This document shows, piece after piece, positions 1 to 64,000 of a stretch of DNA of 64,000 nt. Position numbers and translations under genes: made by a program. The notes beneath the pieces were generated by a model that was given only the letters and a program-made list of their open reading frames with translations, did no database searches and was not told where the DNA came from. Each line of letters starts with the position of its first letter. Positions within the stretch are counted from its first letter, which is position 1. The stretch is from Zygnema circumcarinatum SAG 698-1b (taxonomy: Eukaryota; Plantae; Zygnematophyceae). The DNA lies in the NCBI GenBank assembly GCA_037447605.1, contig CM074806.1:4340001-4404000 (forward strand), read 5' to 3'.

Positions 1-51
1 ACTCCCACTCCCTCTCCCCCCCCTCCCCCTCGAACTTTTCTCCAAGTACAG

Positions 52-358
52 TTTGCGGAGCAAAGCGCCGTGAGCTTTAGTTCGAACGTTACTTTGGGAT
101 TTAATGTAAGCCAAGACTATGGGAATATGCCGTGTCTCCTCTGCAATGTCACCTGCTCGGTAAGCCTCAAACTATGGCCCTCGATTAAGTCAGCAGGGCT
201 GCTGCTACCTGTGGAGGGAGAGGTTTCACAAGGGGGTGTTTGCGGGTTTCCTATATTTGGCAATTTTGGTGATTCAGAAACTTGTACATTCAAAGATAGG
301 GATGTTTAGTTCAGTGTTAAGGGGATGCCTTTCCTGATTTTGAGCAATTTTTTTAATT

Positions 359-407
<49 letters not shown>

Positions 408-2719
408 GCTCTCTCTCTCTCGCCCTCTCTCTCTCAGGTGGACGGAGCGGAAGTTGCAAGCTGCAATAATGGGAGCATCTCTGTGGCGGGCCTCGAAGAA
501 GGGGCCCACAACTTCACCGTCTCCGCCTCTGTAGATTCTGCCTCAACCGTAGCTACAACCACCGTCCAAGTCGGTAAGTCGACAGTTCAAATGTATATAT
601 ATATATATGAGTTCATTTTTTATTTAAAAAAAAAAAATCATCTTTTGCAGCCTTACACTAACCTTCCGAGTCATTAATAAAAGATCGAGTAGCTTTAATT
701 ACTGCTGATTCTTATGGGTGAGGAATTTCTATGCAGTTCTTTCCAAGCCGACAGCCGCTCTCACACGCTCGAGTGTGGCCGACCCCCAAGTCCAAACCCT
801 TCTCGTGCAGATCGACTTCACCCGTGACTGTTTTGGGTTTAGCTGCAACTCAACGGCGAACTGCGGTCTCTATGTCACTGGTAACGGAACTGTCGTTCCG
901 TCATCGTTTACTGAACTAGTGGCACATAGAACATACAGCGTTCTCGTCAATTTCGACAACACGACCTACGGACGGGTCCGCACTGCAGTTGAAAGCGATG
1001 CCTGCGTTGATGAGTGGGGGCAGAGCTTTGAGTCTTCCAATTTCTCAAAGGCAGTCACCTTATTTGGTAGGGCCTTCTTCCTCGCTCTCCCTCCTTCCGT
1101 CTCCCTCCCCTCCTCCACCCTTCGGGGTTCCGTTCTCGACCTGTCTACCCCACCTCTCTTTTTACCTTCTCCCTTCCCTTCTCCCACCCCTTTTTATTTC
1201 CCCTCATCCCTCCCGACTGACCCCCTTCCGCCTCCCCCCCACCACTCTCTCCCTCCCCCTCTCACTCCCTCCTTTTCTCTCCTTCCCTCTTCCGTTTCAA
1301 ACCACCCTATCCCCTCTCTCCCCACTCCCAATCCCTCCCCCCCCGCCTTCCCGTCTCCCCCCCTCACTCTCTCTCCCCCTCCCACTCTCTCCCCCTCCCA
1401 CTCTCCCCCTCCCACTCTCCCCCTCCCACTCTCTCCCTCCCTCATTCTCTCGCCCCCTCCCACTCTCTCCCTCCCTCACTCTCTCTCCCCCTCCCACTCT
1501 CATTCCGCAGATCGCAGACCTGTACAGGCCTCCATTGACTCCCTCGCAAGGCGGCGCCATTTCGATGTCGGCGGGGCGCAATACTTCGGCGAGGCGGTCA
1601 ACCGCTCGGCGGACCTCCTCTTCGCGGTCCGATTCAACTCCTCTCTGGTCAACACCACCGACGAAGTGAAGTCGCAGATCAGCGTGACAGGTGGCACGCT
1701 CGCATTGAACGGCACTTCCGCAAAGAAGAACAGACGCTACATGTTTACGGTGAGAGCTCTCAACATTGTTCTCATGTCTTTTTTTGTCGTGCAAGTTTTT
1801 GTTGCGTTTTACGAATGCAACAATGAATGAATGCTCGAATGAATTTTTATTTTGGGATTTGAATGTGATTTTTTATGCAGGTCATTCCTGCAAGCAACCC
1901 CGCCATCATCAAAATCACTCTCCAAGGAGGGGCTTTGATGAGCAGCTTTGGGATCGTGCCTTCGGCAGCTACAAGCGACCCTGTATATTACGGTGAGAGG
2001 GGCTCTCTCTCTCTCCCCCCCTCTCCCTCTCCCACTCTCTACCTTCCCTGATCGCTTGGTCGCATAATTTATTTATTTATTTATTTATTTTTTTATTTTT
2101 AAATTTCCATATCCGGCTGCTGGTTTGCAGACGAACGGCCGTTCCATGTAACTCTAAGCACCAGCGTTCAGTCCAAGGTGAAGGATAAAATGGTCGGCAT
2201 AGAAATCCGTTTCAGCCAACCGGTCGACTCCTTCCCCCGTCGAGCCCTCTCTATACAGAATGGAAAATTGTCAAGGTACCGATCCTAAAAACAGTTCTCC
2301 TACTTCTCAAAAAAATAAATGTGAAGATGTTTAAATCACACATTTCAAGCAATTAATCAAAAGTTTTTTTAAGACGTTTGACAAAGGTAGAGCACTACTT
2401 TCTGTTTCTTCCTCTTCTGTTATGTTGCGCTTGGCCTGATGATGTTGCGGATGTCTCTGCAGGCTTGAGGCTGCGAGCACATCACTGTATGTCGCCACTG
2501 TCGCCATCAAGAAGGGCCGCACTGCCAACATCACTTTGCCCTTCGGAGCAGTTTACAACCTCGCGGGCAGCCCCAACATGGACTCCAACAGCCTAGTCAT
2601 AGAGAGATGTACGGCAGCCCTCTCAAAACCCCCAAAAATACTAAAAGGAAAAGGTTCTGAGTCCTACAACGCTTCAAAACAAACCCATCCACTTTTACCG
2701 CTTTTCTTAATGCTTATCG

Positions 2720-2771
<52 letters not shown>

Positions 2772-5700
2772 TCTCGCCCTCTCTCGTGGCGCTACAGATT
2801 CGGAGCAGACAAGCTCATTGGTGATGTCCTCCATCATCTCCGGCGGCCTCCTCGCCTCCATAACGGCGTCGGGAGTGCTCTCTCTCTCCATGGCAGCTCT
2901 CTCTACCGCCAATAACATTCCCCTCACCCCCATTCCAGCAAGGAACCTCTTGGTGAGCTTCTCTCTCTTCCTGATCCTCTCCCCCTCCTGCTCCTCCTTC
3001 CCTTCCTCTTACCTCCATCTTCCCTTGCTCTCTCCCTCCTCTCTGTCACTCCTTCCACACTTACCCACCTCTCCCTCCCCCTCTCCCTTCCTCTTACCTC
3101 CATCTTCCCTTGCTCTCTCCCTCCTCTCTGTCTCTCCTTCCGCACTTACCCACCTCTACCTCCCCCTCTCCCTTCCCCACTCCCTCTCCTCCCGCTCCTC
3201 CCTCACCCTCTCCTCCCACACACCCACTCACAACTGGGCTGGTGGGCTTTTTTCGCAGGGTCTAGCTAGCCATGTACAGGTTTTTGCTTTCTCTGATTGG
3301 CTCGGAGTTCAACTACCCACAGTTTACCGTGAAACAATTCGCGGTTTACGGTGGACTATCCCACATGTGTCCCTTCCCTGGGAGAAGAGCGAGCCTGCTA
3401 TTTCCCTCCCTCCCACCTCCACCGCAGAAGGGGCTTCTATCTACTATGCCGGTCGCCATCTCCTTTCAGAAGGGCCTTTGGCCGCCATGGATTCCTTCAA
3501 ACAGCTCATTGAGATGCCGTTAGCAAAGAGGACTTTGAGCGAAGGTTCGGAGAACGTGGTAGATTCAGCATTCTCGGGATGCCTCGTCCTTAGAAAAGAT
3601 GGACAGGACGATTTTGGATGTGATAAAGATGATGAGTATATGGAGATGGCACCAAGGAGGGTGCTTCAAGAGGGGTTGGTGCTCACGGAGGAGGTCATTC
3701 AAACCTGGTTTCTGGTGAGTAGTGGAATGAAGAGAAGTGACAGAATTTGAGGTTGCAATTTATAAGTTCGGTTATGATTTTTCATTTTAAATTTAGTTTT
3801 TTTATGTTCTGATTTGACAAGGAGGGTTTGACGGGAATGCAGACGGAAACCGACGTCGATGAAGATGTGAGGAAGACGATTTTGGGGAAGCAGTACGCGA
3901 CCGGCACAATGTAAGGGTCCCTCGCTAATCACCCCTCAATTACTTGAGCAAATTTAATCCATCCCCCAACCCATCCACGACGCAAGATACCGCCTTTAAT
4001 CCCACTCTTTCCCCCTCAAACAGCTGACGACAGTCACTCTCATCCACTTTCACTACCCATTCCTCCACCAAACTCGGTTTGCCCAAACCCTCTCTCTCTA
4101 AATGTATATATACTACCTCTAAAACACACCCCTCTCCCCCATGCTGCCTCCCCAGGTGGCACGCTGCGGCGAGAAACCTCTTCTGGGTGGCTCTCATAGC
4201 GGGCGGCCTCCTCCTCCTCCGCTCCCTCGTCTCTCTCTCTCTCTCCCTCTCCCGGTGGCGGAGGGGAGGTGCGGAGAGCGGCGCGGCGGCCCACCCGCTG
4301 AGCGCGGGACGGCTCGAACTCTTTCTGCTGCTCGCGGCCACTCCCGCAGTCTGCCAGGCCTGCGCCATGCTCATCCGAGGTGAGGAGAGGGAGAGGGAGA
4401 GGGAGAGGGAAGTTAGAAGGAGGGAGAGAAGGAGGGAGGGAAGAGGAGGGAGAGAGAGGGAGGGAGAGGGAGAGGGAGGGGAAGGAGAGGAAGAGGGAGA
4501 GAGGGAGGGAGGGAAGGGGAGGGAAGGAGGGAGGGAGGGAGAGAGAGAGGGAAGGGGAGGGGGAGGGAGGGAAGGAGAGGAAGAGGGAGAGAGGGAGGGA
4601 AGAAGAGTGAGGGGTGAGGAGGGCGGGGGGGAGTTGGGAGGGCGAGAAAGGTGAGGGGTGGGGGCGGAGAAGAGGGAGAGGGGAGAATGCGGGACGGTGA
4701 GGAGGGGAGGCAGAGGAGGGAGGAGGGAGGACGGGTCAAAGAAGGGGAGGGGGAACAGGGAAGGTAAGGGGAGAGAGGTGAAGGGCGGGTTTTGCTGATT
4801 TGGAACGAGCTCTCTGGAGAGGAGAAGGAGAGTGATGGGTGAGTGTGGGAGAGAGAGAGCTGAACCTGTCTGCTCCACACGTGCGGGGGCAGGCGGCAGC
4901 ACGGGCGGTCTGTGGCTGGGCATTGTCCTCCTCATCAACGTGCCCGGAACACTTCTCTATGGCTCCGCCGGCTTCCTCATATACAACCTCATTATGCGCC
5001 ACAAGGTCGTTTTCAAGGTACATTGTCCCTCCCTCTCTCTCTTCCATCCCCTCCATACCTCCTCCCCTCGCTACTCTTTAAAACTCTCCTGGAAAAGTGA
5101 CCCAATACGCCGCTAGTTCTCTCCTGCATGACCCATCTTTCTTACTCTCTCTCTCTCTCTCTCTCTCTCAAATAGTCTCTCTAACATTACGAGTTTGTTC
5201 CCTCCTTTGCACGCATTCCAGGAGCCTGTTCGCGATGTCGAATCTATCTCTCTCCCGCAAGAGTCGGCCGGCCCGTTTCCATGCTTGCCGGCTCCGTTCA
5301 GTTGCCTGGTGGGCAGACAGACCAGTGCCAGGTGGCAGGCTGAGACGGATGCAGTCACCCCCAAAACCCTAATCATGGGGCGATGGGGGCTTCTCTTTGA
5401 GAGTCGGAGAGGGAGCGAGGCACGGAGGGGGACTCCCATCACCGCCGCCGTACGGAGAGTCAGTTTGGTTCGGGAGGGTGACAATGTCCGCCAGGTGCAC
5501 TTCTTTAACCTTCTAAATTCTCACAAAGGAAAAAAAAAAAAAAATCTGAATTTGTCCAAAGTTTAGGAGGGATCGGCAAACGGAGGGGACGGGAATACAA
5601 GGGAACCCAGATTTCCAATAAATATTTATGTTTTAAAGCATTTTTCAAAGAGGGTGGAAATTTGAGACTGAGATCATTCTTCTTTCTGATGATGAATGCA

Positions 5701-5849
5701 GGTGATAGAGGAAGAGCTGGGAGTTGGGCAGAGGGGCACTGTTATGGGCACAGCCCAAAGCCTTTATCTCCTCGTGGAAATTGGAAACCGCATAGTGCTT
5801 GGACTGCTGATGGGAGTGGTCGGCAGAGGGTCGAGTGACTGGACGCAGG

Positions 5850-5917
<68 letters not shown>

Positions 5918-7479
5918 CCTCTCTCTCTCCCTCTCCCTCTCCCTCTCCCTCTTTCTCTCACTTGTTCTTTCTCTCTATTGTTTCTTCTCTCTGTTCTTTC
6001 TCTGTATACATCCAAGCAAATCCAAATCTGATTATTAAGTAAGATGTGTTCGATTTAATTGTGCTGCAGGTGTCCATTCTCATCGGCTCTACCGGGGTCG
6101 TCTCCCTCTACCTCCTTCTCGTCAAGCCCTTCATCAGCCGCGGAGTGCAGCTCGCAGAAACAATCTCCTTCCTTTGCGAGTTGGGGTTGTACGGATGTGC
6201 ATTTGCCCTTCTGGGAAAAGAAGGCTCCGAATCAGCCCTCGGTATTGCGATGTTATCCCTCCTCTTCCTCAGCTTCACTGTACAGATTCTTGCCCTATGG
6301 TACGGTTTTTACCGCCAAGTAAAGCTGCTCTCCGACCCCTCTACCTCTCCCTCCTTTGTGGGAGGACTACCTTTAATAGGGAAGGGACTGTTGATGCTCC
6401 TCCCCTTTTGGCCTCTGCCGGAAAACGACAATTCATGGAGGGAGGGAGAATTGTCGGCTAGCAGCAAGGGTGAGAGTGCGAAAACGGAGAGTAATAACAC
6501 GGAAACTAATAAGACCGAAAGTAACAAGACTGAGAGTTACGTGGAAAGTACAAGGACGGATAGTAAAACAGGAAGCGCAGATTCGGGAGGGCATACAGAC
6601 TCGGCTATCATAGTGAAAGAGCGAGAGGGAGAAGGGGGTCCATTGGAGTCTAGCATAGCAGTGGGAGAGGGAGGGACAGAAGGAGAGGCTACTCCGGGAG
6701 GAGAGTCGAAAAGGAGACGAATTTGGGGGGCTTTCTTTAGTAAGAAGTATTCGAAGAGTTTTGGGGAGCAGCAAGAATCTGCTAAAGCTGCTTCAGTTGG
6801 GAAAGGTGAGGAGGAAGACGGAGAGATATCCTCTCAAGCCAACGTAGAGGGAGGAGAAGTGGAGGAAGCCCCTCGGCCCACTGTGGCAATTTACCCCCCT
6901 GTGAAGGGAGAGGAAAAATCAGCAAAGGGGGGATGGGGAATGGGACTGCTTCTCTCAAGGAGTGGGAAGCACACTGCTCCTCCCACAACGGTAGAGAGTG
7001 CGGAAGAGGGGGAGGCAGCAAAGTTAGGAGATGAGTTTAAGGCAGTTCCGCTGGATACGCCTCCTCAGAAGGGTGAGGGAGAGGGGAGTGAGCAAGCTGT
7101 GGGAGAGGGGGAGAAGGCGGCAAGCAATGGCAGCAGGAGGGGGTTTTCAGCCATGGCGGCATCTGTGATGGGACGTCTCTCTTTCCGTGGTGAGACTGGT
7201 AGGAAGTTCGATAAGGAGGAGGAGGAGGAGAAGGAGGAGAAGGAGGAGAAGGTGGAGAAGGAGGACAAGGAGGAGAAGGATGCAGGAGAGGATGTGGGCG
7301 GAGAAGAGAAGGAGATGGTTACTCCTGAGAAGTTGGGCTCCGGCGGCATGGCTGCCAAGGGAGAGGAGAGGGAGAAGGAGGAGGGGGAGGATAGCAATCC
7401 TCTGAGGGAGTCTACCGCAAGCAGCGCTCCGAGCATCACCTCTCCTTCAAAGTCTGCCGGAGAGTCCGTCGCTTCCTAA
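52..7479 (+). CDS. Multi-exon Ig-like extracellular / multi-pass membrane protein (At3g48200-like, TRP/polycystin-like TM region); 5' end probably upstream of the window
   Basis: GT-AG exons read by eye: ~52-159, 438-573, 737-1066, 1511-1749, 1881-1992, 2131-2275, 2463-2608, 2798-2952, 3259-3714, ~3819-3911 and ~4024-4073 (uncertain), 4156-4379, ~4892-5017, ~5222-5494, ~5702-5848, 6070-7479. Peptides GFSCNSTANCGLYVTGNGTVVPSSF, SHVQVFAFSDWLGVQLPTVYRETIRGLRWTIPHVSLPWE, RLELFLLLAATPAVCQA and KPFISRGVQLAETIS match my recollection of the conserved plant At3g48200 family. Confidence 0.8.
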
Positions 7480-8660
7480 ATTTACTTCTACTCTTCGTAC
7501 CTTTCGGCGTTCTTTACTCTTCGTAATCTAAAGAGCGATACAGAGCAGGTAATATAAGGAGATAAATAGGACAGGAATAGGCTGCTTGTGTGGTATTTGT
7601 GTGCATTTGCTATTCAGGTGTAGGTGCTTTCCGTTTTCCAATTTCATTTGTAGAAAATCAGATTAAATCAGATTTTTAAGATTAGATTGTGGATACGGTT
7701 CGAGTTTCGTTGGCTAGGAGGACAGAAAACTGGCTGGATAGGTAGAAAATGGAAGGAAGGAAAAGGAAGGAAGGAGCATCACCTCCCCTCATTCAAAGTC
7801 TGCCGGAGAGTCCGTCGCTTCCTAAAATTACTTCTACTCGTCGTACCTTTCGGCGTACTTTACGCTCTTAATCTAAAGCGATACAGGTAATATAGCAGGT
7901 AATATAGGGAGATAGATAGGACAGAGAGGGGAAGGGGAGAAGGAGAGAAACATTCGAGGAGAAGAAACCTCGATGTCTCATGTTTAAAGCTCCTTCATAA
8001 CGAAAGCTAATTTCCTGATTTCACTGATGTTCCCACTACACCTCAAAAAAAAAGTTTGTCTTAGACTCATCTTCCATCTCCCTCTCCACCCCCGTCCCCT
8101 CCCCTCTCTCTCCTTCCACCCCCCCCCTCCTTAGCAATCTTCCGCGGGATTCTACAGCAAGCAGCGCTCCGAGCATCACCTCCCCTTCAAAGTCAGCCGG
8201 AGAGTCCGTCGCTTCCTAAATTGACTTTTTCTCTTCGTACCACCTTTCGTTGTTCTGTACTCTCTTAATCTAGAGTGATACAGAGCAAGTAATATAAGGA
8301 GATAAATAGGACAGGAATAGGCTGCTTGTGGTATTCGTGAAGTCAGGTGCGTTCCATTTTCCACTTTCATTTGTAAAAATTCAGATTAAAATCAGATTTT
8401 TACAATTACATTGTGGATACGGTTCAAGTTTTGTTGGATAGGACAGAAGACTGGCTGGATAGGTAGAAAAAGGAAGGAGGGAGAGGAAGGGGAGAAGGAG
8501 AGACAAACAGTCGAGGCTCTTTTTTAAAGCTTCTCCATTAACGAAAACTAGTTTCCTGATTTCACTGATGTTCCCACTACACCTCGAAAAAAAAGTTCTT
8601 AGACTCAGCTTCCATCTCCCTCTCCACCCCCATCCCCTCCTCTCTCTCCTTCTCTCCCCC
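7392..8660 (+). repeat. Three diverged tandem copies of the last codons plus 3' flank of gene 1
   Basis: AGCATCACCTC...TCAAAGTC(T/A)GCCGGAGAGTCCGTCGCTTCCTAAA and downstream sequence recur at ~7392-7770, ~7775-8130 and ~8132-8660. Confidence 0.9.
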
Positions 8661-8991
8661 ACCCCCCCTCTCCCCCCCTACCTCCGTCCTCCGTCATGGA
8701 TATTTCCAGTACAAAATCTACCTTCAAAGTGCCAAACCAGTCACTTCTTTACAATCGGCCACTCCCAAGTACAATATTCACACTTCTGCATGTCCTGTTA
8801 GAGAGACTGTCTACCGCACCCCCCTCTCCCTCTCCTTCTCCCTAAGAACTCCTTCACATCACCTCACTTGACAGTCATTCTCTCCCACTCCATCTCCCTC
8901 GTCCCCCCTCTACCTCCCCCTCCCCTTTCCTCTCCCTCGTCCCCCCTCTACCTCCCCCTCCCCTTTCCTCTCCCTCTCCCTCTCCCTCTCC

Positions 8992-10014
8992 TCACTTGAC
9001 TGCTAACCTCTTCCTGGACTCGAAAAGATAGCTGACCACAACCACAACAGCAGTGGCCGCCAATCCGACGGCGCTCTGCAGGAGGACGGTCGAGGCGGGA
9101 GTAGCATCGCCTGCGGGAGAGGAAGAGGGAGAGGGAGAGGAGGAGGAGGGGCCCCAGAAAGCAGGAGAGGTGTCTTTGCAGCCGAGTTCAGACATCTTCT
9201 TGTGGGCTGCGGCGTAGTCCCTGAAGAAAGCTTCCTCATCCTGGAAAAAAAAAAGAGTTTTGTCTTTACTGTTACTCTTTGTCTAGCAAAATATAAGATG
9301 GATTTCTCTCCTAACAGTAAAGCTGATTGCAAGATAACTAAGGTTTTATGAGGGTTCCCTTCGCCCTAATCCTCCTGGGTTTCAAACAGTTTATTTGAGC
9401 CATAAAAATAAAAATTAGGGTACCATACTGGAACCCTAATTTTGCTCAAATGCAATACCTTGGCGTAGAGTTCAACCCACGGCTGAAAGTTCGCATCATT
9501 CATCAACGCCTTGTCTGTTGGCAGCTGAAGCAGACCCTCCGATTCTCCCTTTAGCAATTCCCTGCAGGATTAGTTGGCAGTCAACTGAATGTTACATGTG
9601 TTTCAGGAACACATGGAACGAGCAAAGACCCACATACAGGCTCGAATAATACTGCCTATTCTCAGGTAGCGTGCACACGCATAGAGCAGAACGTTTCATG
9701 GAATTGAAAATTAGGGTAAATACGCATGATTATGTGCATATTTCAAAGTACGGCTTGCACACAAGTGCCAATGCATATGGGTTCAAGGAGGAGAGCCTTC
9801 CAGAAGTTATTTTTTTAAGGCAATTCAAAAGCCTTTTGCGAAAGTTGAAAAATTTTGCGAGTGGGGATAGAGGGCTCACGAGAAGTAAGAGTTGTCAAAT
9901 TTGAGGGGGTTGGAAGTCCACTGCCCCTCAAATCCCGACCGCTCCCTATGGGCCCGGCCCTGAAAACATCACAAGTGTCGGAGACAAAGTTAACCAACAG
10001 AGAGAGAGGGGGGG

Positions 10015-10059
<45 letters not shown>

Positions 10060-11050
10060 GAAAGTTTCCCAAGTTCACACATGCCACCGCTCTAGAAAGA
10101 AGGAAGAGGAATCTGCAGAAGGCTTGGCAAGAAGGTTAATAGGACACCACAGCATTGCCCTCCCAACCGTACAGCACACAAACCCTAAATTCTCTGCCTA
10201 AACCCTCACGCTCACCAGCGTGTGGGAGCCCGAGAGCGCGACAATCTCCTGATCGGTAAAACCCATTCGATGGAAAATATCTCGCAAATGTGAAGCACCT
10301 GCACATGGATACAATGGCGGGTCTTTCGCAAGTCTAAGAACACAAAGTAAGATGAGAAATGATAAGCATATGCTCTTGGCAGTTCTAAGCACATCCAAAT
10401 GGATGTTCCCACAACTTTTGAGAGTTTATTTTCATCTGTACTGCCTCCTTCCACATACAGGTTTCACGTGTTTCCAAGTTTCAACAGCCCATAATTTACT
10501 TTGGCAGTAAAGAGATCGTTCTGCACAGACCTTTTGCCGCATCTGGAAGTCGACCATCCGGAGTAGTGGCCAAAGAATCCTGCATTGCTCACCTTCCTTA
10601 AACTCAGATAAAAGAGCAATGATCATAGAATAGTCGTTACTTATCTTAGTATTATTATCATTGAAAATTACAATCGTCGTTTTTTACGGTTTTTCAAGTT
10701 CCACACTAGATACCCCAACCACATTGACACATTCTTTAATGCCAATGCAAACAACTCATTTGAGTTTGCTCAAATTAGAGCATAGAAGTTCAAAAAATCA
10801 AGGGTATCTGAAGCTCTAAACATTCTCAATATTTGAAACACTTCCTTGCAAATGAAAAACAAAAGAAAGGGATTATTTTCCACAAATAAGTGAAATAGCA
10901 CAAACCTTACGTCCTGGAACAAATCCAACGACCGGCCCCCCAGTGACCTCCACCGCTACGACTCCCGCCAGCTGTATTTAAAAACCAATTGAAAACGATA
11001 TTCCATTGTAAGTAGACAAAGTACCGGGAAGACATCGACAGGATCTTTTC

Positions 11051-11109
<59 letters not shown>

Positions 11110-11877
11110 CTCGCAAGAAAGGGGGGCCCAGGGAGAGAGTACGGGGGAGAGGAAGGTAAGGGCAAATGAGGGAGAGAAAATGTGCATCTCGCCCCATAGT
11201 TAGTACCTGGTAGAGATCTGCATACGTTACGCGCGGGAATTTTCCTTTCACTGGCTCTGAAAACCTCACCCAGGGAAAGAAAAAGTTGGAAAAGAAAAGG
11301 GGGTCGAGTGGGGAAGAGTATACAATCTGCCCCGTTGTAGCCCCTAATTCAAAAGCGACGTTCAATACACGGAACTATCACTCATTCATTGCATGCTTAC
11401 ATGCATTTCTCTGACATGGTATAGATAGAATTAACGTCCACTTCAATTAAAAGTGAACTTTAAAATTTACCGAGCATGTCAATAGCAATCTTCATGCCGG
11501 CATTCCCGCCATGGACGAACTCGTTTTCGCTGCGAATCGACCCGTTGGGACCTCCAGTCCTCGTCTTGGCGTCATAAGTCCCGGCGTCATGAAACCTGAT
11601 TAAAACCAAAAAAAGAGCTAAGCATGACTGATTTTAAAAAAACGTGACGTGGGGTCTGGCTAGCAGGCCATCCATTTCACAATTCACCTACCTTTCAATA
11701 CTAAACCTAAAATTTCAAAACAAGTTAGGTTAGCGAGACTGCCCCCCGTTCCCCGGCAACTCACGCGAGCCGGAGCATGATGGGAGCACAGTTTTTCTCT
11801 GCGATGAGTGCTCGTAGCTCCCTCCGCGCACCCTCTATGGCCTTTAAGTAAGCTGCGTCCACACGGGGAGCCTCCAT
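8992..11877 (-). CDS. APX: Ascorbate peroxidase, membrane-bound peroxisomal (APX3-like) type, 9 exons, ~305 aa
   Basis: Exons 11877-11765, 11595-11471, 11256-11207, 10971-10906, 10579-10531, 10298-10216, 9959-9880, 9561-9459, 9240-8992 sum to 918 nt in frame. Motifs [50 protein letters not shown] and a C-terminal hydrophobic anchor followed by basic residues ([26 protein letters not shown]). Confidence 0.95.
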
Positions 11878-12676
11878 CTCTCACTTCCTTTAAGCGAACT
11901 GGGGTGGCAGAGATGGCAGAGGAAGAGACCGACCCAGAGAAAGAGAGATAGGGGGGGAGAGGGAGAGACAGACAGGGACCGTAGAAACGTAGTGGGGTAG
12001 TGAAAGCAGAGGGAGAGGCTGACCCAGAGAGAGAGGGGAGAGAGAGACGGAGGCAAATGGTAGAGAGGTTCTTTATGTTGGAGAGCGAGGGAGGCGGGGC
12101 TCCTGAGAGTTTATCTGGCGAGCGCTGACTGGGAAGTGGTCCCAATCCCGTTCCATCATCGCCCTTGGGCCAGAAACATCGCCAAGTGTGAACATGCACC
12201 AGAATTGTCGTTATCACAGCGCCGATTCCTCTCCCTTTCCATGCATCTACCCTCACTTTTCGAAAATTGTTGGACCTAATTCTTGTCTATGTTGGGGAAC
12301 ACCACCGTGGTTTCGCATTCGACGCAGCACTGAAGTAGGTACGGTAATTCGAGGCATTCTGTTGTGTTTTTTGCGTTCTAAAATTTAAGAAAATTTACAA
12401 CATTGATAAGTCAATTTTGCACAATAAGGCGCCCAGTGCAATGGCGAGGCAACTCAAGATCCAAAGATGGAACTCCACCGGCAGAGTCCGATCATCCAAC
12501 ATTCAGGTGCTTTTTTTTTTTTTTTCCTCAGTATGAAAAATGTCCAATAGCTTAATGGACAGAACGTGTCCAAATACAGAATAAAATTGGTCTACATTTT
12601 CGGATCGGTTTGATCTGAACAACTTCATCTCCCAGAAAGACAGATTCCTACACTGCAACCAATCCAGTCCCATAGA

Positions 12677-15105
12677 CTACATGTCCACGCCTGGCGGTGC
12701 CGGATCCATGACACTGTTGAACGGAGCAACTGCTTCACCGTTCACACATGGAAACCGTCCAGGTTCCAAACGAACACCGTTCACCCCTGAAGGGTTTGCA
12801 AAACTCCCCGTATTGGTGACAGGTGTCAGCCCCACCTGCATCGATGTCGGCTGACTGAACTGAATTCCTTGCTGACCGGGCGGCATGGGCCCTCTCACAG
12901 GCCCTCCCATTGGAGGAGGATAGGGAGGGTGGGCCCCACCTCCCCGCCAAGTCTGTTGTGCAGGTCCTCTAGGAATTGGGTACTGATTGGGCCCATAGTT
13001 TGGGGGAGCTCCATGCATGGGTCCAGGAATATGTGGGGCGGGTTGGGGGCACCATGGGGCCGGTCCATAGGGTCCCCCCCCATGATGTTGTGGCGGGCTT
13101 TCAAAGTTCCCTGCCTGCATCATTGGGTTGGGTTCGAAATGCCCAATTGGCACGATCTGATTGGCTTCAAATGGACCCCCTCGCGGGAACTGGTTGGCAT
13201 GCCCACCCTGGAGAAATGCCTGATTTGGTTCAAAATGTCCACCTGACACCATCTGATTGGCTTCAAAATACCCTCCCCGCATTGGCTGGTTGGGTTCAAA
13301 ATTGTTTATTCCAGCTATGACTTGTTGCTGCTGAAGTGGCTGGGAATACTGGCTACATACAGGAGCCGCATTCCCGTGCATTGCCCCCCAGGGTTCAACA
13401 TAGCCGTAATTCATCCCTCCTTGATGGGCCGCCATAAGAGGAGCTCCACATGGAGGAGGAGGGTTTGCATATGAGGAGTGGGAGTATCCGGTTGGGGGGT
13501 GACAGACCCACCCTTGTGGCGGGGCCACATGTTGATGTTGTTGTGTCCCTATTTGCGTAGGAGGTGGAAGTGGTGGCCTTCCGGGCGGCATTGGAGGGCC
13601 AAAATGTCCTCTGTTCCCTCCTCCTCCTAGACTGTTAATCTGCATCTGAAACCCAGAAGGAGAATCGCTTCCCTGCCAGCTTCTTGGAAGACTACTACCA
13701 CCCTCCCAAGTATCGTGGGGTTTTACGGTTTTCAGATTGCCGACACGAGATGTCTCCTCACCTGGAGGTGCTTCATCTCTTCCTGCAGAAGGGCCCATTT
13801 CTGACCGTCTAGTATCTGTCCCAACCCCTATCTGTAATGCAGAATGCTGCTGAATGAAAGAGGGTGGCGCACTGTGAGATAAGGGAGGTCTTAGGGAAGC
13901 TGTTATAGGAGGTCGAGGCCCTATAGGGAGTGGAGGTAGAGGGGGAGGTGGGGGTGGAGGGTGAGGCGAGGGTGGGACTGAGGATGAGGGAGAGGGAGCT
14001 ACCACATGATTGGAAGGAGCTAAGCCCTCTGCCTGGCTACTAAAAGCTGCTTGAGGGAGCGGAGGGGCAATAGCTGTGACAGGAGATGTTGGTGCTGCCT
14101 CGACATTGCCGGAGTTGGAACGGTTTTCTGACGTTTCAGGAAACAATTGGGTCTCTGAAAGGGCTTTACAATCTTTAGGTTGCATTAGTTCCTTCGCTGT
14201 ATTGTCTACCAATATTGCAGCTTTAGGTGCCGACTCAACTATATCAGGCACACCTTCTGCGGAAAGGGGTACTTCCGTTCGAGCAGCTTCTTCCATCTCA
14301 TCAACTGCACCGTCTAACTTGATGTTAATGGTAGCTTCCTCAGACGGTGGGATTGGCGAGTCAGAAACTGAGTCCGGACCCACATAGGATGCATCCTTTC
14401 CTGCTTCTGAAGCCAATACATTCGCCTCCTCCTTCATTTCCTCAGTCCGAGAAGGTGAGGGTGATAAGGAGCTAACATCGCCTCTACTTTGAAAGGTTTC
14501 CACTGCAGACGATAAAATGACAGAATCGTTTTGTTCCCTTGATGCATTGGTAGCTAAGGAGGAAGTCTTTTCTCCTCCTTCAACTTCTCGCTGTCCACCA
14601 ATTGAAATGAGAGGCGATGACCCTTCAGCCCGAACTACAAAACATCCTTCCATCGAAGAAGATTGAAAATCACTTCGACTCGGAGTATGGACTGATAGGT
14701 TAATCGACTCCCCATCTCGCTCTCTCAGACTGCTGCTACAGTCGTATTGAATGAGAGAATCTCCACCATTCACCAACTCCTTTTTGCCTTCCAAATCTCC
14801 CTCTTCCCCACTTCCCTTTTCCTCTATTTTCCGCACAAGGATAGCACTCTGTTTTACAGCTTTCTCCTTCGCCGCTTCCTCACACACATCCTTGGAAAGT
14901 GAAATGACAGCTGGCGGCAATTCCCTCCCACTATGAACAATAGCCCTCCCTCTCCCTCTACCACTCTGTCCAGCAACCCTACTCCCACTCCTGCCCTGTA
15001 TCTGTGCTGTTGTACTCCTCAACGCTCCCTCAAACCTAACTGCAGGTGATGCTGCACCTTCGTCTCCGCCACTTCTTTGCCCTATCAAGCTCCCACCCTT
15101 TAGGG
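12677..15105 (-). CDS. ~810-codon low-complexity ORF (acidic Ser/Glu half, Pro/Gly/Gln-rich half); possible terminal exon of the INO80D-like gene
   Basis: 803-aa ORF in the track. A CAG acceptor at 15106-15108 puts it in frame (phase 1) with the INO80D-like exon ending at 15659. No recognisable folded domain. Confidence 0.6.
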
Positions 15106-15362
15106 CTGTTAGGGTTCAAAATCTGGAGGGCTCTCCTGCAGAGTTTTCAGGATATTCTGAGGTCCAAGATTTCTAGGGTGCAGGAAGTTTAGGGTTCCGG
15201 GGTTTGCGCATTTTCATAGTTTTCATCGTTCAAGCTTCGTGGGTTTTCAAAGCGAGGAGTGAGAGGTCTGATTGTTCAGAATAGTTAAGGATTAGACTTT
15301 CCGACGCTACTGTTATTTTAGGGCTCAGAGCCTTCCTTCGCTTCACAAGTCCCTTCCTCATT

Positions 15363-17468
15363 TTACATCAAACCTGCAGTACAGGCTCAGGCCAACAAGA
15401 TACAAATGAACAACAAATTGCACACCCTGAACGTAAAGAACAAGAATTTCTACATGACCAATTTATACTCCATCACAAGGAGACAAAAGTTGGACAAGCT
15501 ATGAAGGCACAAATTACCCTACAACTAATGGCAGCCATGGAACGGCAGTATGTGCCCTCAAAAATTCCGTACATCTGCATGATCGTGATCAGTACAAACA
15601 AACATATAAATAAAAAGACAGAAGGGAAAGAAATGACTAAAGCACGCTCCATTCTCACCTGAAACTTGAGTTCGTCCAGCTTGTTTTGCAGGTTGATGCC
15701 TTGGATTCTCTGCCAAAGTCGCTTTCCGCTTGTTCTTTCCTCCTTGTGTGTGCTCCGGTGCAATGACAGCTAGGTGACTATAGCCTCCTCCTCCACCGCT
15801 CAGGGAGGGAGAGCCATCCACTAAGGCTGCCTGAGCAGCTTCTGCCACTGCAAGAAGCTGCCTTTTCCTCTGAATAGCGCGCACATATTCGTTAATAATG
15901 AGATGAAGCTTAGGGCCTCCTTTAGAGAGGTAGCTCTTCCCTCGAGGCATCGTCACTGTGGATGACCTTCTAATGGCCCGCGTCGCCTGCTTCTGCGCAA
16001 TTTCCTGATGCTCCGGACAGAGGAGAGGGCTCACAGCACAGAGGATGGGTCGGCCGCAGTGAACATTGCCTCCTGAGCCACTGCGGAGCAACAGAGCGAG
16101 AAAAAGGGAGCAGTATGTTAGATCATGCAAAAGGCTGCACTTGCATATGAACTAACGTGTTTAAGAACTGTACAACAATTCTGCGGAGAGCTCGTATAGG
16201 CCCTTGCTCCGACAGTTAAAAGACATGCAGCTTTCCAAAGATTCAATTCAACGCCTGCAGCGTAGTAGCCTTCCCATCCTAGCTCCAAATCTACATGAAA
16301 CAGCTGTAGAAACTTAGGAAATCACAACCTATTCTATGGCGTTGTACCTTCGAATCACAAAAGCACATGGCTTGTAGAGACGTTGCCTCGGCTCCAGCAG
16401 AATATGGTCCAAACAAAAGACACTTAAAGGCAGCGGTTTTGCCAGACATGGTCCTGCAGCCGCACAGTGAAGCGTAGCGTTTGCCGGCTTATCGGGAGCG
16501 TGAGGCTCCTGCCGGCCATATCCGCGGAACCCCATTGAAGCTGCACTCACAGTGTCAGTTTCTGCAGCTTCTCTCCATCCTCCTCGGCCGGTACGGAGAT
16601 AAAACCTGCGGTGCTTAGATCGCATTTCTTCAACAAGGGCCCAGTACTGCGAGCGATACAACTTCACCAGTCTGCACTCAACACACTAAGCCAAGCACGG
16701 TACCAGGGTCAGCGAGGGTAAGTTTAACGCTGCGTGTTTTGAATGTTTTTGGCAACTTCATAAAGAAATCCCTTTTATCCCTCCATAGACATAGTAAGCA
16801 GGCTGTTTCACCTTTGCTCACCCTGCTCTGCAGATTAGAAGGGTTCGCTGTATTGCTTCAGATTTAGTATAAAAAATACCTTTTACGATGACAACTTGAA
16901 TTTTCTTTTTTTCCGAACAAAGGTGTATTTTACTTTCGCCCATCGCAACTTCATCCGACCTAACCCTGGTTCTCTAGTCTGCAAACCTCTGAAGCAGAAA
17001 ATTCTGAGCTTGAACATCAAACAATCCTTACTTGCGTATCCGCCGCATCCTCCGCTCTATCACTTCTTCCAGCGCGAGAATGGACGCCTGCATGAGCACG
17101 TCTTCTCCCGTTTCCTCATCAAGCCCCCACTCTCCCTCCTCCATATCCATGGCTTCCCTGAGCCATAAATCCTCCTCCTCTCTCCAGCTCCTGTTTCCCT
17201 CCGTGCCTTCACTCTCACTTCTCTCCAAGCTGCTCCCTGCAAATGCACCGCTGTTCCCTGCTTCCGATTCAGACCGTAGAAACTCCACCTTTTTGGGAAT
17301 GGAGGAGCTCTTCCGCACCTTTCTGCTTTCTCCTCCTGAACCAGAGACGGAAGCAGAGGCATTTGCTGTCTCAGAGCGCGCCACGTGGCGCAACGAGGGC
17401 TCACCAGTGGAGTGCATGGCTCCTCCTGAGGAAGCTGCTTTGACCTTTGAGAGGGAGCCGGAATCCAT
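15363..17468 (-). CDS. INO80 complex subunit D / KANSL2-like protein (zf-C3Hc3H type)
   Basis: Exons 17468-17032, 16671-16348, 16080-15659 have consistent phases. Peptides LVKLYRSQYWALVEEMRSKHRRFY, CAAAGPCLAKPLPLSVFCLDHILLEPRQRLYKPC, CGRPILCAVSPLLCPEHQE and PKLHLIINEYVRAIQRKR match plant INO80D-like proteins. The last exon is either 15373-15363 (GLM*) or 15105-12677. Confidence 0.8.
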
Positions 17469-17698
17469 AGCAGACCACCTTGCCTGCCTTCCCAGTGGTC
17501 TAACGGGAGCCTGCGGCAGCCATGGAGGTCGTCATGGAGGCAGCAGCAGAACAGCCATGGCGGAACCCTAAAATCTGCCAAGCCTTCGTCTTTGGAAGGA
17601 GCTTTCAAGCATGGAACGCAGATTCTGGAGCTATTCCGTTAAACTGTGGAAATCTGAAAAATTTGGCGCTACATGCGGTGAAGTACGGCCTTGTCAAA

Positions 17699-17715
17699 TG
17701 ACGTCACTGATGACG
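17699..17715. promoter_or_regulatory. as-1/ocs-like element (TGACG-N7-TGACG)
   Basis: TGACG TCACTGA TGACG lies between the divergent INO80D-like and CDPK genes, with the canonical 7-nt spacer. Confidence 0.5.
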
Positions 17716-18832
17716 TGTGAGTATGCAAACTAAAACTTTGGGACCCCTCCAGAAACCGGCAGTTTCTGGCACCGAAAATAAAAAAATATTGTACCCTTTT
17801 GGCCCTCCGGAAAGACAGTTTTCAGCCACTAGACTACTACCACGTGGACAATTTTATTTGAGCTCGATTCAATATTCCTATTTTTACTGGCTTCGGATTG
17901 GTCGACAAACCTTCCAAATCTTTTTTCGTCCCTCTGCCGAACCTTGCCGACCTGCCGAAAACCAGAAACCGCCAAAACTGCCGTCGCCGAAAAACTCACC
18001 ATCCGGGCAAATTCCCGCGCACAAATACAGAATTTCCATAGAACTAACCGTATATGCCACGTTTAAAATTTTGATTACGTGGCCGTTTTTCATTGGCTCT
18101 CTTGAATAACGGCCCTAAGAAACCCTAAAACCCTTCAAAAAAAAAACCTCTGCGGTTGAAGTGCGGCCCTTCGTGGGCAGATTTTTACTGCCGTCCGTAC
18201 ACACTTCCTGCACTGTGATTGGTCCACGTTTCCATTACAAATGCAGCCGTTTTCACTACAAAACGACAAGAGCCGGCGGCCGCGGTACGTCCAAAATTGC
18301 GTCAGGCACTCCTTCCGCGAAGCGTCAATACCGCTACGAGACAAAAAATGTTCTCATTAAATGGCGTCACTGCCGAATCAGCCGCAGATACATTCAGTCC
18401 CTCCTGGCCGTCGATCTTTAGGATGTCCTGACGTGGCCAAATCTCAGACGTCCAATGCTCATTGATTGTGGGGCCAGTTGAAAGCGCGGGGAAGGTTCGT
18501 GTCCGAACGGGTGGCGGAGGGCCGACGGCGCTGTTTGTCGGTGGGAGGGGGAGGGAGGGGGCTCAAGAGGGTGGGAGAGGGGACGGGGGGGATAGTGAGA
18601 GAGTGGAAGGAGAGTAGGAGAAGGAGAGAGAGAAAGCGGGAGAGAGAGATAGAGGGAGAAGTAGAGGACGAAGAGAGGGAGAAATAGTGGGAAGGGTAGC
18701 TCGGGCAAGGCCAAGGAAGAACGAAAGTGGGAGAGAAGAGATAGGGAGAGAACGAGAGTGAAGGAGATAGGGAGCGGAGAGGGATAGAGAGAGAGAGGCA
18801 GCAGAAGAGAGCGAGAGACAGAGCGAGGCAGC

Positions 18833-21800
18833 ATGGGTGCGTGCATGTCGGCGCCGAAGACGGCGGAAGAGAGCTCGGGCCATCATGGGTCGGTGGGGAG
18901 GAAGGAGAGCGGGAAGGCGACTTTCCCTCTCTTCAGCTCTGTGAAATCAGCAGCGAGTGAGTTTTTTAGGACTTGGGGCGTCTCGGTTTGCGCTTCAAAG
19001 AACAACCCACATTCTATTTTCAACGATCTTCACTTCAAAACTGCAGCATTTGGCATTTGGTTTCAGGGTTGAGGTTTTAAAGAAGTGGGTTTTTTTTTAA
19101 AAAATCGGCTTCTGGGGAGGCTTGTGATGATTGGGTTTAGGGTTTGGGTCTATGTACGGTGACGGATCTGAACCCTCGAAAGTAAAAAATTTATTAGTTT
19201 TAAAAGCAAGAATGTGACGGGAAGATGAGGTTATGCAGAAGTGCCGGAGGTCCCAAAAAGCATTCTCGAGCAGCCGCTGAAGAACGTGGAAGACGACTTT
19301 GAAATTGGTACGACTCCCTTTTGACTCCCTTTCCTCTGCTCTATTCAATTTAGTTACTTGTTGTTGACCTGTACACTATTGTTGATCCATTTATTCCCAC
19401 GCGTTCAACTTTCGGACTTTTAATGTTGTTCCGGACGGAGCTGATCACTTTGACCTTGTTTTGTTGGAAAGGCGTAAAGGCGTTGGTTGTTGTTCGCTTT
19501 TACTAGATTGTAGAAACAAGTTTGGGTACAGCCTGCAGCCTTATTCTCTCTCCCTTTTACTTAACTTTATGTTTGATCCTGGGTATGAATGTATGCAGGC
19601 AAGGAACTTGGACGTGGCTTATTTGGAGTTACTCGAGTCGCCACAGACCGCGTCACGGGGGAGAAGTTCGCGTGTAAAACCATCAATAAGGTGAGCTTTC
19701 TTCTTCTTCCCTCCTTTGTTGTTTTTCTTTCAAGTTTTTTGTTCTGTTTTGTGACTGTATCTTTTGTGTTGGCTGCGGGTTGTTAAGGTTGAGACTGTGA
19801 ATGGTGTGCTGAAACAGTGACTGAGACTGTGACTAGTGGGGTTATAACTGTGACTAAAACCGTAGTAACTGAAAGTGTTACTGGGGATTTGGCTACTGTG
19901 TTACTGTGACTGGGACCGGCACTAGGACTGGGACTGAAGGGGGAGATAGCATAGAAATGGAGGAGGAGGGGCGATGAATTGGATGAAGCTGCAGAGCATT
20001 GAAGGAGAGGGAGAGGATGTGGGAGGGCCTGCAGGTGCTTTCGGAGGGATCTTTGAACCCTGCTTTTGGGGGGAAAGGCAACAAGGTTGGTGGATGCAGA
20101 TTTCATACAGAGTACAGAAAGTACAGAGAGAGAGAGAGCAGAGAGATTAAGATATTACTGACTAAAACAGACTTTGAGTTTGGGTATGAGAGTGGTTAGA
20201 GCTTAGCAGGGATATAGAGACAGACTGAAGGCTGGAAAATGACTTGCAGCATGCGAGTCAGGACTGCTGTAGAAAACAGGGTGCACTTTTTTCTTTCATT
20301 CGTTTGTAAATTGCACGCTACAATTTGATTTGGAAATTGATGATTTTTTCTCATGTTTTGATGTTCTGATGTTCTTCATCGTCTTGTGCAGCACCGTGTG
20401 ACTGTAGCGAATTACAGCACTCTGAAAAAGGAGGCGGAAATTATGAAGCATCTGAGCAAGTCCCAACATGTGGCTGCTTTGAAAGCTACCTATGAAGATG
20501 AGAACTGCGTACATTTCGTGATGGAGCTGTGTACCGGCGGCATGCTTTATGACAGCATTACTGCCAAGGGCCAATACAGTGAAAAGCAGGCAGCAGAAAT
20601 GGTGCGCAACATTGTGGAAATAGTGCAGGAAGTTCACAGCATGGGGGTCATCCACCGCGATTTGAAGCTGGAAAACTTTCTGCTCTCTTCGCCCGACGAA
20701 AACTCGTCTCTCAAGATGATTGATTTTGGCCTGTCGACTTTTTTCAAACCTGGTCAACGCTTCTCGCAGATCGTGGGAAGCGCATACTATGTCGCTCCCG
20801 AGGTGAGAGAATCAATCTCCTTCAGAACCTTTCCAACGATTTTCTTGCATGTGTGATCGAATCCTTGGAACTTATACCTTGTTAATCCCTTGAAATCGAC
20901 TAAAAATGAGCATAGAAAACCCTAATTTGCAGGTGCTTCTGAAGAATTACGGCCCGGAATGCGATGTATGGAGTACGGGAGTGATACTGTACATGCTGCT
21001 CTGCGGGACTCCGCCCTTTTGGGATATTTCCGAGGCGGGAATCTGCGCCGCAGTTTTGAAGGGGAACTACGATCTTTCCAGCGACCCATGGCCGAGCATT
21101 TCGGATGAAGCCAAAGACCTTTTGAAGAAGATGTTGCAGCCGGACCCCCTTCGCAGAATAACGGCCAGCGAAATTCTTCGTAAGTCTCCTCTATTGCTGC
21201 TGCTGCTATCTCGTCTATCGTTTTGGCTGAACGAAAGTTTTGCAGATCTTTTGCTTTTCAGGCTGTTTTTCAGGTTTTTTTAGGGTTCAGCTTTGTTTTG
21301 TACGACTTTTTTATTTTCTTTTGTGTGTGATATTGGTTACTTTCAGAACACGAGTGGATTCGGAAGGATGGCTGCGCATCAGACGCTCCCATTCCCTGTC
21401 CCATATTGAAGCGAGTGAAGCAGTTCATGCTGATGAATCGCATGAAGAGGCAAGCGTTGGCGGTGAGATTGAACCCATCTCTGCTCACATTGTTGGTCGC
21501 TCAAACCTTCAGTGGATGCAGATTAGGGTTTGAGAGCTATCAGCCCTTTGCTAGATATAGATAGGCATTCGTTTGTCAAAAAAAAATCCTAACTCTTTGG
21601 CTTTTCCTGCCACTTTTCTGCACAGGTGATTGCCGAATATTGTCTCGAACCTGAGGAGTTGAAAGTGATCGAGGCAAAGTTTCAGAAGTTTGACACTAAT
21701 CAGGATGGTTATTTGACGTACGAGGAGCTAAAAACGGGGATTCAGGGCTTTCGGCCTGAGATTTCAGACGAGCAAATTCGAGGAATGTTTGATGCGGTAA

Positions 21801-22629
21801 GAGCAGCAGCGGGTTTTGCCGGTTGTTAGATTCTCTCTGTTTTACCTTTTTTGTTACATTCTTTTTTTTTTTGCCTTTCCTTGACCTGAAGATGGGATGT
21901 CTCTTCCCCTCGAATGCAGGCTGACATTGACAGCAGCGGAACTCTCGATTTGAGTGAATATGCGTCGGCTATTATGGTGAAGAGGATGGACCAGCAGAGA
22001 ATAAAGAAGGCCTTCGAGTACTTTGACAAGTGAGCATTCTTTTGTAATTTCTTCGTAGAATTTTAGAAAACTTATGACGTCTCGCTGGGTTCTAAGAAGA
22101 GACAGGTTTTGTGCTTTCATGAAGCTAATGTGAGTGCTTCTGAATCGCTTTTGCAGGGATGGGAGCGGGTACATCACTGCAGAGAATCTGCGTGATGTTT
22201 TGCAAGTGAATTCAGAAGGAGGGTCTGTGGAAGGCATTATTTCGGAAGTAGATACTAATAAGGTGAGATAAAACACAGTTTGAGTGCTGCATCTGCAACT
22301 TACTTCATTGATTCTTCGTCTGTTTCTCGTTTTCTGATGCTGTTTTATACTTACTTTAGCCGGAAGATTTCGATCTTTTGCAGGACGGCAAGATTGATTA
22401 TGCGGAGTTTGAGCAGATGATGAAGGAGGGCATGGACAAGAACATGGACGGCTTCTCATTCAAGGGCCCCATCTTGAGCAGACTGGAGGAGTTTTATAAC
22501 TGCGGACCTGCAGTCGAAGTCCCTGCGCTTAAACCCTCCTCTTCAGAAGAAGAAGCAGCAGCAGCCGCTGCTCTTGAATCATCATCCTCAAAACAACAAA
22601 AAGAAGCGCCTGCTGAAGAAGCCAAATGA
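18833..22629 (+). CDS. CPK: Calcium-dependent protein kinase (kinase, junction, 4 EF-hands), ~10 exons
   Basis: N-terminus MGACMS (G2 myristoylation, C4 palmitoylation). Kinase motifs [48 protein letters not shown]. Junction [20 protein letters not shown] loops [48 protein letters not shown]. Confidence 0.95.
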
Positions 22630-23249
22630 CCCTCCTGCTTGATGGGAGAGCAGAAATAATAAAAAATAGGCTATTCTTTTTTGTTTTTTTAGAAAGGCAT
22701 GCAGGACGAGGCTTCTGTGTGCTGCCGCGCTTGTACAGTAAACACATTTTTCAGGTTAAAACGAAAGGTAGTGAAGGTGCTGCAAAATGGAGCACGCCAG
22801 CCGCAGGTGAAGCAGAGAGAGGTGCTTTTGAAGGTCAGATTGGCGAGAACAACAACTTGTATGGAAACTTGGAAAACTTGTAAAATTGTACCCCATTTTT
22901 TTGTTACAATTTAATTCCTATGGGCATGAGCTTATCCATGGATGCTGTTGGCATTGGCAATGTTTTTAAGCAGTCTAGGAAGTTGTTGTCGAACTTTGTT
23001 GCAGCCACGTTTGGAGCACGAGTCTCATCTCTAGGAAAACGTTTTGTGAGACGAGCTCCAATGGGAGCATGCCACGTGGTCAACAGGCAAACTCACATGT
23101 AAAACTGAATCTGATACTGGAACGATGGACTCTGACCGAAACGACTGGGCGTTCCATGCTCTTTGGACGGTACTGAAACGGGACGGAACGGGGACATATA
23201 GCTGTCACGTGACGACTCTTGGATCCAAGGAGCTTGAACAGAAGCAGCC

Positions 23250-25319
23250 ATGGCGGAGGTCCTGCCCTGCTTTGCGGCAGCCATGGCGGGGCAGCCATGG
23301 GCGCTTCAAGCCCCTGGAAGTTTGGCATTTTCTTCCACGTGGAACTTTAATAGTGCTGCAAAAACAAGTGTTTTTTTTAGTAGAAAGAATCATCATGTAG
23401 GAGCTCGCGTATCCTCACAATCACTTGCAGGATTTGGAGTGCAGTCTTGGGGAGCTGGGTCAATTGATAGAAGGGGAGAGGATGGAGAACTGCCGGTTTG
23501 TTATGAAGGAGGTGAATTCTGGCTTGGTGCAAAAGAAAGGCGCTTTGGAGGAGTGATTGGAAGGAGCATGGGAGTTGGAAAGACTGTTTTGAAAGCAGCT
23601 TCTGCTTCTGCTTCGACTGAAGCGCCTGCTGAAAGAGCTGCAGATGTTGTGCTGAAATTCTACAAAGCAATCAATGAGAGAGACATAGAACGAGCGCTCA
23701 CTTTTATTGATGACGATTGCCTGTATGAAGATATGATATACACTAAACCTTTTGTTGGCAAAAAGGTGAGTCCTCGAGTAGGAATCTTTAATATTCATAT
23801 GTCCATAGTAGACGAACAATGGTAAGAACCTGACGTGTTTGGAACCTGAATGTTGTTTCCTGGTGCTAAGAAGTGTGTTGTCTGCCTCATAACGGTAAAG
23901 GAGTTTGGTTCTATTTTAAAAAAAATAATCATGCAGGCTGTAAAAGAGCACTTTCAAAGTGTTCTGGAAATTTTTCCAGAGGGAATGAACTTTGTTGTAG
24001 ACAACATCACCGACGGAGACGCGATGGGGCTCGGGATGACATGGCATGTCGGTGAGGACGTGAAGCCTTCAGAAATGGCATCTCTCTTTCTCTCACCCGC
24101 TCTCTGTCTCCACCCCTCCTCTCTCCCCGCGTCGTTCCTCTAGTTCATTCTTCATTTCGTTTCTACTTTTAGTCATTGCATGTACTAATCCGTAACAAAG
24201 GTGTGAGGCATTGACAAGTCCTTACCCTGACAGCTTCGAGTGAACTGGCGGAAGCTTGTTGAGAGAGAAGAGAAGAATAGTGATTTAAGTGAGTGGAAGA
24301 GAAGGCAGAGAACAGTATTCAAGGAGAGGGTTGACTTCTCGTCTGCGAGACTTTGAACGACAAATATCTGTTTAGCTCTGTGTTCAAATGCTCTCTAAAT
24401 GCTCTCCAGTGCTCTCCAATGCTCTGTTTAAGCTTCTGAATCTTAATGACCGGACAACTCTCAACACTGATGTAATGTGACAGCAAAAGAAACTTACTGA
24501 AGGCTGTTGTGAATGGCAGAGCTTGAGGGAAAGCCCTTTCCTTTTAGCCGAGGCTGCAGCTTCTATCGCTGTGGGGTGAAAGAGGGCTGCCTACGCATAG
24601 TGTAAGTTCGAAGGGTTATCAGAGCTACAAGAAGTTGTCATAATTGATTTGTCGTATCTACCAATTTTATGGAATTCAGCCTATCAATTTCCTGTGTCCA
24701 TTCAGTACCAGAGTGTATACATCGAAAACGTTTAATGAACTTCGAAAATCTAAGATGTTAAAGACCTGGCAAGCTTCAAGACTTGCTAGTCGTTGGCTCA
24801 CTTTCGTTAAAGTTTTACCTCAGTTTCTGACTGTGTCAATCAAGTGAAACACCCCATTGGGTTTTTCTTAAGTAAAGCGTTAAGGTCCGTAAGTATGTAA
24901 GGCACTCTTTGTGCCCAGCTTTTACAGAACAGAAAGTTCGTCACGCATGTGACCTTGTTTCTGCCTTCTATAGACGAACTTGCCTCTTAACACCTTTCTG
25001 TTCCATTCTATGGAAGGCTTGACAGATATGCCCGCGATATACCTGAGCCTGCTTCCAAGCCAGGAGCATCTGCTTTGGTGAGATCAATTTGCTTGTTTTT
25101 CCTGCAGACCGAGTTCCACCTTTGTACTATGGAAGCTTCCTTTGTTGCATGACTTTTCTAAAACCCTAAAAACCTTAAAAGCACATTGATCCGTTTAATC
25201 ACCTAGTGCTTCTCCCATATGGTTTTGTTCTGTCGTTTTGTAATATCTCGCAGATTATCCTGAAGTATGTGGCACGGCTTTTTAAACAATTCCCGCAACT
25301 TCTCGATCGAATGCAGTGA
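23250..25319 (+). CDS. NTF2/SnoaL-like family protein with probable N-terminal organellar transit peptide
   Basis: Exons ~23250-23764, ~23936-24051, ~24520-24601, ~25024-25076, 25254-25319. Peptides VVLKFYKAINERD, CLYEDMIYTKPFVGK, GMTWHVELEGKPFPFSRGCSFY, YARDIPEPASKPG and LFKQFPQLLDRMQ* are typical of plant NTF2-like (At1g71480-like) proteins. Confidence 0.88.
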
Positions 25320-26022
25320 TGAAATGTAGAAATGTGTAGGCGGCGGTCAATTGAGGCGGATGGCTGTACTGTTATAAATAATCTATTTTTGTACATTGTG
25401 GTGTGAATTTTTTTTTTTTTTGGGAGATGAAGGAAAGCTTTCACCACATCAATTGTTATGTATGCAGCTGCACTCACATGAGTTGATGGCTTTTCAATTT
25501 ATCATGTATGGCAAGTCATTACAAGTTGGCCTGCCCTATGGGGAGCACTAAAAACCCTAAAACCGTATTCAATGTTTCCAACATTTCTCTACCGTTAAGT
25601 CCCTATCACCAGTTTCTGGTTTACTGTTCTCGGCATTCAAGGCCTTTTACATCATTCCAAATCATCGGCCCCTTCGAAGAGGTATTTCAGAGGACATTTA
25701 TTATCAAATTGGTCCCTACCTCTCTGTGGGGACCTTTCCCTTCAGAACTCTTCTTCTTCAGGCTCCCCCTCATGCCTCTGCTGCATGACATGCTTCAACA
25801 TTACGCAATTCGTGTTCGCACTGTGCGAATCCAAAGAATTATAGACAATCTCGAAATGGAGCGGATAGGTCGCGAGAAATGAGTGGCTATCATCTTGTTC
25901 CTTCATGCGATTTTGCTGGTGATTCTCCCGATGACCTTTTCTCCAAGGAACGTCTCGAGCTCAGATAAGCAGCAGCATTCTCTTCCCAGTTGGCTTTACC
26001 ACAAATGGAAACTCACTTTTAT

Positions 26023-27750
26023 TCACTTCCCAGTGAGGAAGCTGACGCCCCCAAATGTCGGCGCTAATATTCGGAACAAACCGTCTGGGTTGTCCGTATG
26101 CACCTAAAGAAGGTAAAGGAAGGCGGGGAGGGGGTAGAGAAGAAATATTAAAAAAGAAAAGCATGAGCCCTCTGCATCCATCCCAATCCTGAACCCTGCA
26201 CCCTGAGCCCACACCTAACCCTAACCCTAATTCTGAATCCCAACCCTAACCCTAACCCTGAACCCTAACTCTCAACACTAGCCTTAACCCTGAGCCCTAA
26301 TCCTGAACCCGAGCCTCAACCCTGAACACTGACCAGCAACCGTAACCCTAATCCTAACCTCCGACCTTAGTCTTAACCCTAACTCTCAACACTGTCCTTA
26401 CCCCTGAGCCCTAATCCTGAACCCGACCCTCAACCCTGAACACTGACCAGCAATCGTAACCCTAATCCTAACCTCCAACCTTAGTCTTAACCCTAATTTC
26501 AACCCAAGAGTTTCGGATCCGAAGCTCTCACCCAATGGCCCGCATCTTCCAGCACATGCATCTCCACCCCCGCTCCTTCCGTGGAAGCCATGGCTTCCGC
26601 TGCACTTATCCTTGAAACGTCTTCGAGAGCCCATCTATGGAGACTCCGCTCCGCTCTCAAAAAGTTAATATGAACCCCCGCCGGCACCCTCTCTAAGAGA
26701 GGCCTGCCCTAAGAATTCGGCCCCTCCCGCACCCCAAGTGGTCAGAAAGTTAAACAGGGAGAGTGGAAGTTTTTACTGTGAATATGACTGGGAAAGCACG
26801 GAGTTTTAGGGTTTTAGGGTTGCATGTTCCGTACCATAGGTTGGCTTCTTCATAGGAGCGATACATGTCTGCGATTCCGTCAAGGTTGAAGACCCATGAG
26901 AAGCTTCCTGATTGGCTGCTTGTGGGTCCCTTTTCAGTTGGCCTTAAATTTGTGGTCATCCACTGCGGGAAACAGAATGAAACCAACAAGAAACAAGTAT
27001 ATCAGAGTTTGCTTTTCAGGTCTTTTTTCCTTTGTTGTTTTTTCTGTTTAGCAGAGGGAGCTGCTTGGCCAACCCTGCAAATGATCAAAAACGAAAAAGA
27101 AAGCGAATAGAGAATCACACTGAGATTCTCTCCTCCTTTCACCTGAGCGATGCCGGAAGAAAACTTTTCTGCCAAAAGGAAATCGATGACTGCCCGTCGT
27201 GAGGACACCTGTCAGCCCAAAAAAAAAAAAAGGGGGAAAGAAAGTAAATAAACAAATAAACGACACAGAATCAAAAACAGCAACAAACTATGCTTCAAGT
27301 ATACGAGGACGAGGGCAGAGTACTCGTGGTTTCTGCTTCAACATACGAACAGTAAACCAAAGGAAGAACAGTCCATGCTTATATTACTGCTGTCCCAAAT
27401 AGTAATCAACAAAAGGAAAGTAGAAACTTCAGAGCCATTCCCATTGGAGGTAAAATTAGGGTTCAGAGGTTACCGGAGAGGGCAGTCGGCGGAGGGCGGC
27501 AATGAGCTCTGCAGGATGGTCCTCTCCGTCCCCTCCCGCCCGCACCTTGCCAGGAGTCGCGTCCAGCACCCACACCTGGGGAGAGAGAGAGGGAGGGAGA
27601 GAGAGAGAGCGAGAGAGAGAGTGAGAAAGAGAGAGGAAGAGAGAATGTGTGTGTGTGCGCGCGAGAGAGAGAATGTGTGTGTGTGAGAGAGAGTGATAGA
27701 AGGGGGAGAGAAATCTTAGTGCTGAAAAGTAGTGAAGAGTTGGGGAGAGG

Positions 27751-27788
<38 letters not shown>

Positions 27789-29944
27789 GAGAGAATGTGT
27801 GTGTGCGCGCGAGAGAGAGAATGTGTGTGTGTGAGAGAGAGTGATAGTGGGGGGAGAGAAATCTTAGTGCTGAGAAGTAGTGAAGAGTTGGGGAGAGGGG
27901 GAGAGAGAGAGAGAGAGAGAGGGGAGGGGTGAGAGTTTGATTGTCTGACCTTAATGGGCCGTGCGAGTGGTTTTGCTGCTTGGTCCACCATGCTCAGAGC
28001 AACTGCGAATCGAATCCGTCCCCATTTTCATTCTTCATTTGCACACATTGCAAGCCTTGAAGGCGGGTCGGCACTTCTTTATGTCTTTTCTACAGCAATC
28101 GCTCAGTCATTGGTTTTTCTCCAAAAGCTGTAAAACCTCAAACCCCTTTTTCAAATTGAGTCCTTCACCTCCAGAAAGAAGTGGAAGGGCCCCTCTCACC
28201 TTTCCCTCCGAAGCTGTGGCCAATCAGAACGCGCGGAGTGATTCGCAGCTGCCCCATCTGTTGTCCCATTCCCTCTCCTACAGACATGTAAATTCCTTCC
28301 ATTTTTTTATGAAGTTTACTTTTTCCCTATCACCGTCTCACACTTTCCTAACTTGTTATTTTCTTCATATTCGAAATAGTTTCAATGATTCACGCACCAA
28401 TTGGAGAACATCTCTGGCTGCTGACGTCACCGTGTGCGGAGCCTTCAAAGGAATTTGTGAGGAGTCTCCATGGCAACGGAGATCGACTAACAGAAACTGC
28501 ATGGAGTCAGTTCAACGGAACTGAAGCTCAGTATATGTACATGTGCACACATTCGATCGAGAATGGCTGTAACTGTAACTGCAGGATCGCAGTTCCACAC
28601 ACATAGAACCTCTCACCTGCCACGAGGGAAACTCTTGAGCCAATCGCTTTGCAAACGAACCTGCAGACACGCGAGCAGGGGCACTTCAGACCAAAAAAAT
28701 AAAAAAAAATAAAAATAAAATAAAAAAAAATAAAAAAACGTGAAAACAAGGATAGCCTATGGATCTTTTCTAGATACCCTTCAGAGACAAAGTACTTTAA
28801 AAAATCCCCAAAGGAAAAATCTACGTGTAGAAGAAAGCCCTCTCTTTCAGAAAGCATTTGCCGTTTTCTTTTTGAGTTCCATTCTCTCAAAGTTAAAATA
28901 ACCAATTCGACATTTTAACATGTTAATTTTTTCGTCTGCCCATTTTCCCCACCCCAGTTCCGGCGGCCCCCGAGGATGCCGTGAAGCAGCACGGCGGTGG
29001 GAGGGGGCGGAAGGGACCGGTCGCGGGTCACCGACCACCGCACCTGCACGTGCAGGAGAAGGGATTTTAGGGTTTGTGGGGGTGAGGGAGAGAGAGAAAG
29101 GGACAGAGAGAGGGAGAGAGAAGAGAGAGAGAGGAGAAGAGAGGGAGAGGAGGGGGAGGGGGGAGGGGGGAGGGGGGAGGGGAGAAGGTGGAGGGGGAGA
29201 GAGAGGGGGGAGGGGGACGAGGGGAGGGGGGAGGGGGGAGGTAGAGAGAGAGTGAGGGGGTGGGAGAGGGAGGGAGAGAAGGAAATTCCAGGAAAGGGAG
29301 AGGGAGAGCAGGCAGAGTAAGGGGAGGAGAAAGAGAGGGAGAAAGCAGGGAAGGAGAGGGAGAGAGAGAGAGAGGGCGTGGAGGCGAGAGAGGCCGGCCA
29401 GCTCACCATAGCTCCCTGCACGAGCTCGTAGGCCTGCAGACCCGCCGGATGCCGCGGGGCAAGCAGTTCAGATATGTTGCCATAATGCAATAGTTATGAA
29501 GAGGAGTGGAGAAGGGAGAAGGGAATTTAAAAGACTGCCGATTTGCACTACTTACACAGACAGATGCTCTGAAAAAACCCTAAAATTGGAACAACACGAA
29601 CCTTTCCAATGCCCCTAAACTTCAACACCCCAAAGCCGTGAAACCCCCTAAAAAGCTATGATACTTAAACTAAAAGACTACATAATGACATTAGGCATTT
29701 AGTTGAAAAAAAAAAAAGGCCGAATTGTCTCACCAGAGCTGTCTGCTGAGTCAAATTCCGTCCCTCCGTCAGTTTCTGTAAATCTGAAACTGTGGAAGGG
29801 CGTTCCATGTCCGTTGCTGTGCACTGAACACGGAGGGGCTGCCAGCCATGGAACGGTCTCTGCCTTATCTGAGACGCATTTGAGGGAGGCCGTACAGACA
29901 CCTGCACAGAAATGGAATATCCCCTCTTCTTTTCTTCTTAAAAG

Positions 29945-30026
<82 letters not shown>

Positions 30027-30330
30027 ATCGAATAGGAAAGAAATACATATCTTTTTCTTTTTAAAAATTACAACCATTCCCCGGATATTATCAGAAGATT
30101 TGAATAGAAAGAATTTCATAAAATGTTGTCAGTTTTCTGATATCTATATTCCTAAAAGAACTGGCTTGACTTCCTCTCTTTCAAAATGTTAGCTTCCAAA
30201 AAGACAGATTCTTAAAAGAAATTAAACAAAACACCATGCGTAAACGATCGACATTTACTCAATAATATTAATGTTTCGCTTTTTATATTGCAAAGGGAAA
30301 AGGAACACAAACCTGAGCGCTTAACCCCAT
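26023..30330 (-). CDS. Alpha/beta hydrolase, ABHD11-like (At3g52570-like), with probable plastid transit peptide
   Basis: About 12 exons. Likely start gccATGG at 30330 (MGLSAQ|VSVRPP...LRVQCTAT). Peptides AVLLHGILGGRRNWGSFAKRLA, FLLVDLRCHGDS, RVLIGHSFGGK (nucleophile elbow), WVLDATPGKVRAGGDGEDHP, VLEDAGHWVHTDNPDGL. Confidence 0.9.
26186..26506. repeat. Degenerate (CCCTAA)n telomere-like array inside the last intron of the hydrolase gene
   Basis: Hexamer-phased CCCTAA/CCCTGA/CCTCAA variants, with a 114-bp higher-order duplication starting at 26263 and 26377. Confidence 0.85.
27600..27915. repeat. Intronic tandem duplication of a ~140-150 bp GA/GT-rich unit
   Basis: GAGAGGAAGAGAGAATGTGTGTG...GAGAGAAATCTTAGTGCTGA(A/G)AAGTAGTGAAGAGTTGGGGAGAGG occurs twice in succession. 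Confidence 0.85.
29947..30023. repeat. (AT)n microsatellite
   Basis: Perfect AT run of about 38 units in an intron of the hydrolase gene. Confidence 0.95.
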
Positions 30331-30931
30331 GGCGGATCCCAAATGGGTCGATCCGTGGCCTGCCACAGTGAGAGGAGGAACCCTAAAATTCAAAAAACTG
30401 CTAACCCACAAAATTCTCAAAGACCACAAGCATTAAACCCTGAGACTTAGGGAAAAGAGAGTACAGAAAGAAAGGATATCTCGGAGGATCTGAACCCGTT
30501 AAGAAATGGTATATCAAAATTGGATTGAATATGGCTATATGTAAAGGCGGCATCCATTTTTTTTTTGTATTTACTTTGTCACAATGTGAAGTGGGCGCAT
30601 GGCTCCGTCAGTCAAGGAGAGGAGCTGAGAGACGAAAGACAAAATTTGGGACTGAGAAAAAAAAAATTGACCTCGACCTGATGACAGAAGAAGTCGGCGG
30701 TTCTGGACGTGCCAGCTGGCGCCTGCACGCCCCACATGGGCAGCCATGGCGAAGAGGCCGAGAGACAGACGGAATGAAATGCCCCGAGAGAGAGAGAGAG
30801 CGAGCGAGAGGGGGAGAGAGAGAGAGGGAGAGAGAGGGAGAGAGAGAGGGGGGGGGGAAAGAGAAAGCGAAGGATGGAAGAGGAATTGAGAGGGGCCCTC
30901 CCCCATAGGACGCAACGGCCGCACGAGACGC

Positions 30932-31205
30932 GACACGTGGCAGCCGCGGTCGGGATCGCCTCCGTGTGGTTTAAACTCCGGCCGACAGCGCGCCACGTCA
31001 GACGGCCGACTGCCACGTGGCAGCTCCTCGGCAGGCCCGGGACCTCCTCCAGCCAATCGGAGGGCTCCGATGGCGCCGGCCGACAGCTTCGCCACGTGGT
31101 GGCTCGCTATTGGTGAAAAAAGTCAACAAGGGTAAGCGTGACTACCACGTGGCACGATGTAAGTGGACGGTATAGAAGGATGGCGAATCAAAATGTGCCA
31201 CGTGG
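30932..31205. promoter_or_regulatory. Cluster of G-box/ABRE motifs upstream of the hydrolase gene
   Basis: CCACGTGG at 31013, 31092, 31145 and 31198; ACACGTGGC at 30933; CCACGTCA at 30993. Confidence 0.55.
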
Positions 31206-31453
31206 ATCCCCGCAGGCGTGGACTGGACCTTTTAGTCGATATATCGAAACTTGACGATACGATATCACAAAAGAAAGTATATACCGATACGGTACGATAT
31301 CGATACGACATGATATTAACACGTATTTGAATACATTGCCGGAAGTTCAAAGAAGAAGAAAAAGAGGAGGTCGGCTTTTTTATGGTCGGAGCCCTGAACC
31401 CTGAGCCCTTAGCCCTAAAGCCTGAGCCCCAATATCTGCAAACCCCTACTCCC

Positions 31454-32447
31454 TGTTAGTGTTAGTGTATGATAGTTAGACATTGCATTGTACACACTAA
31501 CTTGTGAAGTACTCAGTTGTTGAAAATGAGATCTGCTAGGCGTAGTGCTCTTAGATTTGGTGATGTCGGTGCTCTGACTTTGGCGAGTGCGCGGAGTATC
31601 GAACGAGCGGCGCTGATTGGTCACGGCGCTGACGCGGGTTCGCGGAGTACGGACGCGTGACTCTATCTTGTTAAGTGCCCGATCTAATTGGTCGCGGCGC
31701 GGACGCAGGTTCGTGGTGTACGGACGCGCGAGACTCTGATTGGTCGCGGCGCGGGCGCGAAACGCGGAGCGCAAAGTTGCGGCGCGGAAACGACATGGGA
31801 GATATTTGGCGGCGAACCGGAATACGCCACGTGGAACACTCGCTATGTGGGTCCGCTGGTTCGAGTGTACGGCCGAAGTGCCGGCGGACTTGTACGAATA
31901 ATGTACGGACAGACAAGAACTAGGTCGGTGCCGTCGTAGGTTTACGAGGCCACTCTCCGGTCGCTATTCCTGAGTGCGCCCACTCAGACTCGGTGCATGG
32001 GTGGGTTTGCAATGGCGGACGCGACGTGACATGTGTGTCACGTCACGGACGCCATATTATATAGTGCTTAGTTTGACAATGGGAAAATAACCATACTAGT
32101 TCTGTCTCTTATTCTGTGCCTGCTCGTGCTGTCATGCTTCCTTCACTTGTGTCGTGAGGTAGTGAGCAAGAGGGACTTACCTTGTAGTGGTGGGAGAACT
32201 TCATGTGGGTGGACATTTCATTATAAAGGAGTTTTAGAGCCGTGAGCTTTCTCCTACACTTCTCTCGTTTGATTTCTTCTGTGCTTATCTCTGGTGTTCA
32301 TTCTGTGAGTTATGGGCGATGAGTGAATTGAGATAGAGCCTTGAGAGTGAAGGAGTGGAAATGTCTACATCGGTGGGAACACAAGTTCCCGTGGAGGGCG
32401 ACACACGAGGTGTTTCCGGAAGCAGCGATCAGTCCCCTGCTTCAACA
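31454..32447 (+). mobile_element. Isolated LTR related to the TGTTAG Copia family
   Basis: Starts TGTTAGTGTTAGTG like the Copia LTRs at 52520 and 43069, has the shared TATAAAGGAGTTTTAGAGCC block and ends TTCAACA. No matching TSD (CTCCC vs ATTTT). Confidence 0.75.
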
Positions 32448-32889
32448 ATTTTATCCTTTGATAAATAATTTACACCCCAACTGTAGCGAAACGCTACAGT
32501 CACCCACGGGAGGTGTACTTAGGGCGCGCTCCGTCCTAGTACTCTCACCCCGGGCGCGGGCCGATTGGCCAAGGCGTCGGGGACCACCTAGGACCAGGAA
32601 GGGTCCTGGGATCGAAACCTTGCGAAGGCTGCAAGGGTTCGATGCGGCGCGGTATACTGAGACATATATGTATCGCGTCGTCGATGTGGTCGAGGGGTCA
32701 CGGAATCCCGACCACATCTTCCTTACGTTTTAGAACGTAACCGTCGTCCGTACAATTACGGGTCACCGTTGGTACGGACGGACTGTCAGTCGGACCCCGC
32801 GCCGCGCGCGTAGGATCCGACCGTGCACTGACGTACGGAGGCGCGCCGCATCGCGGCGCACGCCGCGGGATGCGGTGAGNNNNNNNNNN

Positions 32890-35800
32890 ACTTAGAGCCC
32901 GGCGTGGCTTTATGTTTCCATCCAATGCAGTACCTAACGGTTAGGGCATCGGATACCCTATAGGACGACGGAGGTCCTAGGTTCGAACCATAAGAACTGG
33001 TTCACCCGTGGGGCCGCCACATAATCTCTATGGGCCCCACGTCAGCGGCCAAGGTCCCCTCCTCTCAGCGTAGAGGAAGATCACGGACTAACGGCACCAC
33101 GGGACCAATCCGGTCTCGCGATTGGATCTCGGGCCGCGGCCCGGATCCCCCTTTTGGACTTCTCCGTTCGTCCGTGTTAGAGTATGATAGTTAGCATGTT
33201 TTGTTGGAACATTAGTTTTGTGTGTTTGTGTTGTGTGTTTCCTTGGCGGCGGTCTGGCGCTAAGTTAGTAAGTACGGACATTTAGTCGGCGGAAGAAGCC
33301 CGGCGCTGGCCCAGTCGAAGTGGCAGTAGCGGCAGCGACAAATGATGACATTAAGCGCCCGGGGCAGGCCAGGTGAAGATAATGGCCCGGCCTTGATCTA
33401 CTTAGCCTTGAATGTCGAGAAGTAGCCTTGGCGTGCATGCCCCAGATTGAAGCGATTCAGGACTTGGCGATACGGCGTCAGCCAGCCGGGCGATCGAGAC
33501 GTCGTTAATTGCATTGCATGGAAGTTAATGCGTCATCAATCTTGGAAGCGAGGTCAGATCCTACGGCGCCAAGGCGTGGATTGTAGAGGCGAGTCGGATC
33601 GGCCGAGGAGGAAGCGTCGGGATCGTGTGAGCGACGAGGATCGGCTTGGCAGGATGAGGTCGGGATAGGGGCCCTTCGCGGGCCCACTAGCCGATGTTGT
33701 GAGCTTCGTAACATGGTAGTGTCACGGATGTTGTGACATCGTATATAGTGTGTTGTTTTGTTTGGTTGTTAATCTTTTACTTCTGATTATCAACGTAGCT
33801 ATTGTAGACTCTGAGACTCTGATGCTCGTTTTGATGATCATTACAATTTCTTGTTCTGCGAGTTAGTGGGCTTTTGAGTTTATTGGTCTATTTGAGAGTG
33901 TGTCTCTCATTTTGTGTTTATAAGATTATTATTAAGGAGTTTTAGAGCCGGTGAGCTTTCTCCTATCCTTTTCTCTCATATTCCGCTGCGGTATATTTCC
34001 GAGAGGTTCACTTCAGGAGTAAATGGGCTAAGGAGTGAATGTGAGAGTTTGGGAAATGTCATCATCGATCGAACGCTAACTCCATGGAAGGTGACGCGAG
34101 TGGAGAAGCCGCGCAAGAAGGGAGGAGTCCTCTGACCAACAGTCCGCATACAATAACCCGGCACTGCTGGTACGATTGAAGTTTGGCGCTGACCGGGCCG
34201 CCGCTGTAGGTTCACCGGCAGTAATCGACAGACGGCCGGGTGCGTCATGTTTTAGCGCTGCCGCTGAATGCGGCGCAGCACTCTCAGACAAGCAGGCCAC
34301 CCTCTCTAATCTATCTGAGTGAGAGGAACACGGCGGTTCACATTGACAGCCCCGCTTCCAATCCTCCATGCTGGTGAGGTTCTATCTGGGAAGCTTGGGG
34401 GCGTAAGTGACCGCTGCCACCCAACCAACGCACGGGCATTCGGTTGCACCCCTCGCCGAATGCGCCACCGAAGCTCTCTCTGCTCTCCTCAACTCGAAAA
34501 GCTGGTGTGTGATTCCAGTCGGCGAGAGGCGTTTTCGTTACATTGGTATCGAGGCCGCTGCTAAGGGCCTCTCTTTGACCAGAGAACCTGCGGGTCATAG
34601 TGACCACACGCCGGGCCGGAGGGGACCCAGGGCCCTCGGGGCCGCCACCTCCACCACCTTTCCCCCGGGACGAGGTGATGGAGGAGAACTCGGAGACTGC
34701 GGCCACCCCCATGGAGGGGCCCAGTCCCGAGCCCACGGATGACCAAGGTCATCCGGTAACTGCTGCCCCTCTCCCCGCGTCACCGGAGCCGCTGGCTCCG
34801 GCAGAATCCACCGATCCCATGATCGGGGCCCGCCCATATCACGGCCTCAAGATGAAGAAGAGGATCACGAATCGGGAGCGGATGTAAGGTACAGGGCTGC
34901 CGCCACCATGGCTCAGACGCAGGCAGGTGTGGACGCATATGGAGCTCACTCGGCCCGGCCAGCTTGGTGGACACGCCTGGGAATGGAGTTCCGGGCCTTT
35001 CTCGACAGTTCGAGGATCGGTGAAGCTGCACAACCCCCCTCGTGCCGTAGAGGCAAAGTGGATGCGCTTGGTGTCCTCGTAGGGGTTAGGCGAAACCATT
35101 CTGCAGAAGGCCGTCGTCCCCGACAGCTTCAACCCACGCCGGGGGCAACGGGTGTAGTCCGACCCCGCCGGGTTTTTCCATCGGGGAGTCACCACGGGTA
35201 TTTAACCACCCAGCAAGGGGGACTCGCCTGGGTACCAGCCGGGGCGGAGGAGATCCCAGTCCTCGGACTGCTCCTCCGCAACCTACTGAGGGATGCCCGA
35301 CGGAATCGGGCCAAGGTGGCCCCGCTTTCCTTTTGGGGCGAACATCCTAACACGGACTGCTCGATTGAGCAGTGGTTGGGTCAAACGAAGGGTTACCTTT
35401 CAGTGACCAACCGCTCCCTCCGGGCAGGCTTTGCTTATCAAAGACTCGTAGAGGGAGCCGATACCGTGTGTATGAGGGCCTCTCCGATGATTGGGGATTC
35501 ATTGGGATAAGTTCAGATGAACTTATCAACACTTTGGGCCTTGATCCCGCTTGGAGGCCCGGATAAGTTTTAACATTGTCCAAACCGCAACTGGCCAAGG
35601 CCGCGACTGCCATGTTGGTGCCTCGATCACTCACTCACAAGCCTCGACAAAGCTGAGTTCTTTTTCCACTTCGTGAATGGCTTGAAGCCACACCGAGGAA
35701 AGGCAGCTTAAGAACTAACCCACGGACTTGGAAACCGCGGGGATCTCACGCCGACTCGGAAATACTTTGATGCGCCTATTCGCTTGGACACCTCAGCAGC

Positions 35801-38800
35801 GTATGTAGTGCCCTTCCCGACCCCAGCCAGAGGCTCCGCACGCATGTGGTCGCGGGAAGGCGGACCCTCAGCCCCGCCAAATTGGCGTGAAAGAACAGTT
35901 TAGCAAATGGACCTGCTGCCCGCCCCACCCACCGCACGGCCGCAGAAGTTGACTCCAGAGGAAATGGAGAAGATGCAGCGGGAGAACAAGTGTTTCCGCT
36001 GCCGCAAGGAGGGGCACAAGGCCCGGGATTGCCCTCTGAACACCAAGGACAAGAAGGGCAAGGGGCCGGAAAACCCCAACCCACCAGCAGCTTAGGGGTC
36101 GTTGTTGGTGGACATACTAGGCTAGGGGGAGGGAATGGGGCTGCCATCAAGGATAAAAGACTCTTGTTTCTTAGAACCCTGGACATTCTTAACTTGGTGG
36201 GCAGGCCTTTGGGAGTGCAAGATCTCTTTGTGTTTGATGTACTCCCTTCTTCCATTTCTCTCTCCCCTGCCACTGTAGTGACTCCTTCTGGGTTTATGGA
36301 TGTAGTGATGAATGGTGATTGGCATGTCTTTATCCTCAATGTCATGGGCGATGATGTTCTCATGCAATGTGCCATGGATGCTTTGCATGTCATGGGAAAC
36401 ACCTCCCATGTCCTTGGGCTGCATGTGCTGGTTCCTCAGCACATGGCAGTTCGCACCTTTCCCAACGCCACTTGGCGGTTGGTGAAACAGTTGAGGAAAG
36501 GGCACACGTTGGTGCAAGAGATGGAAGGATCCACCAGCTTGCTGGTTGGCTCACCCTACACATTGGTGTGGAGGACGACTCGTCCTCAACCTTCGCATAT
36601 AGTGCGATCTATGTTCCACCTTGCCCATCGTGCCATGACCTTCATCGGATCAGCCAATGGCCACCCAGCAGTTCTACTGCTAGATACTGGGGCAGATGCT
36701 AACTTTGTTAGTTCTGCGTTCACCCAGAGATTTGGGTTGACCACAGATCCCCATTCAGAAAGTGTTACTTTCGGGGATGGACGCAAGGGCCAGATCTCTG
36801 GTAGCGTCACACTCAAGATCAAGCTCCAATCCTACTCCGGGGCAGTCAAGTGTCTTCTAACACAACTGGCCCCTGGTACTGATGTTATTTTAGGGAGTGC
36901 TTGGTTAACCATGGTCAAGGCACAAATGGACTTTTCTGTCCCACATTGCATTCTGCACAGTGGTGACAGGCGGCTTACCCTGCACCCTGGCAGAGCCACA
37001 TCCGCTGCTATCAAGCAGCCTGCTACTCCTTATCTCTGCTCAGCTATGCAATTGGCCAAAGCAGTTAAGGAAGGTTGCACCTTGTTCATGGTGCATGTCA
37101 TGGCAGCCACTGAGGATGTTCATGACGAAGATCAGGAATGGCAGATCACATCTACGAATGTGCTCTCGGCCGTTCCACCCAAAATCCAACCTTTGTTGTA
37201 TGAGTTCAGGGATGTTTTCCCTGACGACCTTCCAAGAGGGTTGCCACCATCTAGAGGAGCGGGCACACAATCCTCTTGAGCTCTGAGCAAAGCCTTTGGC
37301 GTCATCTATATCGTGTTGGGGTTCAAAGAAACCGGTGAGACGCGAAAAGCAGTTGGCAACTTACGCGAAAAGGGCCGGGATAACTCAGTCAAAGCCCCTT
37401 GGGGCGCCCATCTTGTTTGTTGGGAAGAACGCATGGTTCGTTGAGGATGTGCATTGATTATCACAAGACCAACAAGATCACCCGCAAAGAACCGCTTGTT
37501 TTACTCACGTATTGATGATCTGTTGATCGTTTCACGGCGCCCTCGAAGTGTTTACTTCCCATCTTGCTCAGGGTACCATCGACCGTGTTACTGGCTGATG
37601 TGCCAAACCGCGCCTCCGACATTGGTCATTTCCAATATATAAGGTGTTGCCCTTGGATTGACTAATGCTCCGGCGACTTTCCAGGCTGTAATGAACGAAA
37701 TGTTCATCGGCATGGACGAGTTTGTTTTGGTTTACCTCGATGATATCCTTGTCTTCAGTAAGACAGAGGAGGAACATCTTGAACACGTTCGGAAAGTGTT
37801 TGAGACCCTGAGGAAACACCAATTTTATGCCAAGAGGAAGAAGTGTCACTTCATGCAACGTGAGTTGCTTTATCTTGGGCATATCTTGAATGAACAGGGC
37901 CTTCGGACTGATCCAGCCAAAGTTTCCGCTGTAGAAATCCTTATGCCACCGACCCACCCTCGGCACCAGTTGAGGTCTTTTCCTGGCTTTGCGAATTATT
38001 TTCAGAAGTTCATCCAAGGGTTTAGTAAACTGTTACCCCTTGACTAATTTGACACGCCTGCGTCCCTTACATGGACCCTCAATGCCGTGGATGTACCGGG
38101 TTGCGTGCGCCTATGCACTTGTTACCGCACCCACTCTCCGTTTAGCGGACCCGTCCAAACCTTATGAAGTGGTTTGTGATGCTTCGGGATTCGCCTTGGG
38201 TGCCGTCTTGTTTCAAGATGGTCAACCTCTGGCGTATGAAAGTCGCAAAATGAATCCCGCTGAGCGCAACTATTCTGCAACAGAACAGGAACTGCTTGCA
38301 GTGGTCCACGCCCTGAGGACATGGCGGTGCTATTTAGAGGGGGCGAAAGCGGTCACGCTGGTCACTGACCACCGCCCGCTGACGTTCCTCTCAACCCAAC
38401 ATACCTTGTCTAGGCGGCAGGCACGCTGGTCTGAGTTCCTCCAAAGGTTTGACTGCCAGTGGGTCTATCGGCCCGGAAGGCTGAATGTCGCAGACCCACT
38501 GAGTAGGCAGCCTCGGCATCTTGCCTGGATGGTGCGCTCGTCGACTCGAGTGTTGGTGGAACGAGATGACAGAGGTGAGGGGCCGGCCAACCCCGAGTCT
38601 CCGTCTCCAGTATGCTTTGTCATAGATCCCTCCACCAGTGACGCAGTCAACCCTCCTGCTCTCTCTGATCTCAGACAGATGATTCAGGAGGGGTATACTG
38701 GTGATCCTTTGTTCCTGGATGGCCAAGGAAATGGCTATAAGGACAAAGTGGTGTCTAAGGACGGATTCTGGTACCACGGCCAGCAGTTGGTCGTGCCCAA

Positions 38801-41084
38801 GGCCGGGACTGTACGGCAGCTCATTCTGGGTGAGCTACATGATCCTCCGTACCGAGGTCACATGGGAGTTGCCAAAACCCGTGAGGCACTGCTCCGAGAG
38901 TTCTGGTGGCCTGGACTCTCGAGGGATGTGAAAGCGTATGTACTCGCTTGTCCAACTTGTCAACGAAACAAACCCCGCACTGGCAGGATCCCTGGCCAGC
39001 TGCAACCCCTCACACCTCCTTTTCGGAAATGGGACAGTGTGGGTATGGATTCTGATCACGATCTCCTCGCGGACACCCTGGGCATGACTCCATCCCTCGC
39101 CTTTGTCGACGGCCGCCAGAAGATGGTGCATTTTGCACCAACTACTAAGACAGCTGGGGCCGACGAGATTGCACGGTTGTATGTTGACAAAGTGTGGAGC
39201 CGGCATGGTCTTCAGTCAGAAATTGTGTCTGACCGTGATCCACGATTCACCGGCCATTTTTGGACGGAAGTGCTCAAAATCGTTGGGACCAAGCAGGCGT
39301 TGAGTACAGCTTTCCACCCGCAAACCGATGGCCAGACGGAACGGGTGAACAGGATCCTGGAGGATTACCTCCGGCATTATGTGGGACCTACCCCGGATGG
39401 GTGGGACGAACTGCTCCCAGTGGCTGAGTATGCCATCAATAATGCTTTCCAGGAGTCCATTGGTACCACCCCCTTTCTTCTTGAACTTTGGCCAGCACCC
39501 CTAAATCCCCTGCAACCAAGGGATCAGCCCCCTGATCCGTGGAACATGGGCGTCCACAGAAACCCCGATCGTTGGAAGCTGAGAGGGACTGATGGGACTC
39601 AACCTCGCTAGCCGATCTTTTGTCCCACTAATGCCCCGAGGCGCCGCAGGGCACCTGCATTCCCCGCTAGCGCCCGCCGGGCGACATAAAAGGCCTATAT
39701 GTTGACCGCCAACAGACGCAACTCTACCTTCAACGGCGATGAGGTGTTGCTACAAGAAACTTGAGACTCAAAGCTTATGGCGGAACACGTAAGCTGTGGC
39801 CCCGCTTCATCGACCTTTCAGGGTCGGGAAGCGAATCAATGATGTCGCTTACAGGTTGGATTTACCATCCCACATGAAGGTGCATCCGGTCTTTCATGTG
39901 GGTTTGCTAAAGGTCTACCGTAGCGATGGGAGGATCCAACCACCTCCCCCACCAGTGGAACTTGAAGGTGAACTTGAGTATGAAGTTGAAACCATTCAAG
40001 CCCACCGTATTGTGAGAAAGGGTCGATCTTCCCGTCACGAAAACCTCGTGAAATGGTTGGGCTATGGGGTTGAACATATCACATGGGAAGCCGAGGGCAA
40101 CTTAACCAATTGCCGAGCTCATCAACTTGTACCGGAGGCTGGTGTGAGAGCTGGGCGCAGGGCGCACGTGGGGGTTCGCCGCCCCTCGCCGCTAACCTCG
40201 AAAGGGACTCTGACCGGGATTATCGCCGAGCCCCTCCCTAAGCATCACGAGTTCGGACGCCAGTCGCTGGAAACTACGAAATGCCATACTACCTTCACAC
40301 ACGCGAATCCAGGCCGCTCACATTCTCACAGGGAGTAATGTAGCCAAACGCTACAAATACCCCAAGGGGAAGGGTTACTTAGAGCCCGGCGTGGCTTTAT
40401 GTTTCCATCCAATGCAGTACCTAACGGTTAGAGCATCGGATACCCTATAGGACGACGGAGGTCCTAGGTTCGAACCTTAAGAACTGGTTCACCAGTGGGG
40501 CCGCCACATAATCTCTATGGGCCCCACATCAACTGCCAAGGTCCCCTCCTCTCAGCGTAGAGGAGGATCACGGATCAACGGCACCACGCGACCAACTGTG
40601 TTCGCTGATTGATCTCGTCCGCTGCCCGATCCCCCTTTTGATTCTGTTCGCCGGGTCCGCATAATAACGGTTACCCGCTGGTAATGCGACAAGCTTCGAT
40701 GGGCCGGACTCTCGCATCACGCGTAGGTTTTCACTGGCACTCTACGGGCATTTCTGGCTGCGCCTGCCGCGGGCGCCGCTGAATGCGGGCGTAGCACTCA
40801 GATAAGCAGGCCACCTCTCACCCATTCGGAAGCCGAGGAACACGCGGCGGGTCCGGGCTATTGGATGTGCCTCGCCGCTTTCCAATCCTCCATGCCGGGT
40901 AGGAGGTTCTGGACGGGAAGCTGGGCGTGGGTGACCTGCCGTTACCCAACCAACGTATCGGGTATTCCGGGTTGTGCACCCTCGCCGGCCGCGCCACTCT
41001 CCTCTCAAGCTCTCCTGTTTCTGAACTCGAAAGTGCTGGTGTGTGATTCCGCGCAGGCTGAAGAGGCGGTTTTCAGTCGTTACA
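32890..41084 (+). mobile_element. Near full-length Ty3/Gypsy chromovirus (type-B LTRs), frameshifted
   Basis: 5' LTR to 34542, then PBS-like TTGGTATCGAGGCC. Gag zinc knuckle CFRCRKEGHKARDC (~35990-36030), protease LLDTGADANFV (~36675), RT YLDDILVFS (~37730), RNase H VVCDASG/ELLAVVHAL, integrase IVSDRDPRF/AFHPQTDGQTER, chromodomain EYEVETIQAH...VKWLGYG (~39980-40130), PPT GGGAGTAA, 3' LTR 40339-41084. Confidence 0.92.
33175..34141 (+). mobile_element. Solo LTR (Copia-like TGTTAG family) inserted in the chromovirus 5' LTR
   Basis: TGTTAG...CCAACA, 967 bp, flanked by a perfect GTCCG duplication (33170-33174 and 34142-34146). The host LTR sequence resumes on both sides, as in the uninterrupted copy near 40650. 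Confidence 0.9.
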
Positions 41085-42054
41085 CGCCCCACCCGGCTGC
41101 CGGAAGCAGCCGGCAGAAGTCCGGACCCCCTGGTTTCTCCACGAGGGGGAGTCACCCCCACGGGGGTGGCGAACCACCCAGCAGTGGGGGACCCCCGCCG
41201 GGGGCAGCTGCTGGGGGCGGAGGAGATCTTATGTCCTGACCGCTTCCCCGCGAACTCATCGAGGATGCTCCGACGGAATCGGGCTGTGGCCCCGCCTTTG
41301 GGGCGAACATCCTGACACGCCCGCCGATTGAGCAAAGGTTGGGTCAAACGGCGGGGGCTACCTTCGCGACCACTTCACTCCAGCAGGGCTTTTGCTTACT
41401 CAAAGACTGCAGGAGCCGCGATACCGTGTATGCAGGGCCTCTCGATGAGATTGGGGATTTGATTGGGATAAGTTCTGTGAGACGTAACTTATCAAACACT
41501 TTGGGCCTTGGATCCCTTGGAGGCCCGGGATAAATTTCGCATCATGGTCCAAACCGCAAGTCAAGGGGCGGCGAGACTCGCTGGGTGCCTCAAATCACCA
41601 CTCACAAGCCTGTCGCCGAAGTTCTTTCCACTTCTCGTGAACGCTTGAAGCCACACCTCAGGAAGCAACCGCTAATCCAACCTTACCTGACCAAACCGCG
41701 GGGACCCCGCCGACTGCACTTTGATGCGCCCATTCGGACACGCTTCCCCTCGGGCAAGCATGTAGCCCTTCCCGACCCCGCCAGAGGTCGGGCGACGAGG
41801 ACAGTGGTCGTGGAAGGCGTACCTCAAGACCGCCAAGATGGCAGAGTTAGTCAAGCGAAGCAACCTCGAAGTGGTCAGCTCGCTTCACCCACCGCAAGGT
41901 CATAAGTTTACTCCAGAGGAAATGGAGAAGACGTAGCTGGAAACAAATGTTTCCGCTAGCAGGGAAGGAGGGTCACAAGGCGCGTGATTGTCCTTTAAAC
42001 ACCAAGGACGGGAAGGGCAAGGGGCCGGAAAACCCCAACCCACCAGCAGCTTAG

Positions 42055-44968
42055 TGTTGGAGTCTGGATCTGCTCGCTGCTCCCGGCGCCACCTCGCGTG
42101 TCGCCCTCCATTGGAACTCCGGTTCCCACCGATGAAGACATCTTCACTCTCTCTCACTCTATCTCACTTCACTCATAGCCCATAACTCATTGCACGAACG
42201 CAGACGAAAGCACAAAGGAAATCACACAATGAGAGAGTATGGGGAGAAAAGCTCACTCTAAAACCCTTTATAATAAGAATGTCACCCACATGAAGTTTCC
42301 TCCCCTTCCTCACTAGCTACTTCCCTTTACTCACTACCTTAAGTACACAAGTAGGGCAGCCCAAAGAACACGAAAGCAGTACGACAAGTCACGGACTACA
42401 AAGTAGGGGCTTCAATGTGGTTATCCTTCTCATAACAAAAGCTAAACCCAATATTACCGCCATATGGCCGTTACGCGGACATCTTCCTTGTTGGACCGAT
42501 GTCACGCGTCACGCCGCCCTCATGCGCTCGCCAGCCTGTGTACGCTGCTCAACATCCAGCGCTTGGCGGCCTTTCGCGAACCTACGCCAAAGACGACCTA
42601 GTCGCCGCCCGCATGCTTCCGCCAGCCCATCTCAATCTCAGTCGGCCCTGCTCGAAGCGCAGGGACCCCGCCGCCTCTGTCTCTGTATTGCCTCACAAGC
42701 CATACAAGATAAAATTAAGCTAAGGCTGCTAGTGCATAATACCCGCCGGGCCCGCCGACGCGAAATCTCCGCCGCCGCATTTCGCCGCTGCCACACTTTG
42801 TCCCGCGCGGGTCGGCCACTCGGTCTCCTCCGTAGCTGACCTCGCCACAGCCCGGCCAAGGATCAAGCATCTGCGGTCCGACGTTCCGGGCCGAATATCA
42901 CCGACATCCTCCGCCGCCTCGAAAGCTGCATTTGCCACCCGGCTGGTTTGGCCCACCGTATTTCCTAGGAACACTACTGCCAGTATCTCATGTTTCCCCT
43001 AACCGGGAGACCACAACAATGTTAGTGTGAACCCGCATAATGTCTAACTATAGCACACTAACACTAACAATCCCCCTCTTGGGACTCAGTTCCTCATGGG
43101 CCCTAGCCCAATGAGTCTGCTATTCACTAGTAGTGTCTCCCCACTAACTCCCTTAGTCAACATATCCGCAGCCTGCTCCTTCGTCCCCACGAACTTCACA
43201 ACAATCATCCCCTCCTCTACTAATTCTCGCACATAATGGTATTGTACTCTAATGTGCTTTGTCCTCTTATGAAACACAGGGTTTTCAACAAGAGCTATGG
43301 ACGACTGATTATCCGTGAACAAAGTCAAGGGACGTTGTGGCCTCTTACACTCATCAAAGAAATGTTGGAACCAAACTCCCTCCTTCGCTGCGTGACATGC
43401 TCCCATGTACTCGCCTTCGGTGCTAGACAACGCAACCGAATCCTGTAGCTTCGAGCTCCATGAGATCGCTCCACCTGCGTTCAGGTAAACAAATCCGGAG
43501 GTCGATCGCGATGTGTCCACGCCACCTCCCGGCCGAAATCGGTGTATCCTGGACACCTCGCTCGCCCCTCTCAGAAGGGAAGTCCGCATTCCGTGGTCCC
43601 CCGTATAACCGAAGATTGGCTTACGCCTCCCAATGCTCGTGTCGATTCTCCATGAACCGACTTGGCGGCGCCACGCCTCGCCAAGTCCGGGTCGGGTACC
43701 AATCACAGGGTACATTAAACTTCCGATACAGACCAGACGACTGCATATGCGCCGGTATCTCCGCTACCGTCGCTGGGCTCCATATTTCGACAATCTCGCC
43801 ACGATCTCCATTGGACCGTGCACGGCCCCGGCACTCCTCCATATTGAATCTCGCTAGTACATCCTCAAGGCGCATTTCTCTTCTCGACTCTGGGGAATGC
43901 ATTCCGCCCCTCGCCTCTTCACCGTATCCCCGGGGAGATACCACCGCTACCCCTAGATCCGGAGCATTTGTGCTAGCTTGCAAAAGTTTCTTCTGTGATC
44001 ATTGATTCTCCGAGAGACCTCACCATAATGAGGGCGTCATCCACGAGATCCCAACGTATGAGATCTCCCTCCTCTCCTTGTCGGTAGACGGAATGATCCG
44101 CCTCAAAAGCGCCGCTAGAACCGGCGTTCCCCTCGGCGATCGGCCAATCTCGTACTGCATCCTGGTGGTGCTCGCCAAATTGGCATGTGTACTTCTTCTA
44201 CTAGCGCATGCATTTGTGATGCTCCCCGCCTCTCGACAACTTTCTCTCTTTCTCGTTGCTCATGTAGATCTCCTCAAATGTAGATCTCCGCATGTAAACG
44301 CGGGTCTTGATATCTAACCGATGGACATGCATCCCCCTCACCGCTGACGAGATTAGGGGCACCTGAGGGAGCAAGCAACCTCACTCCTCACCGGGCTAAA
44401 GTCTCCCTGCGGTAGTCGATTCCGTACTTTTGGTCGTGAGCCCTTCGCCACCACCGCCATGCTTTGTAACGTTTCCACACCTCAACTTTCGCTTCACCTG
44501 GAACACCCACTTGCATCCAATGGCTCTCCCCTTCCTTCGCGCCTTTCTCCGGGCCGCTACTGCCCCGTTTCTATCGACTATTCCATCTTCGCTATCGACG
44601 GGCCGCCGCCACTTCGCTCCATCGCACTCTACCGCGGAGCCCTCGGGCTTGGCGCCCAAGATCATGTGGTAGCAAAGGGCAACCTCAAGCAGGTCGCCAC
44701 AGAGTCCGTAGGCACTCTCTCCTGCATCAGGTTAGTCTGCGACGGCCTGTATCGTTCAGGCCTCCTCACCACACGGGTGCTCCTCCGCGGTCCTTGCGTT
44801 CTCCCACTCCTCGAGTTGAAGAAAATTCCGGGAACATATCCCGGAGGCATCCTTGCCCTCATCGCGTCTCTCTCGGCCATATCCAAGTCCTCAGACTCCT
44901 GTCCGTGCAAAGGTACAGTTTCGACCGAGTCTTCCTCATCTGACAGGTGAGTGTGTAGTGGGGCCGTC
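42055..44968 (-). mobile_element. Ty1/Copia element, 3' part (RT, RNase H, PPT, 3' LTR 43069-42055)
   Basis: RNase H SWSSKLQDSVALSSTEGEY/FTDNQSSIAL/HKRTKHI, RT start [31 protein letters not shown]...CCAACA; truncated at the N gap 44969-44978. Confidence 0.88.
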
Positions 44969-44978
44969 NNNNNNNNNN

Positions 44979-47716
44979 GGTGATCTTGTTGAGTGCACGA
45001 TAATCAATGCACATCCTCAACGAGCCATCTTTCTTCCCAACAAACAAGATGGGCGCCCCAAAGGGGCTCTGACTGGGTTCTATCCAGCCCTTTTCACGTA
45101 AAGTTGCCAACTGCTTTCGCATCTCCTCGGTTTCTTTCGGGCTTAACCGATAGATCGGCCGCCAAGGCGGCTTTTGCTCAGGCTCAAGAGGGATCGTGTG
45201 CCCCACCCCTCTCGATGGTGGCAACCCTCTTGGAAGGTCGTCAGGGAAAACATCCCTGAACTCATCCAACAAAGGTTGGATTTTGGGTGGAACGGCCGAG
45301 AGCACATCCGTAGATGTGATCTCGCCATTCCCGATTCTCGCCATGAACATCCCCGTTGGCCGCCATGACACGCGCACCATGAACAAGCAGTAACCTTCCT
45401 TAACCGCTGGCCAATTGTATACCGGCGCACGATAAGGAGTAGCAGGCTGCTTGATAGCAGCGGATGTGGCTCTGCCAGGATGCAGGGTAAGCCGCCTGTC
45501 ACCACTGTGCAGAATGCAATGTGGGACAGAAAAGCCCATTTGTGCTTTGACCATGGTTAACCAAGCACTCCTCAAAATAACACCAGTACCAGGGGCCAGT
45601 TGTGTTAGAAGGCACTTGACTGCCCCGGAGTAGGATTGGAGCTTGATCTTGAGTATGACGCTACCGAGATCTGCCCTTGCGCCCATCCTCGAAAAGTAAC
45701 ACCTCTCAATGGGGATCTGTGGTCAACCCAAATCTCTGGGTGAACGCAGAACTAACAAAGTTAGCATCGGCCCCAGTATCTAGCAGTATCACTACGGGGT
45801 GGCCATTGGCTGACCCGGTGAAGGTCATGGCACGATGGGCAAGATGGAACATAGATCGCACTATATGCGAGGGTTGAGGACGAGCCGTCCTCCACACCAA
45901 GGTTGTAACGACTGAAAACCGCCTCTTCAGTCTGCGCGGAATCACACACCAGCACTCAGAGTTCAGCGAGAGGGAGAGCAAGAGAGAGAGAGCTCCATAG
46001 TGGGGAGCAGCCCGGGCAGGGGTGCAACCGAATGCCGGTACGTTCGTTGGGTGACGACAGTCACCCTCGCCCCTTTACGCTTCCCCCGTTGAACCTCCTA
46101 CCAAAGATGGAGGGATTGGAAGGTGGCTTCGTCCAATGGCAAACCGCTGACGCGGTCCCTCTCCTCGACCAAATGGGCTCGCAGGTGTACAACGTACTAA
46201 TGCTCGCCGCATTCACGGGCGCTGGGCGCCGCGACGCACGGGCCAGACGCCGCAGGTAACGGGTCGGATCCTACGCTACGGCGCGGGTCCGGATGTCCGG
46301 CCTCGTACTAACGGTAACCCGTGATTGTACGGACGACGGTTACGTTCCAAAACGTAAGGAAGATGTGGTCGGGATTCCATGATCCTCGACTGGCCATCGG
46401 CCACGCTGCATACGAGGCGTCTCGGTATGTCATACAAGATCAACCCTGCAACCTTCGGGCATAGCCTGATCCCAGACCCCTTCCCCTCGGGTCCTAGGTG
46501 AACCCCTCACGCCTTGGCCACCTCGCCCTCGGGGCCAGTGGTGTGTGAGAGTACTAGGACGGAGCGCGCCCTAAGTACACCTCCCGTGGGTGACTGTAGC
46601 GTTTCGCTACATTACTCCCCCCCTGTGAGAATGTGAACGCCCTCGTTCACGTGTGCGGGATAGTAAAGGCAGCTCGTAGCTTCAACGGCACGCGTCGAAC
46701 TCTACGTGATAATCGGGAGGGCTCAGCGATAATCCCGGTCAAGTCCCTTTCCGAGTTGCGCGGGGACGGCTCAGGAACCCCCCGGGCCGCCCTCGCCCGC
46801 TCGCCTGCGGCCTGCGCCTCCCAGTACAAGTTGATGAGCTCCTGGCAATTGGTTAAGTTGCCCTCGGCTTCCCATGTGCTATGTTCAACCCCATAGCCCA
46901 ACCATTTCATGTAACGGCTGAAATCTGACTCCTTCAGCCTACGCGGAATCACACACCAGCACTCAGAGTTCAGCGGGAGAGAGAGAGAGCAAGAGAGAGC
47001 TTCAGAGTGGGGAGCAGCCCGGGTTGGGCGTGCAACCGTATGCCGGTACGTTGGTTGGGTGACGACAGTCACCTACGCCCCTATACGCTTCCCCCGTTGA
47101 ACCTCCTACCAGCATGGAGGATTAGGCGAGAACGTCAATGGCCAAACTGCCGTCCCTCTCGGCCTGCATGGGTGAGAGGTGTCCCTGCTGTCTGATACTT
47201 CCGCCCGCATTCAGCGGCTGGCCTTGACTTGGCGCCGCCCGTCTGTCGGTGCGGTCCGGATCCCTCACAGCGGCCTTGAGTCGGCCAACCGGTATCCCGT
47301 CATTACCAGCGGTAACCGTGATTATGCGGACGGCGATTCCCCGTTCAAAACGTAAGGAAGATGTGGTCGGGATTCCATGATCCCTTGACCACATCGGCGG
47401 CGCGGTACATATATGTCTCTGTATACGCGCCCGTATCGGGCATACAACCGCCGCGGGATTCGATCCCGAGACTTCCTGGTCACAGGTGGTCCACGACGCC
47501 TTATTTTCGGCCAGCGGTGAAAGTCTTAGGGGCCAGTCGCCCTAAGTACACCTCAGGTGGGTATTGTAGCGTTTCGCTACATTACTCCCCTGTGAGAATG
47601 TGAGCGCCCTGCGTTCGCGTGTGTGTAGAGGTAGTGGCGGCTCGTGAGGTTTCAGCGGCCTGGCGATAGAACTCCTCGTGATAGCAAGGGAGAATTTCGT
47701 GATAATCGGTCAAGTC
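44979..47716 (-). mobile_element. Self-nested chromovirus fragments: PPT-LTR (47581-46910), chromodomain-PPT-LTR (46611-45904), protease-RT
   Basis: Two LTRs, each starting TGTAGCGAAACGCTACA after GGGGAGTAA and ending GTTACA. They abut chromodomain (KWLGYGVEHSTWEAEGNL) and pre-protease sequence of the same family. Also ILLDTGADANFV and [26 protein letters not shown]. Confidence 0.85.
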
Positions 47717-47816
47717 NNNNNNNNNNNNNNNNNNNNNNNNNNNNNNNNNNNNNNNNNNNNNNNNNNNNNNNNNNNNNNNNNNNNNNNNNNNNNNNNNNNN
47801 NNNNNNNNNNNNNNNN

Positions 47817-48311
47817 TTTCTCAATCGCTTTCACCAACCGCCAAGCTGGGCGCTGGGGAGTGTGGTGTGAACGCCATGCTGAAAACCAAAGACATGCAGC
47901 CCCAAGGACACGGGAGTGTGTTTCCCCATGACATGTGCAAAAGCATCCACGGCACATTGCATGAGAACATCATCGCCCATGACATTGAGGATAAAGACAT
48001 GCCAATCACCATGCATCACTACATCCATAAACCCAGAAGGAGTCACTACAGTGGCAGGGGAAAGAGAAATGGAAGAAGGGAGTACATCAAATACAAAGAG
48101 ATCTTGCACTCCCAAAGGCCTGTCCACCAAGTTAAGAATGTCCAGGGTTCTAAGAAACAAGAGTCTTTTATCCCTGATGGCAGCCCCATTCCCTCCCCCT
48201 AGCCTAGCATGTCCACCAGCAACGACCCCTAAGCTGCTGGTGGGTTGGGGTTTTCCGGCCCCTTGCCCTTCTTGTCCTTGGTGTTCAGAGGGCAATCACG
48301 GCCTTGTGCCC
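47817..48311 (-). mobile_element. Chromovirus gag-pol junction fragment between gaps
   Basis: Near-identical to 36030-36520 (KDKKGKGPENPNPPAA*, LLFLRTLDILNLV). Confidence 0.85.
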
Positions 48312-48321
48312 NNNNNNNNNN

Positions 48322-51300
48322 AACAAAGCGCTCACCCAGATCGTCATGAGTGTGAGGGGAAGTCCTTTGTCCATGCTGTATGATCTCAAGACCTCACATG
48401 CTATGTGGAGGTGCTTAGAAGAGATGTATGATGTAAAGGATAACGTCACGATAGTGAGTCTTTACACGCAGCTTGGGAAGATGAAGATGACTTCGGATGA
48501 GAAACTGAGTGAATATATGGTCAGGTTTGATACCTTGATGGAGAGGTTCATAGCTCTACATAAACCGTTAGAGAGTGACCATAAGATCAGCTAGTTCTTA
48601 GGGGGATTGACCTCTAGATTTGATGTCGCAGTCGCAGCGCTTAGGACTGTCCTAACAAACTCGAAAATGACCCTTGAGCAAGTGAAGCGGAGGATCAAGG
48701 AGGAGGACACCGTCCAAGACACCGGGAGCACCGAGGAGAAGGTGCTAGCGCTGCACTCACGACAAGACCGAAGAGGAGGTGCGCCGAAGTCGGACCGAGG
48801 AGAACGCCTTGCGGGAGCGTGCTACACGTGTGGCAAGACCGCCACTCACCGCGCATCGCTACAAGAACAAGAGTCCCAAGATCGAGGAGGAGGCGCTACC
48901 GCATTCGGCAAGAAGCGGAGAAGAAAGGCTTCTAAGGGATCTCGCCTAAGTGCAGGCAGCGAGGTCACAAGAGCACTGAATGCGAGGGTCGAATGAGACC
49001 ACTCTGAGGATGGCTGAAAGGCCCGACGGTTCTGACTTTGTTGGGATGATCCTGGTTCAGGAACTGAAGCGGCCCTGGTTGATCGATTCAGGCGCTTCCA
49101 CACACATGTGTGGCGACAAGGCATGTTCTCCACGTTGACACGCCGGAGAAGACTCGATCTGCTCACTCAAGAACCGGAGAGGGAGTGATACCACGTAAGG
49201 GTGGAGAGTAGTCGTAAGATGTGATTCTCTGAGACTCCGCCTCGCCACTACTTAAGAGGAGAGGGAGGAGCGTTTGTGTATCGGTGATGTACTCCACACC
49301 CCCGAGCTGAAACAGAACTTCATGTCTGTTAGCCAGGTGTGTAAGAGGGGGTACGAGATCACGTTCAAGGAGAAGTCTTGCGTAGCTACTCACGCAGTGA
49401 CGGGGAAGCGGCTGTTTGAGGGGTATGAGAAGGGAGGCCTCAGATATCTTCATTATGTAAGGACAGAGGATGAAGATGTGATGGTCGTATCAACCGCCAA
49501 GTAAATCTCCGCATCGTAGACTTGGACATCTAACCATCGGGCTGCAACAGCTTGCTGCCAAGGGGCTGGTCCGTGGGTTAGACGTAGATGTCGTGGAGAA
49601 GGAGCTCGGCTTTTGCAAGGAGTGTGTAGAGGGGAAGGCGCATCGGAAACCATTCGCGAGGAGCGGAGAGGAGGCGTACCATGCGCAGGAGAAACTGGAG
49701 TTGGTTCACACCGACCTTTGTGGCCCCGTGACACCGGCAACGAGTGGAGGAGCTCGGTACTTCATCACTTTTCTCGATGATTTTTCGAGGAAAATTTGGG
49801 TGAAAATTCTCAAGAACAAGTCTGAGGCTTTCGGAGCCTTCAGAGATTGGCAGACTCAGATGGAGCGAGAGAGCGGACAGAAACTGAAGACTCTGCGCTC
49901 AGAAAACAGAGGGGAGTTCAAGTCAAAGGAGTTCGGCGAGTACTCCCTCAAGACCTCGCGGAATTAGCATGAATTCTCCGCCTCCTACTCCCCAAAAGTA
50001 ATGGAGCTGCCGAAAGCGGGTAAATAGGACGTCGGGGACATGGCGCCGGACCATGCTCATGCATTCCCCTTCCCGCTTCGGGAGAGGCGGTGATGACCGC
50101 AACCTACCTTAGGAATATCAGATGCCCATCTTCCCCGTGCTCGGGCGACCCCCTGTGTCCTCGGTGAGGTGGAGGAGAGCCCACCCGCTTCCCACCGGCT
50201 GAGCGCCGGGCCGGGCCGGGTCGACAAAGGCCGGCTACAGACAGTAAGAGGAAGTTTGACCCAGCCGTTGAAGGCTGATATGTTCCTACAACATGGACAG
50301 CTGCACCTACAGATTTGGAACCCGGGCGAGCCGGAAGGGAAGTGCAGAGCTCGAGGGACATCACGGTGGACGAGAAAGGGGCGGTGACACGGCTAGGTGA
50401 GACCCAGCCCCAAAAGACAGGATTGGAGATTGTGTATGAGGACGTGGAGACCAGCGGAGAAGGCGTTGAAGCCTCTCAGGTCCCGGCTTTGGAGGAGATC
50501 AGCATGCCGGAGAGCGAAGGAGCTGACTCAGGAGCAATGCCGAACGTCGAGGCGGAGGCGGGAGTCGAACCCGAAGTGCCGCAAGCAGGGGAGCCGGAGA
50601 AATCGACGGAGACGGCCCCACTACACACTCACCTGTCAGATGAGGAAGACTCGGTCGAAACTGTACCTTTGCACGGACAGGAGTCTGAGGACTTGGATAT
50701 GGCCGAGAGAGACGCGATGAGGGCAAGGATGCCTCCGGGATTTGTTCCCGGAATTTTCTTCAACTCGAGGAGTGGGAGAACGCAAGGACCGCTGGAGGAG
50801 CACCCGGTGTGGTGAGGGAGGCCTGAACGCATACAGGCCGTCGCAGACAACCTGATGCGTGAGAGAGTGTCAATGACTCGGGCCGACCTCGCTAGAGCTG
50901 CTCCACCTGCTACTGATCATCGAAAGCCGCGAACCTTCGCCAGGAGGCTCAATGATGGGGTCGATGTGGAGCTAAGTGGCGAAGCAACATCGACAATGAA
51001 AGTGGAATAGTCTGATAGAGAACGGACGGGCTTAATCGGAGAAGCCGGGCCGAAGGAAGGAGAGCCATTGGATGCGGGTGTTCAAGGTGAAGCCGGGGCG
51101 CGGACGGGAGGTCGACTGCCATGTAAGGTAAGTGGTCGGTGGGCGAAGGGCTGGGCTCGGCACGGACCGACTGGCTAATGGAGACTTTCGCCTTAAGTGG
51201 GTGAAGCTTAACTCCCTCCGCCCTAATCGGCACCGCCGAGGGGATGCATGTCCATCAGTTAGATATCAAGACCGCGTTTCTGTACGGAGATCTCGCTGAG

Positions 51301-54300
51301 GAGATCTACATGGAGCAGCCCGAAGGGAAAGTTGTCCCGGGGCAGGAGCATCTCGTCTGTCGCCTAGTGAAGAGTCTGTACGGACTGAAGCAGGCACCCA
51401 GGATCTGGTACGAGAAGATTGACGATCTTCTGAGGAGCAACGGATTTGCGCGCTTTGAGACGGATCATTCCGTCTACCGACAAGGAGAGGAGGGAGATCT
51501 CATGTACGTTGGGATCTACGTGGATGACCTCATTATGGTGAGTCTCTCACTGGAGAGAATCAATGATCCGGCGAAGCTTTGCAAGCCAACTTCCAAATGT
51601 CGGATCTAGTGGGAGGCGCAAAGATTCCCGGGATACAAACCGGAAGAGGGGCAGCATCTTTAAGTCCTGCTCCAAGTCGGGTGAAGTACGCCGGATGTAC
51701 TCGTAATGAGATTCAATATGGAGTGAGCAAGTGCATCGCGCAATCTCAGCCCCATGGAGATCTACGCAGATTGTCGAAAAGATATGGGTTCGGGCGACGC
51801 GACGCTTTTAGGTAATGTACCGCATGTACGGAGGCCGCATGATCCGGCATCTGGGGTTTAATGTACCTAATGATTGTACCCCGGACCGACTTGGCTAAGG
51901 CCGCAGCCGCGAAGTCGGTTCATGGAGAATCCCGCCCCTCGAGCATTGGGAGGCCGTGAAAGTTTAATCTTTGCCTGCATCGGGACCCCTGGAGTAATGG
52001 ACTCGTTACTTAGGAGAGGGCTTGTCAGAGTGTATCTTGGATACACCGACTCGACCGAGAGGTGTGACGTGGACACATCAGCGTGACGCCGGATTTACTT
52101 ACTCAACGCTGGTGGAGCGCATCTCATGGAGCTCGGCTACGTGGATTCTGCTGCGCTTGTTCAGCAATCAAGGCGAGAGTACATGGGAGCATGTCACGCA
52201 GCGAAGGAGGGAGTTTGGTTCCAACATTTCTTTGATGAGTGTAAGAGGCCACAACGTCCCTTGACTTTGTTCACGGATAATCAGTCGTCCATAGCTCTTG
52301 TTGAAAACCCTGTGTTTCCATAAGAGGACAAAGCACATTAGAGTACAATACCATTATGTGCGAGAATTAGTAGAGGAGGGGATGATTGTTGTGAAGTTCG
52401 TGGGGACGAAGGAGCAGGCTGCGGATATGTTGACTAAAGGAGTTAGTGGTGAGACGCTACTAGTGAATAGCAGACTCATCGGGCTAGGCCCATGAGGAAT
52501 CGAGGGCCCAAGAGGGGATTGTTAGTGTTAGTGTGCTATGTTGACATTGTACGTTCACACTAACATTGTTGTGGTCCCCAGCTTGGGAAACATGAGACTG
52601 CTTAGTAGCGTTCCTGGGGTGAGTCACGGTCGGGCCAAATGTCGGTGGGCCTGCGACGCTTTCGGGCGAGGATGTCGGTGATGTCGCATGAACCGCTGCC
52701 GTAATCTTTTAGTGCGTCCGGGCTGACCGTGACGCAGGTCAACTACGGAGGAGACTGAGTCGCCAGCCCACGCTGACAAGTGTGAACGGGCGCGAAACGC
52801 GACGACGGAGATGGCCGCTGGACGGGCGCTTAATGTGTACGGTAGCGCTGGAACGAATATAGATACGCTGGGCGCTGGACGCGTATCGACGCAAGCGGCG
52901 AAGTTCTCCAAGGCCGAACGGACGACGGCATAAGTCTCGGGCGGGCGCTTTAATCGCATCGACGCACTGACGCAAGCCAGGCCGGGCGTAGGTTTCATGC
53001 AAAGACCGCAGCCGGATGTTGAACGCTGCACCGGGCCGGGCCAAACGCATGAGGGCGGCCGTGACGTGACATCGTCAACAAGGCGAAGATGTCACGCAAC
53101 ACGGCCATGGCGTGTATATGTGGTTTAGCTATATGAAGATAACCACATTGTGACCATCAGAGTCCCAAGTGGATTCTATTCTCGCGGCCTCGCCAGGTTA
53201 AGCCGGGTCAGCCTCGCTTGTGCCTGGAAGGTAGTGAAAGAAGGAGAAGCAGCCTAGTGAGAGGGGAGAACTTCATGGGTGACATTCTTATTATAAAGGA
53301 GTTTTAGAGCCGCGGAGCTTTCTCCTATACTCTCTCTGCGGTGTGATTTTACCGCGGCTCGCTGCCTCTCGCTGCTCATCTCCGGGTGGAGTTACGGCTA
53401 TGAGTGAAGTGGAGATAGAGTGAGAGGAGAGTGAAGATGTGGTGCCTTTCATCGGTGGGGAACCGGAGTTCCAATGGAGGGCTTACACTGGTGGTGTCGG
53501 GAGCAAATGAAAGCGATCCTCGTGACTCAACAATTCTCAGGTTCGGGCCAGTGTTGCGGGTGGTCACCGCCGGTGGTCGCAAGGTGTTGAGTAAGGGAGA
53601 AGTAGCTAGTGAGAAAGGGGAGAACTCATGTGGGTGACATTCTATTATAAAGGAGTTTCAGAGTCGTGAGCTTCTCTCCTATACTCTCGTGTGATTTGCC
53701 GCGGCTCGTCTCCTCGCTCATTCCGTGAGAGTTATGGGCTATGAGTGAAGTGAGATAGAGTGAGAGAGAGTTAAGATGTCTTCATCGGTGGAACCGAGTT
53801 CCAATGGAGGGCGACACGCTGCAGGTGGCGCTCTGAGCAGCGAGCGATCCTACCCAACAAGTGGTATCAGAGCCATGGGTGGCTTAATGCAGGACCACGG
53901 GAAGTTCAAGATTCTCAAAGATTCACTCGGCCAAGACCGCTAAAGGTGGAGATGGCGGTCGTTCCTTTGCTCGTGGGCAAGGGATCAAGTAGTACGTCAC
54001 CCGCACCATCAAGCAAGTACCGGTGCTACCGAGGGAGCCATGGCGGAGCAGCAGTCGGAACACGAAGTGGTGCTCGCCAGATGGAGTGCCAAGGACAACA
54101 AAGCGCTCACCCAGATCGTCATGAGTGTGAGGGGAAGTCCTTCGTCCATGCTGTATGATCTCAAGACCTCACATGCTATGTGGAGGTGCTTAGAAGAGAT
54201 GTATGATGTAAAGGATAACGTCACGATATGAGTCTTACACGCGTTTTGGGAAGACAAAGCATTAATTCGATGAGAAACCGAAAGTGAATATACGGTCGCT

Positions 54301-57300
54301 TGATACCTTGATGGAGAGGTTCATAGCTCTACAGAAACCGTTAGAGAGTGACCATAAGATCAGCCAGTTCTTAGGGGGGTTGACCTCCAGATTTGATGTA
54401 GCAGCCGCTAGGCCACTAGGACCTGCCCTAACGAATCCCGAAAATGACCTCGAGCAAGGAAGCGGAGGATCATGAGGAGTGACACCGCCCAAGACAATCG
54501 CGGAGCACCGAGGAGAAGGTGCTAGCGCTGCACTCACGACAAGACCGAAGAGGAGGTGCGCCGAAGTCGGACCGAGGAGAACGCCCTGCGGGAGCGTGCT
54601 ACACGTGTGGCAAGACTGGCCACTACTCGGCAGACTGCTACAAGACCAAGTGTCCCCAATCGGGGAGGAGGAGGCGCGCCGGCATTCGGCAAGAAGGAGA
54701 AGAAAGGCTTCAAGGGNGTCTNNTTCAAGTGCAAGAAGCGAGGTCACAAGAGCACTGAATGCAGTAGGGTCAATGAGACCAATCCGATGATGGCCGAAAA
54801 GGCCCCAAGGTTCTCGACTTTCTTCTTTGTTGGGAAGATCCGTGCGTTCGATTCTGCTGCCCCGGTCGACTCAAAGTGCTTCCCACACACATGTGTGGCG
54901 CATACATGTTCTCCACGTTGACAATGGGAGAAGATCATCCTGCTCACTCTGCTAAACCTGAGAGGGAGTGACAAATACCAAGGGCGGAGTAGTCAAGATG
55001 ATTCTGAGACGGCTCATATCTACGAAGAGTGAGAGGGAGGAGCGTTTGTGTATTTCCAAGATGTACTCCACACCCCGAAAGGAAATGAACCTCCATGTTC
55101 TGGGTGAAGCCAGGTGTGTAAGAGGGGTGAGATCATGCCTCAAGGAGAAGTTCCTATGAGCTACTCACGCAAAGGACGGGGAAGTACTGCTTGAGGGGTA
55201 TGAGAAGGGAGGCCTCAGATATCTTCATTATGTAAGGACAGAGGATGAAGATGTGATGGTCGTATCAAACCGCCATAACCGGCATCGTAGACTGGACATT
55301 CTAACCATCTGGGGTTGCAACAGCCTTGCCGCTAAGGGTCAGTCCTGCGTTGGACGAGATGTTCGTGGAGAAGGGAAAGCCCGCTTTGCAAGTGAGGTGT
55401 AGAGGGGAAGGCGACGGAAACCATTCAGGAGCTTGAGAGGGAGGCGTACCATGCGCAAGAGAAACTGGAGTTGGTTCACATCGACCTTTGTGGCCCCGTG
55501 ACACCGGCAACGAGTGGAGGAGCTCGGTACTTCACAACTTTTCTCGACGATTTTTCGAGGAAAATTTGGGTGAAAATTCTCATGAACAAGTCCGAGGTTT
55601 TCTGAGCCTTCGTGAGATCGCGCGTGACTCGATGGAGCGAGAGCCGGATGTAAAACCGAAGACTCGCCGCATTACCCAGGGGAGTTCAGTTTTAAGGAGT
55701 TCGCCAGTACCCCAAGACTCGGAATTAGGCATGAATTCTCTCGCCTCCCCTACTCCTCAAAGTAATGGAGCCACCAAAGGGTAAATAGGACGTTGTATGC
55801 TGACTATGCCTATGCATTCCCCCTTCCCGCTTCTTTTCTCGGGGAGAGGCGGTATGACCGCAGCCTACCTTAGAATAGATGCCCATCTTTTCCGCGACCA
55901 GTTCCCCGGAGGTGTGGAGGGGAGAAAGCCCACCCGCTTCCCCACCCGGCTTTGAGCCGCCGGGTCGACAAAGGCTTAAGGCGAGACAGAAGAGGAAGTT
56001 CGACCCGCGAGCCGTTGAAGGTATGTTCTCGGCTACAACATGGACAGTCGCACCTACAGGATTTGGAACCCGCGAGCGAAGGAAGTGCAGAGCTCGAGGG
56101 ACATCACGGTGGACGAGAAAGGGGCGGTGACACGGCTAGGTGAGACCCACCCCAAAAGACAGATTGAGATCGTATGAGGACGGAGACCAAATGCGAGAAG
56201 GCGTTGAAGCCTCTCAGGTCCCGGCTTTGGAGGAGATCAGCATGCCGGAGAGCGAAGGAGCTGACTCAGGAGCAATGCCGAACGTCGAGGCGGAGGCGGG
56301 AGTCGAACCCGAAGTGCCGCAAGCAGGGGAGCCGGAGAAATCGACGGAGACGGCCCCACTACACACTCACCTGTCAGATGAGGAAGACTCGGTCGAAACT
56401 GTACCTTTGCACGGACAGGAGTCTGAGGACTTGGATATGGCCGAGAGAGACGCGATGAGGGCAAGGATGCCTCCGGGATTTGTTCCCGGAATTTTCTTCA
56501 ACTCGAGGAGTGGGAGAACGCAAGGACCGCGAGGAGCACCTGTGTGGTGAGGAGGCCCTCGAACGATACAAAGCCGCCGCAGCATCAACCCTCGATGCGT
56601 GAGAGAGTGCCTTACCGACTCGGGCCACTAGAGTTGCCCATCGCTACATGATCACCGAGCCGCGAACCTTCGAGGAGGCTCACGATGGGGTCGATGGAGC
56701 GAAGTGGCGAGCAGCGATCGATAGCGAGTGGAATAGTCTGATAGAGAACGGGACGTGGCGACTGGAGAAGCTGCCGAAGGGAAGGAGAGCCATTGGATGC
56801 AAGTGGGTGTTCAAGGTGAAGCGAAAGGCGGACGGGAGCGTCGACCGTTACAAAGCGCGTCTGGTGGCGAAGGGCTTCAACCAGGCGTACGGAATCGACT
56901 ACACTGAGACTTTCGCCTCGGTGCTTAACCCCTCCGCCTAATCCATCGCAGCCTCACGAGGGATGCATGTCCATCGGGCTAGATATCAAGATCATGTTTC
57001 AGACGGAGATCTCGGCCAGGAGATCTACATGGAGCAGCCCGAAGGGAAAGTTGTCCCGGGGCAGGAGCATCTCGTCTGTCGCCTAGTGAAGAGTCTGTAC
57101 GGACTGAAGCAGGCACCCAGGATCTGGTACGAGAAGATTGACGATCTTCTGAGGAGAAACGGATTTGCGCGCTTTGAGACAGATCATTCCATGTACCCAC
57201 AAGGAGAGGAGGGAGATCTCATATACGCTGGGATCACGTGGATGACCTCTATTATGTGAGCCCCTCACCGAGAGAATCAATGATCTGAAGCAGCTCTTGC

Positions 57301-58111
57301 AAGCTAACTTCAAGATGTCGGATCTAGGGGAGGCGCAGTATCTGTTAGGGATTCAGCTGAAGATGGGGCAGGATGGCAGCCTCTTCCTGGGTCAGAAGAA
57401 GTACGCGATGTACTGGGCTGAGACTCACTGCGAGGAGTGCGCATCAAGGCACCAACTGGATGGAGATCTGGCTACAGATTGTCGAAGATATGGGAGGCCC
57501 GCCGACTTTATCGCGAGGTAATAAACCGCGATGTACCCGCGCCGCACGCATCCGCTATATCTGCTTAATGTACCCACGATTGGTAACTGACCGACCGGCG
57601 AAGGCCGCGCCGCTAAAGTCGGTTCATGGAGCAATCCCTACCGGTATCGAGGCCGCAGTTAATCTTTCTGCCTCGTACGGGACCCCCGAGTACGGGACTT
57701 CGCTATCAGAGAGGGTCAACAGAGCGATCGGATACACCTGACCGGACCGGGGAGGTGACGGACACATCGCGATCGACCTCCGGATTTGTTTACCTGAACG
57801 CAGGTGGAGCGATCTCATGGAGCTCGAAGCTACAGGATTCGGTTGGCGTTGTCTAGCACCGAAGGCGAGTACATGGGAGCATGTCACGCAGCGAAGGAGG
57901 GAGTTTGGTTCCAACACTTCTTTGATGAGTGTAAGAGGCCACAACGTCCCTTGACTTTGTTCACGGATAATCAGTCGTCCATAACTCTTGTTGAAAACCC
58001 TGTGTTTCATAAGAGGACAAAGCACATTAGAGTACAATACCATTATGTGCGAGAGTTGGTAGAGGAGGGGATGATTGTTGTGAAGTTCGTAGGGACGAAG
58101 GAGCAGGCTGC
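48322..58111 (+). mobile_element. Two Ty1/Copia internal regions in tandem around one LTR (52520-53859)
   Basis: Gag KALTQIVMSV...MWRCLEEMYD, knuckle CYTCGKTGHYSADC, integrase ELVHTDLCGP, RT MHVHQLDIKTAFLYGDL/YVDDL and RNase H ending GLGPMRN. PPT AAGAGGGGAT, then LTR TGTTAG...CCAACA, then PBS TGGTATCAGAGCC (tRNA-iMet) at 53862, then a second gag-pol copy. Confidence 0.88.
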
Positions 58112-59710
58112 NNNNNNNNNNTGAGGGCGATGAGGTGTTGCTAAGTACGGCGAACTTGAGACTCAAAGCTTATGGCGGAACACGTAAGCTGTGGCCCCGC
58201 TTCATCGGACCTTTCAGGGTCGGGAAGCGAATCAATGATGTCGCTTACAGGTTGGATTTACCATCCCACATGAAGGTGCATCCGGTCTTTCATGTGGGTT
58301 TGCTAAAGGTCTACCGTAGCGATGGGAGGATCCAACCACCTCCCCCACCAGTGGAACTTGAAGGTGAACTTGAGTATGAAGTTGAAACCATTCAAGCCCA
58401 CCGTCTTGTGAGAAAGGGTCGATCTTCCCGTCACGAATACCTCGTGAAGTGGTTGGGCTATGGGGTTGAACATAGCACATGGGAAGCCGAGGGCAACTTA
58501 ACCAATTGCCAGGAGCTCATCAACTTGTACTGGGAGGCGCAGGCCGCAGGAGAGCGGGCGAGGGCGGCACGGGGGGTTCCTGAGCCGTCCCCGCGCAACT
58601 CGGAAAGGGACTTGACCGGGATTATCGCTGAGCCNNNNNNNNNNAGAGGGACACGTGGCAGTCTGCCATTGGACAGCCCTGCTTCCAATCCTCCCTGCTG
58701 GTAGGAGGTTCAACGGGGGAAGCGTAAAGGGGCGTGGGTGACTGTCGTCACTCAACCAACGTACCGGCATACGGTTGCACCCCTGACCAGGGCTGTGCCA
58801 CTCTCTGAAGCTCTCGCTCTCTTGCTCTCTCTCTCGCTGAACTCTGAGTGCTGGTGTGTTATTCCGCGCAGGCTGAAAAGGCGGTTTTCAGTCGTTACAC
58901 CAACAATAATAGCCAAGCATAAGGATAAATAGTTTACACCCCAAAAATAATAGCCAAGCATTTCATGCCTTCGAGAATTCCTCCTGTATCTCAACACATG
59001 AGGGATACATCACCTAACTCCTGTACCAAAGCTTATCATGATGAACGATAGTTCTTTCACGACCTTCCTATACATGGTCGGATTCCTCTAGGCGTCCGCC
59101 TTTACATACTCTTCCTAAACAACAAAAGTCGAGCAACTTTATATAAAGAGAGAGAGAGTGAGTAAGTAGGGGAACCAAACTTGCTCCATTTTTATACAAT
59201 GGCGGTTAGCATGACGTGATGTTATTGTACCACGACCGCCCATGAAATGCCTTGTAACAACACTAATCTGATCTTAATCCTTTGTTGTCGGATCTTGCTC
59301 AGCCATGAACAGATTTAGCTCAACAATTATCTAAAATACTTTCAAACGTTGGCGTACTCTCCTTGCTTGAAAACGTTCAAAAAATTAAACCCATGTATAC
59401 CGTTCATTACACCGTATGTCGCATCACATGTGGAGACCATTGGAGGAGCGTTAAGTTGAAGAGTCGAGACCATGGAGGAGTGGAAGTGTTTTTGTGGCGT
59501 ATCCGTTGTGCGCACCGTTATCCGTTGTGTGGGGGGAGGAGGAGAGGGCATATTGTGGCGGAAGCGGTATGTGGCCTAAGTAGAAGTGGAAGAAGTTTTG
59601 GAGTTTCACTCAGGCATGTTTTCTCCTTCCATCACTCCCCCTCTCGCACCAACACTTGTAAAGCTATAAATGTACGGAACATGTAGGACGCTAAATTACA
59701 CGAAGCACGA

Positions 59711-60207
59711 TAGTCGGGGGTCCTCGTATTTACCGCCCTGAGGAGTGCGTCCCCAAGAATTTCGCCCCGATTTTGCCGAAACCACCTTTTTGTACGGTAA
59801 CTTCGTATTACCGTACTGTTCGTACTGTCCGTACTGTCCGTACCGTTACTGTACTAGCCGTTACGGGCTTTCGCAAAACTCACCTAATCTCCCCGCACGT
59901 GCCGCCGTAAGAGGCGCTCGCTCTTCTCCCCTTCTTCTTGGCTTCGATACGAAAGGATATGATACGGTACGATACGGTACGAAACGAACCGCCCCGATAC
60001 GGTACTATCCGTACAAATCATACGAGCTGTAGTGGTCGATATAATACGATACGGTACGATATAGTACGGTACGATACGTACGGTCCAACATTAACTCTAA
60101 CATAATACCGCCCGTCTATTGCTAACACGAACCTTATATATGCAAAATCAATATTTTCGCCTCATATTGGCCAAAACCAGGGTGGAAAATATGAGGACCC
60201 CTGACTG
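59711..60207. mobile_element. MITE, probably Tc1/mariner-like
   Basis: 30-bp TIRs TAGTCGGGGGTCCTCGTATTTACCGCCCTG (59711-59740) and CAGGGTGGAAAATATGAGGACCCCTGACTG (60178-60207) with 5 mismatches. TA follows the right end, GA precedes the left. The interior has inverted CCGTAC / GTACGG / GATACGGTAC micro-repeats and no transposase. Confidence 0.75.
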
Positions 60208-60561
60208 TACATAGAGCGACATGATTCGTTGCGACAACATGTGACATGATACACTAAGTTTGCCATGTTCACCATGCATCCATCCATGGCTTTCTTGGAA
60301 CAATGACCACGCTCAAATTGAATAAATACATACATGAAAAGCAAATTCCAGTCACCATCTGGTTCATCCCCCCTGCGCGGATCTCCCCTCCCCCTCCAAT
60401 TCACCATTGCCCCCTCTCTGCCTGCTTGCTCGCTGCACCGCTGCCTTCTCTGTTCTGCGCACTCCTTCCTTTCACACACCGACTCGTAGAGGTAAGCCAT
60501 GTTTTCTTCTTTGCTTATTTTTGCCGTTCTAAGCCCTTCGCTTCGTTGCAACTTAACTTCG

Positions 60562-61360
60562 CTACATGAGTGTGCGCCTCTCGCCGCGGACCACGGCGTA
60601 GGACTTTCCCGGGGCGATGAAGTCGGTGGTCCGGTGCAGGTGCTGCTCGGAGGCGGGGACCTGAAGGAGAGGGAGAGGGAGAGGGAGAGGGAGAGGGAGA
60701 GGTAGGGAGGGAGCGTCAGAGCGCTGTTGGCTTCATGGGGGAGGGAGAGGGCAGGGTAGGGTAGGAGGGCGTGGTTTGGGGGGCGTGGGAGGGAGTGAAG
60801 TACAGAAAAAATGAGGGGAGAGAGAGAGAGAGAGAGTGCGAGGTATAGAAGGGGGGTCAGAGGGGAAGAGGGAGAGAGATAGAGAGGGGGAGAGAGAGCG
60901 CATATCACCTCACGGTCCGAATGGATTTGCACACCAGTAATGACAGCATAGTCCTCCTTGTGTGGGTCAACGGTTTTATTAATGAGCTTTTCGAGATCGT
61001 TCAAGATTGCCTGCGCGCAGAGAGAACCGATGAGTGACGGAAGGAGTAGCCATTGCAGGAGACATAGCCATGGACGCACCTCGAGTATGTTCTGTCATCT
61101 GATGTAATCCCCGCATTTTTTCTGCGACAGTGAAATCTGCATCGGCTTCTTTTCAGAGGTTTCTGTCTCCTCTCCCTCTCCCTCTCCCTCTCCATCTCTC
61201 CATTGCATCTTTCAGCAGGATATCAATGTTGTCCAAGCAGAGATCAAGAATCTAATATGAGGATGCCAACTGCAGAAGGCATCTTTTCCAAGGATCACAG
61301 TACTGTACTGTTCTGCAGTATTATGATATCAACGTCAACATCTCCATCTTTCCCCCCCCT

Positions 61361-61425
<65 letters not shown>

Positions 61426-62966
61426 CTCTCTCTCTCCCTCTCTCCCTCTTCATCGACATGAACATCACATAACATCTGGCAACCAACATCAACCTTTGGT
61501 TGGCACCATTGTTACTGTAGACTTTCCAAACTCCACATGGAACATTCGACGCTTGACAATATGTTCCACTCTCTGCAAGTGAAGCATGCGCATTTTCCAA
61601 TTCACAGTATCGTAAAAATTCAAATCGAAGAGATTGGAACTTTACCGCATAGGCGGCCACTGTCAGTGTTAAAAGAGACGGCTGCTTTATCTCGCCAATC
61701 TGCAAAGAATAACAAAAAACACGACAAAATATTCAACCCTCAGAAACGGAATCAAAGAGCCCTAAACAAAATGCAGACGATCCATCCTCAACCCTCAACC
61801 CTAAGACTAGTCAATTCAGATTCTCCCCAAGTGCTCTTTTAGGGTTTCTTTCTTCTCACCTGCTTTATGACCTTCTCCTTCAAAGCTGTGTACTCTATCC
61901 CCTCCTCCTCAGCTGCAGATCGGAGCGAGCCTTTCCAAATGTCGTTCTTTATAGCAATGAGTGCTCCACAAGCATCAGATGGCTTTCCATGAACTCCCCG
62001 AAGCAGTGAACCTATCTTGTCTCCACTAACCGCAAGATGAGGGAATACGAAGAAAATATCTGTTGTTTGAGGCAAACAAAACATCAATCAAATATGACTT
62101 TCAGATGCAGAACAGGTCTGAGGGTTTGCGGAGAGTTTCAGGAGTTCATCCTTTGAGAGATGTGAATGAATGGAAAGCTTGTGTTCAGATGAAGGATGTG
62201 AAGGGGAAGCTTTTTTCGGTTTGCAGATGAAACTTACACTTGGGACGAGTATCGCCGGACTCAATTTCAGGCGGAGGGCAATGCGATATTCCGGCTCTAA
62301 GCCCCTTCTCGCCGCAGCTAAGGACCCCCCCCAGACCGGAAATGCTGAAGATTGAACCGAACTGCTTACTGATAAGAGTCTCAAGGGGGCGGCAAAGCTG
62401 CACATTCGTCAAACAGCACAAGGAAGGGTTCAGTTTCTAGATTATTAGTTTTTTATTAGTTTTTTTCAGGCTATTTGAAGGGGGATTATTTGGTACATCC
62501 GTCTGCAAGATTTCTTCAGGGGATGTGAATGTTATTCAGTCAAGAGTTTCGCAAGTTAGGATGTTGTACCTCATCACGACAAGTGCCAACCAGCGGTATG
62601 CAGTTGCCCCTGCAGGGAGAAGTCGGAGTAAAAAAAGAAGAATTAGTGATAGACATTTCGGGTAGAAAGCGGCTCCATGCAAAACATTCTGATAACCAAC
62701 AACTCTGCAACTTTAGCTGCTAAGAGGCTATCAGGATTATAGGGTTTCCAGAGTATCCCCTCAATTTGGGTTCTAAAGGGTTTTCCAGCTCACTTTTTGA
62801 ATCCGAATCCGGCCAGCACTCTGCCACACGTGTGAATAAACTCTTTCGCTCCGACTACCTCCTTGCTGGAAGAGTTTACACGTGTTAAGAGATATTCTTG
62901 AGCCCATCGTGGCACGAAATCTGCAGAATCTGTTTGAGTTGGCGAGTGACTGATGCTCAAGTCCAT
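60562..62966 (-). CDS. LCIB: LCIB/LCIC-family (limiting-CO2-inducible) theta/beta-type carbonic anhydrase-like protein, 7 exons, 275 aa
   Basis: Exons 62966-62794, 62609-62570, 62397-62238, 62059-61860, 61699-61646, 61010-60909, 60660-60562, all GT-AG, total 828 nt in frame. Protein has LAGFGFKKGNCIPLVGTCRDELC, FSISGLGGVLSCG, AGISHCP, KYIFFVFPHLAV, DACGALIA, DLEKLINKTVDP..DYAVITGVQIH and FIAPGKSYAVVRG, matching the LCIB core as I recall it. Confidence 0.9.
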
Positions 62967-63599
62967 GTCTGGATTAAGAAAAAGGCGATGAAATCCGGCG
63001 AGGTTAGGTCAGCCAGGTTTGATCAATTCCAGTTCAAGCTCTGAGGAGTTCAGTCCCTTCTGAACAGCAGTCAGAAACCCAATGCGTGTTGGAATAAGAT
63101 GGGAGCAAGAGAGGGTCGGAGAAGGAACAGCTCCAAAAGGAAAGTTTCTACCGGAACATGCTGTGGTCGGGACAGAAGCTCACCAAGGGGACCCAATATC
63201 GATCGATATCAGAGGACAACCTTACGAAAATGCGCTACCAATTCAAGTTAATTCTTGCACCAAACATCCACAATCAAGGAGCAACCTGAATTCTCATTCA
63301 TACAGTGAAGAGGTGACGAGCGAATCCAAATTTTATTGATAAGTGCGGCTGTCGCTTTTCAAGAGGTCCCCCCTCAAATGGTACACCTCCTCAATCCCAG
63401 CACTCCAGCCATTCCTTCCCCCTCTACACAATATCAATATATCACATAACCACGTATCTTCTCTACCTTCTTCCCCTCATCAAGAAGCTTTCTCCACACA
63501 TGTACTCAGAAAGAAGAGCACTCATAAATTACATCACAATCTGTAAAAACTAAACTTGCTATACCACTCTGACGTCGACCTTTCCTCGAGCTCTCCAAT

Positions 63600-64000
63600 T
63601 TACGCAGCATGGATAAGGCGAGTAGCTCGCGGAATCGACCCACCGCCAGCATTCGCCGTTCCATGCTCCGTTGCTCCATTCGCAACTGTAGCCGCTGCCG
63701 CCTTCCCTTTCACTTCCCTTGCAGCCGCATGCACGGCCTGCCCCTCATTGGCTGCCGCCGCCGGTAGTAGCCCCATTTGAGCGAGCCATGCCGGCGGCTC
63801 GATGCCGGTCTGATCCTGAATTGTGCTCAGAAGGGGAGGGAGCGACTGGATGAAGTCTTGGAAGGGGTGGGCGGTCGAAGGCGTCGAGGAATCGCCGCCC
63901 GTCGTCCAAACGTTGATTTTAGGGTTGATGCCCTGCACCGCGTCCGCGCTACATTTGGCGAGTTCGCTGAAGAGCCCGCGTTCGATCATGAGGTATTGCA
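63600..64000 (-). CDS. FLOT: Flotillin-like (SPFH) protein, C-terminal exon; gene continues beyond the window
   Basis: QYLMIERGLFSELAKCSADAVQGINPKINVWTTGG...SLPPLLSTIQDQTGIEPPAWL matches the plant flotillin C-terminus; TAA at 63600-63602. Confidence 0.88.
   Translation of the reverse strand, partial: QYLMIERGLFSELAKCSADAVQGINPKINVWTTGGDSSTPSTAHPFQDFIQSLPPLLSTIQDQTGIEPPAWLAQMGLLPAAAANEGQAVHAAAREVKGKAAAATVANGATEHGTANAGGGSIPRATRLIHAA

Follow-up and report, generated by a model that had tools for sequence, protein, structure and literature searches.

The minus strand of the window, a 64,000-nt stretch of Zygnema circumcarinatum SAG 698-1b (contig CM074806.1, positions 4,340,001 to 4,404,000), carries a transcribed nuclear gene that very probably encodes a functional LCIB-family zinc carbonic anhydrase (CA) of the zygnematophycean type, the function being predicted from conserved residues. 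An upstream exon is also joined in frame to the gene in RNA, and the 275-aa protein described below may therefore be less than the whole product.

Gene structure and transcript support

The gene comprises seven coding exons on the minus strand between 62966 and 60562 (62966-62794, 62609-62570, 62397-62238, 62059-61860, 61699-61646, 61010-60909 and 60660-60562), separated by six introns of 184, 172, 178, 160, 635 and 248 nt, all with GT..AG borders. The initial annotation had proposed this seven-exon structure and a 275-aa product; the spliced exons amount to 828 nt with no internal stop, encode 275 amino acids and end in a TAG at 60564-60562. RNA contigs from four public runs (X1, X2, X3 and X6) back every junction: five of the six are listed joints in contigs of these runs, all reading CT..AC on the plus strand, and the sixth, 60909|60660, is seen in X6 contig 23 and in a loose end of X1. 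Transcripts thus use exactly the predicted junctions, and not others that would remove the Cys and His ligands, as the initial annotation had considered. An eight-exon model of our own, with an additional exon-like ORF at 61574-61494, was dropped because the RNA joins 61646 straight to 61010.

Exon 1 (62794-62968), whose start at 62968 is set by a splice acceptor, is bounded by the RNA joints 62608/62793 (cut +1) and 62968/63644; its ATG at 62966-62964 lies in the context CCAGACATGG, and the exon supplies residues 1-57 and 2 further nt (phase 2). The 40-nt exon 2 (62570-62609), placed by RNA joints in all four runs and by alignment, encodes KGNCIPLVGTCRDE with the Zn ligand Cys68, Arg69 and Asp70. 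Exon 3 (160 nt, 62238-62397), with Pfam LCIB_C_CA and PDB 5k5w matches and RNA joints, includes the GLGG motif as well as His110, which corresponds to His162 of CrLCIB. Exon 4 (200 nt, 61860-62059), with a Pfam match and matches to PDB 5k5w and 5b5x, bears the Zn ligands His132 (FPH) and Cys155 (ACGAL) and also Arg145, the equivalent of CrLCIB Arg194. The 54-nt exon 5 (61646-61699) has both borders set in each of the four runs, by the joints 61699/61860 and 61009/61645 (cut +1); exon 6 (102 nt, 60909-61010), with a Pfam match and RNA support, carries the DYAVITGVQIH motif; and the coding part of exon 7 (60562-60660) is joined to 60909 by X6 contig 23 and the X1 loose end. A 3' UTR of ~170-190 nt follows (60369-60561), reached by X6 contig 23 to 60369 and by X3 contig 15 to 60397. 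The protein ends at the last residue of the domain with no C-terminal extension, whereas aligned homologues run on for 11-116 residues.

No protein of this genome corresponding to the gene was returned by two large protein searches (candidates of 219-698 and 476-1515 aa) or by a representative library, and the gene may accordingly be unannotated in its own genome; the best identity was 57%, over exon 4. The other long ORFs scanned in the window gave Ty3/gypsy domains or nothing.

Family membership and the zinc site

The protein had been assigned to the LCIB/LCIC family, and both the profile search then suggested and whole-protein comparisons place it there (PF18599). With exons scored singly against the curated Pfam LCIB_C_CA cut-off of 25 bits, exon 3 reached 35.3 bits (profile positions 37-77), exon 4 27.7 bits (82-158) and exon 6 30.2 bits (176-208), the three being collinear along the profile; exon 3 also matched PDB 5k5w at E 1.8e-7. 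By blastp the whole protein matched dozens of PF18599 proteins at E 1e-78 to 1e-67 over 235-265 aa, with the best E of 1e-78 and identities of 48-53% over 239-257 aa for proteins of Netrium, Mesotaenium and Closterium, and an HMM built from the domains, the query itself included, covers residues 17-275. Judged by these similarities, with three exons each above the Pfam cut-off and a whole-protein E of 1e-78, the gene call is far beyond chance. A beta-CA-like fold is predicted for the 275-aa protein from its homology to the solved chains 5k5w and 5b5x; theta-CA is a structural subgroup of beta-CA.

All of the motifs quoted in the initial annotation are present, namely GTCRDE (Cys68, Arg69 and Asp70), FPHLAV (His132) and DACGAL (Cys155). 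The three proposed Zn ligands, Cys68, His132 and Cys155, stand in invariant alignment columns and correspond to Cys120/His180/Cys204 of Chlamydomonas incerta LCIB, and the proposed Asp/Arg pair is retained as Asp70 and Arg69, together with Arg145 and His110. Across 14 diverse LCIBs the columns of Cys68, Arg69, Asp70, Glu71, His110, His132, Arg145 and Cys155 are invariant, and PDB 5k5w aligns with the protein at FPH and ACGAL. The metal-binding role of the Cys-His-Cys residues is known from the family literature, and zinc would be bound here through Cys68, His132 and Cys155. The protein would then convert CO2 into bicarbonate and back, the reaction of LCIB in Chlamydomonas and probably also of its hornwort counterpart, where CO2 is trapped as bicarbonate for a biophysical CO2-concentrating mechanism (CCM) or for Ci recycling. 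His110 and Arg145 align with residues 162 and 194 of the 448-aa C. incerta LCIB, and residues 162 and 194 are described as key active-site residues of CrLCIB in a review (PMC5876011, citing Jin et al. 2016). Among 59 other domains, 49 columns reach 90% conservation or more, and the window protein keeps 46 of them; the three altered positions are A63P, E123P and R148H, the last with His where 93% of relatives have Arg.

Relationships and intron ancestry

The streptophyte affinity suggested at first is borne out by the nearest homologues, which are zygnematophycean, and by introns common to Klebsormidium. In the domain tree the window protein is sister to Mesotaenium (96/85) within a zygnematophycean clade (94/95), on a long terminal branch of 1.56 against a median of 0.21, about seven times as long. 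Four of the six domain introns share position and phase with those of Klebsormidium nitens LCIB and a fifth lies within one residue, while the only intron of Closterium has the site and phase of intron 3; the introns common to Klebsormidium support vertical inheritance.

The nearest relatives, Mesotaenium endlicherianum ME000627S08833 (P0003) and LCIB_C_CA proteins of Netrium digitus and Closterium spp., are 48-53% identical over the whole domain and carry the same motifs. Before the domain, these zygnematophycean proteins show a start resembling a transit peptide, the conserved motif FASVSQ and a hydrophobic helix (Kyte-Doolittle 1.6-2.1), and 11-19 residues follow it, whereas the visible part of the window protein has no tail, helix, FASVSQ or transit-like start. 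K. nitens LCIB (KFL_002100040, P0082), which the hornwort genome paper (PMC8075897) took as its streptophyte-alga LCIB, belongs to the same family and its gene has a 200-nt exon with the same borders as exon 4; however, it is only 39.5% identical, one intron is displaced (after residue 71 vs 82), and its domain is preceded by a 205-residue region with a hydrophobic helix and followed by a 30-residue tail.

Chlamydomonas LCIB and LCIC (PDB 5K5W, 5B5X) share the Zn ligands and the His162/Arg194 equivalents, exons 3 and 4 match the chains directly, and the chemistry would be the same; yet identity is ~37-38%, and they fall in a chlorophyte-type clade outside which the tree places the window protein. 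The C-terminal extension of the Chlamydomonas type, ~106-116 residues in the Chlamydomonas-group LCIBs of the alignment, was not found in the 275-aa protein. CrLCIB works in complex with its paralogue LCIC, according to the review (PMC5876011). The hornwort (Anthoceros) LCIB, likened here through its published description, is a streptophyte LCIB with kept zinc and catalytic residues; it is reported as the only land-plant LCIB (PMC8075897) and is localised at the chloroplast envelope (bioRxiv 10.1101/2024.06.26.600872). The diatom theta-CA (Phaeodactylum LCIB-type proteins) has the same domain family and zinc-site logic according to the literature (PMC7215798) and is reported in the thylakoid lumen of a secondary plastid. 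The haptophyte Pavlova, the only secondary-plastid alga in the alignment, has an LCIB that is 32.5% identical.

Upstream exon and alternative processing

Upstream of the LCIB exons lies a further minus-strand exon (63644-64000) that extends past the window end and is tied to exon 1 by the joint 62968/63644 (contigs 6, 14 and 22), with a depth of 126 in X1 and 14 in X2. Its ORF is open for 118 codons up to the donor 63644/63643 and is spliced in frame to 62968 (phase 1, G+AC = Asp), and the transcript contigs run at least 1,033-1,124 nt past the window end. The stretch in between (62969-63643) is an intron in the fused form and is left unspliced in contigs X1-5, X2-13, X3-21, X3-22 and X6-26; in the unspliced form the upstream ORF stops at a TAA at 63602-63600, an AATAAA occupies 63337-63332 and, with a contig end at 63324, makes a poly(A) site there likely. 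In X3, the contig that contains the LCIB exons extends as far as 63213. The locus yields at least two mRNA forms, one in which the LCIB exons are spliced in frame to the upstream exon and receive an N-terminal extension, and another in which the intron is left unspliced; on the latter the 275-aa ORF could be translated solely by starting at its own ATG, and the most plausible template would be a transcript that begins near 63213.

The upstream exon found no match in Pfam, PDB or the ESM Atlas, did not outscore shuffled sequences on a profile built from 121 LCIB domain ends, and showed no similarity to the linkers of bestrophin-LCIB fusions. Its reading as the zygnematophycean pre-domain region (LLPA...GIVPRAK, from BLAST without composition correction) was rejected, with a profile p of ~0.02 for the unspliced form and no significance for the spliced form. 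A recent internal duplication behind two 'PR(A/W)' segments was also rejected, since 63560-64000 and 62700-63559 resemble each other neither as DNA nor in translation, and a 30-nt loose end of X6 at 63930 does not mark a distant exon within the window, where its letters occur nowhere.

The 275-aa form has neither a transit peptide nor a hydrophobic N-terminal helix and its first 40 residues are acidic on balance, 5 acidic to 3 basic. The in-window part of the upstream exon reaches a maximum Kyte-Doolittle value of 0.79, against 1.6-2.1 in homologues, although the true N-terminus may lie past the window, and the hydrophobic pre-domain helix of the other streptophyte LCIBs examined is absent from it. 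Given this acidic N-terminus and the missing helix, a plastid CCM role is unsupported by in-window targeting signals. In the index listings the LCIB stretch is present in six runs, and runs X10-X14 contain 100% of the words of the upstream exon yet are absent from the list of LCIB-stretch runs; on these listings LCIB expression seems condition-dependent, varying between samples.

It is quite conceivable, though short of probable, that the product is a stand-alone 275-aa cytosolic CA of the LCIB type with its own promoter just 5' of exon 1, and that the upstream splice is read-through noise between close same-strand genes. The start of the X3 contig at 63213 after a coverage gap, the AATAAA at 63337 with the contig end at 63324, the single 3-codon uORF found by uATG scan between 63213 and an LCIB ATG with favourable flanking bases (A at -3, G at +4), the occurrence of the upstream exon in runs not listed for LCIB, and an acidic N-terminus unlike the transit peptides of homologues are all consistent with it. 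However, it would make a coincidence of a joint that keeps the frame and uses a strong acceptor 2 nt 5' of the start codon, the exon-1 coverage of X1 lies wholly on the spliced contig, almost all compared family members have an N-terminal pre-sequence, and contig ends at ~9x depth are weak evidence of a transcription start.

A larger fusion protein, in which the LCIB domain is a C-terminal module added to an upstream gene by regulated alternative splicing, is entertained more tentatively; the donor at 63644 and acceptor at 62968 would compete with the intronic stop and poly(A) site, and the unseen N-terminal part would supply targeting or a partner activity. The same in-frame joint, at the acceptor TCGCCTTTTTCTTAATCCAG|AC just 2 nt before the ATG, argues for it, as do the X1 exon-1 contig, which carries the joint while no X1 contig covers 62969-63028; the X1 depths at the donor, where 126 (spliced) and 219 (unspliced) roughly equal the 318 upstream; the transcript contigs reaching at least 1,124 nt past the window; and the 110-210 residues that precede the domain in all homologues. 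Precedents exist in the bestrophin-LCIB proteins of Dunaliella and Micractinium and in the two- or three-domain LCIBs of Mesostigma, Micractinium, Chlorella ohadii and a pedinophyte. Against it, the 1,649-nt contig of X6 and the X3 contig are unspliced here, X3 being without the spliced joint; the 110-nt coverage gap of X3 (63214-63323), from the upstream transcript end after the AATAAA to the LCIB contig start, resembles a boundary between two transcription units; the upstream exon has no significant likeness to LCIB N-terminal regions, domain ends, bestrophin fusions, or Pfam or PDB entries; and X10-X14 contain the upstream exon and are not listed for the LCIB stretch. Its specific version as a switch, in which a constitutive upstream gene either ends at the stop at 63600 and poly(A) site at ~63324 or conditionally splices onto the LCIB exons, is considered rather unlikely.

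Predicted catalytic function

A catalytically inactive LCIB-like protein, retaining the fold and zinc site in a structural or regulatory role or drifting after duplication, is an improbable reading of the gene. The long terminal branch, the three substitutions in columns with at least 90% conservation (among them R148H, beside the active-site Arg), and the absence of a visible targeting signal point that way, as does the statement, in the review of Jin et al. 2016 (PMC5876011), that recombinant CrLCIB and LCIC were inactive in vitro, by which conserved residues alone do not guarantee catalysis. Against these stand the eight of eight intact metal-site and catalytic-set residues, the 46 of 49 conserved columns kept, an ORF intact across seven exons that are correctly spliced at good depth, and a later report (Kasili et al. 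2023, cited by PMC10473226) that LCIB shows CA function in mutants of yeast and Arabidopsis. Least likely is that the LCIB exons form the second domain of a two-domain pseudo-dimer like Mesostigma viride Mv11663, with the first domain just past the window: the upstream transcript of at least 1,481 nt before the donor would fit a pre-sequence plus one LCIB domain, two-domain LCIBs are known in that other streptophyte alga, and there is a faint collinear motif resemblance to its protein (LAKCSADAVQG vs APCSAYAVING; TIQDQTGIEPPA vs TIQVASTVPPPA), but BLAST matches stand at E 30-70, the profile of domain ends does not separate the upstream exon from shuffles, the Mesostigma domains fall in the chlorophyte-type clade apart from that of the window gene, and no long LCIB protein of this genome was returned in protein searches.

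Significance

The bearing of an intact copy on how CCM parts were kept or lost near land-plant origins had been overstated at first, as a 2020 paper (PMC8075897) had already described LCIB from K. nitens and hornworts, and numerous LCIB_C_CA proteins of Mesotaenium, Netrium and Closterium, with dozens of zygnematophycean copies, can be found in public protein sets. The gene is a solid but fairly ordinary further member of the known streptophyte-algal and hornwort LCIB family. LCIB, a bestrophin channel and a lumenal CA are regarded as making up the minimal chassis of a biophysical CCM, and the patchy survival of LCIB in streptophytes (K. nitens and hornworts) has been used to argue that the land-plant ancestor had that chassis (PMC8075897; bioRxiv 10.1101/2024.06.26.600872). 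To this the gene adds a transcript-verified copy with intact catalytic residues that clusters with those algae that are nearest to land plants; the overall picture is unchanged, since many zygnematophycean LCIBs were already present, unremarked, in public protein sets. Divergent, and lacking the customary pre-sequence, helix and tail, the protein offers enzymologists a naturally minimal LCIB core. The 5' end of the gene may reflect a fusion generated through splicing; were that fusion conditional, its product would place CA activity wherever the upstream protein resides, as a splicing-level analogue of the bestrophin-LCIB and tandem-LCIB fusions that are hard-wired in other green algae.

Gene structure and transcription

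The initial annotation had described a hidden carbonic anhydrase gene of the LCIB/LCIC family that splices seven exons into a 275-aa protein, and its observation was borne out in every detail. An ORF scan of the stretch found no long ORF within 60562-62966, and the frame was reassembled from minus-strand exons at 62966-62794 (exon 1, coding), 62609-62570 (exon 2), 62397-62238 (exon 3), 62059-61860 (exon 4), 61699-61646 (exon 5), 61010-60909 (exon 6) and 60660-60562 (exon 7, coding), which are separated by introns of 184, 172, 178, 160, 635 and 248 nt with canonical GT..AG borders and yield 828 nt and 275 codons ending in a TAG stop at 60564-60562. Contigs from four public RNA runs of the same organism (X1, X2, X3 and X6) were aligned to 60000-64000, and the transcripts use the predicted junctions: five of the six are listed joints (CT..AC on the plus strand) in all four runs, and the sixth, 60909|60660, is seen in X6 contig 23 and one X1 loose end, its absence from the joint list being explained by an ambiguity of 2 nt and the masking of a microsatellite. 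The motifs GTCRDE, FPHLAV and DACGAL were all found in the spliced protein, and the 3' UTR extends to about 60369-60397. A candidate extra exon at 61574-61494 is unused in the RNA contigs.

Introns 5 and 6 are dense in purine/pyrimidine microsatellites, (GAGAGG)n, (CT)n and variants; the tracts at 60670-60900, 61160-61200 and 61340-61450 were masked during read alignment and show zero RNA depth. X1 also shows signs of weak, spliced antisense transcription (60489-61324) over the 3' UTR and the final exons and introns: a plus-strand GT..AG joint from 60489 to 61057 (depth 18.7) and low-depth contigs covering 61057-61158 and 61205-61324. Just past the 3' end, at 59745-60110, is a short tandem-like repeat in which TACGGTACGATA units abound.

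Family membership and active site

Translated one by one, exons 3, 4 and 6 score 35.3, 27.7 and 30.2 bits against the Pfam LCIB_C_CA profile (PF18599; gathering score 25 bits) and are collinear along it, and exons 3 and 4 match the solved Chlamydomonas LCIB (5k5w) and LCIC (5b5x) chains. With exon 4 as the query, an exhaustive HMMER search returned 30 cluster representatives, of which the best reach 49-57% identity; the full protein aligns to them over 235-265 residues with E values of 1e-78 to 1e-67. A second search put names to the relatives, all PF18599: Mesotaenium endlicherianum, Netrium digitus, many paralogues from Closterium and Klebsormidium nitens, followed by chlorophyte LCIBs. In a 14-sequence alignment Cys68, Arg69, Asp70, Glu71, His110, His132, Arg145 and Cys155 occupy invariant columns, which include the three predicted zinc ligands (Cys68, His132 and Cys155) and the Arg-Asp pair, and the family interpretation given in the initial annotation is supported. 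His110 and Arg145 align with positions 162 and 194 in the LCIB of Chlamydomonas incerta (448 aa), numbers named as important for active-site integrity (Jin et al. 2016, as cited in a review, PMC5876011). Compared with 59 other LCIB domains, the window protein keeps 46 of the 49 columns that are at least 90% conserved, the altered ones being A63P, E123P and R148H.

The gene is an intact, spliced and expressed ORF with the complete LCIB set of zinc and catalytic residues. By analogy with the family, the protein would adopt a beta-type fold with zinc held by Cys68, His132 and Cys155, and Asp70 and Arg145 would tune the zinc-bound water for reversible CO2 hydration. Chlamydomonas LCIB/LCIC convert stromal CO2 to bicarbonate and recapture CO2 that has leaked (PMC10473226), and similar CO2 trapping at the envelope was proposed for hornwort LCIB (bioRxiv 10.1101/2024.06.26.600872). 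Conserved residues alone are no guarantee of activity: the same review states that the recombinant forms of CrLCIB and LCIC showed none in vitro (Jin et al. 2016, via PMC5876011).

Descent and intron positions

The exon structures of the K. nitens LCIB and one Closterium LCIB were read from their genomic loci. Four introns are common to the window gene and K. nitens in position and phase, after residues 57 (phase 2), 124 (phase 1), 191 (phase 0) and 209 (phase 0) in window numbering; a fifth differs by no more than one residue (243 versus 244) in a gapped region, one is placed differently (residue 71 versus 82), and the sole intron of the Closterium LCIB coincides with window intron 3. In a maximum likelihood tree of 60 LCIB domains, the window protein pairs with its sister, the LCIB of Mesotaenium (ultrafast bootstrap 96, SH-aLRT 85), inside a zygnematophycean group (94/95) separate from the chlorophyte and Mesostigma clade, with a long terminal branch of 1.56 against a median of 0.21. 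It is 48% identical to the Mesotaenium protein, 39.5% identical to that of K. nitens and 37-38% identical to proteins of the Chlamydomonas type. By its common introns, tree position and long branch, the gene is a vertically inherited, fast-evolving LCIB, in agreement with the streptophyte-type gene first proposed, and not a contaminant or a relic.

Protein architecture

The streptophyte homologues examined carry a transit-peptide-like start, a hydrophobic helix ahead of the domain and 11-30 residues past the domain, versus 106-116 in Chlamydomonas-group LCIBs. In Mesotaenium, Netrium, Closterium, K. nitens and Mesostigma, the helix reaches Kyte-Doolittle values of 1.6-2.1 in a 19-residue stretch. 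The window protein stops at the last domain residue without a C-terminal tail, its N-terminus is acidic in the 275-aa form, and the in-window part of an exon lying upstream (63644 to past 64000, minus strand) reaches a maximum of 0.79 on the same scale. The pre-domain region of streptophyte proteins P0003, P0041, P0033, P0037, P0082 and P0014 runs from the transit-like start through FASVSQ and a Gly/Ala-rich helix (LGAGALGAAxY) to (G)IVPRAK. Hornwort LCIB is reported at the envelope membrane (bioRxiv 10.1101/2024.06.26.600872), a location that the pre-domain helix, acting as a membrane anchor, could explain.

The 5' end and the upstream exon

An additional GT..AG joint, absent from the initial model, connects 63644 to 62968, 2 nt ahead of the LCIB ATG, in X1 (depth 126) and X2 (depth 14). 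The joint keeps the frame (...TANAG-D-MDLSIS...) of the upstream ORF, which has 118 codons free of stops; upstream transcript contigs reach at least 1,033-1,124 nt past position 64000. Two readings stand about equal. The upstream exon may be spliced in frame onto the LCIB exons as a regulated fusion, as the X1 exon-1 contig carries the 63644/62968 joint, 62969-63028 is without X1 coverage, and the X1 donor depths of 126 (spliced) and 219 (unspliced) approximate the 318 upstream; however, a 1,649-nt X6 contig that reaches from 63959 to exon 6 is unspliced, and X3 has no spliced joint. A pair of neighbouring genes with a degree of read-through splicing between them would instead fit X3, where a contig ends at 63324, 13 nt past an AATAAA at 63337, and a coverage gap (63214-63323) precedes the LCIB contig beginning at 63213. 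In the unspliced reading, a stop at 63600 closes the upstream ORF; the LCIB ATG has the context CCAGACATGG, and the interval from 63213 to it holds only one 3-codon uORF. In a run index search, X10-X14 contained all upstream-exon words and were not returned for the LCIB stretch, suggesting separate expression of the upstream unit and sample-to-sample variation in LCIB expression.

The upstream exon has no match in Pfam, PDB or Atlas and no likeness to the LCIB domain end or to bestrophin-fusion linkers; its similarity to zygnematophycean LCIB pre-domain regions is marginal (p ~0.02) and confined to the unspliced reading. In X6 only, a contig matches 63930-64000 and continues in frame (...AVQG|PLRGQLFERG) into 255 nt found nowhere in the window, with depth falling from about 1,810 to 835 at the divergence; this may represent a paralogue of the upstream gene or a structural variant in the X6 strain.

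Linked and tandem LCIB genes and other window features

In K. nitens, the LCIB gene and a Bestrophin_2 (PF25539) gene are arranged head to head, about 1.5 kb apart (locus L001, DF237159.1, 1-8181), and Dunaliella salina, Micractinium conductrix and one JGI contig have annotated bestrophin-LCIB fusions (P0183, P0170 and P0184), so that several green lineages show a physical linkage between two components of the proposed minimal CCM chassis. Two-domain LCIB proteins, and one three-domain protein, occur in Mesostigma viride (P0014 and P0156), Micractinium, Chlorella ohadii, a pedinophyte and environmental contigs; among P0014, P0156, P0155, P0157, P0158, P0159 and P0016, domains of one protein are usually each other's nearest relatives, which suggests repeated independent tandem duplications and fits the dimeric unit of beta-type CAs. 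Elsewhere in the window, a Ty3/gypsy retroelement is indicated at 35990-39608 by plus-strand ORFs that encode aspartyl protease, RT-RNase H and integrase zinc-finger domains, and Pfam matched none of the eight other long ORFs scanned (803, 477, 404, 370, 332, 275, 209 and 180 aa).

Relation to known LCIB genes

LCIB in K. nitens and hornworts, and its loss elsewhere in land plants, were published in 2020 (PMC8075897), and public protein sets already hold dozens of zygnematophycean LCIB_C_CA proteins, so the window gene adds to a known family. Large protein searches returned no protein of this gene from the same genome, and it may therefore be unannotated. What goes beyond the ordinary is only its divergence, its stripped-down architecture and its alternative 5' splicing.
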